Source of the DNA: Octopus vulgaris | Taxonomy: Eukaryota | NCBI GenBank assembly: GCA_951406725.2 | Contig: OX597818.1 | Location: 103,912,001-103,976,000, forward strand | Direction: 5' to 3' | Length of the DNA: 64,000 nt | Part shown: positions 1-64,000 of the stretch, piece after piece | Layout of the letters: the number at the start of each line of letters is the position of its first letter | How positions within the stretch are numbered: the first letter of the stretch is position 1 | Notes under the pieces: generated by a model | What the model saw: only the letters and a program-made list of their open reading frames with translations | Told to the model about the DNA's origin: nothing | Databases searched by the model: none | Made by a program: the position numbers and the translations under genes

Positions 1-369
1 CAACTGAAGATTGTTTCTGTTCCGAATATGTAAATCCGAAGCAATTAACTGATTATAGACTTATTTCAGATGTTGGGATTTTTATAGCTCCCATAACATA
101 CAAAGTGAGTCCATGGATCACCAATAATATAATAAAACACATAATAAAAGATACATTTGTAAAAGTTTACGTCCCCGTATATTAGCCGTTCTCAGCTACA
201 GACAATAGGCGATATTTGTAACAAAGCTGCTGTACCATCGAATTACAGGTGCTTTAATACACCACTCACGCTTGCCTAATTTACTTCTACAAGTTTTGCT
301 CCATTTGACTCAAACGGGAATTGAAGTCTGGATCTAATGATTACGAAACAGATTTCCTGAGCATTTGAC

Positions 370-435
370 CATACTGCATCCATACTGCATCCTTACTGCA
401 TCCATACTGCATCCTTACTGCATCCACACTGCATT
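370..435. repeat. 11-bp tandem repeat (CATACTGCATC/CTTACTGCATC) x6
   Basis: Six adjacent units read directly from the sequence. Confidence 0.9.
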
Positions 436-900
436 CATATGTTGATATATATGCGTAAACCCGCACACGCTAAAATTTGCTTCCTCATAAATACTATATT
501 GGTAATCAACATTCAAGGAACTTATACAAAAGAAGGCATGTGTATTTGTATTCGAATACAGAGTATTAATATACTGAAATAGCAGTGGAAATAAGAGCAA
601 TAACGTAAACATGGAAGCATTCAATATAAATGGCATATATTCCAAAACAGCAAGTGCAGTTTCGTTAACATTTAAGTTTTGCACATATAATCAGGCGTAA
701 TATACATTTCACAACCAATTAGAGTTAAGTAGTATATGTCATCGTATTTTTATTCACTGACATACACGCAAAATCACATATATAGACATAAATAAATAAT
801 TTATTTTTACACATGTGTATGTATGCGTGTGCGCGCATTCATAATTGTATATCTAACCAGAGAAAGTGTAAGAGAAGGTAAAGAGAGAGAGCGAACCTAT

Positions 901-981
<81 letters not shown>

Positions 982-1779
982 TTCATGTAATATGCCATAT
1001 TTGTATTATAATATACAGAATGGACGTATAATGTACAGAATCAACGTATAGTCGGTATATCTGCATAATATTTACAAAGGCACGCAAATTTTCAAAATCA
1101 CTGGCGAGTTGGTACGAATTAATTTCTCTCCACAGAATTTTCCATTCAAATTTTCAATGTGCTCAAACTCTGATTTTCGTGTTCAAAATGATAGTGCCAT
1201 ATTAATTTAGAAACTTTACACTATTCCACTATAAACTGACAATTGTAGTATGTTTCAAGTTATTGGAACTATAACAAAACTAAGATATAAAGCCAATCTA
1301 TACGTTGTTTGGATACTTTCAGACGTTTCAATAACACTTAGTTCTTTGCTATATTTCCGGTAAATTCATATCTTCCATTGTCGTAAGACCTCCGTGTGGG
1401 TCAGTGACGTTTACTGAGGAGGCTAAAATTACACAGATTCAATATTGAGGGCGTTTTGTTTCACTTTAGCTATACTAATAATTTAGTTAAGTGTTGCAAA
1501 TATTTTACATAAAATACAATATTTCCACAGTCTAGAGTCTTCAGGTACTTTCAAATCAACATTCCACTAATAGTTCAGTACAAACAAAATTCATAGATTA
1601 AATGGATGCAATATAGCATAATATAATCCACTATTGCAGCCAGTTCTAACAAAAAAACGCTATGGATATATACAATATGTTACCTTATGAACATTAATAT
1701 GATTATATACACTAGGTTAACTTATGAACGAAGTGTTATGCGACAAGCACTTAGTGTGAGATCCATTTACAGAAGAATT

Positions 1780-2180
1780 TCAATTCCTTTCTTGATTCTT
1801 CCGTTATTGCTTAGCTCACCCTCATCATATATGAAGATTCTTCAATGGACCGACTTATTCGAATACCATTAGAGCATTATTTTCAATTTCCCGGTTACAG
1901 GAATCTCCACTATCTCCTTCACATAATTTGCCAAAGACACAAACTATTAAATAACATACTAGCATAATACGGTTACCAATGACAATAATTCTGCAATATA
2001 AGTATTTGAATTCATCATATTCCACGAGCTTTCAAATTAGATAACCTTCTGAGATTGAGATGTACACCTCATAATTACTATACCCACCAAAAACAAACAT
2101 TTCCATCATCAGCTACTTAATGTATTTCACTATAGATGAAACCTTCGATGTGTTACCAAAGCTGCACCATGTATTTGGAA
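1780..2180 (-). pseudogene. Possible highly decayed Tc1-like transposase remnant
   Basis: Minus-strand fragments MFVFGGYS, MMNSNTYIAELL, ENNAL and GPLKNL resemble Tc1 motifs VMVWG, MNS..YI.IL, QDNAP and NPIENL in the right order; many disruptions. Confidence 0.3.
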
Positions 2181-2519
2181 ATTAAGTCACAGAAGACATG
2201 AGTACCGACTCCAAAATTTCTATGAATGATGAATCTGTGTTTATTGTATTTAGATAACTTAAGTAATTAATATTAAATTTAAAATAATCTTTATAAGAAA
2301 CGATTATCATCTTATGAAACGATTTTGTCTATTGAAATGCTCTAATGTTTTTTTAAAATTCATAGAGAAATGAAAGTACTCACGGATCAAGACACAACAC
2401 GTAAAATTCGTTGAAACGTTCAACCGAAACCTTAAAATATACCATAAACATACATATATACATACATATATACATACATACATACATACATACATAAATA
2501 CATGCATGCATACATACAT

Positions 2520-2578
<59 letters not shown>

Positions 2579-2900
2579 CACTTACTCACATACACTCTGA
2601 CGTATAAATATACGTGTGTATATATGTAAATGAATGTAAACTTTCCCTATATATACATACATTCATACATACATACATATGTGTATGCGCACTCACACTG
2701 ACCCCCACACATTTGAAGAACCAAACAAAAAGGTCGCAGCTCGAAAACGGACAGTGTCAAACACTACAGAAATGTTTGCAAGAGGCAACGAAAATGTCAG
2801 AAAAAAGTGAATAAATGAGTGGAAATTTACCCAGTGAGTGTGTTAAATAGTAAAGCACTGAAAGAGAATGACTCTCCCCAGACAAAATTAAAAATTATAC

Positions 2901-2993
<93 letters not shown>

Positions 2994-2995
2994 TG

Positions 2996-3212
2996 TGATC
3001 TCTTGAGCACCACCAACAAAAATATTTTTTTCCTCTGTCTTCCCTTCTCGGGATCTTTCCTTCTCCTTGTTTCCGACGAAAAGCTCCGCTCGAAACGTTG
3101 AACCCTCCTTCCCTTCTTTCCTGAGCGTCAAATAATACTTTAATTGTTCCACGTCCTCGCGTTGCTGTGTTTTTTTCTGTGTTTTTTTTTCTGTTTTCTT
3201 GTTTGGATTAAC
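2996..3212 (+). mobile_element. Short (TA)n-flanked element (PLE-type 3' end) with minimal HHR-like motif at 3069-3104
   Basis: gttt-CCGACGA-aaagc tcc gctc-GAAACGTT-gaac; homologous to 52115-52313. Confidence 0.7.
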
Positions 3213-3257
3213 TATATATATATATATATATATAAATATATATATACATACCTAGTC

Positions 3258-3338
3258 TCAGTCGTGACTGTCTTGTAAGAAGCTTGCTTCCCTACCACAT
3301 AGTTCCAGGTTCAGATCACTGCGGGGCACCTTGGGATG

Positions 3339-3387
<49 letters not shown>

Positions 3388-3612
3388 ATATGCGTGTATG
3401 TATTTGTGTCTATGTATGTCACCCCACCATCACTTGATGACCAGTGTTGGTGTGTTTACATCCCCGTATATTGGCCGTTCGGCAAAAGAGGAGGAAGAAT
3501 AAGTGCTAGGCTTACAAAGGATAAGTTCTGGGGTCGATTTGTTTGAGTAAAATGTGGTGCTCCATCATGGCCACAGTCGAATTATTGAAACTAGTGAAAT
3601 AGTAAAAGAGGA
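3258..3612 (+). mobile_element. tRNA-derived SINE family A, decayed
   Basis: Head, internal (TA)n and 3' tail similar to 37311-37710. Confidence 0.8.
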
Positions 3613-4239
3613 AATGAATATATATATCTATATATTTTATTAATACTGTTACCCCAACCGCCACTACGAATTTGCTGCAGTAAATCTACGGATAACAAAA
3701 GGTAAACGATGCTTCACTCATCATCCATTTATACATGTTATGCAATGACTCCATTATATATGTGTGTGCGTGTGTGTGTGTGTGCATTGAGTGCACTGAC
3801 TGACTGATTCCGGAAAAATATTACAATGTGAACCTAGCAGTTACATCGCTTCAAATGTCTCCAAACTTGTGACTGCCGAGAATATTGAGCTTAACTTCAT
3901 GTATGTGCAATAACTGGGCATCTTGGTATGAAGAAAAGAATAATTGCCACCTCATCAGACTATAGGATTTTATGCTCTAAACTAATGCACACTTCTTACG
4001 TTACAAGTGCAATCTGTGAGTGGAAGAGTAAAAATATGCAAGCCTTTTATCAAGTTCCAAACGTGAATTCGTCTGTGTTAACTACATCCCAAAGACGGAG
4101 CTTTGTATCGTTGCTGGAAAGCAGCTCCCTGCTCAGTGGAAGATTTCCAATAATTAAAAAGTAGAAGGGACATACATATATACATACACATATACATATG
4201 TGTGTCTGTCTGTGTTTGTCTGTGTGTGTGTGTGTGTGA

Positions 4240-4420
4240 GTAGATGTAGGCGCGAGTGTGATGGGCACAAACGTGGCTGTGTATAGGCGTAGGCGTTGCT
4301 GTGCGGTAACAAGCTTGCTTCACAACCACATGGTTACGGGTTTAGTCCCACTGTGTTTGTCTTCTATAACCACGAGTGCCTTCTACGATAGACAAAAACT
4401 GAATGAAGCCTATCTTATGT
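4240..4420 (+). mobile_element. SINE family A 5' fragment, decayed
   Basis: aggcgt..gctgtgcggtaacaagcttgcttcacaaccacatggttacgggtttagtcccactg. Confidence 0.7.
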
Positions 4421-4554
4421 GTGTATGTTTTTGTTATATGTGGGTGTACATATATGTAAATATATGCAGATATGTGCTTACATTCACATATGTATATATG
4501 TGTTTGAGTGTGTGCGGGTTTGTGTGTATAGATGAGATAAGAGAAGGAAAATGA

Positions 4555-5250
4555 ACACACTTTGCATAGTTCTAAGATATTTTCTAATATATTTTTAATA
4601 TACTTCCTATTGTATTTGTCGACCGGTTTCGCTTTTGATAATCATGACATTCAAAGTATTGTAATTTCGTGTTTCTTTAAGTAAATGTTAGTCCATGTTG
4701 TTTGTGCAGAAGTTTATGAATGAATGATTCAACAAGTAGAAAAATTTAAGTAGAGGTAATTGATGATTGTTATTACTGGGGACAAGGGAAGCAATTGTTC
4801 ATCTTTCGGGGAGGTGATAGATATGCACAAAAATTTAAAAGGTGAACTAGTGAGAAAAATATGTACAGCGATGGGTATGTGCTCATGAACTAAAATATAT
4901 ACTGAAGTCAAAGTTGGTTATGCGTTCATATTTAGACGCCTCTCGTTTTGTTCGATTAACAACTTTTTTTTATTTAAACGTTCTTGTATAGAAATTGTTT
5001 CTTTGCACTCGTAGATAGGGTTGAATAAGTTTGGTTGGATAATACCTGCACATTTCGCTATGTGTTCACTCAAAGGAATCTATCTGTATTGTGGGAACAG
5101 GACCTGCTCCCTATGAAGTGTGGTTCTACGTCCGAGTGTCATACTTGTCTTCCTATATAGTTATGTCCACAACCTGAGCAAGTTATAACATAAATTAGAT
5201 TCTCGGAATCACGAGAGGAGTTGGTTTTAATTGTTTGAATAGGAATTCAA
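4555..5250 (-). mobile_element. Penelope-like element 3' fragment: GIY-YIG endonuclease pseudogene plus 3' UTR with HHR-like motif (4617-4649)
   Basis: Minus translation NLIYVITCSGCGHNYIG..HREQV..IPLSEHIAKC..QERLNK with frameshift and stop; similar to the endonuclease at 20520-20819. Confidence 0.85.
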
Positions 5251-5290
5251 AATATATATAATATATGTTATACATTATACATCTTATATC

Positions 5291-5348
<58 letters not shown>

Positions 5349-6469
5349 GTAAGTATGTGTATACATATAGAGACATATATACTGTATTATTGTGTGGAAG
5401 TATATGTGTTTTTATAGGGAGTAGATTATTATACAATTAAGATAGTATTAAAATATGAGCAGATATAAGTCTTATACTATTGATAACACATCGCTCGGAA
5501 AATCTTTCTAATGTGCTGTATCTCTGTAGGCAAGCTATAGAAGTTTGTCTACCCATTATATCATTTTTGAAAGTAGCATATTGTACCTCCCACTTAAATA
5601 CTGCACTCATTGAATATTATACGTATGTGTGTGTGTGCGTGTGTGGGCCTGTATGAGTGAGTATATGTGATGTGTGTGGGTGAACAGTAATTCGTCTGGA
5701 AAATCTATAATCAAATACTAAACAGCAGAGACGAGTCAATGCCATTAAAAATATATTCTTATGATGATATGCAGAATAACTTTTAACTTTTGCAAACTAT
5801 GATTTGCATTTATTACATTAAACTAGGAATGATTATTAGCAATGTCAATAGAATATTGAAGCAGAATATTAAATGACACAGAAATATTACGCTAAAAAGG
5901 AAGAATATTGCTATTAAATACAATATGACAATAATATACAGTGAGACATTTATATTAAAATAAAACAATTGTCGTAATAAATTTTACAATGAACATAGAA
6001 ACTATGAGACTAAATTGAACATTAAAAATCGGAATATAGAATATAAACTTTTTTCATTAAATATAGATAAGCGATATTTTGAATGTAGCAGTAAATATAT
6101 AAAGGGAAATTATTTATTTAGCAGTGGTGTTATATAAGAATTGTTTACCAAAATTTTACTTGTGCTCACTAATTGCTAAAGCTAAAATTTGTTTTAGTAT
6201 ATCAGCTCAAGCAAATTACACTACAGGTGTCTTTTAAAACTTTTAAAATTATAAATTCGGAATATAAAAGTGGGTGAGTATAGTGGACAAGAATATACGG
6301 AGAAAAAATAATTAAGAACCACGTCATAATCTTTATCGGTCAGTCTCCTTGTCAATCATTACTTTCTGTTAAAAACAACGATTAAATTCAACTTTTATAT
6401 GACTTCATATCGACTAGTTTAAGGATTTGAGAAAAAAAGATAAAAGAAACTTTACTATCTTGAATTCAT

Positions 6470-6691
6470 ATACTCTTTTACTTTCTACTTGTTTTACTTG
6501 TTTCAGTCATAAAGGCGGTGATCCATGCTGGAGCACCGCCTTTAGTCGACCGAATCGACCCCAGGTCTTATTCTTTATAAGCCTAGTACTTATCCTATCC
6601 GTCTCTTTTGCCGAACCGCTAAGTTACGGGTACGTAAACACTCCAGCATCAGTTGTCAAGCGATGTTGGTGGGACAAACACAGACACATAA

Positions 6692-6784
<93 letters not shown>

Positions 6785-6888
6785 CATATATAGGGTGAAC
6801 TTCTTTCAGCTACCGTCTATCAAATTCACTCACAAGGCTTTGGTCGGCCCGAGGCTATAGTAGAAGACGCTTGCCCAAGGTGCCACGG
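6470..6888 (-). mobile_element. SINE family A, 5'-truncated
   Basis: Reverse complement matches 37311-37710; internal (CA)n(TA)n. Confidence 0.9.
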
Positions 6889-7282
6889 TATACACACACA
6901 CACCCCTTTCAGGTATTTAGGCTTCTACTGAGCAGATGAATAATGTAACTTTTTCACTAGACTGCTAAATATTTGGCTTCCACGCCAGGATAGGTGTTCT
7001 TGTTGCTGTCATCGTTTCATATCAAGAAAATCTAGATATCTTCTGGCACAGATTTATCCTCCCTTGTCTACTGTTTTCTACCACATGCTCATAAGGTATG
7101 AAGCAAAAATTATGAGGTAGAAAAAAACTCACTCCATGTCATCCATCATAGTATCTTATTGCTCACCGGACGTGCAGTGATAATTTTACCGAATGTAACA
7201 AGGGAATATACCTATATGGAAACCTCTCCAGTTTCTATTCCTACAGACGGTGACATTCTAAATTAATCGTATCAGCGATAAT

Positions 7283-7420
7283 TATTTCAGTCATTTGACT
7301 GTGCCATTCTGGAGCGCCCCTTGAAGGGTTTTAGTCGAACAAATTGACCCCAGGACTTTTACATTAAGCCTAATACGTATTCTATCGGAACATTTGGATG
7401 AACCTTTAACAGGGACGAAG
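7283..7420 (-). mobile_element. SINE family A 3' fragment
   Basis: tttcagtcatttgactg..ttagtcgaacaaattgaccccaggact. Confidence 0.75.
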
Positions 7421-7747
7421 GCACCAGTACTTTCTCGGTCTCATCATCATTATGCACTGTTACATAATATAATTCAGCCACAAGGACGAAAAATATATGA
7501 AACAACATACACAGAACTCTATCACAACCGTGTCCTCACACATTCATTATCGACAATTTTTAGACGAGGACAGCAAATTTATCATTCAACGTGGCTGTGT
7601 GGTAAGAAACATGCTTCTCGATCCCATGGCTCCGGCTTCAGTCTCACTCTGTGGCTCATTGGGCAAGTTTGTTTTATTATAGGCTAGGGCCGAAAAAAGA
7701 CTTGAGAGTGCATTTGATAGACGGAACCTGAAAGAAGGCCGTCGAAT

Positions 7748-7821
<74 letters not shown>

Positions 7822-7879
7822 CCGTACATAAATAGATACGCACACGCACACAAACACACACACACACATATACATATAA

Positions 7880-7923
<44 letters not shown>

Positions 7924-8243
7924 ATTCAGTTTCCGTCTATCAAATGCACTCTCAAGTCTTTTTTCGGCCTGAGCCTATAATAAAACAAACTTGCCCAATG
8001 AGCCACAGAGTGAGACTGAAGCCGGAGCCATGGGATCGAGAAACATGTTTCTTACCACACAGCCACGTTGAATGATAAATTTGCTGTCCTCGTCTAAAAA
8101 TTGTCGATAATGAATGTGTGAGGACACGGTTGTGATAGGGTTCTGTGTATGTTGTTTCATATATTTTTCGTCCTTGTGGCTGAATTATATTATGTAACAG
8201 TGCATAATGATGATGAGACCGAGAAAGTGCTGGTGCCTTCGTC
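7414..8243. repeat. Long inverted duplication, arms about 320 bp, with microsatellite spacer; each arm contains a SINE A 5' half
   Basis: 7414-7733 is nearly the exact reverse complement of 7926-8243; the ORF track shows near-identical peptides on opposite strands. Confidence 0.95.
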
Positions 8244-8861
8244 TTTCTGAGATGTAACTGTTTATACAGAATTAACACAACTAGATTCTTAAAGGAAACG
8301 CAAAGAGATAAATATATCTTGGATATATTCCCGTATTGATATATTCTCATATAAAGGAACTGGTATATCAAAAATAACTTTTGATACACCAGTTATATAG
8401 ATTTATTACAAAAAGTAACACAAATTTTGTAACAGAAATACATTTCACGTAGTCCGTCTGCTTTCCATAGAATATAACAGATTACGTTCATCCTCATTTC
8501 AGCTTAAAATGTCATTTATGTTATTGATAAAGAATTAACGAGAAACCCGTAAAATATCTTTATGCTCTCAATATTTTCTTCCCTGAAAAATAAGCTGTGC
8601 TTTCATTAACTCTGTGAAGATTAGAATATAAACATCTCATTTACCCAGAATATGTCTTAAGTACAGAAGTCAGTTTTAACGGGGATTGCATAAATGTGAA
8701 TGAATAAAGTTGAAGTCCAATGATACTGCGCTACAAAGTTTTGTATATAATACTTGCGACCCGATAGGTAACGTATGCGTTTTACCCTCCTGTGAATATG
8801 AATGCATTGATTTCATATTTTGGCACAGGGTCAGTAATTTGAAGCGAGAGAGAAAGTCTAT

Positions 8862-9020
8862 TACATCGCCCCGAGTAATCATCTGATACTTACTTCATCG
8901 ACCGCGATAGGAGGAAAGGCAAACTCGACCATAGCAGGATTTGAACTCAGAACGTAAACGCGGATGAAATGACGCTAAGCACTTTGTCTAACATAGTAAT
9001 GATTCTGACAGCTTGGTACC
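8862..9020 (-). mobile_element. tRNA-derived SINE family B, decayed
   Basis: Similar to 29600-29822 (tttgaactcagaacgta..gctaagca). Confidence 0.75.
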
Positions 9021-9595
9021 ACTGCATATGGTTATACTGAGAGAGTTAAATCGCTGTTAAATGCAGATTATAAGATTATAAATTTCTCTCATTTTACTAA
9101 TGACCAACGCTAGTTATTCAATTTAAAAATTTGCACTTCCGCTGTGCTGTCACATTTGCTTAGTTTACAAATACAAATTTTTGCCAAAATAGATTGGCTC
9201 TACGGTGTACTGTGTATTTTATAAGACCAATACCATTGAAAACCTGTCACTCTAGTCTCATAAATATATTATTCGTCATACTGGCTAGAAAATACTTCTG
9301 TGTGAAGAATATAAATGGTTTTTATATTCTTCTGAAATAATCCGTTCTCTTACTTCCAAACATATCTTATGTAATATCACACAGCACACATACGTTCACA
9401 CTCATGCATACATACGTCTGTCCCTCTATCAAGCTATTTACCTATCTACATTACTCCATCTGTTCTTCATATCCTGAAGGGAATGCCGTATCTCTGCTTC
9501 ATGGAGCTATAAAACTCTGGGCCACTACATATTTTGCTTTGTTTTTATGTATAACCCTGCAATACACTTCCCTCTGTAAATATATTTTGTCAATA

Positions 9596-9759
9596 CAGTT
9601 CTATATTTGAGAGATGAGGAATTATGTACATTATTTGCATTTGTCGCATATTTGTTCTCGTCTTGTTTGTTGTTAACACAATGTTTCAGCTGATATACCC
9701 TCCAGCCTTCTTCAGGTGTCCTGGGGAGCTGGGTTCTCCTAAGGTATTTTTCGATGTTG

Positions 9760-9838
<79 letters not shown>

Positions 9839-9916
9839 CATTATTATTATTATAACAGCAACAACAACAACGATGACAACAATAACAACAAAATCAACAA
9901 CAACAACAACAACGGC

Positions 9917-9963
<47 letters not shown>

Positions 9964-10115
9964 CATCGAAAAATACCTTAGGAATGAGAAACCAGGTTTC
10001 GCCAGGAAACCTGAAGAAGGCTGGTGAGTATATCACCCGAAACAAGCAAGTGAGGACTAATATCCATACAATGTAAATAATGTACATAATTCCCCATCTC
10101 TTAAATATAGAACTG
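9596..10115. repeat. Head-to-head inverted pair of HHR-bearing elements around (TTA)n/(CAA)n/(TAA)n
   Basis: 9596-9765 is the reverse complement of 9958-10115; both carry CTGAAGA..GAAAC. Confidence 0.9.
9675..9720 (-). ncRNA. Minimal type-I hammerhead-like motif
   Basis: gacac-CTGAAGA-a-ggctg(loop)cagct-GAAACATT-gtgtt; stem I gacac/gtgtt; sibling copy near 10500 retains ACGTT. Confidence 0.7.
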
Positions 10116-10473
10116 AATGTAATATATATTGTTAAGTTACCCAGTCGTCAATTCTTTAAAAAGAAACCTTTATTATATCATGCAAAATCTGTAAATTAAA
10201 ATTTTCTATGCATCATGTCCACATTCTTTAACCTGTCGTTCTATTCCCGTATCCACTCGATGTCAGTCCTTCATTTTATCGACTTTTCGACCTCAGGACT
10301 ACATTTCTGAGAGGAAAAATTGGTTGCAAAGATTGTGATTGCACTGAGAATGGTGACTAGTTATACAACACTTAAACTAGTATTTTATCGCTTGTTGTTT
10401 AAATATATGTGACTTCTCCCCTTGCAATTTCTGTTGTATTTCCAATTTTTAAGAATTTCAGTTTTATTCTTAG

Positions 10474-10550
10474 AAAGGCTGGAGAGTATATCAGCCGGAA
10501 CGTTGGGTTAACAACAAACAAGACGAGGACAAATATTTGTCTTCAAGTGC
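10474..10550 (+). mobile_element. Third partial copy of the 9596/10115 element
   Basis: aaggctggagagtatatcagccggaacgttgggttaacaacaaacaagacgaggacaaatat. Confidence 0.8.
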
Positions 10551-10849
10551 ATTATATGAGAATGTTGGTCATTTTGAAGCATGATAATGACCTTTCTTTA
10601 ATTAAGAACCTTGTAAAATGTTGTTGCTCTTATTAATGTTCCTGTTAGAAATGTATTAGTGTTAATGCCATGTGTTAGCGTTTTAGTTTGTATTAATTTC
10701 TATATAATATTCAGAACGTCTTAGAAAAAACGATTTAGCGTTTCTAAGGACTCTTATTAAGCTTATACATAATTTAGCATATGTAGTTCTCTCATAGCAA
10801 ATATAAGTGTCGGGTGACATTGTTCGCATGTCGTGACTTTATTGATTCC

Positions 10850-11050
10850 AAATGTTTGCACGAGACCAGCAATTTCGGGTGTAGGGTAAGTCGATAATAT
10901 TGACCCCAGTCCTCAATAAGTACTAATATTCTCGACCTGAAGAGCTGAAAATCAAAATATACCTCGGTTGAATTTGAACTCAGAACGCGAAGATGGACGA
11001 AATTCCGATAAACATTCCGCCTAGTATACTAAAGATTCTGCCTGCTCACT
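10850..11050 (-). mobile_element. SINE family B, decayed
   Basis: gaccccagt..acctcggttgaatttgaactcagaacg. Confidence 0.75.
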
Positions 11051-11342
11051 GCATTAAATATTCCGTATCTATTCTCAGGCAGTCTTCATATTCTATCCCC
11101 GTACATAATTTTCTGTCACATAATATTCATTATAATTATATTCAGTATATTTCCTTATTTGGATCTTTTGAGCGTAAAATCCGATGCTATTTTCGTCAGA
11201 TCAGATGACTGTAAAGGCTTGATAATGCGGTTCTTATCTCTCATTTTGTTTCTATATATATTTTAAAGGTAGATGGCGATAACTTGAGAGAAATATTTCC
11301 TATCTTAATAGGTTTGTACCTTATAAATATATATATATATAT

Positions 11343-11650
11343 ACTGTTGGAGTTTTGGACTTTACTCATAGGTTAATGGAATATTGCATATGTACCATTA
11401 TGCCTAAAAAAATGGATTTACAACTTCAATACCCATACATATCTTGCATCTATTTTCTTTCCTCCACCCCACTCTCTATTTTTTATTTCATCTAAACTAA
11501 CTATGACTTAACTATCCTCTCCTCTCACACCGTCTCCGATGAAGGAATATATTTAATAAATATCCTAGAAACAGCTGTAAAACCTTCTATCTACAAACGC
11601 TCTAATATCTACACATCCTTGGTTTTTTATCTTATTACGCAAAAAATTCT
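11343..11650 (+). mobile_element. (TA)n-flanked PLE-type 3' end with HHR-like motif at 11532-11583
   Basis: gtct-CCGATGA-a-stem II-GAAACAGCTGTA; palindromic ACAGCTGT; homologous to 32582-32835 on the minus strand. Confidence 0.75.
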
Positions 11651-11918
11651 TATATATATATATATATGCTAAACTGTATGTGATAGCTAAACTGTATGTG
11701 TTAATCCAATGTAATTATAATCCTCCTTTTTAAACTTTGTTGTCGGTTGTGCTGATTGTTCTGCAAGAAGGTTTAACTCACATAGCTGCAGCAACTAATT
11801 CATATACTCAAAGAAACGTAAATATACATAAATATATATTACTTCTAATATTTTATATAACATTACTAAATGCTATTCAATTCACATATTATTTTATTCT
11901 GTTTTTCTCTTTTGAATC

Positions 11919-12026
11919 TATGTAATATTCTTTTAAAAAATTAAAAAGGAGTTTAAACAAAACTACAAAGAATGTATGTAATATTCTTTTAAAAAAATAA
12001 CAGGGAGTTTAAACAAAACTACAAAG
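11919..12026. repeat. Tandem duplication of about 56 bp
   Basis: tatgtaatattcttttaaaaaa..ggagtttaaacaaaactacaaag occurs twice. Confidence 0.9.
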
Positions 12027-15000
12027 CTAAATTAATTAGTAATTCTGTGCATGTGTTTCGTGTAATAAATACTTCTCTATTAATCATAAGATTATATTAC
12101 TATTGACTAATTTCCCCATGGTAACGTTGCTATAGCTTATTTTCTAACAGGGACTTTGTATAAATTTCGTTGTTATATATCCATATTTTCTACAACTCCT
12201 CTTAAATTCTTTCACATCAACATTTAACCTTAGTTTGTCTAAATTTTAAAAATTCCTGCTTAGCATTTATCCGAGTTCACTTATGATCAACATGTTGATT
12301 AACAACGTTACAGATGGACAAATGAGGAAGAGAAAGAAATTCTACTTTATATATTCCGATCTGCTTGCATAATTGCTTTTCATTTACACATGAACGTTCC
12401 AAGATCCATAGGTGAACAGCAATGTCAGAAGGCTTCTTGTATCCAATCTACGTTTAAACCATTTTTCATCAGCCATCCAGTCTATTTCTTTGCAAATACT
12501 GGATCATATTTACTCTTCTTTGTATGGGCATTCCATATGGTTACAGTAATGATCAACAGATTTATATAATACGCCTAATGCAAAGACCTTAGCAAAAACA
12601 TAAATTACATATCTTTCATTTTCAGTAATTTCAATTAATAATCGTTCAAAGGTTGTTAATGCTATAGCTACAAATGGAGATATCTAATATGAGATTATAT
12701 TAAGAAATAAATGAGGAAATACATTTTCATGCCATAAGTGTGTTTATGAATGATATACTTAACAGGCATGTATGAATCATATAGTTAACAGACTTGTATG
12801 TTAAATGAGATGTGTATTTACTAATCTTCGCAGAGTTACCGAAAGCACAGAAATGTGTGAGGTAAGAAAATGTTGGAAGCATAATATATATTTACGAGTC
12901 TCTCATTAATTCTTTACCAATAATATAAATGGCATTTTAAGCTGAAACGGGTGGGAATATAATCTAGTAAATTCTATGGAAAGCAGACGTAGTACATGAA
13001 AGGTATGGCTGAAATAGAATTAGTTTCAATTTTGCAATAAATCTGGGGGAAACTTTTGGCTTCACAGAAATCGATTTAGCCATTTCTTGTAACGTTATTT
13101 TATATATTCGCAAGCCTTTCGTACAAGGGTATAACTTTACAGGGAAATATATTCAGATTAATGTTTATATGTATGTACATATGTGCAGACGCACGAATAA
13201 CGTATATGAATACGCATGCGTGTATATATGCGTGTGCATGAAAGAAAAGAAGCAAATGCATATATATGCCATAACAATGTGATTGCACATTTCCTAGAAG
13301 CTCAAGGTTATTGGACTTCATTTGCAATGAGTTATAAGTTCTGCATTCATAAAAAGCGTAGATAATCTTCAGTAAGACCATTTCCGTTAGTTTCCTCCAC
13401 TTGAAGAGATTAGGAGCACTTAACATTTAAAGTATGTAGACTTTGGGATTAGGAGAGATTAACACTTAAAGTATCTGACTTCTTGGATTTGTTCGATTTT
13501 TGTCTTTGCTGTGTTGCCTGTTTCATTGTGGACAATTTTCTATTTTTCAACTCACATACGCCTTTTCGCCTGAACAGATGATCATTCATTAAATTATGCC
13601 AACAGAGCATTTCAATAAACATGCTTGTGTGTATCTGAATTTGTTGGTTTTCTAGTGGAATTTTATCATAAACACTCGTCCCCGAGGCAACAAAGTGAAA
13701 TAACCCCATAAGTATTACATGTGACTTTCAGATAAGGTCACATTCGTCTTGTTTGTTTTATTAAGAAGCACTATGAAGCAGATACCCGAAATATGAAAAA
13801 AAACATTGAACCAAATTAGCTATCTTATTTTGGGCGCGATGAATTAAAGTTACCCTTCAGCCTGTGGTACTCCGCTGATCAAACACATTAAAATAGGATA
13901 CTAAAGATTCTTAAGCTATTATTATGGTATAATGTATACTGATTACTATCAGTATAGCAACGTTCTCTTAAAAGTATATTCTTACAAGGGTACCCACCCA
14001 AGCATTTTTCTATACGCCTTGGCTTCCTTACATACATTAGATATCTTTATAGAACGTATTAAGTTTCCAATTTTTATTCCAATTACATATATTCGCTGAG
14101 GTGACGTTGAGTATACTATATGAACATAGCTATTATGAAAACAGGAAAGCGAGGGAGAGAGAAGGGGCGAGACAGACACAACAGAACAAGAAAAGGAAAG
14201 AGTGAGAAAAGGAAGACGTGTCATCTGTGTAATGTCACAATAGTACAGGACTGCGAAATATCCACCTCTGTACCGGAAAATGATATATCAACTTTGAGGT
14301 TTGCATTAATTTATTGGAGAACATAAGTGAGATGAATGACATTCAATTACCTAAATGCCAGCCAATATTTAGTAGTAACTTCAAGTGACATGAGTAAATA
14401 TATAAAGTCGCATTATATATCTACTGAAGCGGCACTCAGAGATTAGGTAAATAAAACACCTCTAGATCACGAGGACAATGTACCAGCTGAAATATCTGAT
14501 AACAAATAAAACCACGTCTATAATCAGTTATATAGTTGTAATGTTGTGAAGGCAACGATGAATCAATAGTCCGGCAAACTAATATACAGTTTAACTGTAC
14601 ACCAAATCAAAGGGAAGTTTCCAACATACTCAAATAGTATGACTGAGTAACATTTTAAGCGTCGTTACATACTGCACACTTTCTCTTTTACATGCACTGA
14701 CGTAGAAATGTCATAGATTTATCGAAGTGACACTTGGTAAGTAACTGACGTATGTGAAATCTCAACCGTGACTTCTCAAGTACTTTCATATATATCTCCG
14801 CATCTTCCCTGATTCTTGTTTCACTAGTTTCTGTAATAAAATACATTACATATCATGATGGTTTGTGAGAAGGATTTAGAGGTGGAAATATTACTCCTCT
14901 TGCTCATTTGTAATACATGCGTATATACAAACATTTTTACAGTCTCAAATACACACATAATTGGATATATGATTATATCCATATATACCTATACATACAC

Positions 15001-15844
15001 ATGAATGTTTGCACAAACACACTCATATGTGATTGTTTGAATGTGAAGTATGCATGAGCTAAAGTTATGCCTGTATTTCCGTAAGTAAAATAACCCATGA
15101 ATCATCGGAGAAGAAAAATATATGGTGATTTGGCATATAATTACAAAAGAAATATGTATGGAAGAATTAATATCACTAGGAAGCACATATCTGATGTGGT
15201 GGGCAAATTTAAAGAAAATCTCTCTACAAGTACAAGAAAAGTAGCAAGTAACAGAGCGAACTACAGAAAAAAATCTTATGCGACAAATCAGAAAAGGTTA
15301 TAAATGTTGCATCTATTGTTGGAATAATACGGTAGATAGAGATGCTTCTTGAGCAAGTTAAGTAAAGGAAAAGAACAATCAAGCTTTAAAAAGAAAATCT
15401 CAAATATATAGAAAATGTTTTGAAAGTATAAGCAATAAAATTACAATCACATTTATCCATTTCTTTTAATCTATGGCATCGAAGTGGCAAGAAAGGGGAA
15501 AATATCAAAAGATCAAAATAACTCGCATGCATCTAAATAACAGAATAATATTTCATGTTAAATTCGTATTCTTCGTAATAACTAAGTTAATTTTAGGAAG
15601 GATAATAAATTAGTGGAAAAAAAAAACTTTCAGCTGAATTATATATATGACGGGAATAAGCGAAGCAGTCACTGAGTGAAAACGCTTAGGAAATGAAAAC
15701 AAAAATACAGTGTCATATAAATATATGTCCAAAATCACAACAAAACAAAGAACAATATATGATGGTCAAAAGAAAGAACATCAAATGCATATAATTTATT
15801 ACCTTCATTTATAAAAGTGTTTATTAATATATGTGTGAGAGGAC

Positions 15845-16055
15845 AATGGTGAACCGACAGAATCGTTAGCACACCGTGAAAAATCTTTAGCAGCATTTCG
15901 TTATTCTTTGTTTTTGATTTCAAATTCCGCTGGGCTTGACTTTACATTTCATTTCTTGGAGTCAATAAAATAAGTACCAGTTAAGCATTGAGGTCAATTT
16001 AATCGACTTACTCCCTCTCCCCCAAATTACTGGCATTGTACCAAAATTTGAAACG
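15845..16055 (+). mobile_element. SINE family B, decayed
   Basis: cagaatcgttagcacaccg..ttcaaattccgc..aaaataagtaccagtt. Confidence 0.8.
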
Positions 16056-16209
16056 AAATTATGTATGAATGTATGCATACTTTTTCTGAATGAATAAATA
16101 ATTCAGAAATAAATTGAAAATAACATTTTATATGAATTCATTTATTGGTTAATTAATGTTCATGCATGTTGTACCTTATTTTCATTTTAATATTCATCTT
16201 ATGATAACT

Positions 16210-16800
16210 TTGCTTGTCGCTCCGTTACTTAGCCCGTCAGTAACGCTTCCTCGTGATTAGTTGAAGAGGGAGAGAAGGTCGGAATGGGAGAGGTGGAAGA
16301 GGGAAGAGACGGTGAAAGGGATATGATGGGGTGGGAATGGGAGTGGGTTAGGAGTCGATTGGTGGTCGCTAAAATGGGAATGGGAGGAGTCGGGGGAGCC
16401 GGAGGTGGTGGTGAGTGAAATGTGTAATTTTTTTTAACTAACGTCTTTCCTTCTGTTACTTAGCCCGCCTGTAATGCTTTCACGTGATTATTTGAAAGGA
16501 AAAAGCAAAAAAGAGAGAAAAAGAATGTAAGGTGAAGTGTGAGAGAGAAAGAAGGAGGGAAAGTGTTGTGTATTTCTTCAATAAAGTTGTGCATAAAGTA
16601 TATAAAGTGTATAAATACAGTACATTAAGTAATAATACCATTCCAATTTCTTTCACTTTTCAATGATTAGCAGATGAGTGATGGTCTTTGGAAAAAAAAC
16701 GCAACACAGGCTACGCTTTCAGATTTTTGGGATAAAGTTTACAGAAATATCTTAATAATTTTACCATTAATTCCGTGAAATATTCACGGGTCCCGTTAAT
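16210..16800 (-). mobile_element. Possible non-autonomous Helitron/Helentron-like element
   Basis: Terminal hairpin ccgtgaa-ata-ttcacgg near 16773-16789, internal direct repeat gttacttagcccg..cgtgatta (16224, 16455), purine tracts. Confidence 0.4.
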
Positions 16801-16978
16801 CTTTACATATTGTTACATTCGGTTCACCTAAAATATTTCATATACCACCGGACTAAGAAGAAGAAATGACAACACAAACTTTATAATGAACAAGTTGAAA
16901 AAATCATCTGAAAAAAAATTAAAATTTGTTACTTGCTCGACATCCATATGCATATATATTTTATACACATATATGCAT

Positions 16979-17028
16979 ACATCATGCAAGCAAACATCAT
17001 GCAAGCAAACATCATCCGAGCAAACATC
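16979..17028. repeat. 15-bp tandem repeat (ACATCATGCAAGCAA) x3
   Basis: Direct reading. Confidence 0.85.
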
Positions 17029-17864
17029 TGTAATTTTGTGACTTCATATGTGCACCCATATATTCATGGACATATATCTTTGGGCTTCATATACACGAAG
17101 ATATAGCTTTGCACACATATTTATATGGCTTCATATAAAGACACACACACACACACGCACACACAGAATTTGATGCCTGTTCTGTGGATTCTGTGGTTTC
17201 TATATGATAATTGGAAAACATCAGGGTGGATTCGTCTCATAAAATGGGCTCAGCAGAAAATGGAGCTAGTTAGAGTCCGAGATTTTGAAGATAATTTGAT
17301 ATATTATATGGAAAGATAGGGATTCGTGTGTACGTGTGAGTGTCTCAGTTTCTCGCACAAACTCTCTCTCTTTCTCTATACATTTGCATCCGCGTATTTC
17401 TGATCGTGTATATGTGTATATCTAATATATACACATTAATTCTCAATCTACCAGGAGATATGTGAGCTTGTTTTCTTGTTCTGCCAGAAATACTGCAGAA
17501 CACTGTGCTTTAAAAAAAGGAAGAATACCTTTCAATATAATGGCTTAGATTTGGGAAACAGAAAAACTGATGGTGATGATTTGAATCTCATTTATAAGAA
17601 ATTTATGCGATCGGAATGAGGTGATGCGAAAGGTAAAAATCAACAACTTGGAATATTTATTGCATCAGAAATTTTTTATGTAAGTAATTATTAAGAAGTC
17701 GCTTATTTTCCTTTTCTCTTACATTTAACATAAAACTAAGATTTGTTGCGTTATTCGGCGACCTATATACAAATATATCAATGTTGATACTTTCTTTTGT
17801 CATAAAGGAAAAGATATTTTCTCTCGCTAAAGAATTAATCTGTGACGACTTAACTTTACATATA

Positions 17865-17965
17865 TGTGTGTGTGTGTGCACGTCTGTATGTGTGCACGTG
17901 TGTGTGTGTGTGCACGTCTGTGTGTGTGTGCACGTCTGTGTGTGTGTGCACGTCTGTGTGTGTGT
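17865..17965. repeat. Compound (GT)n/GCACGTCT minisatellite
   Basis: Direct reading. Confidence 0.85.
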
Positions 17966-19009
17966 GAGCGTGCTTTCGTGTGTGTGTAGCTCTTGTCAAG
18001 AGGGCATGGATTGACACAAAAGTTGTAGTCTGAGAAAATATCTTTCTAATCAATTTCTTTCAGTTTCAATATTATTCGAGGGCGGGTACTTAATTCTGCC
18101 TGATCCCCATTTCAATCCCCAAAAGGTCATGCACTATAATACTATGTTAGGAATTGTCGTTTTTCATTCAAAAATTATTTTAGGGGATTTAGTGATTTAA
18201 ATATATTCATCATAAAATGTGATTTATCCATTATTCTTTGAAACGTAAACAGTTCTGTTATGTCCTTTTCTGAAATGCATGAAAGGCATATATTACTGTT
18301 GTTTTTTTTCGGTTAGTGTTTTAGAAGCGGTTATTATTGTTACTATTTGTCTTCTTTTCAGCTGCTGGCCCTTTCTTGCCACTCTTTAGATGAGGACGAG
18401 ACATATATCTCAGTAATGCGAATGGATCATGTTTATTTGTCGAGCAAGTTAAATCTGGAATGTACGTTCTTTATCAAATGAATTGGCTCTTCAATTTAGC
18501 ACTTAACTACCACAAGCAATGCTATAATACCTTATCTATTGTTCCTTCACTGAGAAAGGAATGTTAAGCATATATAAAAACGTGCGTAAGTTCCAATGTT
18601 AAGCTAATTAAGAATTAATCTTTATCTAATTCAGTGTTACCTATAAAAACGGTTGATAATTCCTTACAAAACAGCTCTCTAAATGTTGTCCAAGACCTAC
18701 TTCAATAAAGTAATTAGTTTGTATAAAACTCTAATTGCAAATGTTAGAGAAATCCTAATCATCTATAAGTATTTCTGTCTAAGTCGAAAACATCTTGTAA
18801 AAGATTTCCTTTTGTTGTGCACAAGGTGTGTTGTGACAGTGACAATAGATGCGATATTGCAGAATAATATATTTCTTAAAAAGTGTATACAATGAAACTT
18901 TATTCAGCACACATCTGCCTGTAGAGAACAGGATGTTATGTATAACAAGACAGCAATAATCATTAAGCAAAATAAGAGAAAGAAGCTACGAGAATAAAAA
19001 TCAACCATG

Positions 19010-19165
19010 CAGGCACAGGTTAAGTGGTAGGTTTATTTCTCAACCACAGGTTCGAACGGTGGGTTTCATTCTGTGGTACGTTGGTTATGTGTTTTCTACT
19101 ATATTTTCAGGTCGACTAAATTTTTGATTGGATATTGTAGAGGAAAACAGTCGAATAACTCGTGT
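19010..19165 (+). mobile_element. SINE family A 5' half, decayed; the PLE follows in its internal (TA)n
   Basis: aggcacagg..gtggtagg..caaccac..ttctactata..gtcgactaaa. Confidence 0.55.
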
Positions 19166-19201
19166 ATATATATGTATATATATACATACATATATATATA
19201 T

Positions 19202-20819
19202 AAACAAATACATCACAGAAACCTGCAAACTCTCCTCTGACATCCACATCAACATCAAAGCACCGGAGGACCTAAAACTAAGGCCCATCGTGGCTGGCAC
19301 CTCCTGTAAAACACATCGCTTGAGTAATTTCCTAGACATCCTTTTGAAACCTTTCCTTACTCACATCAAAAGTTTCATTAAGGATGATCTCGACATGCTC
19401 AAACACCTCCCGAAAACAGTTAACGAGGAGGCGCTCCTGGTATCCTTTGATGTCATCAACCTCTACACCAACACCCCACATAAATATGGTATTGAGGCAA
19501 TTGATTTCTGGCTAGAAAAACACCCTGAGACATTCCCTGACCGCATTCACAAGACCTTTATTACGGAATCACTCAAGTTCATTCTGACAAACAATTATTT
19601 CCTCTTCGATAACACACACTACCGTCAAAAATGTGGTATTGCGATGGGTACCAAGGCTGCACCAGTCCTTGCGAACCTCATAATGGGCTTCTTCGAACTA
19701 TCACTCTATGAGATATCACGCCAGAAATTTGGACATGTTTTTCACACCTACCTAATGGAAAACTGGAAAAGGTATTTGGATGATTGTTTCATCATATGGA
19801 AAGAATCTTATGAAAAGCTTCTGGAATTCCAAACCATACTGAACAACATACATCCCAACATCCAATTCACTATGGAATTCAGCAAACATCATCTCCCTTT
19901 CCTTGATCTCCTAATTATAAAAACACCTAAGAAGCAAATCATAACAGACATCTAGCACAAACCTACAGACTCACAACAATACCTCCTCTTTAGTTCATGC
20001 CACCCAAAACACACCAAGACAAATATCTCTTTCAATTTAGCTGAAAGGGTATGCACTCGAGAAATACGCCTTCAAGACCTCAAAAAAACACTATTACAAC
20101 GCCAATATCCCTCCACCCTTATAGAGTATGGAATAAAACGCGCCAAAGAACTAGACATTATACTGAAAACCACCCAACCCAACAACACACACAACCCCAA
20201 AATACTTCCATACATTTCCACCCACAACCCCCAAAATACCGAAGCATACACCGCAATCATACAAAACCTCAATCTACTGTCAACATTCCCCAAAATAAAA
20301 AAACATTATAAATACACACAAAATCCTCAAGTGTAAAAGGCAACACAAATCTTTAAAAAAACTCTTGACAAATGCCAAACTTCACACACCACATCCACCC
20401 CAGCAGTTAAAAAATGTGCACGCCCAAACTGTGGCACCTGCCCCTTCGTACTGGAAGGCTCTGAATTTATCTTCAAACAAGGAACGAAGTTTAAAATCAA
20501 TACCAACTTCTCCTGTTCCTCTTAGAACCTTATCTACGTTCTCACATGCGCCGGGTGCCCACATAATTATGTTGGACAAAGGAGCCTCCCTTTACGTAAA
20601 AGAGTAGCGGTCCATAAAGAACAAATAAATCTCCCGGAGTACCGGCAAATTCCACTGAGTGGCCACATAGACTCATGCTCTAAAGAAAAAAATCCTAAAT
20701 TTAACATATTCCCCTTCTACCAATGTAAAGACGGAATCACCACACAGGAGAGAATTAACAAGGAGAATCTTTTTATTGAAAAATTCAAAACGCATCTTAA
20801 TATGCAAATTCCTCGTTGA
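19202..20819 (+). pseudogene. PLE reverse transcriptase + GIY-YIG endonuclease, disrupted
   Basis: LRPIVAG, LVSFDVINLYTN, GIAMGT, WKRYLDDCF, FLDL; stop at 19953; KKCARPNCGTC linker; NLIYVLTCAGCPHNYVGQ; stops and frameshifts. Confidence 0.95.
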
Positions 20820-20938
20820 TCATACTTCTTTTTTCTACCTCATTCTTCATGGATGGACTAATACAAATATATAAGGATACCATACAGTCATCACTTCAAG
20901 CTAAAACTTATATTCTTTATTTATCATTATTATTATAG

Positions 20939-21036
<98 letters not shown>

Positions 21037-21561
21037 GACATTACAATCTGAAATCTAATTATTAATTGGTTTGTGTAAATTTATATAATTAGAAAACAAT
21101 ATAAATAAAGTGTTAAAATCTTAATGTTAAGTTAGCAAACAATTATATAAAAAAAGATAATGCAAATGAAGCTAAAATGATAATTTTATAATTTAAGGTT
21201 TATTAACACCTTTTATTACAAAAAATTGATAAACCCAAATTGAAGAGCTTAAAACCCATAGAGTTGTCTCCCCTTACTCACAGGAACTGGAAAACTACTT
21301 CTTGTTTTGACATTCACTTAACAGACATCCTTGATTAAATTAAACAGCACATGGATTTAATCACATGGATCTCAATCCTCCAAGGAAATCTTTTCAAGAA
21401 CTATCATTAAACTCGAGATAAACAAAGACTTTACAATGTATCGGAATACCTATTTTTTTAATTGTTGTACATGTTTATTATTATTTTTTTGCAAAAAAAC
21501 AATGTAATTTCCTTTTTTCCCCTCCTCAAACATAAAGAAAAACTTTTTCTTTCCACCTTAC

Positions 21562-21604
21562 AATTCTTGAAAAGTCACATTGTGACGTAAAACCGGTTTG
21601 AATT
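21562..21604 (+). ncRNA. HHR-like motif, U3-A8 core variant, GAAA side altered
   Basis: aattc-TTGAAAA-gtcac att gtgac-gtAAAACCGGTTT-gaatt. Confidence 0.6.
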
Positions 21605-21752
21605 AATATATATATATATTATTAATACACCCATTTTCATTAAAATTTTCCTTCAATTTAGCATTCTGCCTTTTTAATTTTTCCTTGCCTATCATTTCTC
21701 CACGTGCGGTCAACACAACCCCACCATTTATTGATTTATATATATATGTATA

Positions 21753-21797
<45 letters not shown>

Positions 21798-22698
21798 AAT
21801 TTATAAATTTTAACAAGATGTTTCGTCCTTTCCTAACACGATGGGATTTATGGAACTTTATTCCATAAATTTAATATACATTATATACTTGTACTACTTG
21901 TATACAATACGTCGCCTAATATACAATCCTCTCCCGTGGCACACTGATCGTTGATATGAAGAACAGATGCGTAATTTAGACATATATTTCATTTGATAAT
22001 CGAACCCTCACCTTACAAAAACGGAGAAAATACACTAAAAATTAGCCTACAATGTTTAGAGATTAAATAACATTTATACACATCATAGAAATAATTGCAT
22101 GGTTTATCTGACAGCAAATAAGGGTTGAATGTTTGTTTTCTCAGTAGAACAAAGAAAATGAAAGGACGCAAAAAAACTTCGTAACCACATCCAGGATAGT
22201 CTAGATACGCAGAGTCTTTGTAAACCCTCTTTTGTCAGTCTGGTAAATATCTCTTTCGACCCACTGAAAAAGCAAAATTGGGCAAATTTCAGTAATAGTT
22301 AAATATTAAACTTTATTAAATTTACTGACTACCGTTGCCCTGCTTTACAGTTTTCCCCCATTACAGTCTACTGTACTCCCTTTAATCCATCATTTCTGTT
22401 TCATCAAATTTTATACCATTAATCCAACGTAAAATGGTTATTCCCACAAGATTTCCAATGTCTTCAAACTTAATATTGAAGATGAAGTGTAATAAATCGC
22501 CACTGCTATACCATATTTGCATCAAAAGAAGCCGAATCGTTTTTACATTCAAGCTAAATCTTATAATATCCATGAAGAAATGTAGAAGCCTCATGAGTAG
22601 TCCATCATTTCTACAGCCTGATATCGCTTTATCGATATATACGCATCTCATATATTTGAATTCTGTTCTATTATGCTTTAATACTTTTATATTATTTA

Positions 22699-22820
<122 letters not shown>

Positions 22821-23353
22821 CGTTGCGTATATAAAAGTTATAAATTGCATGAAAGCGTAAAATGATGGATTTACGCGTGGATTTATATACGTTTATGAGT
22901 TTTCATTGTTGAAAACATGTCTCGTTTCTATTCAGAATCGTGATTTTAAATTCGTTCTGTGTTGTTCGGGGGAAGAATTTTCCTGAGATAGATGTGTTAA
23001 GATTGTTGAATTTGATCTGATACATCTAATGATCAAAGGATGGTATTGGACGGAGTTATAGTAAGACATTAACCTTTTACTTGTTTATTAAAATTGGAAC
23101 GATAAACACACATCGTTTACTGTTCATTACTCTCAATAAAAGAGCAACTTCACATAATATCATAACAAATTACAGAAACAATACTTGCTAACACACATGA
23201 CGTATATATTATTACATAATGGCTTAACTATAAATCAATCTCCAGTAAGAACAGCATAATAGAAATAATACAATGCTCAATAATGTACTCAGGCAACAAA
23301 TTAGCAAGTGGACGATGGGAGTATTACGAGGTGGATGGCTGACAAATAAAGCA

Positions 23354-23638
23354 GTAATTCACATCCCTATTTTGTACCCACGTGTTATGTTTTAGGATCC
23401 GGACAGCAGTAAATGCAGTTTCGATCATGGAGTAAATTTATTCAAATATTAATATTAATATAGAGTAAACTCAATAATAATTTTACCAGATGGTCAGTGT
23501 GGAAAGAAAATTATTATTGATTTTTAACTAATATTATAATTAACATGGGAATAAATTTCCTCCATGGTCGAAACTGCATTTACTACTGTTTAGATCCTAA
23601 CATATAACCCGTGGGTACAAAAGAGGGATGTGAATTAC
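23354..23638. mobile_element. Foldback MITE-like element, arms about 135 bp
   Basis: gtaattcacatccct..cagtttcgatcatggag versus ctccatggtcgaaactg..agggatgtgaattac. Confidence 0.85.
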
Positions 23639-24808
23639 ATTTGCCGGGATATTTTTGCGAGTGTGGATTGATACTGGTCATCCGATGTCGCCGGTCAGAT
23701 GCATATTTTTGAAATACTTAAGAGTACTTCCGCTGATAATAGGAGTAGGTAAAATATTTTAATATTAATCCAGTTGCGCTTGAAAATTACAAGTTCATCG
23801 ATAATTATATATGTATTTATGTATATAAGTATGTATTTATGTACGTATGTATGTACTTATGTATGAATGCATGCATGTATATAAGTCATTATTTTGTTTT
23901 ATTTCAAGATTTCTTGCCAATAAACAAAGAGCCGGTTTTTCAAATAGATCCAAGGCTCTTTCATTTAAATTTCAACAAGTTCAACGGGGTATTTTTGCAT
24001 GTCTATATGTATATATACCTTCAGATTTGTATGCTTTGCTTTATATATGTCTTCTTATGCATATACGTGCATATCTAGATATGCCCATATATACTTAACT
24101 GATAAACCTCCGGAAGTTTCAACATTTTTACAGTTCCAGTGATGGCTTGGATCTTTATATGTATACATGTATGTATGTATGTGTGTATGTATGTACGCAC
24201 GTATATATGTATGTGTGTGTGTACATATGTGTGCATGTATTAGATTCTGTCGTAGATAGATCTTCTCATTCGTTGAGATAGCGATTTTATTATGGAGAAT
24301 CGTTTCTATGACTGCGTGCATAAACACACGAAACGTGATATCCTAATGCCTCATGAAAGATTTCAAAAGAGAAACATTAAACCTCGGCGGAACCCCTTGA
24401 GAACATCATGCAGGGAGTAAAGTGGACGTAAATCTATACTCTGCAATACGAGACATTTGAATAGCCCGTTAGATAATGAAATGGCAAGTTTTAATTCTGC
24501 AGAATACTCTGTTCAAAGATTTACGGATATTTCATAACTGCGCAATATGTGGTTGATGTAGATTAGCCTGGACCAGATATATCATACATGAAGCGCTACA
24601 TTTAGGGAGGCCAACACACGTAAGGCTATATGGATTCAGCTCCGTAGTTGAAAATCTCTTTTGGGAGAATGTACAATAGAGGGGTTGCTTGTGTTATTCT
24701 TGACGATATCACGTATCAGAGTTCTCGGAGAATTAAAAATGAAATCCCAGGCCCTCTATTAGAAGCATCATCGAACATTGTACACCTTCATCATTACAAA
24801 AAAGCTAT

Positions 24809-24891
<83 letters not shown>

Positions 24892-24898
24892 CATACAT

Positions 24899-25091
24899 AG
24901 GGGAGGTCACGAAAAAACAAAAGACGAAGACAGGTGGTGTACAAAACGAACAGATGTATTAGTATAACGCTCAGAAATAGAAAAAGTCTTTTACGTTGCG
25001 AGCCTACGCTCTTCAACAGAAAGGGACACGAAAAAACAAGGAGAGAAACAAGGATAGAAAAAATATGTGTGTAGTGGCTACCGATCTATCA

Positions 25092-25093
<2 letters not shown>
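24899..25093 (-). mobile_element. Solo PLE 3' end with HHR-like motif (24988-25023); a second decayed copy lies at 25135-25235
   Basis: Homologous to 58699-58900; cttt-CTGTTGA-a-gagc gtag gctc-GCAACGTA-aaag; (TA)n flanks. Confidence 0.85.
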
Positions 25094-25139
<46 letters not shown>

Positions 25140-26639
25140 CCGGTAAAGTGAAAAAAGTCATTTACATTTAGAGACTACGCTCTTCAACAGAAAGGAATAA
25201 GAGGAAAAGTTCAAAAGTCGTGTTAGATTGGAGCGATGTACATCCACGAAAAATATATATACATATACATATATATATATATATATGCACATGTAGGCAC
25301 ACAGACACACACACACACATACACACACATATTGTCATTCTATATACCTTCTCAGAGGTGTCTTTTATTGTACATTTATAAAAGTTTTGAGTTCTTTCCT
25401 CCCTCTAATAATGAATGCCTTTGGGTATATATCACCAACACAAGATCTAATTTCATTCTTCTAAAATTATTTATAGACGAATTTCTCCAGAAAAACGAAA
25501 CTAATACTTTTAGTTCGCTTGTTGGTTTTTAAAAACCGAAAAAAAAAATTCTGAGTATATTATTGTTGACTTCATTGATCTCTCTCCTCTTTAGTTCCTG
25601 AATGAAAATATATATACGCTATTTCCCTCTGGGGATTACTTATTCTTCTTTTAGTTCAGTGCAAACTCGAACAATTTTCTTCAATAATATAAAATGCATT
25701 AGGATTGTCAAATTGTTATGGAAATTAATGGCAGTTTCTTTTTTAATATTCTCATTGTGTTTTTTTTTTAACTTTTATACTTGTATCGTATTTTCCTATG
25801 TATATGATAACAGTTTTGTGTATAGTTTATTTTATCATATCACAAGATATAAGTCATCTAATACATTCTCTGAACTTTCTGTGGCTGTATACACTTACAC
25901 CAATGTATATGAATCTAACATCAAGGATTTTTTTTTTTTACTAATGCATTAAAAACAGTAGAGACGGAGTGAAAGAAGTAGATGGAGATCATGGTGAGCC
26001 ATAATGATAAATAAGCTGTCACGGTGAGAGAAGTAAAAATGGGGCAGTGTAGATCGGTGAATTGAGAAAGAATCGAACTGCTGCCTCAAGACAATTCTAC
26101 AAGTCTATTATTTGTGAGTAATCACTATTTGTTATTTATATATAAATAGATTATCTATTCGGCAAGAGGAGGCTATAATTGCATGTTGTTTTATTAGATT
26201 TCTGTATTCGACTAAAATTCCATTGCATTTAAAATTACTGTAAATATAATGGGAAAGATATGGGCACACTTCGAAAGGAGGAGAAATTTAAAAAAAGTAA
26301 TCGATCTTCCATTAAAAAATATTCGGCATTTTTAATATGCGGCAATTTTAACCAATTCTTAAATGATTTTATAGGGAACCCCGCCCGGGCGAATTAGTGA
26401 ATTGGCTCCTGCGTCGATGGTAGATTGGATAAATCATTAAAACCCACAATGAGATTTCTGGCGGTAACTGTTTCACCTTTGTGAATTTAGAGAACGACGG
26501 CTCAAATGTATAAGGTAAATAATTTTCGCTATGTATTGAAACACACAGCCCCTTTGTGAAATGCTTCATGGATATCTGTAATGAATTCACTGTCATGCTA
26601 CCAGACTTTTCAATATCAGCCCCATAGGAGCTATTCATC

Positions 26640-27285
26640 TCTAAAAAATATCTGGCAGGGATTAAATCCCCACGGTGAATGCGCCAGTGCTCTAACCTAC
26701 TGTGTTAATGTTTCACATCCTAAACTGCATTATACAAACTGTTGTATAATCGATGAAGGATATCATTCATAAAGAATGTTTGTAGGTGAGTGTGCCTCTC
26801 GAACGATTGAAAGCATCACGAAATTAAAGAACTGATCTTGAAAGACCGTCGCTGAAAATTTGGAGAATATGTTGATATGGCGGACGTATGCTGCAGCTCC
26901 TGCTAACGAGGTTTGAGCGGAGGATTGCGAATGAAAAGAGTTGCAGCAAAATGTGTGCCTCACTTGCTCATTTGAAGATCAAAAGCAGTCACGACCGAAT
27001 GCGTGTTGTGAACTGGAAAAACAGTTGAAAGTTTTTCGAAGTTCATCAGTAGTAATGACAGCTGGTGCTACAGAACTTTCACATATTGAAGAGGTGACGA
27101 AAAATGACGGATGCGTTAAAAGGCATCATTTCTTAAGCGTTCTAGGACTGCTTCGAACGGTTTAAAACGCATCGGGACCGATGCATTGCTTGAAATTGAG
27201 AATAATGTGAAGGCGATAAAAGTATAAACATAAGTGGATAAAATAAAATTTCTAAATCGCGTTATCTTTTGAATAACTTCACTTA
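26640..27285 (+). mobile_element. Mariner-type DNA transposon remnant, internally deleted
   Basis: IKELILKDRR, MKRVAAKCVPHLL..EDQKQSR (mariner WVPHEL/FVPRLL-type motif). Confidence 0.75.
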
Positions 27286-27309
27286 TATATATATATATAT
27301 ATATACATA

Positions 27310-27525
27310 TAATGGGGACGTCTGTATATACTTTTCGTTCCCACCTCAACGTCGCATGACAGCCAGTACTGGTTTATTTACATCCCCGTTAACTAGGGGG
27401 TTAACAAGACAGAACGGTTGACTTAGTGTCAGGATTTATGAACAAGAAGCTGTATTTACTTGTTCAATGAAATACCTCGAGGCCACACCAGCATGGCTAC
27501 TGTTTATTTGATAAAATAAATAACA
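27310..27525 (+). mobile_element. SINE family A 3' half, strongly decayed
   Basis: ctggtttatttacatccccgttaactag..ccagcatggctac. Confidence 0.5.
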
Positions 27526-27967
27526 ATTACCTAGGTCACAAGTATGTACCACAAATAACCAATTGCATGTACCACAAACAGCATGTACCACAAATAACAC
27601 TTAATACAAATAGAATGTATCACAAATATCATATTTCCAGGCTAATAAATGGTGTGAATGTTTATTCCAGGGCGAATATTTTGAAGTGTATGTTGTTACT
27701 AATGTGCTATTGGTGTGTATATGAAACCCAAAATGTAAAGGAATAAGTATGAATCATGAAGAGTAAAATTAAAGTGCAGCAACTCTTTTATTAGTTTTAC
27801 GTGTGCAGTGCAAGTTTTAATGTATGAAACGTCTGCAATTATGCATAATTAAGGATTAATGTAAATCGTTAAAGTATATTTGCATTGAAATGAGTTTCAT
27901 GCATATTATATACACATATATATAGAGAGAGATAAATACATAGATAGATAAATAGACAGATAAACAG

Positions 27968-28006
<39 letters not shown>

Positions 28007-28007
<1 letters not shown>

Positions 28008-28162
28008 TTTATTTAAAGCAGCAGAAAATTCAACAAAACCTGTTACTCTGAGTTTCCCGTTACCGTTCATCGGACAGTTTTCTAGCAAAAATTGTCCGAT
28101 GAACGGCAACGGGAAACTCAGAGTAACAGGTTTTGTTGAATTTTCTGCTGCTTTAAATAAAG
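28007..28162. repeat. Near-perfect 156-bp palindrome holding two divergent HHR-like motifs (28040-28077 -, 28092-28129 +); the element extends to 28233
   Basis: Arms of about 73 bp differ at about 2 positions; tgt-CCGATGA-a-cg gcaa cg-g-GAAACTCAGAGTA-aca. Confidence 0.9.
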
Positions 28163-28231
28163 GATATTACTCTACCACTGGTATTTGAGTACTCTTTTTT
28201 CCACCTTGTTTCACATTTATGTGTTTACTCC

Positions 28232-28293
<62 letters not shown>

Positions 28294-29299
28294 AATGTAT
28301 ATATATGTATGTATATATATTTATATATGTGTATATATATTTATATATATATATGTAAGTATATATATATACATATATATAACATAAAATTATACCACAT
28401 GTGTATGTATGTATATATGTATATTTAAAATAAATACATGTATAAATCAGTTGTGTATGATTCATATTTAAATATATGCTCATCACAGCTACATAGAATC
28501 CAAGTAGCAGGCACCAGTGAAAGTAACTGAAAATTACAATTCATCTTCACTTGTCGCTAGCCTGAAGTCGCAATCAGTTCTTATTGGCATAGATGACATA
28601 AATATATATCGTTATTACTTCTTAATGTGTAATTAGATTTAACGAGGGCACAAATTTCTTGCATGGTGAAAAATAAAATTGTAAGTCCAGTAAAAATTGA
28701 GGTTAATGAGTAGGATGAAAATTTAACATTTTGAAGCCGTCAGTAATTAATAACTTACATATATTTGAAAAAGAAGCAATGCTTGCTTGAAAATATTTTT
28801 ACATTGAATATCTAAAATAATATTACATCATGAGCAAATACAATGCGAATATACATAATGTGTGTGTGTATGTGTTACAAGAAAACCATATCGGAAAATT
28901 TCAATTGTTACTGAGGATGCTGAAGATTTAAAACACCTAGAAATGCAATGCAGTACATTTTCTTATACTGAAAGGATAGATAACTGCTCCATAAGTGGAA
29001 ATAGATAACTAAACTAGTATAGATTCAGCTTAAAATTTCATGCTCGTCGGTAGAGACTGCTCTATCACCGAATGGTATGACTACATACAGACTGTGGGTA
29101 TATATATTTACCGTATAAATTTATGGCTGATTTTAATGAAATGCTAATCTGAAAATGAGAAAATAACTAAGTCAGCTATACGCAATATAAAACCGAAAAC
29201 TAAAACTTCAATTTCCCTAATTGTGACTGTGTGTGCTGGGTAGTACCTATATTGCTAGAAATAAGATTTAAAACCCTTAGAGCTGCAAGGAAGAACATT

Positions 29300-29590
29300 T
29301 TCGAACTCGGAACGCATTCAAACAGGATGAAATGACATTAGGCATGTTGCCGGCGTGTCAACGATTTTGCACACTCACCGCTCTACTATAATGTTCATAT
29401 TGGTTTCAAATTTTTGAAATTTAAGCATAAGGCTAGCAGCGTCGATTGCATAGATCCCAGTGCTCAACTGGTACTTATTTTATCCATCTCGAAGGATAAA
29501 ACGTAAAGCTGAACTCGACAGAATTTGAACTCACACCGTAAATATGGATGAAATACAGCCAGATGTATTGCGTGACGAGCTAACGATTCT
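29300..29590 (-). mobile_element. Clustered decayed SINE family B copies
   Basis: cccagtgctcaactggtacttatttt..gaatttgaactc. Confidence 0.7.
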
Positions 29591-29599
29591 TCTTTCTTT

Positions 29600-29822
29600 A
29601 CTACCCACAAGGGACTACACACAGAGGGGACAAACGAGGACAAACAAACAGATTAAGTCGATTATATCGACCCCAGTGCGTAAATGGTACTTATTTAATG
29701 GACCCCGAAAGAATGAAAGGCAAAGTCGACCTCGGCGGAATTTGAACTCAGAACGTAGCGGCAGACGAAATAACGCTAGGCATTTTGCACGGTGTGCTAA
29801 CGATTCTGTCAGCTCGCCGCCC
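29600..29822 (-). mobile_element. SINE family B, well-preserved copy
   Basis: Reverse complement ggcggcgagctgacagaatcgttagc..gagttcaaattcc (B box)..gcctttcattctttcggggtc..aagtacc. Confidence 0.9.
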
Positions 29823-29951
29823 AACCGTAGATGTTTCCATTGCCAATCAGAAACTTGTAATTAATTCCACTGGTTCGATCCCTCCAGACGCACAGTGAAA
29901 GTCGCTTCAAATAATATTCTAGTGTCTGTTAAAATTCATCATATCTTATAA

Positions 29952-30165
29952 GGTGGTGAGGTGTCAGAATCGTTCGCACGGCGGATAAACAACTTAGCGG
30001 CACTTCGGCTATCGTCTTTGTCCTATGAGTTCAAATTACGCTGAGGATAACTTTGCCGCTCACTCTTACGGATTCAATAAAATAAATACCAGATATGCAC
30101 TGGGGTCGATGTAGTAGACTTACTATCTCCCAAGAAATGGCTGTCCTTGTTGAAAATTTGAAACC
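29952..30165 (+). mobile_element. SINE family B, decayed
   Basis: ggtggtgag..cagaatcgtt..gagttcaaatt..gcactggggtcgatgta. Confidence 0.8.
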
Positions 30166-31033
30166 ACTATTTATTATATACTAGGTAATGCAGTTCTGTG
30201 TTTAAAACCAAAGGCATAATGAGTTTGGTCAATTAGGATTAGTCGAGTATGAATTATCTTCTACCACATGAAGAAGAACAAGAGCAGTCACTATAGCTCG
30301 TATTATTTCAATACGTATCAAATTTCAAAATTAGTCTTTTGTCTCTGACAAATCAGTAATGCAATACTGAACAGTATTATGTTCATTTTCTTATAATTAT
30401 TTTTACATAAGGTGTCTAGATGCTTGCCCTTTGCTTTTTTGTGTTTGTTTTTATACGACATGATAAGTGATACTTAATTTCCATGTCTACTGATTTGTAA
30501 ATGATGAACTAAAATGTAAATGAAACATTAAAATTAGAATACAGTTAGAAGCAGTGTTGTATATTCTACACGGTGGTACAATATACAACACTGCTTAGAG
30601 TAGACAAAATGGAAAGGAATTTATCAGACTTCACTATAGGCATTCGTCACTAGGTCATCTGTCACTGTTTTATGTTTCTATAGCATTCAGAAATCTGGCT
30701 TAATATTACTCTTTGAATAAATTATGACTTCATCCTATTGTGAAAAGGAAAAGTCATTACTTATATCTCAATGATCATTGTATGTAATTTACAAACAGTT
30801 GATAGAGATTTTGCCCCGAAATAATAAGGTTAATAGATGTTTCCTGTTCGCTTAATATTGTTTCTTTTTTTCATTGCATAAAATATTTCCATCACATTGT
30901 AACACCCTGAGGCAGACTTTCCTGATTAAGCCATTTATATACATGCTTACATACATGCATACAAACATATATTGCAACTATACTCACATTCATATATATC
31001 TGTATCTGTGTGTATATGTGTATGCATATCATG

Positions 31034-31080
<47 letters not shown>

Positions 31081-31152
31081 TGAGTGTGTATGTATGTGTG
31101 CGTATGCACGTGTAAAGGTATATATATATATATATATATACCTTTAGATATA

Positions 31153-31204
<52 letters not shown>

Positions 31205-32398
31205 TACGTTTAATTCATATACAAACACATGTCTATATTGGATGTATGTGTCTAAAAGAAAGAAATTAGAAGAAGATGGTGAATGTGTGAGAGGACAAAC
31301 TTGAAAAATATGATCAATACAGTGAACATTTATAAGCAAAAGATATATGTAAATATATGTAAATATGGTCGTATCGCAAATTTTTAAATTTTAACATTTC
31401 TTGAAATGTATTTACTATTTTTATAGTCAGTATGTAAATAAAAAGAAAAACTGTCCTGATGTGAAACTAGCGCATATTCTTGCTCATAGAATTTCCTGGT
31501 GTCACATTTTTGATGTTTTTATTTTGTATTAGTGGTTTTCTCAGTAGATTTTATATGAATTTGTAGCAAAATAAAATGAAATAGGATACCAAACAATATA
31601 GCAAGAAAAATATATTCCTAGAAAAGAAGTCTTACAATGTAAAAGCGGAGAAAAAAAAATTCCCTGCTTTTTCTAGCCTCAGTTATCAGAAGTGTTAAAA
31701 AAAGCTTTCATGATAGTGTATACAGTATACAACATCGTGTTTTAAGCAACAGCATAAAATGAAATGCAAAAATAAAATATCTATTCGTATGAAGATTATA
31801 TACATTGACAGATTGCTGGGAGGCAAATTGCTTCTAAGACATTTGCCAATATTCATAATATTCACAAAGTGTTAATTCTTTTTGCAACTGAGACGAGAAT
31901 CGGTTGTCAATAACAAAAGTCAATGAGAGAAAGAAGGAAGTCGATGTTTGATTCAGGAGCTAATTGCGTTAATACGTGACTTGACCAAAAGTATTTACAG
32001 CTTCCCCTTTTAGTGTTAGCTGATAGATGCTTTTTCGTATTGCATTATTTCTCTTAATATTGAAAAGCCAAAGTGAAAACAGTGAGTAAAACAGATTCCA
32101 AATAAAGCTACATGGAGCTGTGCATTATTTCGGATTTTTCTTTTAGACACATTCATATATTTACTTCTCTTTGGGAGAGACGGTATTGTATTAACCTATA
32201 AGTAACTGCTTAATTTCCAATTATATTGATAATGTAATCACAAAATCAAATGTACAGTATATGTACAACATATAAACTTCTATAGGAGTATATTTTAGGA
32301 TTGTTGGCTGGCAGTTAGAGGATAATCTGAGAAAGAGTCGACTACTGAATGCTTTAAGAGCACACATCAATAGACACAAGCTCATGAACACACACACA

Positions 32399-32457
<59 letters not shown>

Positions 32458-32581
32458 GTGTATGTGTAGAAACATGTAAACATATACATATATATATATA
32501 TACATATATATCCGCACACACATATATAGATATATACATATACACACACATATATACACGTATATACATATATATATATAC

Positions 32582-32835
32582 AGTTTTTGCGTAATATGAT
32601 AAAAAAACAAAGGATGTGTAGATATTACACCATTTCTAGATGGAAGGCTTTACAGCTGTTTCTAGGATATATATTAATAATATCCCTTCATCGGAGACGG
32701 TGTGAGAGGATGGTTAAATCTTAGTTAGTTTAGGTGTGATGCAAAATAGATAGTGAGGTAGAGGAAAGAAAATATATGCAAGATATGTATGGTTATTGAA
32801 GTTGTAAATCCATTTTTTAGGCATAATGGCAGATT
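32582..32835 (-). mobile_element. (TA)n-flanked PLE-type 3' end with HHR-like motif at 32647-32698
   Basis: Same family as 11343-11650; CCGATGA-a-gggatat..atatcct-a-GAAACAGCTGTA. Confidence 0.8.
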
Positions 32836-32889
32836 TTTAAACTTGGTCATTCCCAGTAGAGTAGTTATATACAGTGTTGCAGATTCAAA

Positions 32890-32939
<50 letters not shown>

Positions 32940-32947
32940 TATATATA

Positions 32948-33071
32948 TCGATAGAATAAGTAAGTACTAGGCTTTCAAAGAATAAGTCCTGGGGTCGATT
33001 TGCTCGACTAAAGGCGGTGCACCATCATTGTCACAGTTAAATAATTGAAACAAGTAAAAGTGTAAAAGAGT
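32948..33071 (+). mobile_element. SINE family A 3' fragment
   Basis: cgatagaataag..gaataagtcctggggtcgatttgctcgactaaaggcggtgc. Confidence 0.9.
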
Positions 33072-33515
33072 ATAATCTATGGGTGATGTTATTTACAAAT
33101 ATAAACATAGAAACTTGGTGAGATTTCCTCACTTGCTAAACCGCGACTAAGAATGTATTATCACTTAAGTTCCAACTAACCCGCTCAACAACACCCACTT
33201 TAAACTAGCCGTGCGCCATGCAAAAACGTCACAAATTTTCTACAATTGATATTTAACTTGTCTCTCATTTATCTCTTTCTTTAAATTAGTATAACTGAAA
33301 ACCTGAAATTCTATTCTACGCATTTTCTTCGTATATATATTTTTATAGCAAACATTCTTAGGCTTTCTATAATTTTATGCATTTTTGTGGTTGCTTAGTT
33401 TCATAATTTACAGCTATCTTAATGCTATCCGCTCACTTCATATATGCCTCGTTTGTGTCTAACATCCAGCATTAATAGATTTGTTTTTCTCTTCATATGC
33501 ATTTAGAAATATGTC

Positions 33516-33548
<33 letters not shown>

Positions 33549-35950
33549 AACACACATACTTACGTCCCCGCATAAACAAATAACTCTCACACATATGTAT
33601 ATGTATATTTACATGTGTGTGTTTGAGTATGTGTGTGGGTGCTTATCGTCTATGTGTATAACACTAATTATTTGCGGGTATTCATGGGAATATTCAGAGT
33701 TAGCCATTGAATATATGTTTCAAAACAAATACATAAATACAAAAATATATAGAATACTACGTAGTACGAAGTAAATCCATTAACATATTGTCTAGTAACC
33801 CTATCACCGACAAACCCGTGATAATCATATACAAAATATACGGATTACAATACGAAATCGGAGCTTTTGAGATTTTGTTTATTATTCTCAAAAACAGCAT
33901 GGAGACACCATAAATGTTTAAGCTGATTTTTTACCTACAGCAAAAGATTATAGTCAACTTAAACCCCTTTCATTGCTCTAAATTATACCTATTTGCAGTT
34001 TTGTGGACCTGTCTGATCAAAGTTAAGTGCCTTCCTCGCGCTTATCATTACAGAGTTGATGACATGTTAGGAAGCATTGATATCTCACTTGATTGTAATT
34101 GTACGTTTCATTCTCCATTTTCCAGGAGGTGTTCTCTATACATAAAAAAATATATATTGCAAATTTCATTCTCCATTATCGTCTGTTTTATGCAGAAAAC
34201 TACCAGGTACCATTTGTTTCAGTCACGTTTACATTTAATTATATGGTCTGGAGAATAATATAAATTCAAAATACGCCATTTAACAGTTTCAAGTATGAAA
34301 TTTTATATCTGACTTACTAGCAATAATATCAGAACTATTTTGTCAGAAATAGGAATATCAATGACAGATGTACCAGATATCAACCTTTATTTGTCTAAAT
34401 AACATACCAAAGATTGTTACTGAATAATTGTCAATATATTTATAAAACGAAATATATTGTATATAATGATTACTCTGTTGAAGTATTATAGTCACTTTCT
34501 CCTACTATATGGAAAGATAGATTATTAAGGAGATAGGCAATATTGTGAAATTGTCGACGTTTTTGGCCAAGATACAAACAGTAAAAGGAAAGATGCCCAT
34601 AGCCTAGCAGAATATCAATAATACACGTCTGTGTCACGACTCGTGGAAAGTTTCAAATTCTAATGCATATCAATAAATGTAGGCATACGTCGACTCAAGA
34701 GAGAATACTGGTTTTGGCCCACATTTGTGCAAAAACATTGATTCCTCTAAAAACAGATAACAGCCAGAATGTTCTTTGAAACTGGGCAGTTTTATCCAAA
34801 TGGGTAGTAAATTTGGTTGCTGGATTATTCATGAAGCGATTTTAGGTGTAAATAAAGTTAAAATATATAATTAATTGAAGTGATTGAAGTAGTAATAGCT
34901 AACTGTGAACCGGGCATTTATCATAGTCCTTCTTCGTGGAAAGCGTCTCAGCTTCTTGCATTATTTCCTAACCGTGTCGTAATCTATCACATTAGGAGTA
35001 ATGGATGATAATGTTGCACTATGTTGAGAGATTTATCTTCCAGTCGCCAACGTATACGTATCAGAAAATTTGTTTTCTTCAAACTAAATGATGAATCATT
35101 ACAGATGTAATATGGAATGGAATGGTTTGGCAGTATATTAATTTCTAATGATACTAAAATGAGTGTATTCCTGATACATGTATTATTAAAGAAATTTTAG
35201 AGAAAATTAAAACGATTACATTAATGAAAGTGAATACAACTGATATTGCTGTTTTCAGAGACTTAACAATATGAACATATGAAAATTCTTAGTACCTGCC
35301 GTAAGATACCTTACAATAGTGTTTGCAATTTAAATAGTCATTATATACTGAGGTCATTATATACAGAGGCATATATAAACTATATATCATTTACACAAAA
35401 ACAGGGCAATAATGCAAGGAAACTGTTATGTTATCACACTACGTTCAAAGCAAATCTGTAGAATAGAATTATTTCTTTTGATTTTATTAATTTTTTCAAT
35501 GATAAACGAATTCGTAATGGAAATATCTATACCGCCGTCGAAATATAGTGACTCAGATAAAAACAAATGAGCGTATCGATTGAATGCATTTTCTTTAATT
35601 CGTAATAAGAACATTAAGGGGAGACGATACATTGAAATCGATGCTCATATTGCCTGGATACAACAATTTCCATTTAACTTACTATACCCATCTTCGTCTC
35701 CAAAATGACTTTTCTCTCTTTAAATACCTAACCTGCATCTGCAACACAGATATATCAGTATTTCAACGCTTTCTTCACCTACTGTAGCATCATCCATCTT
35801 CTGTATGCCACATGGGGTTTGAATTTGGAGATACGTTAGAGACAATCGAAAGGTAATTGACAATATATTAGATGGTATCATAAACGAAACGACGCAAAGT
35901 AAAATGAATGTGTGCTTTAAGAGAAAGACATTTAAGGAAGATAATATATG

Positions 35951-36013
<63 letters not shown>

Positions 36014-36143
36014 ATGTATATATATTCATGTACATACACACATACATAGACATACATATATATACCCACACAGAGACGCACGTACACAAACACACATATA
36101 TATATACACGTATATATATATATAATTATAAATATATATATAC

Positions 36144-36183
<40 letters not shown>

Positions 36184-36241
36184 ATATAAGTTATACATCT
36201 TTTATATATAATCAGTTATCAACACATCCTTATTAGTATAT

Positions 36242-36594
36242 AGGAGCAGGGGTGACCGTGTGGGAAGTAGCTTGCTTACCAACTACAAGGTTCTGGGTTC
36301 AGTCTCATTGCGTAGAAACTTAAGCTATTGTTTTCTATTGTTGCCGCTTGACAACCAATCTCTTTTGAGTGGATTTGGTAGACGGAAAGTGAAAGAAGCT
36401 CGTATGTATATATTTGTGTGAGTCTGTGTTTGTCCCTCCACAATCGCTTAGTAACAAAGCTTGGTGTGTTTATCTCCCTGTAACTTAGCGGTTCTGCAAA
36501 ATTGACTGATAGAATAAGTCCTGGCGTCGATTTTTTCGACTAAATGAGGTGCTTCACCATGGCCGCAGTCAACTGACTGAAACAAGTAAAAGAA
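36242..36594 (+). mobile_element. SINE family A, full length, decayed
   Basis: Similar to 37311-37710. Confidence 0.9.
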
Positions 36595-37257
36595 TATATA
36601 TATATCTTTTTTATATATGTATGTGTGTATGTGTCCATATATATAAATATGCGTGTATATATATATATATATTTATATATATATCATGTTAAGGAGATAT
36701 CTCAATATCTGAAATAGATGAGTTAAAGAGGTATTGCTGTTTGTACAGTAATTGATATATTTCATTTTTATTTCATTTCATTTTATAATTGATATAAATC
36801 CTTTACAGACTTGGATAAATTATATCTCATGAGATAGAGAAGAAACGAAATAAAAGAGGAAATACAAAGGATAAATGAAGCAAAGAAACGGTAAGAACTA
36901 TTTCATATATAGAGTAAATGATTACTAAATAAATAACGTCATATATTCTGAACGAAATTGTTGATATTCACTAAGCGTTAGCAATTATTGGAAGTTTCTT
37001 ATCGTTCTGCGTATAACATGTGCCTTGAGGAGGGAATAAAGAAGTATCAGAAAATGACTAGAGTATTCAATATCAAACGATTTCTTAACATTATTTCACG
37101 AGCAATCTCAGCAGTGACTGATATTTCATATGTGCATGTGTTAGTTATGTTATTGGTTAAAATATTTCCGATTGGAATAAACGGATAACTAACTACAAGG
37201 AGAGAAGAGAAAAATAAGACGTTATGAACCATCCAGTTATTCAGTAATGTCTTTGTA

Positions 37258-37300
<43 letters not shown>

Positions 37301-37310
37301 TTATATATAT

Positions 37311-37477
37311 AGGCGCAGGAGTGGCTGTGTGGTAAGTAGCTTGCTAACCAGCCACATGGTTTCCGGGTTCAGTCCCACTGCGTGGCATCTTGAGCAAGTG
37401 TCTTCTGCTATAGCCTCGGGCCGACCAAAGCCTTGTGACTGGATTTGGTAGACGGAAACTGAAAGAAGCCTGTCGTA

Positions 37478-37534
<57 letters not shown>

Positions 37535-37710
37535 CTGTGTGTATATCTTTGTGTGTCTGTGTCTGTCCCTCTAGCGGTTCGGCAAAAGTGATCGATAGAA
37601 TAAGTACTGAGCTTACAAAGAATAAGTCTCGGGGTCGATTTGCTCGACTAAAGGCGGTGCTCCAGCATGGCCGCAGTCAACTGACTGAAACAAGTAAAAG
37701 AGTAAAAGAG
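37311..37710 (+). mobile_element. SINE family A, young copy
   Basis: tRNA-like head (tggctgtgtggtaag; gggttcagtccc), internal (TA)n, (GTAAAAGA)n tail. Confidence 0.95.
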
Positions 37711-37799
37711 TATATATATATATATATATATATATTGAGGGAAAGAGAGAGAGAGAAGGACAGACAGATATATATATTCTTATATATATTCTTATATTT

Positions 37800-37985
37800 T
37801 TACACTCTTTTCAGTCACTGGATTGTGGCCGCGATTGGAGGCCGCTTTCAAGCGTATGGTGATAGAATTTGTCCTCAGCACATTCACTTTTTATACTTGG
37901 TACTTATATTTTCACGCAGTTTTCGTCGAGCAGATCGAAAACGAGGACGTAAAAACGCCAACACCCACTGCAAAGCACAAGCACA
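37800..37985 (-). mobile_element. SINE family A 3' half, decayed, inverted relative to 37311-37710
   Basis: tttcagtcactggattgtggcc..gtacttat..ggacgtaaaaacgccaaca. Confidence 0.6.
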
Positions 37986-38018
37986 AATGCATGCAATCAC
38001 ACATATATATATGTATGC

Positions 38019-38067
<49 letters not shown>

Positions 38068-38182
38068 CATATATATAATATATCATATATTATATTAATT
38101 ATATATATTATTTGTTCTTTATGTATTGGTTTATGTCTATCACTGTTTGAGTTGCATAATAGTGGTTTTATCTCTAATTCAT

Positions 38183-38220
<38 letters not shown>

Positions 38221-38389
38221 TATATGTATGTATGCATGCATGCATGTATATGCGTGTGTGTCCGTGTATGTGCCCATATATACACTTACAAACACACTTT
38301 ATATATATATATATACATATATATGGTTGGAAGCCCCAGCATGGCCTCAGCCGGATGGCTGAAACAAGTAAAAGAGTAAAAGAGTGAAT

Positions 38390-38770
38390 ATATAAAATAC
38401 AAAATGAGACAAGAACGCAAGTCATCCGGTCAGCTAGGTGATACAGAAAAGGACAACAACAAAACATCCTAATAGATGATACAAAGAAAACAAGGACGAG
38501 TCATTCGAAGTTTTCTTTCTGCAGTCAATCACCAGATTATCCTCGCAATTTCGGCTGGTTATTCTTGAGATTTCTCTAAACTGGCCAGGTCCAAGGAAAA
38601 ACTAAGCTAGGATCTTATACACAAACAAGGACGAAAACAAACGGACAAAGTTGCGCAAATATAAATACAATAAGAATAATTACAGGACATAACAACCGGT
38701 GTCTTTCAACTAAGGATGAATTGAATTAAGCTGGCGCGTGTGGAAATGAAGCCTTACGGCAGAGATATTG
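38390..38770 (-). mobile_element. Unclassified repeat carrying a decayed rearranged hammerhead-like motif (38518-38592)
   Basis: Same segment order and helices as 49607-49686; similar TTGTTTTC/GTCC-rich flanks. Confidence 0.55.
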
Positions 38771-39099
38771 GGCAAAGTATAGGTTTTATATTGGACAATG
38801 AGTATTTCATCGAACAAATCATTTTCTAAGTAGAATTCATTGGAGTAGTTTCACCTCGACTACACTAAGGACTTTAAATTGTGTTTCGGTCGTAATGTGA
38901 TGTATATTTTCCACTAACGAATCATTATTTTATGAGCATACACGTTATGATGATTTCCTAAAAAACTGATCACTTTTTTTTACAATTCTGTACGTTACAT
39001 TTGATATCCCTCGCATACGCAGGAAGTTGTTAGGTATACGAAAAAGCTCCTGAATTTCGCGAAAAGCCTGGTTGGAAGCCCAAAGCATCGTGTTCTTTT

Positions 39100-39245
39100 G
39101 CAGAGTTTAGGAAGTCCGAATGACCGCTGCAATAAGGATGTGAATCTGAGAAGGGAATATGTTGAATAAAATCATAATTAACTGATCGTGTTGTATTTTC
39201 TTTTACCCAGTGCCAGGAACTTACTTTTCTCCACCTCATATAATA
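39100..39245 (+). mobile_element. Possible mariner 3' end remnant
   Basis: gtgaatctgagaagggaatatgttgaataa resembles the mariner C-terminus CV.LRGEYVE*. Confidence 0.4.
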
Positions 39246-39491
39246 AACACTGAGTAATATGCCTGCTCTCGCGTGTTACATTCAAATGTATTGGCACTTT
39301 CAATCAATTTAAAATGTCGTTCAGTATATGTTGCACCAAAATATTAAATTAAATATTCTGAGTCCTAGATTCGCTAAATCTTGCGTATATGTCTTGCAGC
39401 TAGAGACATCTTTTGTTGTATGTAGTGTCTAAAATTCTATTGAAACTTATTTAACGATTACTAGAATATCGCTTTTTCAGTCAACAGTGCG

Positions 39492-39705
39492 GAAATAGTT
39501 GACAGCATGCTAGATGACTTTCAAAACTTAGGGGCAAATATTAGCATAATGCTACTCCATATTCACCTAGATAAATTTTCTGAAAATTTTGGTGACTCAA
39601 AGGAGGAATAGGGAGAACGTTTCCATTAGGAAATAAAATGAATAGGACAAAGATAACAAGAAAGATGAGTTTGGCATATGATGACGGAGTATTGCCGGAA
39701 CATTT
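39492..39705 (+). pseudogene. DNA transposase C-terminal remnant (Chapaev/CMC-like)
   Basis: FQNLGANISIMLLHIHLDKFSENFGDSKEE*GERFH*EIK..MMTEYC resembles HSHLDFFPENLGAVSDEQGERFHQDI..MMADYCW; superfamily assignment from memory. Confidence 0.65.
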
Positions 39706-40999
39706 CTTGGAATCTTCTTGAGATTCAGTACTCCAGAATATCATCTAAGCGCAAATTCATGGGAAATTAGTCATACACAATGATGTAATTTGTCTAAAAC
39801 TATTTTAATATTTTATTGGTTTTTCAGTAGAATTTTAGGATAACTTTCCCGATGTGAAGAAAAAATATCCGTTTATGCTTTTATATTATGCCTTGTTCCC
39901 TCTTCAAAATAAAAACAACAATAACATTCCATGGATCCAGTTTCTTAAAATCCAGACGTGACTGTAAAAGATGGAAGTCCTTTTCAGATCCCATGTGTCT
40001 AAGATCCTTCATTAAGGCCAAACAATTTTGAGAAGGGATTTGTAAGGCAATGCCACATCATTTCACTATATATAACAGTGACAGGCTATTTCCATTTTCG
40101 TTAGTCTGTTCCTAACGAAATGTGTTTTGTATTCAAATGATATAATAATATTTGTTTGACACTCTTTCGTTTTAAAAATTTATGAATATATTTTTTTTAA
40201 ATAACATCAAGCATTCGACATTTTTCATTTGAAAGCGAAACCCAGCTTGATTGTTAATATGTTGACTAAAATATATATGAAGGTCGTTTATTAACTGCAG
40301 ATCTTTTCTCTTTAACCTATGAATTTGTATACATTAACTCTGCTTAAAAGCCACAAAGAAATTGCAATTTATGAAAATGAAGTATTGATAGCATACGTAC
40401 ATGATCGTAAATAGATAAACAGCTAAGCATAATGAGAACCAATCTCATGGTATAAACACAAAATCTGGAACGTTAATATAATTTCGGCAACTTGTTTCAC
40501 TTCTCTTTTAAGCTACTTATATGTTCAGAGAGCATTAAGGTAAGGAGATCTCTTGTTTTATTGGATGTCAGCAGCCTATTGTAAATATATTTTTCCATAT
40601 TTTGCAATATTATATGAAATGTGAGGGGGTGGTTTACAAGTGTTCGTTACTCTCTTTTTGGTTTCATATTCGTTGTAGTAAAAAGCCGCATTCACTAATT
40701 CTAAGTTGGTTTCTAACGATTAAGAAGATAAAAGGTTTCTTTGAAAGCCATTTCTCGAGAAATTACTAAACGGATGAACTCATTCAGTCAAATTTAATAT
40801 CACTGGTAAGCCACAGAAGTTTTGATGATTCAACAACAGATTCAGTGCAATTAATTGCTCATAATAGCAAGTAATTGGACCAAGGCAGTAATATTAAATT
40901 CTGGATCACATGTGGAACAAGAAAGGTCATCCTCAAGATTTAGCATGAGCAGTGTAAGAACATTGATAATACGCTGAGTTTTTATTCGAAAGGGTCTTT

Positions 41000-41620
41000 C
41001 TTTTGAATATTGAAATAAATATCTTCAATATAATACATAAAGTTAATATGGTGAATCGGGTGGTTTCCATTGTGAACATATTCTCCATTTCTCTTGTCAA
41101 ATAACCGAAAACAAGAATTCTGTTAGGGGAACAATACGCACATTAACATTATGTGGAGGAAGTAGGTTATTACCAACTGTGTTTAGTAATATAATCATTC
41201 AGCTGTAACTGTCATCGGAACCGATTTTTTCCCATCTATGAATGCCGTTGAGAATAACAGAAGAGAATGAATTTAGGAATATCTATGCACTAGCCAATAT
41301 GTAATCCATTGAAATCCATTAAAGGAGTATAAATATGGAATTATGAATAGCATCACGCAGTTGTTTTGCTTACATTTATGATGAGATAATAGCTTTGCAT
41401 ATTTATCTCCTAGATACATGCATAACCAAATCTATTCAAACATATTCCTAACACAATCAGAGATATCTAAATAATAAATAAATGCTTTATATTGCCCAGT
41501 TCTAAAACGTCTCCAACTTTCGAAATTTATTCCACGATTTGGAATATTTCCATACTACTTTCTCAATGCATGCAAGATATTTTAGAACTGATTTTGAAAC
41601 CTGATCTGTTTCCCTAAACT
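41000..41620 (-). pseudogene. Possible very old non-LTR RT remnant
   Basis: Minus fragments LRDAIHNS, GNNLLP..IVPLTEFL and INFMYYIEDI occur in the order of RT motifs AFDSV.HS, QGDSLSP..PL and HL.YMDD; weak. Confidence 0.25.
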
Positions 41621-42419
41621 TCTTGGCTAGACATAGCTGTTGTCATTAACAGAATGTTTCTTCTGTCGGCTTTCCAGTAGAAGACCTGGGCCCCATAGAT
41701 ATCAGTTAATAAACTAAAACAGTACTGCTTAAAAATCTTGCGATAACATTCGGATGATAACTACTGTACCACGAGAATCAAAATCGTTTTACAAAGACAT
41801 TTTGGAGCTGAAAGGGGCACTGTCCAACTCCTCGCACCCCGCATGAGATCAATGGTGTCGTTTCAGAATCAATTTTTTATCTCGAATAGGTGCACATTTT
41901 ATACTACGGAACATTGGAAAATAATGTTCTGTATTTGAAGGACTGGGCCTAATGATTACTTCGATGACATCTAAGTGTTCACAACGAGTTTTATATGAGG
42001 ACGCACTGATACTTAAGAAAATGCAACCCGGAAAATTACATCAATCCCCATTGAACATAAGTATTAATGAACAGCTGTAGGTAATTGAAGATATGATTTG
42101 TATCTCATTACTTTCATTTGCATACAACATGTAGAGTGGTAATAATGCTTCCGTCAAACTGGATAATCCCAACACTTAGAAACGTAAGCATCATGAAAAG
42201 TGGTAATCCTCTGCGTTGTACTTGGATGTGTTACAGTATATTATATTATGTTGTATACGGAAATTTTCTATGTAACCATACTTTTGATGTTCTCGTCAGC
42301 TTATCAGAAATATGAATTCTATTATGGAAAAATACACATACTAATATCGTTTTGAGACAGAATGCAAACAATTATGTGGTATATAGAGATGTGTCTGTCT
42401 GTATAACTACATGTATGCA

Positions 42420-42575
42420 TAAGGCAAAAACCTAGCTGTGTGGTAAGTAGTTTGTTTCCCAACCACGAAGCTCCGAGTTCAGTCTTCAGTCCCACCCCGT
42501 AGTACCTTGGACAAGTGACTCCTACTACAGCCTTGGGGAACCGAAAGGCTTGTGAGGAGACATTTTTATTTCGAA
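42420..42575 (+). mobile_element. SINE family A 5' half
   Basis: gctgtgtggtaagtag..cccaaccac..ccttggacaagtg. Confidence 0.75.
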
Positions 42576-42647
42576 TTGAAAGAATCATGCCGTGTATACA
42601 TATGTGTGTGTGCGCGCGTGTGTGTGTTTGAGAGAGAGAGAGTTTGT

Positions 42648-42698
<51 letters not shown>

Positions 42699-43285
42699 CG
42701 AGTGTGAATGTGTGTGTGCGAGTGTGTCTATCTCAGTATATGTAACAACTTGATACAGTTTTTCCTATCTCTACAGTGAACAGAATGCATTTCAGAATAT
42801 CGAGGCATTAGGGAATACATAATACGGTGCGATGAAATAAAAGGGACATATTTCGAATAAATATAAGCGTCACACGGCAATTGCGTGCAAATATAAGATA
42901 AAATAGGAACCTGTCAACGAACTAATTGCCAACGAACTAATTGTTGATTTGTTACAAACATCTGCCTCCAACACCCAACTCAGCTTTCGTTCCTTTGTGT
43001 CATAAGACTTACGCTCTGCTTCTGAAAACATTACGTTCCTATTTCCTGTTAAAGAAATGTGTAATGTATTCCCTCGCTCCCAGCTCATCTGTTACGATTC
43101 ATTTTTTTTTTTTTTTGCTTTCTAATTCTAATCTGTTTTACTTTATCTTTTATCCTTTCCTACCTTGGGATGGAGATAATCTGCTGATCCGTCACTTCGC
43201 AATGGTTAAAAACATTCTTCTTCTTCTTCTTCTTCTTCTTCTTCTTCTTCTTCTTCTTCTTCTTCTTCTTCTTCTTCTTCTTCTT

Positions 43286-44385
<1,100 letters not shown>

Positions 44386-44456
44386 GAATAATGACAATTA
44401 TAATAATGATAATAATAATATTAAAAATAAAATAATAATAATAATGTTATTATTAC

Positions 44457-44498
<42 letters not shown>

Positions 44499-44574
44499 CC
44501 TCATCATCATTATTATTATTATTATCATTATCATTCTTCTTCTTCTTATTTTTATTATTATTATTATTATTATT

Positions 44575-46168
44575 CAGTAGTTTTATTTTTATAGCGTGCT
44601 TTCACTTCACTACCGAGCACAGCTCTGTGTGCCTTGGGTATGTGCTGTGATTTGTTGTGATGCTCTGATGGCTATTGTATGGAAAGTGTTCTGCGTAGGA
44701 TGTGTGCAGTGCCTAGTCGTGCAATTTTCTGTATGTTATATGTGTTTGTAAGTCCCGGTGTTTTTGTTATGTATTTGTCTGAATATTTTTTTATCATGCC
44801 TAATGCACCTACTATGATAGGAATTGTTTCTGTTTTCAGATTCCTAGTTACCTCTATTCTAGTTACCTCTATTCCCAGGTCTTTGTATTTTGAGAGTTTC
44901 TCCATTTCTTTTAGAGACACGTTGTCATCAGCCGGTATTGATACATCAATTAGAAAGCATTTTTTTTTCTTCATGATCTCTGACAACTATATCTGGTCTG
45001 TTGGCCTTAATTTCTCTATCTGTGTGTATCGGCATATCCCAGAGTATGGTTGCTTTCTCGTTTTCTGTGACCTTTTCTGGTGTGTGCCTATACCATCTTT
45101 TTTCTGTTGTTATTCCATAATGTTGGCATAGCTTCCAATGTATGTAGGTTCCAACTCTGTCATGTCTGTGAATATATTCCTTCTTAGCCAGGACTGGGCA
45201 GCTAGAGATAATATGATTTATTGTTTCTTGTCCATCTCCACATATTCTGCAGTTACTTGTAATATTTCTTTTCATTACATGTTTTTGGTAATTTCTGGTG
45301 GGAGGCTTTGGTCTTGTGCTGCAATTAAAAATCCCTCTGTTTCTGCTTTGAGTCCTGAGCTTCTCAACCATTGCTGGGATTTTTCTTTGTCTATTTCTTT
45401 TGCGTTTAGTTTAGTCCAGTATTTACCATGAAGGGGCTTTTCTTGCCATTGTTTTATCATGGTTCGTTGCTGTTCTATTTTTAGTTTGGATTTCATTTGT
45501 TTTATAGCTTTTGTTGTTTCTTCATCTTCTTCTTCTTCTTCATGTTTATTAGGTGGTATGATTTCTTGTTTGTATTTGTCAGCTTCCTTAAATACTGAGA
45601 ACAGTTTTTTGTTTTGCTCGTGTTTTGCCGCTATCTGGATCAGTTTTCCTTCCTTCTGAAGTAGATATTTTTGCAGTCCTATGGTGGTTATTTTATAGTA
45701 GTTTTCCAGCTGGATAAGGCCTCTACCACCTTCTATACGTTGTATATATAGTCTTTCTATGTCAGATTTTGGGTGATGCATCCTAGATCCTGTCATTATT
45801 TTTCTTGTTTTCCTATCTATGTTGGTCAGTTCATTTCGTGTCCAGTTAAGGATATTGTAGCTGTAACTTATAACTGGGACAGCTAAAGTGTTGATACCTA
45901 TTATCTTGTTTTTAGCATTGAGCTCTGTGTTTAGTATTGATCTAACTCGTCTATAATATTCTTTTTTTATTTTCTCTTTCATTTGTGTGTGCTGTGTCTT
46001 ATCTAGTTCATGGATTCCTAAGTATTTGTAAGTTTGGCTTTGGTCTAATTCTTTTATTTCATTGGTTTTATCTAGTGTGATGTTGTTACTCTTAACTAGT
46101 TTTCCTCTTTCAGGGTTACTTTGGCGCATTTTTTATTCTGATCCAAATTTCATATCTATTTCTTTGGT
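44575..46168 (-). mobile_element. 5'-truncated R4/Dong-clade non-LTR retrotransposon (RT C-terminus, CCHC knuckle, restriction-like endonuclease) inserted in (TAA)n
   Basis: YKYLGI, HHPKSDIERLY..GGRGL, CRICGDGQETINHIISSC, RHD, RPDIV, IDVSIP..K..KY; two frameshifts; (TAA)n on both sides. Confidence 0.93.
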
Positions 46169-46243
46169 ATTATTATTATTGTTATTATTATTATCATTAT
46201 CATTATTATTATACCTATTTATTAATAATAATAATAATCTTAA

Positions 46244-46303
<60 letters not shown>

Positions 46304-46380
46304 GATTATTATTATTGTTGTTGTTGTTGCTGCTGCTGTTATGAAAACGATGGGCTAGCAAAAGCGTTACCCGACAGGAC

Positions 46381-46498
46381 ACGTGATATTTGAATTATGG
46401 CGAAAGGATAGACAGTCTGAGTCAGATAGTTACTCATTAATTGAATTCTTGTATATATATTCAAACTTCTTTTGCATGCGAGCAAAAGTTTAAAAATT
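46381..46498 (+). repeat. Dispersed direct repeat of about 118 bp, copy 1
   Basis: Close match to 48676-48790. Confidence 0.9.
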
Positions 46499-46634
46499 GC
46501 CTGTCATCCTTTTTCACGTCGATAAAATGAGTAACAGCATGGCGTTGGGATCGACATCGCAGACCTATAGTAGAAAGTTCTTTTATTATTATCATCATCA
46601 TTATTATTAACATCATCATCATTATTATTATTAT

Positions 46635-46690
<56 letters not shown>

Positions 46691-46879
46691 CGTGTAGTAG
46701 TACTAGTTGGAGGAGGAGGAGGGGGGCCGCGGTAGTTGCTGTGTTCAATATGTGTCATCACGAAGATTGGCGATTTATTGCCATGTGACCCAGAATCACT
46801 CACCAACACTATCAAAGAAATATATACCTTTATATGTGTGTGTGTATGTGCGTGCATGTGAGCATATTTGTATGTGCCG

Positions 46880-46899
46880 ACAGATAGATAGACAGACAA

Positions 46900-46976
<77 letters not shown>
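46880..46976. repeat. (GATA)n microsatellite; another lies at 60580-60676
   Basis: Direct reading. Confidence 0.95.
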
Positions 46977-47635
46977 GAGGCATGGGAAACTTTTCCCACA
47001 TGCCCATCTTAATGATTCCATCTACACCTATAAAGCTTTTCTAAATTTAAGTATTCTTCTGATATAAACGACGGTTTGGCACTTTTGAAATCCCAATAGT
47101 TTACTGCGCATTTTAATTAGAATTAAGTACCGTTGTACATGTTTTGTGTTCTAAAATACATCAATCTTCATGAGCTTGATATTAAATTGACTTTAATCTG
47201 TAGTTGAATATAAACTCTGATTCATAGATAATATCTAGATAATTTATCTGCGTTTTCTAATTATTTGTTTTATAGCATACTGAAGGCATAACGATTACCC
47301 TGTTGTATCGAGATAATATGAATAATTATCGATATACTTATTGTTTCCATGGAGAGCGAGTGGTAGACTAAGTAAGGTTTTAAACGAAAAAATTCTCGGT
47401 GGGTTTAGCAGAATTCGTTTATTTTGAGCGCTCTTATTCCTGAATTTACTTTTCATTCAGTCAGGGCAAATGTCATAATTATCTGTCAAATAACGCCGAA
47501 TAAATCGATTGATACTTTTCCCCCAAAAATAACCTGATTTAAGCTTAAGTTACAAATATATATTACCATTAGTATCGATGTTTCAAAAGATTGATTTGTA
47601 GATTACTAGATATCTTTAACTTTTATCGTTCATCT

Positions 47636-47760
47636 TTATCTTACTTGTGTTAGCCATTTTGATTGCGGCCATGCTGGGACACCGTCTTGGAGTGTTTTTA
47701 ATCGAACAAATAGACCCCAGGACTTCTTTTCTTTTTTAAATAGTGTTGGTACTGTTGCTG

Positions 47761-47792
<32 letters not shown>

Positions 47793-47995
47793 AGACAAGT
47801 ACAGCTAGAAAGACAGGAACATGCACACATAGATTGATATATCACGGGCTACTTTCAGTTTCCGTCTACGAAATCCACACGCAAGGCTTTGATCGGCCCA
47901 AGGTTTTAGTACCAGATACTCGCCCCAAGGTGCCACATTATGAGACTTAACCCAGAACCATGTGGTTGGAAAGCAAGCTTTCTACTACACAGCCG
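47636..47995 (-). mobile_element. SINE family A, decayed
   Basis: tttcagtttccgtctac..aaggctttgatcggccc..aaccatgtggttgg. Confidence 0.85.
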
Positions 47996-48420
47996 TCATC
48001 TGAAATTAATACTTCAGCAGATTGGTGAATTGAAAATCTGAGCTTTCATATATGAATATTCTCGAACAGGTAAATGATTATTATATTCTTAAATATTTAT
48101 ACTACTAGCTAACCACGTGCCGTGAATAATGACGGCTAATTGTAGTGTTTTATATATAAATGTGTTATAATCACACATACGGACATACATATACTTCATT
48201 TGTGCACGCACACACACACACACACACACAGAAAGTTGAAACACTGATTTTTTCACTCCTTCTTTCCTTATTTATGTTTCACCCCATCCTTTCTCTCATT
48301 GTTAGTACTATCTCTCACGCAGGGCTTTTACTCTCACTACTTCTCCTTCACTGAATTACTATTCCTTCTCCTCCTCCGCGTCCGGCGTGATTCTGGACAA
48401 ATATATGCATATGAATATAC

Positions 48421-48455
<35 letters not shown>

Positions 48456-48517
48456 AAAGTATGTTTGTATAATATATATATATATATATACATACAGACA
48501 TGCAAATATATAAATGT

Positions 48518-48571
<54 letters not shown>

Positions 48572-48675
48572 TATGCATACATACATACAAATATATAAAA
48601 GTACATTATGATTATATTAGGAGATATTCCTTCGTTTTACATCTGCAAATATATGTCACGTTCCCTGTCGAGCTA

Positions 48676-48790
48676 CGTGATATTTGAAATATGACGAAAG
48701 GATAGACAGTCTGAGTCAATAGTTACTCATTAATTGAACTTGTATATATATTCAAAAACTTCTTTTGATGCGAGCAAAAGTTTAAAAATT
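48676..48790 (+). repeat. Dispersed direct repeat of about 118 bp, copy 2
   Basis: Close match to 46381-46498. Confidence 0.9.
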
Positions 48791-49088
48791 TGCAATCTCT
48801 TTTGTAATATACTATTGAAAGTGAAATCCCCAGATAATGTTTGGGCACAAAATATAGAATTTATCTGAAGAACATCTTAATCATACGAAATACGGCAGAA
48901 ATTAATTTATTATTTAATTTAAACCTTCGATTAAAATAGATATATTGGCATTTTATAAAGTTGTTGCTACATAAGTTACTTGTGTTGTATAACAATGAAA
49001 GAGTATTCGACTTTCATCATCACGAATCTTGTAATCCTTAACAAGACATACGTTTCGGAGGTAAATTTTAGTGAGGAGGATTATTTAT

Positions 49089-49175
<87 letters not shown>

Positions 49176-49908
49176 GACTTCATTCTTTGATTTCCTTTCC
49201 TCTACTTAACTTGTCTCTTCCTCTCTCTCATTCTTTACTCTCTCTCTCCCCCTCTCCATTCTTCATGGTTTCCTCGCAGCCATTCCCCTTCTTCTCTCCC
49301 TTTCTCTTGCTCCTCCTCCCCCCTTCCCGTCGTTCACCCGCGACGAGACTTCCGCTGCTGTCTCTCTGGCCTGGCCCTCTCAAGTTAATGGACGACATTC
49401 TTTTTGCTCCGCTCGTCGTTCATAAAAAATTCCGCGTTCGCAATACTTTTTTTCGTTCGGCGTTAACAGCCCTTCTTATCTTGTTTTTCCTTGTCCTGTC
49501 TTTTACTGTTTATAATTTGTACTGTCGTTACTGTCCTGTTTTTGTTACCATTTTTTTACCCCTCTGCGAAAAGATCTCAGAATTTTAATTGATTTGCTTT
49601 TCGCAGGAAGGAAAGTTTCTTGTCGAAGATACGTCTCGCTTTTATCCTTCGAAACGTAGAGTAGATGAAACCATAGCGACTGAAGAAGGTTTTTTTTCTT
49701 TGTTTTCTTTGTGTTAATTGTCCTGTACTCTATTTTTTTGCTGTTTTTAAAAAAATGTCCAGTTCCTTTGGTTTGTGTCTATGTTTTCGTTTCTCATTGT
49801 GTTCGACGTCCTTTTGGTGTCCTGTACTCATATATGCGTGTATATGTACATGTAGAGGTAGTTACGTACATATATGTTTATATATATGCATATGTTTTAT
49901 TTTATTTA

Positions 49909-49912
<4 letters not shown>
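49176..49912 (+). mobile_element. (TA)n-flanked non-coding element with pyrimidine tract and rearranged hammerhead-like motif
   Basis: Sharp (TA)n boundaries; composition resembles the PLE 3' UTRs in this window; family unassigned. Confidence 0.6.
49558..49689 (+). ncRNA. Candidate non-circularly permuted hammerhead ribozyme
   Basis: GAAGGA(49607-12)/TCCTTC(49645-50); TACGT(49630-34)/ACGTA(49654-58); GTC site 49633-35; TCGCT(49636-40)/AGCGA(49675-79); CTGAAGA 49680-86; GAAA 49651-54. Confidence 0.65.
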
Positions 49913-49943
<31 letters not shown>

Positions 49944-50631
49944 ACTGGGTTTAATAACTTCATAACATTACAGCAGTTTGCCAAGAGAAGGAGGAAATAA
50001 CGTATATTGATATGCATGACTCAATCATAACGCCATAATGCTACTTCCAACAACATACAAACATATTAGACACATACATGTAGTGTTTAGATTAATTTAA
50101 ATGTATAAACTATTCTCAGATTAGTGTGTGCGTGTGTGCGTAAAAGGAAACGATGCGTATAATTTAATGAAGACAAGGGACCAACAACTTATATTTGAAG
50201 AGGGATATTTCAAGGCACGGTTCCTCAAGTAGGTTGCATGACACTGGAGTATAATTTTCTGCTTTATGTGTTTATATCCGCTAATGGCCGTAAAGAAACA
50301 AGTGGAATCTTGTAAGTTCCATCATAGAAATAAACGCATCTTCTTTCTCCTTTTGATGTCAATACTATGCTTTCAACTGTTTTTATCCCGTTTTTTTTTT
50401 ATATTAAACGGTATTTTACAAAAATCTATGCGGATGCTTGTATATACGCACACGGTCTAAAACACGCAGACACACAGACACACACACTAATACATATATA
50501 CATAAATTAATAATTCAGTAGTGAACATGGTAAAAACAGTAGGATAGTTTCTAGCGTAACCGTTGGTTGTATGGAAAGTGGCGATGAATCGGTAGTTCAG
50601 CGATAAAACATTTATAAATCAACGTATGAGG

Positions 50632-50931
50632 CAGTAATCCCTCGACTATTGCGGGTGTAACGTTCCAAAAATCCCCAATTTAGGTGAAAATCCTTGAATT
50701 AGAAACAGTCCTATATTACTCTTTACTCTTTACACTTTTACTTGTTTCAGTCATTTGACTGCGGCCATGCTGGAGCACCGCCTTTAGTCGAGCAAATCGA
50801 CCCCGGGACTTATTCTTTGTAAGCTCAGTACTTATTCTATCGACCACTTTTGCCGAACCGTGACGTGGACGTAAACACACCAGCATCGGTTGTCAAGCAA
50901 TGCTAGAGGGACAAACACAGACACACAAGCA

Positions 50932-51010
<79 letters not shown>

Positions 51011-51304
51011 GACAGGCTTCTTTCAGTTTCCGTCTACCAAATCCACTCGCAAGGCATTGGTCGGCCCGGGGCTATAGCAGAAGACACTTGCCCAAGATGC
51101 CACGCAGTGGGACTGAACCCGGAACCATGTGGTTGGTTAGCAAGCTACTTACCACACAGCCACTCCTGCGCCTATATTGTATTTTAAAAATTATTTTTAT
51201 AATTTGTATATATTTATTTTATTACGAATTCAAAACAACACAAAACAAAACAAATTCAAAAGAACACCGTGATAGGTGAAGCGCGATATGGCGAGAGGTT
51301 ACTG
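50632..51304. mobile_element. Tigger/pogo-like MITE interrupted by a SINE
   Basis: TIRs cagtaatccctcgactattgcg ... cgcgatatggcgagaggttactg followed by TA. Confidence 0.75.
50718..51172 (-). mobile_element. SINE family A, young full-length copy with TATATT target-site duplication
   Basis: TATATT at 50712-50717 and 51173-51178. Confidence 0.95.
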
Positions 51305-51637
51305 TATATGGTTTGTCCCGAAGCGAACTCATGCAGAGAGTTCCTATACAATACAACTCCGTTCTAGAGCAACAAACTTGGTTATAACGCGATAATGAAA
51401 TCTATACATGCCAAGGAATGGAAGTCGAGTAGCACGGCTGTTTCAAAAGCAAATCAGTTGCAGCTGATGCAAGAGTTCGCGGACCGTTTTAAGCATAACA
51501 GATGTATGTGACTGATGGTACCGTAGACTGAACGGCTACAACACATTTGTTATGCAACGTAAGATGCATCCGATGTCTATTTGAAACAGTTGTAGTACTC
51601 GACTACCTTTCCATTGAATTCTCTTTTCAGATGTCTG

Positions 51638-51689
<52 letters not shown>

Positions 51690-51691
<2 letters not shown>

Positions 51692-52088
51692 CTTCGGTTC
51701 CGTCATTTGACTGTGGCCATACTGGGGCACCGTATTTTAGGCATTTGGTTGAACTGTCGACAGCATGACTGATTTTTTTAAAGCCTAGTACTTATTCTAT
51801 CGTATTATTTTCTCGGACCGCTAAGGTACAGGGGCCTAAACACACTACCACTGGTTGTCAAGCGGTGATGGGGAGGCAAGCACAGCCACAAAGACACACA
51901 CTCATATACATGTGTGTGTTTATGCGACGGACGTCTTTCAGTTTTCGTCTACCAAATCCACTCACAAGGCTTTGGTCACCCTGTGGTTATGCTAGAAGAA
52001 ACTTGCCCAAAGTGCCAAGCTATGGGATTGAATACCGGAACCATGTGTTTGAGAAGCAAGCTTCTTACCACAGAGGCATTACTCGGCT
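51690..52088 (-). mobile_element. SINE family A, decayed
   Basis: Similar to 50718-51172. Confidence 0.85.
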
Positions 52089-52114
52089 TATATATATATA
52101 TACATATTTCAATA

Positions 52115-52309
52115 TGTGACCAGCTGTGATTCGTTGGCGATTTTCTTTCTCCGTCTCCCTTCTTTGGACATTTTCTATATTTTTGATGAAGTGCTCGGCT
52201 CGAAACGTAAAATCCTCTTTATTTTGTTTCATTTCATGAGCATCCAATAATAAAATACTTGTTCCATGTCCTCGCGTTGGTGTTTTTTCTTGTTTGTTCT
52301 TGTTTGGAT

Positions 52310-52313
<4 letters not shown>
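52115..52313 (+). mobile_element. (TA)n-flanked PLE-type 3' end with HHR-like motif at 52179-52213
   Basis: Homologous to 2996-3212; attt-TTGATGA-a-gtgc tcg gctc-GAAACGTA-aaat. Confidence 0.75.
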
Positions 52314-52348
<35 letters not shown>

Positions 52349-52349
52349 C

Positions 52350-53040
52350 ATCCATATAAGCACGCGTCTCGATGCAAGGTGACACATGTCTCGAGGTGTG
52401 CTGTAGACTTTCTATTTTGGATATATTTGGGGTACTTAAGTGTACACATGATTTTGTGTCTACTTGTTCCATGGGTGCAAGTATCTCATTTATTTCTTAG
52501 TGCAATGACCGCTGATAATGAGAAAATTCTTTATGAATTATTTCAGGAATCGGAGCTGATTCGGTTATAATGGAATTTTTTAGGAAGTTTCTGTCGGCTT
52601 GCTTCGTGACGCGCACTTATAATAGTGAATTATATGTGGTTATTGACGATTTAAGTCTATTTTCGGCATATTTATGTTGACGAGGAAAGTTAGAGTCTAG
52701 TATTTAAAGAAGGATTTAACTAAGTTCTTAATTTTAATTGAGAAGTTGGGTGTGTACTACAGATTAGACCGTCCGCCGCTTTTTTAGTCTGTCTAGAAGT
52801 AGTGCTATCTATATTTTTCGAGAAAGGAACGCTAAATATATTTTTGGACAATGGAGGTGGGTGGCAAGGCCTGTTGTTACCTGATTTAGTTCTTTGGGAT
52901 TTTGACCTAGTGTTAAATTCATGTGTGGAAGTCTAGTTTGTCTAGGTGTGAGATGTGTTTTATTCGTTGTGAAAAGCCGCTAGCGGCGAGTGCTTGGTGC
53001 GTGATTATTGAAAGTTTCCTCCGTGGAAGAGAGGTCGGAT
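52350..53040 (-). pseudogene. Decayed PLE ORF fragment (Naiad-like post-RT region)
   Basis: SDLSSTEETFNNHAP..QALAASGFSQRIK and YTPNFSIKIKNLVKSFF..LDSNFPRQHKY resemble RIS.LSS..E.F..AP.Y..AL..SG and WFNPPFS..F..LD..FP..HK; (TA)n flanks. Confidence 0.55.
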
Positions 53041-53084
53041 ATATATATATATATAAACTGTAAAGGTCAAACTTACATACATAG

Positions 53085-53137
<53 letters not shown>

Positions 53138-53145
53138 TACACGTA

Positions 53146-53510
53146 GTGGAGGCGCAAGGGCCGCGAAACGCGGTCAAAGGTTCACGGTTTCAATTCCCAG
53201 ACCGCGCATTGTGAGTGTTTATTTTGCAAAAATACCTAAAGTTCGATGAGGCTCACGCAGGGAGTGCTGACGAACTCTGCTGTACTCATTCACCACAACT
53301 TTCTTACTCTTTCTTCTAGTTTCTTTTGTCCTTGTATTTGAAAGGGCCAGCCTTGTCAAACCCTGTGTCACGCTGAATCTCCCCGAGAACTACGTTAAGG
53401 TTACACGTGCCTGTGGTGTGCACATCCACTTGCACATTTATTTCAGGGGCAGGCTGTTCCGTTCATCGGACCAAATGGATCCCTCGTCATCATATCCGAC
53501 GATGTGCCAC
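53146..53510 (+). mobile_element. tRNA-derived SINE family C
   Basis: gtggaggcgc head, ggtttcaattccc B-box-like, GC-richer body. Confidence 0.65.
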
Positions 53511-53745
53511 ATATATATAAATTTCATAATTAACTTATAAGTAGGCATAACAGACCAGAAATTTATCGTTGTTATTGTTTGCTGGCTACTTCCATTATTG
53601 TTGTTGTTGTTGTAATTATCATGTGTTTCTTTTACTGCTAATGATAATAGTAGTAATATCTGTATAAGCATCCATATAAATATTTATTTGCATATTTAAA
53701 TATATATATATATAAATATATTAATATATATAACTATTTTAATTT

Positions 53746-53939
53746 AACAATTGCAGCGTGGAGGGTGTTTATAAGCCATTTAAGAAACACACAAATACCG
53801 CTAGATTCACTTCAACATTTAAATTTAATTTGTCAAAATATTTTCGTCGCTTTGTGACCGTGACCTGTTCACTGACCAAATTCTGTGATGCAGCACGGAA
53901 TTTTGTCAGCTTATAAACACCTTCCACGCTGCAATTGTT
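53746..53939. repeat. Asymmetric palindrome with HHR-like motif (53829-53879, -), G3-C8 core variant
   Basis: 31-bp outer IR aacaattgcagcgtggagggtgtttataagc; inner palindrome centred near 53890; gtca-GTGAACA-g-gtcac..gcgac-GAAAATATTT-tgac. Confidence 0.75.
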
Positions 53940-54059
53940 TTCGTTCCACCACATGATCTCAGGTCAGGTCTCTAGGTATGCAAGTACATCTCCGTAATAT
54001 CTAAATTTAACTATTTTAAAATGTTTCAGCCGCAAGCTGCGTCATACTGGAGCACCACC

Positions 54060-54295
54060 GTTGACTGAGCTACACCATCACTTGAAACCTCCTCTGATAT
54101 GAGGCATTTGGTCAATGAGGGAGTTTGATGCTGCTGCCCTCATCTGTGTTTCCTGCCAAGAGTTGGGCTCGTCGAGAATCCGTAATAGGAAGAGATCCAG
54201 ATTTCATTTAAAGTCACTTACTTCCACACCATGCAAGTGTCTCGGGTATTTTGGAAGTATTTTAAAGAGCTGTGGGCCGTCTAACATGAGTGGAA
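54060..54295 (-). mobile_element. CR1/L2-type LINE 3' end
   Basis: GPQLFKILPKYPRHLHGVEVSDFK*NLDLFLLRILDEP..RAAASNSLIDQ. Confidence 0.7.
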
Positions 54296-55399
54296 CATTT
54301 GTGTGAGGGGCGGTGTTGGGTTTTGAGTATGTCGATAGGTTCTTCATGTAGAATGTGCAGACGTAGATATATGCATATTGATTCAATCTGGAGTGTAACT
54401 AAAGCAAAGGTATATCAATGCTGTTGGCAATTAGTTTGCAAACGTAAGCAATACACAGTTCGCATTCCCAAAACTTTAGTTAATCTTGACTTATACCCCT
54501 ATGCCAACGTCTACGTTTTTATATGGCACGAAATGAAAATTCCTGACGAAGAGTGACGAAGTATTTCGTTATTTAACCGTGGACATAAATTTCACAGAGA
54601 GGCTCAATTTAAGCTTCTTTGTAAGTTTACTTGGGATGTGAACAAATAAAATGTTTATTATCAGAAGGAAGATAGATCTAAGATACCAGCTGAGGCGGAA
54701 CACACTTTGTTTGCTTAATTTAGCTACATTCTTTGGATATTTTTCCATATTATGCAAAGGATATGACATTTGTAGTAGTATTCCAGTGAATATATATGCT
54801 TATTTGGGGGCAATCCTAATATCTTACTGGCAAGATATATATTTCCGCTGTAATTGTTCCCTCTGATACGTTAATTCTCCATGAAAATGTCCTTCATATA
54901 TATCGACAATTACATGCGTATACATTTATGTAAATTGATATATACAATTATGTATATGTATATATGTGTATATACGCGCGTGTGTTTGCATGTGTGTTTT
55001 GCGGGTATATCCATGTCTGTGTGCATCAGTATGTATGTATTACTGTGCATATGTTGTGTGTGTTTGTGTACAACAAAATGGAATACCAAGAGTTGTATTT
55101 CTTCTTCATTATGTCAGAATTAAGATAAAAGCAATTTGTACATGCATGAGTGATTTTGATTTGGGGAATATATTCTGTGATTACAGATGTTTTCAATCGC
55201 AAATAAAGGAAAGCGCTTCCTTTGATCGGAATTGCCAAAGCGCTTACGTAATTGGAAAGGCATTTGTTTACCATAAATTCACTGTACATCGGATTAGAAG
55301 GGTGTTTGCATCAACTGATATATAGATCCTAGAAGGTTTTTCTAAACCCCAGTTAACATTTACAAATGAATAAACCAAAAGGAAACACACATACGCCCT

Positions 55400-55528
55400 C
55401 AAAGTGGCACGTACGCACAAATGCTGAGAAAAATAGTATATATGAGTGTGTATATGTATGGTAGCGTATGACGTACACGGTCTGCGTCTCTACTGCGTGT
55501 AAATGTGTATAGGTGTTATATCGTATTG

Positions 55529-55580
<52 letters not shown>

Positions 55581-55621
55581 TATACATACATATATATACA
55601 TATATATACATATATATATAC

Positions 55622-55679
<58 letters not shown>

Positions 55680-55728
55680 TTGTATATATATATATGTATA
55701 TGTATGTATATATGTGTATATGTATATA

Positions 55729-55765
<37 letters not shown>

Positions 55766-55790
55766 GAACAGAGAGATACATATATACATG
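55400..55790. repeat. Long compound (TA)n/(TACA)n microsatellite
   Basis: Direct reading. Confidence 0.9.
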
Positions 55791-56353
55791 TGTATGCGGT
55801 TGTGTATGTCTTCCTTCTTAATGCTGGAGTAAATATTTTGGAAATACCCACACTCGAGGAAGTATGGGAAGTCAAGTTTCAGGGAGACAATACAAATTTA
55901 AAATGAAATATCCCAGTTGCATATGGAAGACATTTCACAGTGACAAATTCCTGGGATGAATGAGTGGAGGGTAGGGCACTATCGTCTGTATAAAAGTATA
56001 ATTTCTTAGTTCAGGCTTCAGGCTAGCTGTACATGCGTAGCAGAAAAAAGGTGATCAACATATCAGATTTTAGTATAAATTTCACTTGATTCCTGGCCAA
56101 TGAGGAAGCTGTCAATACGCACCACGATGATGTAAACGTTCGACAACTTATATGCATTATGCAATTCGTCTTTGTCGGAATGGTTTCTGTGATTAATATT
56201 TTCAAATCGCAAATGACAATCTTTTGGAAGGAAATTGTAATACTCATATTCAGCTGAATATCGATTACAGTTCGGGTACTGGGGATACGTTTTTGGATAA
56301 TATTAATGCGACACCACTACTCAAGCTACCTATCGATTCTTTCACACCGAAGA

Positions 56354-56389
<36 letters not shown>

Positions 56390-56394
<5 letters not shown>

Positions 56395-56628
56395 TAGGAG
56401 TGGTTGTGTGGTAAGTAGCTTGCTTACGAACTACATGGTTCTTGGTTCAGTCCAGCTGCATGGCGCCTTGGGAACGTCTTTTCTACTATAGCCTCGGTCC
56501 GACCAAAGCCTTGTGAGTTGATTTGGTAGACAGAAACAGAAAGATGCGCGTTGTATATATGTATATGTATGTGGGTGTATATGTTTCTGCGTTTGTGTTT
56601 GTCCCCCCAACATCGCTTGACAGCCGAT
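56390..56628 (+). mobile_element. SINE family A, interrupted at 3'
   Basis: gcgtaggagtggttgtgtggtaagtagcttgc..catcgcttgacagccgatg. Confidence 0.9.
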
Positions 56629-56769
56629 GTATGAACAGACGATGAGTAAAGCACGGCGACATTTTCGATTACCCGTTTTTTATCCGTAGATTTATTGCAG
56701 TAACTTCGTTGTGTCGGTTGGGATAACAGTATTAATATGATAGGTGGAGTGAGTAAAATATTTTATTGG

Positions 56770-56811
56770 ATACGACACATGTTTCGACCCGTTCTGGGTC
56801 TCTTCGGGTAC
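56770..56811 (-). ncRNA. Minimal type-I HHR-like motif with intact stems (U4C variant)
   Basis: gtac-CCGAAGA-gaccc agaac gggtc-GAAACATGTGTC-gtat. Confidence 0.75.
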
Positions 56812-57655
56812 ATCAATAAGATATATATGTGTATATTTATCGGACTGTAAAAGAAAGTGTGCATGATACAACAACATAGGCGTGTAAGTAAAATGAGAGG
56901 AGAATATAGGGAAACAAAACCAAAAAAAATGTGTGTTCTCATAATGTTGATAACAGAAAGTTGGAAATTGAGCTTCAGTTAGATTTGGTTGCTGGGTATT
57001 ATGGTATTATAAATGTGAACTACACTACGATTGCATGCTTATATAAACGGCTGCTTTATATCAATTATAAATCATTGGAAACATGCTGAGACTTACGTAT
57101 TTATTAGTGAAGTACATTTCTAACATACTACTTGAGGCTGTTATTTAAATAAACATCATTCAAAACGAGCAAAATGAAACAATAAAAACCTGTTCTCCAA
57201 TGACAACATGTGACGTGAAGTATTAGAGAATGGAACAGCAGCAATCAGCGAGCCAAAGATAGAGACAGAAAATAGAATCGTATAAATGCCATGTATATAT
57301 GTCCTTATAGCGTCCCACTGATAGATGCTTTTATAATTTGAATAGTGGTTTTAGTTCAATATACAAACTTAATATAAAACTATCCAGGAAGTTTCTCATA
57401 AAGGGTATATTTTTTTTGCTTTTTCCTTACTTCATAGCATTTAGAGATTTACATAAGTACACAAACATATACACACATATGTATGTATATATATATATAT
57501 ATATATGTGTGTGCTTGTGTGTGTGTGTCTGCGCGTGTGTGCGTGTGTGTGCATGTGCGTGCGTTTGTGTGTATAAAGACCTTAGTTATACTGTTGGTTC
57601 GATGGTCATACGAGTGAGGAGTCTAATGTGGACACTACATTAGCATACTGGCATG

Positions 57656-57694
<39 letters not shown>

Positions 57695-57696
<2 letters not shown>

Positions 57697-58088
57697 CTTG
57701 TTTCAGTCATTTGACTGCGGCCATGATGGAGCACCGCCTTTAGTTGAGCAAATCGATCACAGCACTTATTCTTTGTAAGCCCAGTACTTATTCTATCGGT
57801 CTCTTTTGCCGAACCGCTAAGTGACGGGGACGTAAACACACCAGCATCGGTTGTCAAGCAATGCTAGGGGGACAAACACAGACACACAAACATATACGCA
57901 TACACACATATATATATATATATATCCATATATACGACAGGCTTCTTTCAGTTTCCGTCTACCAAATTCACTCACAAGGCATTGGTCGGTCCGGGGCTAT
58001 AGCAGAAGAAACTTACCCAAGATGCCACGCAGTGGGACTGAACCCGGAACCATGTGGCTGGTTAGCAAGCTACTTACCACACAGCCAC
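57695..58088 (-). mobile_element. SINE family A, young copy
   Basis: Highly similar to 50718-51172. Confidence 0.95.
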
Positions 58089-58112
58089 ATGTGTGCATGC
58101 ATATATGTATAC

Positions 58113-58194
<82 letters not shown>

Positions 58195-58566
58195 TGTATG
58201 TATACATATTCCTTTATTTTGTTACTGGTTCGTGCCAGACGATAAGGCCTTTTTTGGGCAATCACCTTATAGTGTGGTTGGTTTTCTTTTCTGTATTGTC
58301 TACGTTCAAGTAGCAAGTTAGTGTAGGAGACATCTTTTTTGTGTCTACTACTGCGTTATGGTCCCGTCAAATTTCAGGTAGAATCTTGATATGTGTGAAT
58401 ACTAACATTCCAATGGTGGTTCAAATTACCAGATCGTTCAGATATTACACTCAACAGATACTTTTTTCATTAATTACCTCGCACATATAGACATATTAGC
58501 AAGAAAATACTTGGGTTGAATCGATTCCAGTGTTATCAACTGATCCATCATATTCATTGTGGGTGT

Positions 58567-58700
<134 letters not shown>

Positions 58701-58797
58701 CGGGAAGCTTTATGAAAATAAACAAAAGACGAAGGCAGGTGGAAAACAAACGAACAATTGTATTAGTATGGCGCTCAGGAAATATAAATAAAACAAG

Positions 58798-58835
58798 TCT
58801 TTAACGTTTCGAGCCTACGCTCTTCAACAGAAAGA
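58798..58835 (-). ncRNA. Minimal HHR-like motif (A6U variant)
   Basis: tcttt-CTGTTGA-a-gagc gtag gctc-GAAACGTT-aaaga. Confidence 0.7.
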
Positions 58836-59003
58836 TACACAGAGAGAGAAAAACACAGAAAGAAGGGAGAAAAAAATGCGTGCAGTAGCTAACGAATCAA
58901 CATGGCGATCTGATTTCGGCCAGAGGTCAAAGATCAAACATGAGACGCGAGAGCGAAATAAGGGGAGATAATAGGGTTGATAAAAGGGTTGAGGGACCAG
59001 CTA

Positions 59004-59325
59004 ATAGTGCGTAGGAGGGGTCTGGATGTGTGTATGTATAGGGTTGGTGTATGTATTAGTATGTATAAGGTGTGTGTGTGTGTGTGTGTGTGTATGAGAG
59101 AGTATTAGTGCGTAGGATTGGTCTGGACGTGCGTATGTATGGGGTTGGTGTATGTATTAGTATGTATTAGTATGTATTAGTACGTATTGGTATGTATAAG
59201 TGTGTGTGTGTGTGTATGAGAGAGTATAAGTGCGTATGCGGGGTCTGGACGTGTGTATGTATAGGGTTGGTGTATGCATTAGTATGTACTAGTATGTATT
59301 AGTACGTATTAGTATGTATTAGTTG
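59004..59325. repeat. Three-copy minisatellite of about 100-120 bp inside the PLE 3' UTR
   Basis: agtgcgta..gtctgga..gggttggtgtatg repeated three times. Confidence 0.85.
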
Positions 59326-59951
59326 GTGTGTGTATTAGTATGGCACATCATATGTGATGTGATGTGTAAAGTCATGTGGTGTAGTGAGGAGAAGATGGGG
59401 AGGGGGAGAAGAGGGGGGAGAGAAGGGGAGGGGAAGAAGAGGGGGAGGAGGGGGGGAAGAGGAGAGGAGGGGGGAGGGGATGAAGGAGGAAAGAGGGAGA
59501 GGGGGAGAGAGAAGGGGAGAGAGGGAGTGAGGGAGCAGAGGGAAGGGGAAGAGGGAGGGAGAAAGAGGGAAGAAGGGAAGGGGAGTAGGGGTGAAAGGAT
59601 GAAGGACTGAAGAAGTAGGGGTCGGGGGGAAAGGATAGGTGAGGAGGGGGGAGAGGGGGGTTAGATGAGGAGGGGGGAGAGTTGAGACCAAATGGCGTAT
59701 AAGAGCGAAGAGAGAAGATTAATTCCTGTTCACGGCGCAAACGGGAATCCGGATGGCCTCTGTGTAAGGACAAACCGAACACAGATAGGTGTTGCAAGGA
59801 GTGACCGGTGGAGCGGAAATGGCGTGAGACCGGTGTGTCGTTCGCAAGGTGGATGTCACGAAGGTGTTCCGCGAACCGGTCAGCCAAGCGGCGTCCCGTT
59901 TGTCCGATGTACAAGGAATTGCAGAGAGAGCAAGAGATATATATATATATG

Positions 59952-60028
<77 letters not shown>

Positions 60029-60029
60029 A

Positions 60030-60185
60030 AGGGTGAAAAGGAACACACGAGTTGATATATATGAAAAAACAAGTCAAAATAGAAGATGCTAAGATAATTT
60101 TATAAAGAACATTTCAGTACTGGTTTCGGTCATTTTGAGACCTTTTCAACTGTTATTAAAAGAAAAGATTAAAAGAAAAGTTTTT
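60030..60185 (-). mobile_element. PLE-type 3' end with HHR-like motif (60115-60152), U3-A8 variant
   Basis: cag-TTGAAAA-ggtc tcaaaat gacc-GAAACCAGTA-ctg. Confidence 0.65.
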
Positions 60186-60307
60186 TTAAAGGAATATTTG
60201 TATATTGTTCAAATATAAGTGGCATTCTGCCTTTCTCTGTCTCCTTTGTTTGCACTTGTGTGTTCGAGGCCGTTGTGAATTCTTGGTAGGGTAGAAGAAG
60301 AAGAAGG

Positions 60308-60388
60308 TTGATGAAAAGTCTCCTAACACAAGCCCGAATACACTCTTCAACACAGAAGCCGACAGTAAAAAAATGTGGAAGACCCAAT
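60308..60388 (+). pseudogene. Small Neptune-like PLE linker fragment
   Basis: KSLLTQARIHSSTQKPTVKKCGRPN resembles KKLLTNAKLH..AVKKCARPN at 20355-20430. Confidence 0.65.
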
Positions 60389-60397
60389 ATATATATA

Positions 60398-60454
<57 letters not shown>

Positions 60455-60578
60455 GACACAGAAATGTGTCGAGGCCGACAGGAAGCGTCGATGCTTCCTA
60501 GGGCTACACAGCGGTGATGTAATTTCCTTACTGTCACGTTAAGTTGACAGTATACAACCACTCTGTTGCCTCACCAAC

Positions 60579-60629
<51 letters not shown>

Positions 60630-60630
60630 C

Positions 60631-60676
<46 letters not shown>

Positions 60677-60928
60677 GTAAATAAATGGAGTTAAACGCAG
60701 TTTACTTCCGATATATGTTTCTAATAACACCTGCTTTTAACTCCATTTATTTTTTTATATCTATTATACAAAATATTTCACATCGACCTGGAGTTTCTAC
60801 CTTTAAAATCGGGGCGTTATGTCCTTATTACTTGTGTGATTTTTTGCCATACTGGTAACTGTTTATTTTTTCCGTGTTAATTTTAAACTAGGGAAAATAG
60901 TTTTTCATAACGTTTTTTCAGATGGCCA

Positions 60929-60989
60929 GATAACCGAAGAGATGGTGTTGTGGATTTCCACTTCGGCATCTGAAAGTCAGAGTTTTATC
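60929..60989 (+). ncRNA. HHR-like motif with extended stem II (U4C variant)
   Basis: gataa-CCGAAGA-gatg..gtgg attt ccac..catc-t-GAAAGTCAGAGTT-ttatc. Confidence 0.65.
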
Positions 60990-61017
60990 TTGATTATTGA
61001 GTAATTGTACATATTAT

Positions 61018-61070
<53 letters not shown>

Positions 61071-61090
61071 CATATTTATGTATGTATGTG

Positions 61091-61122
<32 letters not shown>

Positions 61123-62082
61123 TGTATGTATCGGACCGTAAATGAATGTGTGTCGAGATATAAATAAAAGGGAACGAATTTCATTTGACATTGATATTTA
61201 GAGCCCGAACATATACACTACGTTTATCAATGAAAAATATTATCAACCGTCCGGTGTCATCGTGCTGGCTAGGGGTGGTAACATGTAAATATCCGTTTGA
61301 ATATCGATAGAAAATCTTATGCAGAGGACATACATTTTAGAGCCCATAATGCAATTCCTACCTTGACGTCAACTACGATTTTTCTCCACGCTGAAGGGGA
61401 CGGAAACAGTGTAAATAAATAATTCTGTGAACTATAAATCAGAATGTGAGCAATGCAATTCCACAGAGATAAATGGAAAGAAGGAGAGCTATTTTAAGAG
61501 ATTGGAACATAAATATTACATGAGCTTGGAGAACAGTCCAATATAAATTCAAAACTATCGACAAATATATAAATATATAGAAATATCTTAAATAAGGTTT
61601 TTAGAAGCATATTTTCTCTCACAATCTTACACCGTGTTATCTTAAACCGGCGTAATATTCATCTTAAAAGTTTAATTAAAAATATTGAATTTTCAGTCGC
61701 GGTTTGTCATTTAATATATTATAGAGAAACCATTTTATAAATCACATCACAAGCAGCAAATTCGTTATTCAATTTTTCAGTGCGTAGATTCCTTAGGTTA
61801 GGCTACTGTCCCAGAATGCATTAACTAAACACTGATATGAACAATGATGACTTGAAATTTACGTTTAATGTTCGCGGAAGATGGGGATGGGACGTCGATG
61901 TTCACCAAAGGCATGGCAGTGAATATATATTGCCCAATATTCAAATACTCATAGAGGTTTGTGTGCATTAATAAACTAAGTTAAAACTAGGACGCTGTGT
62001 TACGCGTACGTATGTACACACACACACACTCATATATAGATATACATGTACATATATATGCATATATCTATGCATATATATA

Positions 62083-62142
<60 letters not shown>

Positions 62143-62224
62143 AAATATATATACATATATATAGATATATATAAATATAAACACATACATACACAGACAC
62201 ACACACACTCACAAACATATAACA

Positions 62225-63065
62225 ATACGGAATTTTGCAATATTATTTTATTCACTCTTTTAGTTTTAGTTTTACACGTTTACACATTTATCGCTTTCAA
62301 ATTATTCTCTATTTGAAATAATGCATCGGTATACACGCGTTTTCCACTGTTCACAGCTGACCAAAATTGCTTACGAAGTGATGTCATTGCAAGGCCTCTG
62401 TCGTTTTTTTCTTCACCTCTTCCACATTTGCAAAACGTTTTCGTTTAAGAACATTTTTTTCTTTCGGGGCAACAAAAAAAAATGTTGACTGGAGTAAGAT
62501 CGTAAGCAAGTGGGGCACAAATTTTACAATAACTCCTTTCATTCGCAATTCCTCGCAACAGATTCGTTAGGATGAGATCCAGGACACAAAAGTCATATCA
62601 ACAAGTTTGTCAATTTTTCGGTGACGGTCCTCCAAGACCAGTTCATGAATTTTCATGATGTTTTCATTTGTTCGGGAGATCGACCGTCGACCTGAATGAA
62701 GTTGGTCATCAAGTGACAAGTGATCGTTCGTTAAGTGTGAAACCACTCGGAGACTTATGTTTTGCTCATAACAGCGTCCTTGTAAGCTGTTTGAAGCATG
62801 AAAACTACTTTGACCGCCGTTTTCCTCAGCCAAAAACGGTGTTTCACGAAAGCATGCTGTTTCTTCATTTCAGCCATCGCTAAAATCGATGAACAGGGGA
62901 GAAGCACCGCCAATGACGCACTTAGTGGAAATACGACATAATTAGACTTCTCTGGTCGGCAGATTGATACCTGGGGCTCGCCTCAAGTGACTTCTAGCTG
63001 GGGAAAGCCTCACAAGGGCTAACAATTGCTCTCTAATATCAATGTAAAACGATTATATTTACTTG
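62225..63065 (-). mobile_element. Mariner-type DNA transposon remnant
   Basis: LDDQLHSGRRSISRTNENIMKIHELVLEDRHRKIDKLVDM (mariner HTH region); C-terminal WKTRVYRCIISNRE; ends approximate. Confidence 0.8.
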
Positions 63066-63093
63066 TATTTTATGTAACTATTTATCATTGAAA

Positions 63094-63350
63094 GTGGAGG
63101 CGCGTTACTTAGTGGTTAGGGTGTCAGAATCATGATCGTAAGATTGTGGTTTCGATTCCTGGACCAGGCGACGCGTTGTGTTCTTGAGCAAAACACTTCA
63201 TTTCACGTTGCTCCAGTCCACTCAGCAGGCAAAAATGAGTAACGCTGCGATGGACTGGCGTCCCGTCCAGCTGGAGAACACATACGCCATTGAAACTGGA
63301 AAACCGGTCCCATGAGCCTGGATAGGTTTTAAAAGGGCGTATTTATTTAT
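63094..63350 (+). mobile_element. tRNA-derived SINE family D
   Basis: A box tagtggttagg, B box gtttcgattcc, body ttcttgagcaaaacactt..gcgatggactggcgtcccgtccag. Confidence 0.8.
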
Positions 63351-63696
63351 TTTTTTATATTTATTATTGAAAATAAGAGAAATGAACGTCAACCTGACAA
63401 AAGTCAGCAGCTTTTCATATTTGTGTTATGTTTTATTCCATGACCAAGCGTTTCAAATGTTACATCTTGCCTTTATTTTAAAGAAGGGTGTATTTAATGC
63501 TATATTGTTATGTAAATCGTTGAAGAAAAGCATCATGCTTTTTGTTTGTGTTTTTTGTACGTGAATGCGACTGATATTCCAAGGAGAGTTCTCAACGACG
63601 TACGTGAAGATTTTAGCGTAGACAATGTTTCATGTTGAAATATGTAGCCTGAATATCTCTATAAATGCATTACAATATGTTGCAGTTATACACGAT

Positions 63697-63862
63697 AGGA
63701 ATGGCTGTGTGGTAAGTTGCTTGCTTACGAACCACATTGTTCCGGGTTCAGTCCCACTGTGTGGCACCTTGGGCAAGTGTCTTCTACTATAGCCTCGGGC
63801 CGACCAAAGTCTTGTGAGTGGACTTGGTAGACGGAAACTGAAAGAATCCCGTCGCATATATG

Positions 63863-63918
<56 letters not shown>

Positions 63919-64000
63919 TGTGTGTATGTTTGACAACCGATGCTGGTGTGTTTACGTCCCCACATCTTAGCGGTTCAGCAAAAGAGACAGATTGAATAAG
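63697..64000 (+). mobile_element. SINE family A, runs off the window end
   Basis: Similar to 37311-37710. Confidence 0.95.

Follow-up and report, generated by a model that had tools for sequence, protein, structure and literature searches.

Positions 38388..38767 of the window (the whole 64,000-nt stretch of Octopus vulgaris DNA analysed here) hold, on the minus strand, a decayed and 5'-truncated copy (~380 nt) of a repeat that we designate family A, with 76-84% identity to 39 other scored copies. All the hammerhead ribozyme segments claimed in a preliminary description of this DNA are present on the minus strand, at 38518-38590, in the order claimed there, and alignment to a real copy of the family (L087) places a 29-nt deletion just upstream. 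From the 5' end of the motif onwards, the features are the following.

38616..38617, minus strand: junction of the 29-nt deletion; helices IV and V have lost their 5' strands here
38591..38598, minus strand: hairpin V, 3' strand, directly 5' of G10.1; partner deleted in this copy
38586..38590, minus strand: stem II, 5' strand (10.1-10.5), moved to the 5' end of the motif; ACCTG here, GGCTG in the family
38578..38584, minus strand: helix T, 5' strand (brace between stems I, II and III)
38575..38577, minus strand: kink-turn-like motif, non-bulged strand (GA), between helix T and stem III
38564..38574, minus strand: block S (stem III 3' strand, AUC triplet, stem I 3' strand)
38571-38574, minus strand: stem III, 3' strand
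38569-38570, minus strand: UH of the AUC triplet
between 38569 and 38568, minus strand: predicted cut site
38564-38568, minus strand: stem I, 3' strand
38545..38557, minus strand: block G (stem II 3' strand, GAAA, stem III 5' strand)
38553-38557, minus strand: stem II, 3' strand
38549-38552, minus strand: GAAA
38545-38548, minus strand: stem III, 5' strand
38539..38544, minus strand: kink-turn-like motif, bulged strand (3-nt bulge, then GA, U)
38532-38538, minus strand: helix T, 3' strand
38518..38529, minus strand: half of block C (stem I 5' strand and core, without stem II after it)
38525-38529, minus strand: stem I, 5' strand
38518-38524, minus strand: core, CTGCAGA here, CTGAnGA in the family
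38512..38517, minus strand: helix IV, 3' strand, directly after A9; partner deleted in this copy

The copy had been called decayed, and it is: its core reads CTGCAGA and lacks CUGAnGA, G10.1 is replaced, and the deletion lies immediately upstream. Its predicted fold is no better than those of shuffled sequences (energy folding, z = -0.22), an Rfam scan returned no hammerhead at this copy among the 150 best matches listed, and a strict descriptor that found a second element of the window, at 49607, missed it. Taken alone, the window copy is unconvincing, and it would be inactive, ordinary debris; the case rests on the family.

Family A is a high-copy repeat, with 1872 exact matches of its 3'-end 27-mer in the genome; a similarity search gave 4726 first-look candidates, of which 40 were scored. 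The full unit measures ~730 nt and contains no ATG-initiated ORF longer than 82 aa. In a 3'-anchored sample (the first 100 of the 1872 matches), 89 of 100 copies have (TA)4 within 40 nt, 14 are directly followed by the start of the next unit, and only five reach the 5' start of the unit. The preliminary description had expected that extending copies in the 5' direction would lead to an autonomous reverse transcriptase (RT) partner; instead, the copies end at ~730 nt or earlier without an RT ORF, and family A is thus non-autonomous, namely, a non-coding, (TA)n-targeted, 5'-truncated retroelement of ~730 nt.

For motif counts, we used 94 distinct copies that span the motif, with some positions counted in 91. 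Their majority sequence restores the CUGAnGA core and the stem pairings, the outcome that the preliminary description had proposed to look for: stem I is TCAAG/CTTGA, stem II GGCTG/CAGCC, stem III GCAA/TTGC and helix T CCAGATT/AATCTGG, with an AUC triplet and the core CTGAGGA (CTGAnGA in 72 of 94 copies). The base 5' of CAGCC had been given as C (CCAGCC) and is mostly T in the family. GAAA is kept in 84 of 94 copies, U16.1 in 89 and C17 in 88 of 91, and both GAAA and the NUH triplet stand in register with stems I-III. Paired cells number 432 of 463 in stem I, 439 of 468 in stem II, 356 of 375 in stem III, 586 of 647 in helix T, 605 of 650 in hairpin V and 441 of 557 in helix IV. Many family A copies (L002-L030) carry deletions across helices IV and V, in a sample biased by a query that itself carried such a deletion.

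In the terms of Eckert et al. 2023 (PMC10085705), whose text we follow here, a hammerhead consists of block S (the cut site), block G (GAAA) and block C (CUGAnGA with two stem strands). The order in the octopus motif is S, G, C, as in type SGC, with crossing stems I and II, and not the three-way junction in circular permutation of types I-III. However, the stem II 5' strand is displaced to the front of the motif, and in family A none of the four bases after A9 pairs with the stem II 3' strand; thus, block C is opened between A9 and G10.1. Two further helices, absent from the preliminary description, occupy the ends of this opening. The last base of hairpin V immediately precedes G10.1. The 3' strand of helix IV immediately follows A9, and its partner lies directly 5' of V; together, the two helices would account for how the interrupted A9/G10.1 link is kept in place. 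Energy folding of the intact copy L087 predicts IV, V, T and III; pseudoknots are beyond the folding program.

Helix T and stem III are separated by a 3-nt bulge, with each strand carrying tandem GA; both GA are intact in 81 of 94 family A copies. Such a bulge followed by tandem G-A/A-G pairs matches the kink-turn consensus. Positions 1b, 2b and 3b of the kink-turn-like motif are kept in 92, 93 and 93 of 94 copies, respectively, and bulge positions 1 and 3 vary.

The same design, with changed helix sequences, occurs in six families, of which families other than A are listed below.

A2: young sister of A (L222-L281, L312-L369), with AUA in place of AUC at the predicted cut
B: the 49607 family; its window copy, at 49557..49691 (start approximate), plus strand, has six helices including IV and V
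C: tail of the Naiad Penelope-like element
D: relative of the 49607 family (L435-L459), with a GUU triplet and a 10-bp helix T
E: tail of a LINE that we presume to be HERO-like

The families were sought in 1.145 Mb of fetched flanks, and six is therefore a lower bound. Within these loci, a relaxed descriptor matched copies of all six families and nothing in each of three shuffles. Families D and E were found with a descriptor that ignores helices IV and V, and their majority sequences (25 copies each) then revealed both helices. The block order, the G10.1-C11.1 pair and linkers of 0 nt between IV and V, between V and II, and between the core and IV are kept in all six families; such linkers would correspond to the geometry of a perfect four-way junction. 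The linker from stem I to stem II ranges from 1 to 6 nt across families and is 6 nt in A. When stem II pairing directly after the core was allowed at offsets of 0, 1 and 2, it reached 0, 1 and 1 of four bases in A and A2 and 0, 0 and 0 in E; B and D permit a weak, GU-rich pairing of the ordinary SGC kind with one extra A. The GA pairs of the kink-turn-like motif are intact in 17 of 19 A2 and 27 of 33 C copies, and by eye the motif is not evident in family E.

Similarity between the window copy and the 49607 element had been put forward as family-level covariation. A and B do not align, so that their agreement represents recurrence of architecture and not covariation; the claim stands on A2 and the subfamilies instead. 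Alignment between A2 and A is confined to the ribozyme region (150 nt, 69% identity), within which A2 shows two two-sided pair changes in helix T, two in stem I and one pair added to stem III. Within A itself, 11 of 91 copies have G-C at stem I position 3 and 68 have A-U, a change that is probably one event. A2 copies are 98-99% identical, with units of ~700 nt in head-to-tail arrays of 2-4, suggesting that the family was likely active very recently. Contigs of runs guessed to be RNA contain A and A2, and were counted neither for nor against, as contigs reveal neither cuts nor strand nor circles; one contig guessed to be RNA includes an A2 end-to-start joint, and the same joint exists as tandem DNA.

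Taking these observations together, we consider it likely that intact copies form a hammerhead with all core bases in an SGC-like order, its chain open between A9 and G10.1 and the gap closed by a predicted four-way junction, and that the RNA cuts itself after AUC. In favour of this reading, shuffling the upstream flank produced adjacent V and IV helices in 31 of 2000 trials in A and in 82 of 2000 in B; against it, nested folding is no better than in shuffles for five of the six sequences (z from -1.4 to +0.1; D, z -2.7). An unlikely alternative is that the hammerhead is real and helices IV and V are incidental, stem II being a plain pseudoknot with a free 5' strand, or tandem units or separate molecules acting in trans, like the dimeric hammerheads of Penelope elements. 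Helix IV is the weakest helix (a U-U at the junction pair in 33 of 91 A copies; 139 of 188 cells paired in C), short and mismatched in subfamilies. Units also occur head to tail, and dimer cleavage by Penelope hammerheads is cited in Eckert et al. 2023 (PMC10085705). Against incidental helices, every one of the six families places IV directly next to A9 and V directly next to G10.1, with linkers of 0 nt, although the helix sequences have turned over completely, and hairpin V is as consistently paired in A as the counts above indicate.

Cutting of the RNA predicts that copies derived from the 3' product begin immediately downstream of the cut. In 3'-anchored samples (A as above; the first 100 of 329 matches for A2 and the first 70 of 268 for B), 5' ends fell within -3 to +15 of the predicted cut, an interval set after viewing the lists of ends and with duplicated loci kept, in 15 of 67 copies at risk for A (4.4 expected), 11 of 83 for A2 (2.7 expected) and 17 of 52 for B (2.5 expected). 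The next 19 nt upstream contained 3 of 52, 1 of 72 and 1 of 35, respectively. In A2, the interval did not differ from the next downstream one (P 0.20). Among the 30 C loci, two, 600 nt apart, start exactly at the predicted cut and may represent one event. The 5' ends peak at +5 to +12 and not at the cut; this stretch is an AT-rich linker able to anneal to (TA)n, and AT microhomology may contribute. In family A, ends also pile up at a similar rate near -120 (9 of 40). We regard the pile-up as support for, and not proof of, the predicted cutting.

The offset of this peak, the second pile and the GUU triplet of family D would also fit a conserved structure that does not cut in the cell and serves as an RT binding or pausing signal, the pile of 5' ends reflecting stalling or AT microhomology. 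We judge this improbable: CUGAnGA, GAAA, NUH and the G10.1-C11.1 pair are all kept across the six families, and the ends fall sharply just 5' of the predicted cut in three families, including B, which has no TA at the cut itself.

The preliminary description had suggested a class of mobile elements using this ribozyme variant. Six families bear this out, two of them being the tails of protein-coding retroelements. The motif is located 3' of Naiad RT remnants in 8 of 30 loci, and a 21-base motif of the published octopus Naiad tail has 200 exact occurrences in the genome. All Naiad matches there are short or broken. In the part of the supplement of Craig et al. 2021 (PMC8557442) consulted, the tails of Naiad_Ovul and Naiad_Obim and one further record parse by eye into the same order. 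According to the consulted text of that paper (PMC8557442), Naiads target (TA)n and form partial tandems with tails, and lack canonical hammerheads, the motifs noted being limited to a core or half a core, with half a core in eight cases and only that half in Naiad_Ovul.

Family A shares with Naiads (PMC8557442, as far as consulted) the insertion into (TA)n, 5' truncation, partial tandems, inverted 5' pieces and a tail of 30-40 nt, the traits expected of a Naiad derivative; unlike them, it lacks an RT ORF, and its sequence matches none of the Naiad loci compared. A blastn comparison of A, A2, B and D units with 31 Naiad loci and one HERO-like locus yielded four short matches, none of which was a shared 3' end and which look like separate insertions, and two A motifs were absent from the portion of the Craig et al. 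2021 supplement searched (PMC8557442). Among the Naiad and HERO-like loci compared by blastn, no autonomous element shares sequence with A, so that we infer its RT partner from target and structure only. A Naiad partner is in tension with the near-identity of the A2 copies, given that cephalopod Naiads are described as long inactive in the consulted text of Craig et al. 2021 (PMC8557442). The genome also contains many copies of an RT family with open frames of up to 753-782 aa and ~34% identity to the Naiad RT piece (weak matches, for example, G000:C3:61677166-61677576), which is a candidate young mobiliser.

Family E lies directly after the stop codon of an ORF with an RT domain (PF00078), a CCHC knuckle and a PD-D/ExK-like end, an element that we take to be HERO-like. 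In one locus (L466, G000:C16:26697000-26703999), the element's own 3' end, including the ribozyme, precedes its 5' end, with 3634 nt between the ribozymes. Repeated partial copies of this LINE also form two clusters on one contig (C29, L460-L465).

In the mechanism that we propose, helix IV would stack on hairpin V, which would let stem II keep its stacking on the A9-G12 pair. A kink-turn at its stem III end would likely bend helix T, and this helix would brace stems I and II, which would pair as pseudoknots with the loop of stem III. The ribozyme RNA would cut after NUH, trimming head-to-tail or read-through transcripts to unit length, and the units would be copied into (TA)n by the enzymes, RT and endonuclease, of a Penelope-like element that target and structure suggest to be Naiad-like. 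Copies of linear cut RNA would be short and begin immediately 3' of the cut, and longer and tandem copies could arise from RNA left uncut or re-ligated into a circle. More tentatively, and with somewhat less than even confidence, we propose that this is a seventh natural hammerhead wiring, open inside the catalytic strand, closed by a four-way junction and shared as a processing ribozyme by Naiads, HERO-like LINEs and their non-coding parasites, that the units circularise, and that copying round the circle yields pseudo-LTRs, tails and tandems in two unrelated classes of retrotransposon. On this view, A2 and other young families would be live retrozymes of a new type.

Type SGC (HRIMA-1 and variants) is the closest known design: as described in the consulted text of Eckert et al. 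2023 (PMC10085705), it shares the S, G, C order, a bracing helix, two pseudoknots, all core bases and a short linker from the stem I 3' strand to the stem II 3' strand, typically of 3 nt compared with 6 in A. Block C is unbroken in SGC and split between A9 and G10.1 here, where, in addition, the stem II 5' strand and a brace strand come first, the extra helices IV and V are present, and the host is an animal genome. Thus, the octopus motif is SGC-like and fails the unbroken block C of that type, which makes the design a new hammerhead variant. The same text treats the blocks as uninterruptible, reports validation of type SGC and places SGC RNAs in the genome of no known organism (PMC10085705). 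An ordinary SGC reading was tried and rejected for A, A2 and E, in which the bases after A9 do not pair with stem II. It is very improbable that the motif is an ordinary SGC hammerhead, despite the block order and bracing helix that match Eckert et al. 2023 (PMC10085705, consulted in part), or a chance arrangement in a repeat, despite the poor fold of the window copy alone, given that the lack of stem II pairing after A9 (0 of 4 bases in A, A2 and E) contradicts the former for A and the descriptor found nothing in shuffled loci.

Other systems are more distant. Non-LTR retrozymes are described, in the part of the preprint consulted (bioRxiv 10.64898/2026.07.22.740005), as non-coding tandem units with one type I hammerhead each, proposed to be non-autonomous Penelope-like derivatives with a circular RNA intermediate. 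A and A2 likewise consist of non-coding tandem units with one ribozyme per unit; however, their predicted hammerhead is non-circularly permuted and split. The PK hammerhead of Zhan et al. 2024 (PMC11300833, consulted in part) has the core with extra helices, a pseudoknot and the A9-G12 and G10.1-C11.1 pairs in common with the octopus motif, but holds those two pairs in one short stem with pistol-like connectivity, and its helix IV is a different element. Another natural departure at A9/G10.1 is the CChMVd plus-strand hammerhead, which, in the text consulted (PMC3705267), tolerates one extra base there; the departure is a single inserted nucleotide, whereas in the octopus motif the chain is opened and two helices are added. 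According to the consulted part of PMC1636495, natural hammerheads seldom have AUC, yet this triplet is active. A 2026 NAR paper (PMC13725137) mentions hammerhead variants with additional helices, citing three references, and in the consulted parts of that paper and of Forgia 2023 (PMC10162972) there is no variant such as the one described here. This wiring is not described in the literature searched, mostly open-access text without figures or full supplements.

If correct, the proposed wiring would break the rule, as given in the consulted text of the six-permutation paper (PMC10085705), that the CUGAnGA block cannot be interrupted, and would move non-circular permutations from metatranscriptome contigs to animal genomes, in thousands of copies. 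Naiads, which lack a canonical hammerhead according to the consulted text of PMC8557442, would turn out to have a ribozyme after all, and the failure of standard descriptors and Rfam to pick up the fold would be explained. That a LINE with a restriction endonuclease and a pseudo-LTR carries this fold too would point to a common RNA-processing route in unrelated retrotransposons.

Several other retroelement remnants lie in the window. At 56770-56813, on the minus strand, we identified a type I hammerhead match (RF00163, 32.1 bits, below the gathering threshold of 34; E 0.00046) with the core CCGAAGA, probably the decayed hammerhead of another Penelope-like element. A Penelope-like RT remnant, presumably Neptune-like, occupies 19128-20820 on the plus strand, where a CxxC linker and then a GIY-YIG-like end come after a weak PF00078 match; the remnant terminates close to a (TTA)n tract. 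The minus strand at 59372-60073 encodes the endonuclease end of another Penelope-like element, with a motif that we take to be GIY-YIG-like and without a Pfam match. Finally, at 44946-46132, on the minus strand, (TTA)n tracts flank the broken C-terminal portion of a non-LTR retrotransposon ORF.
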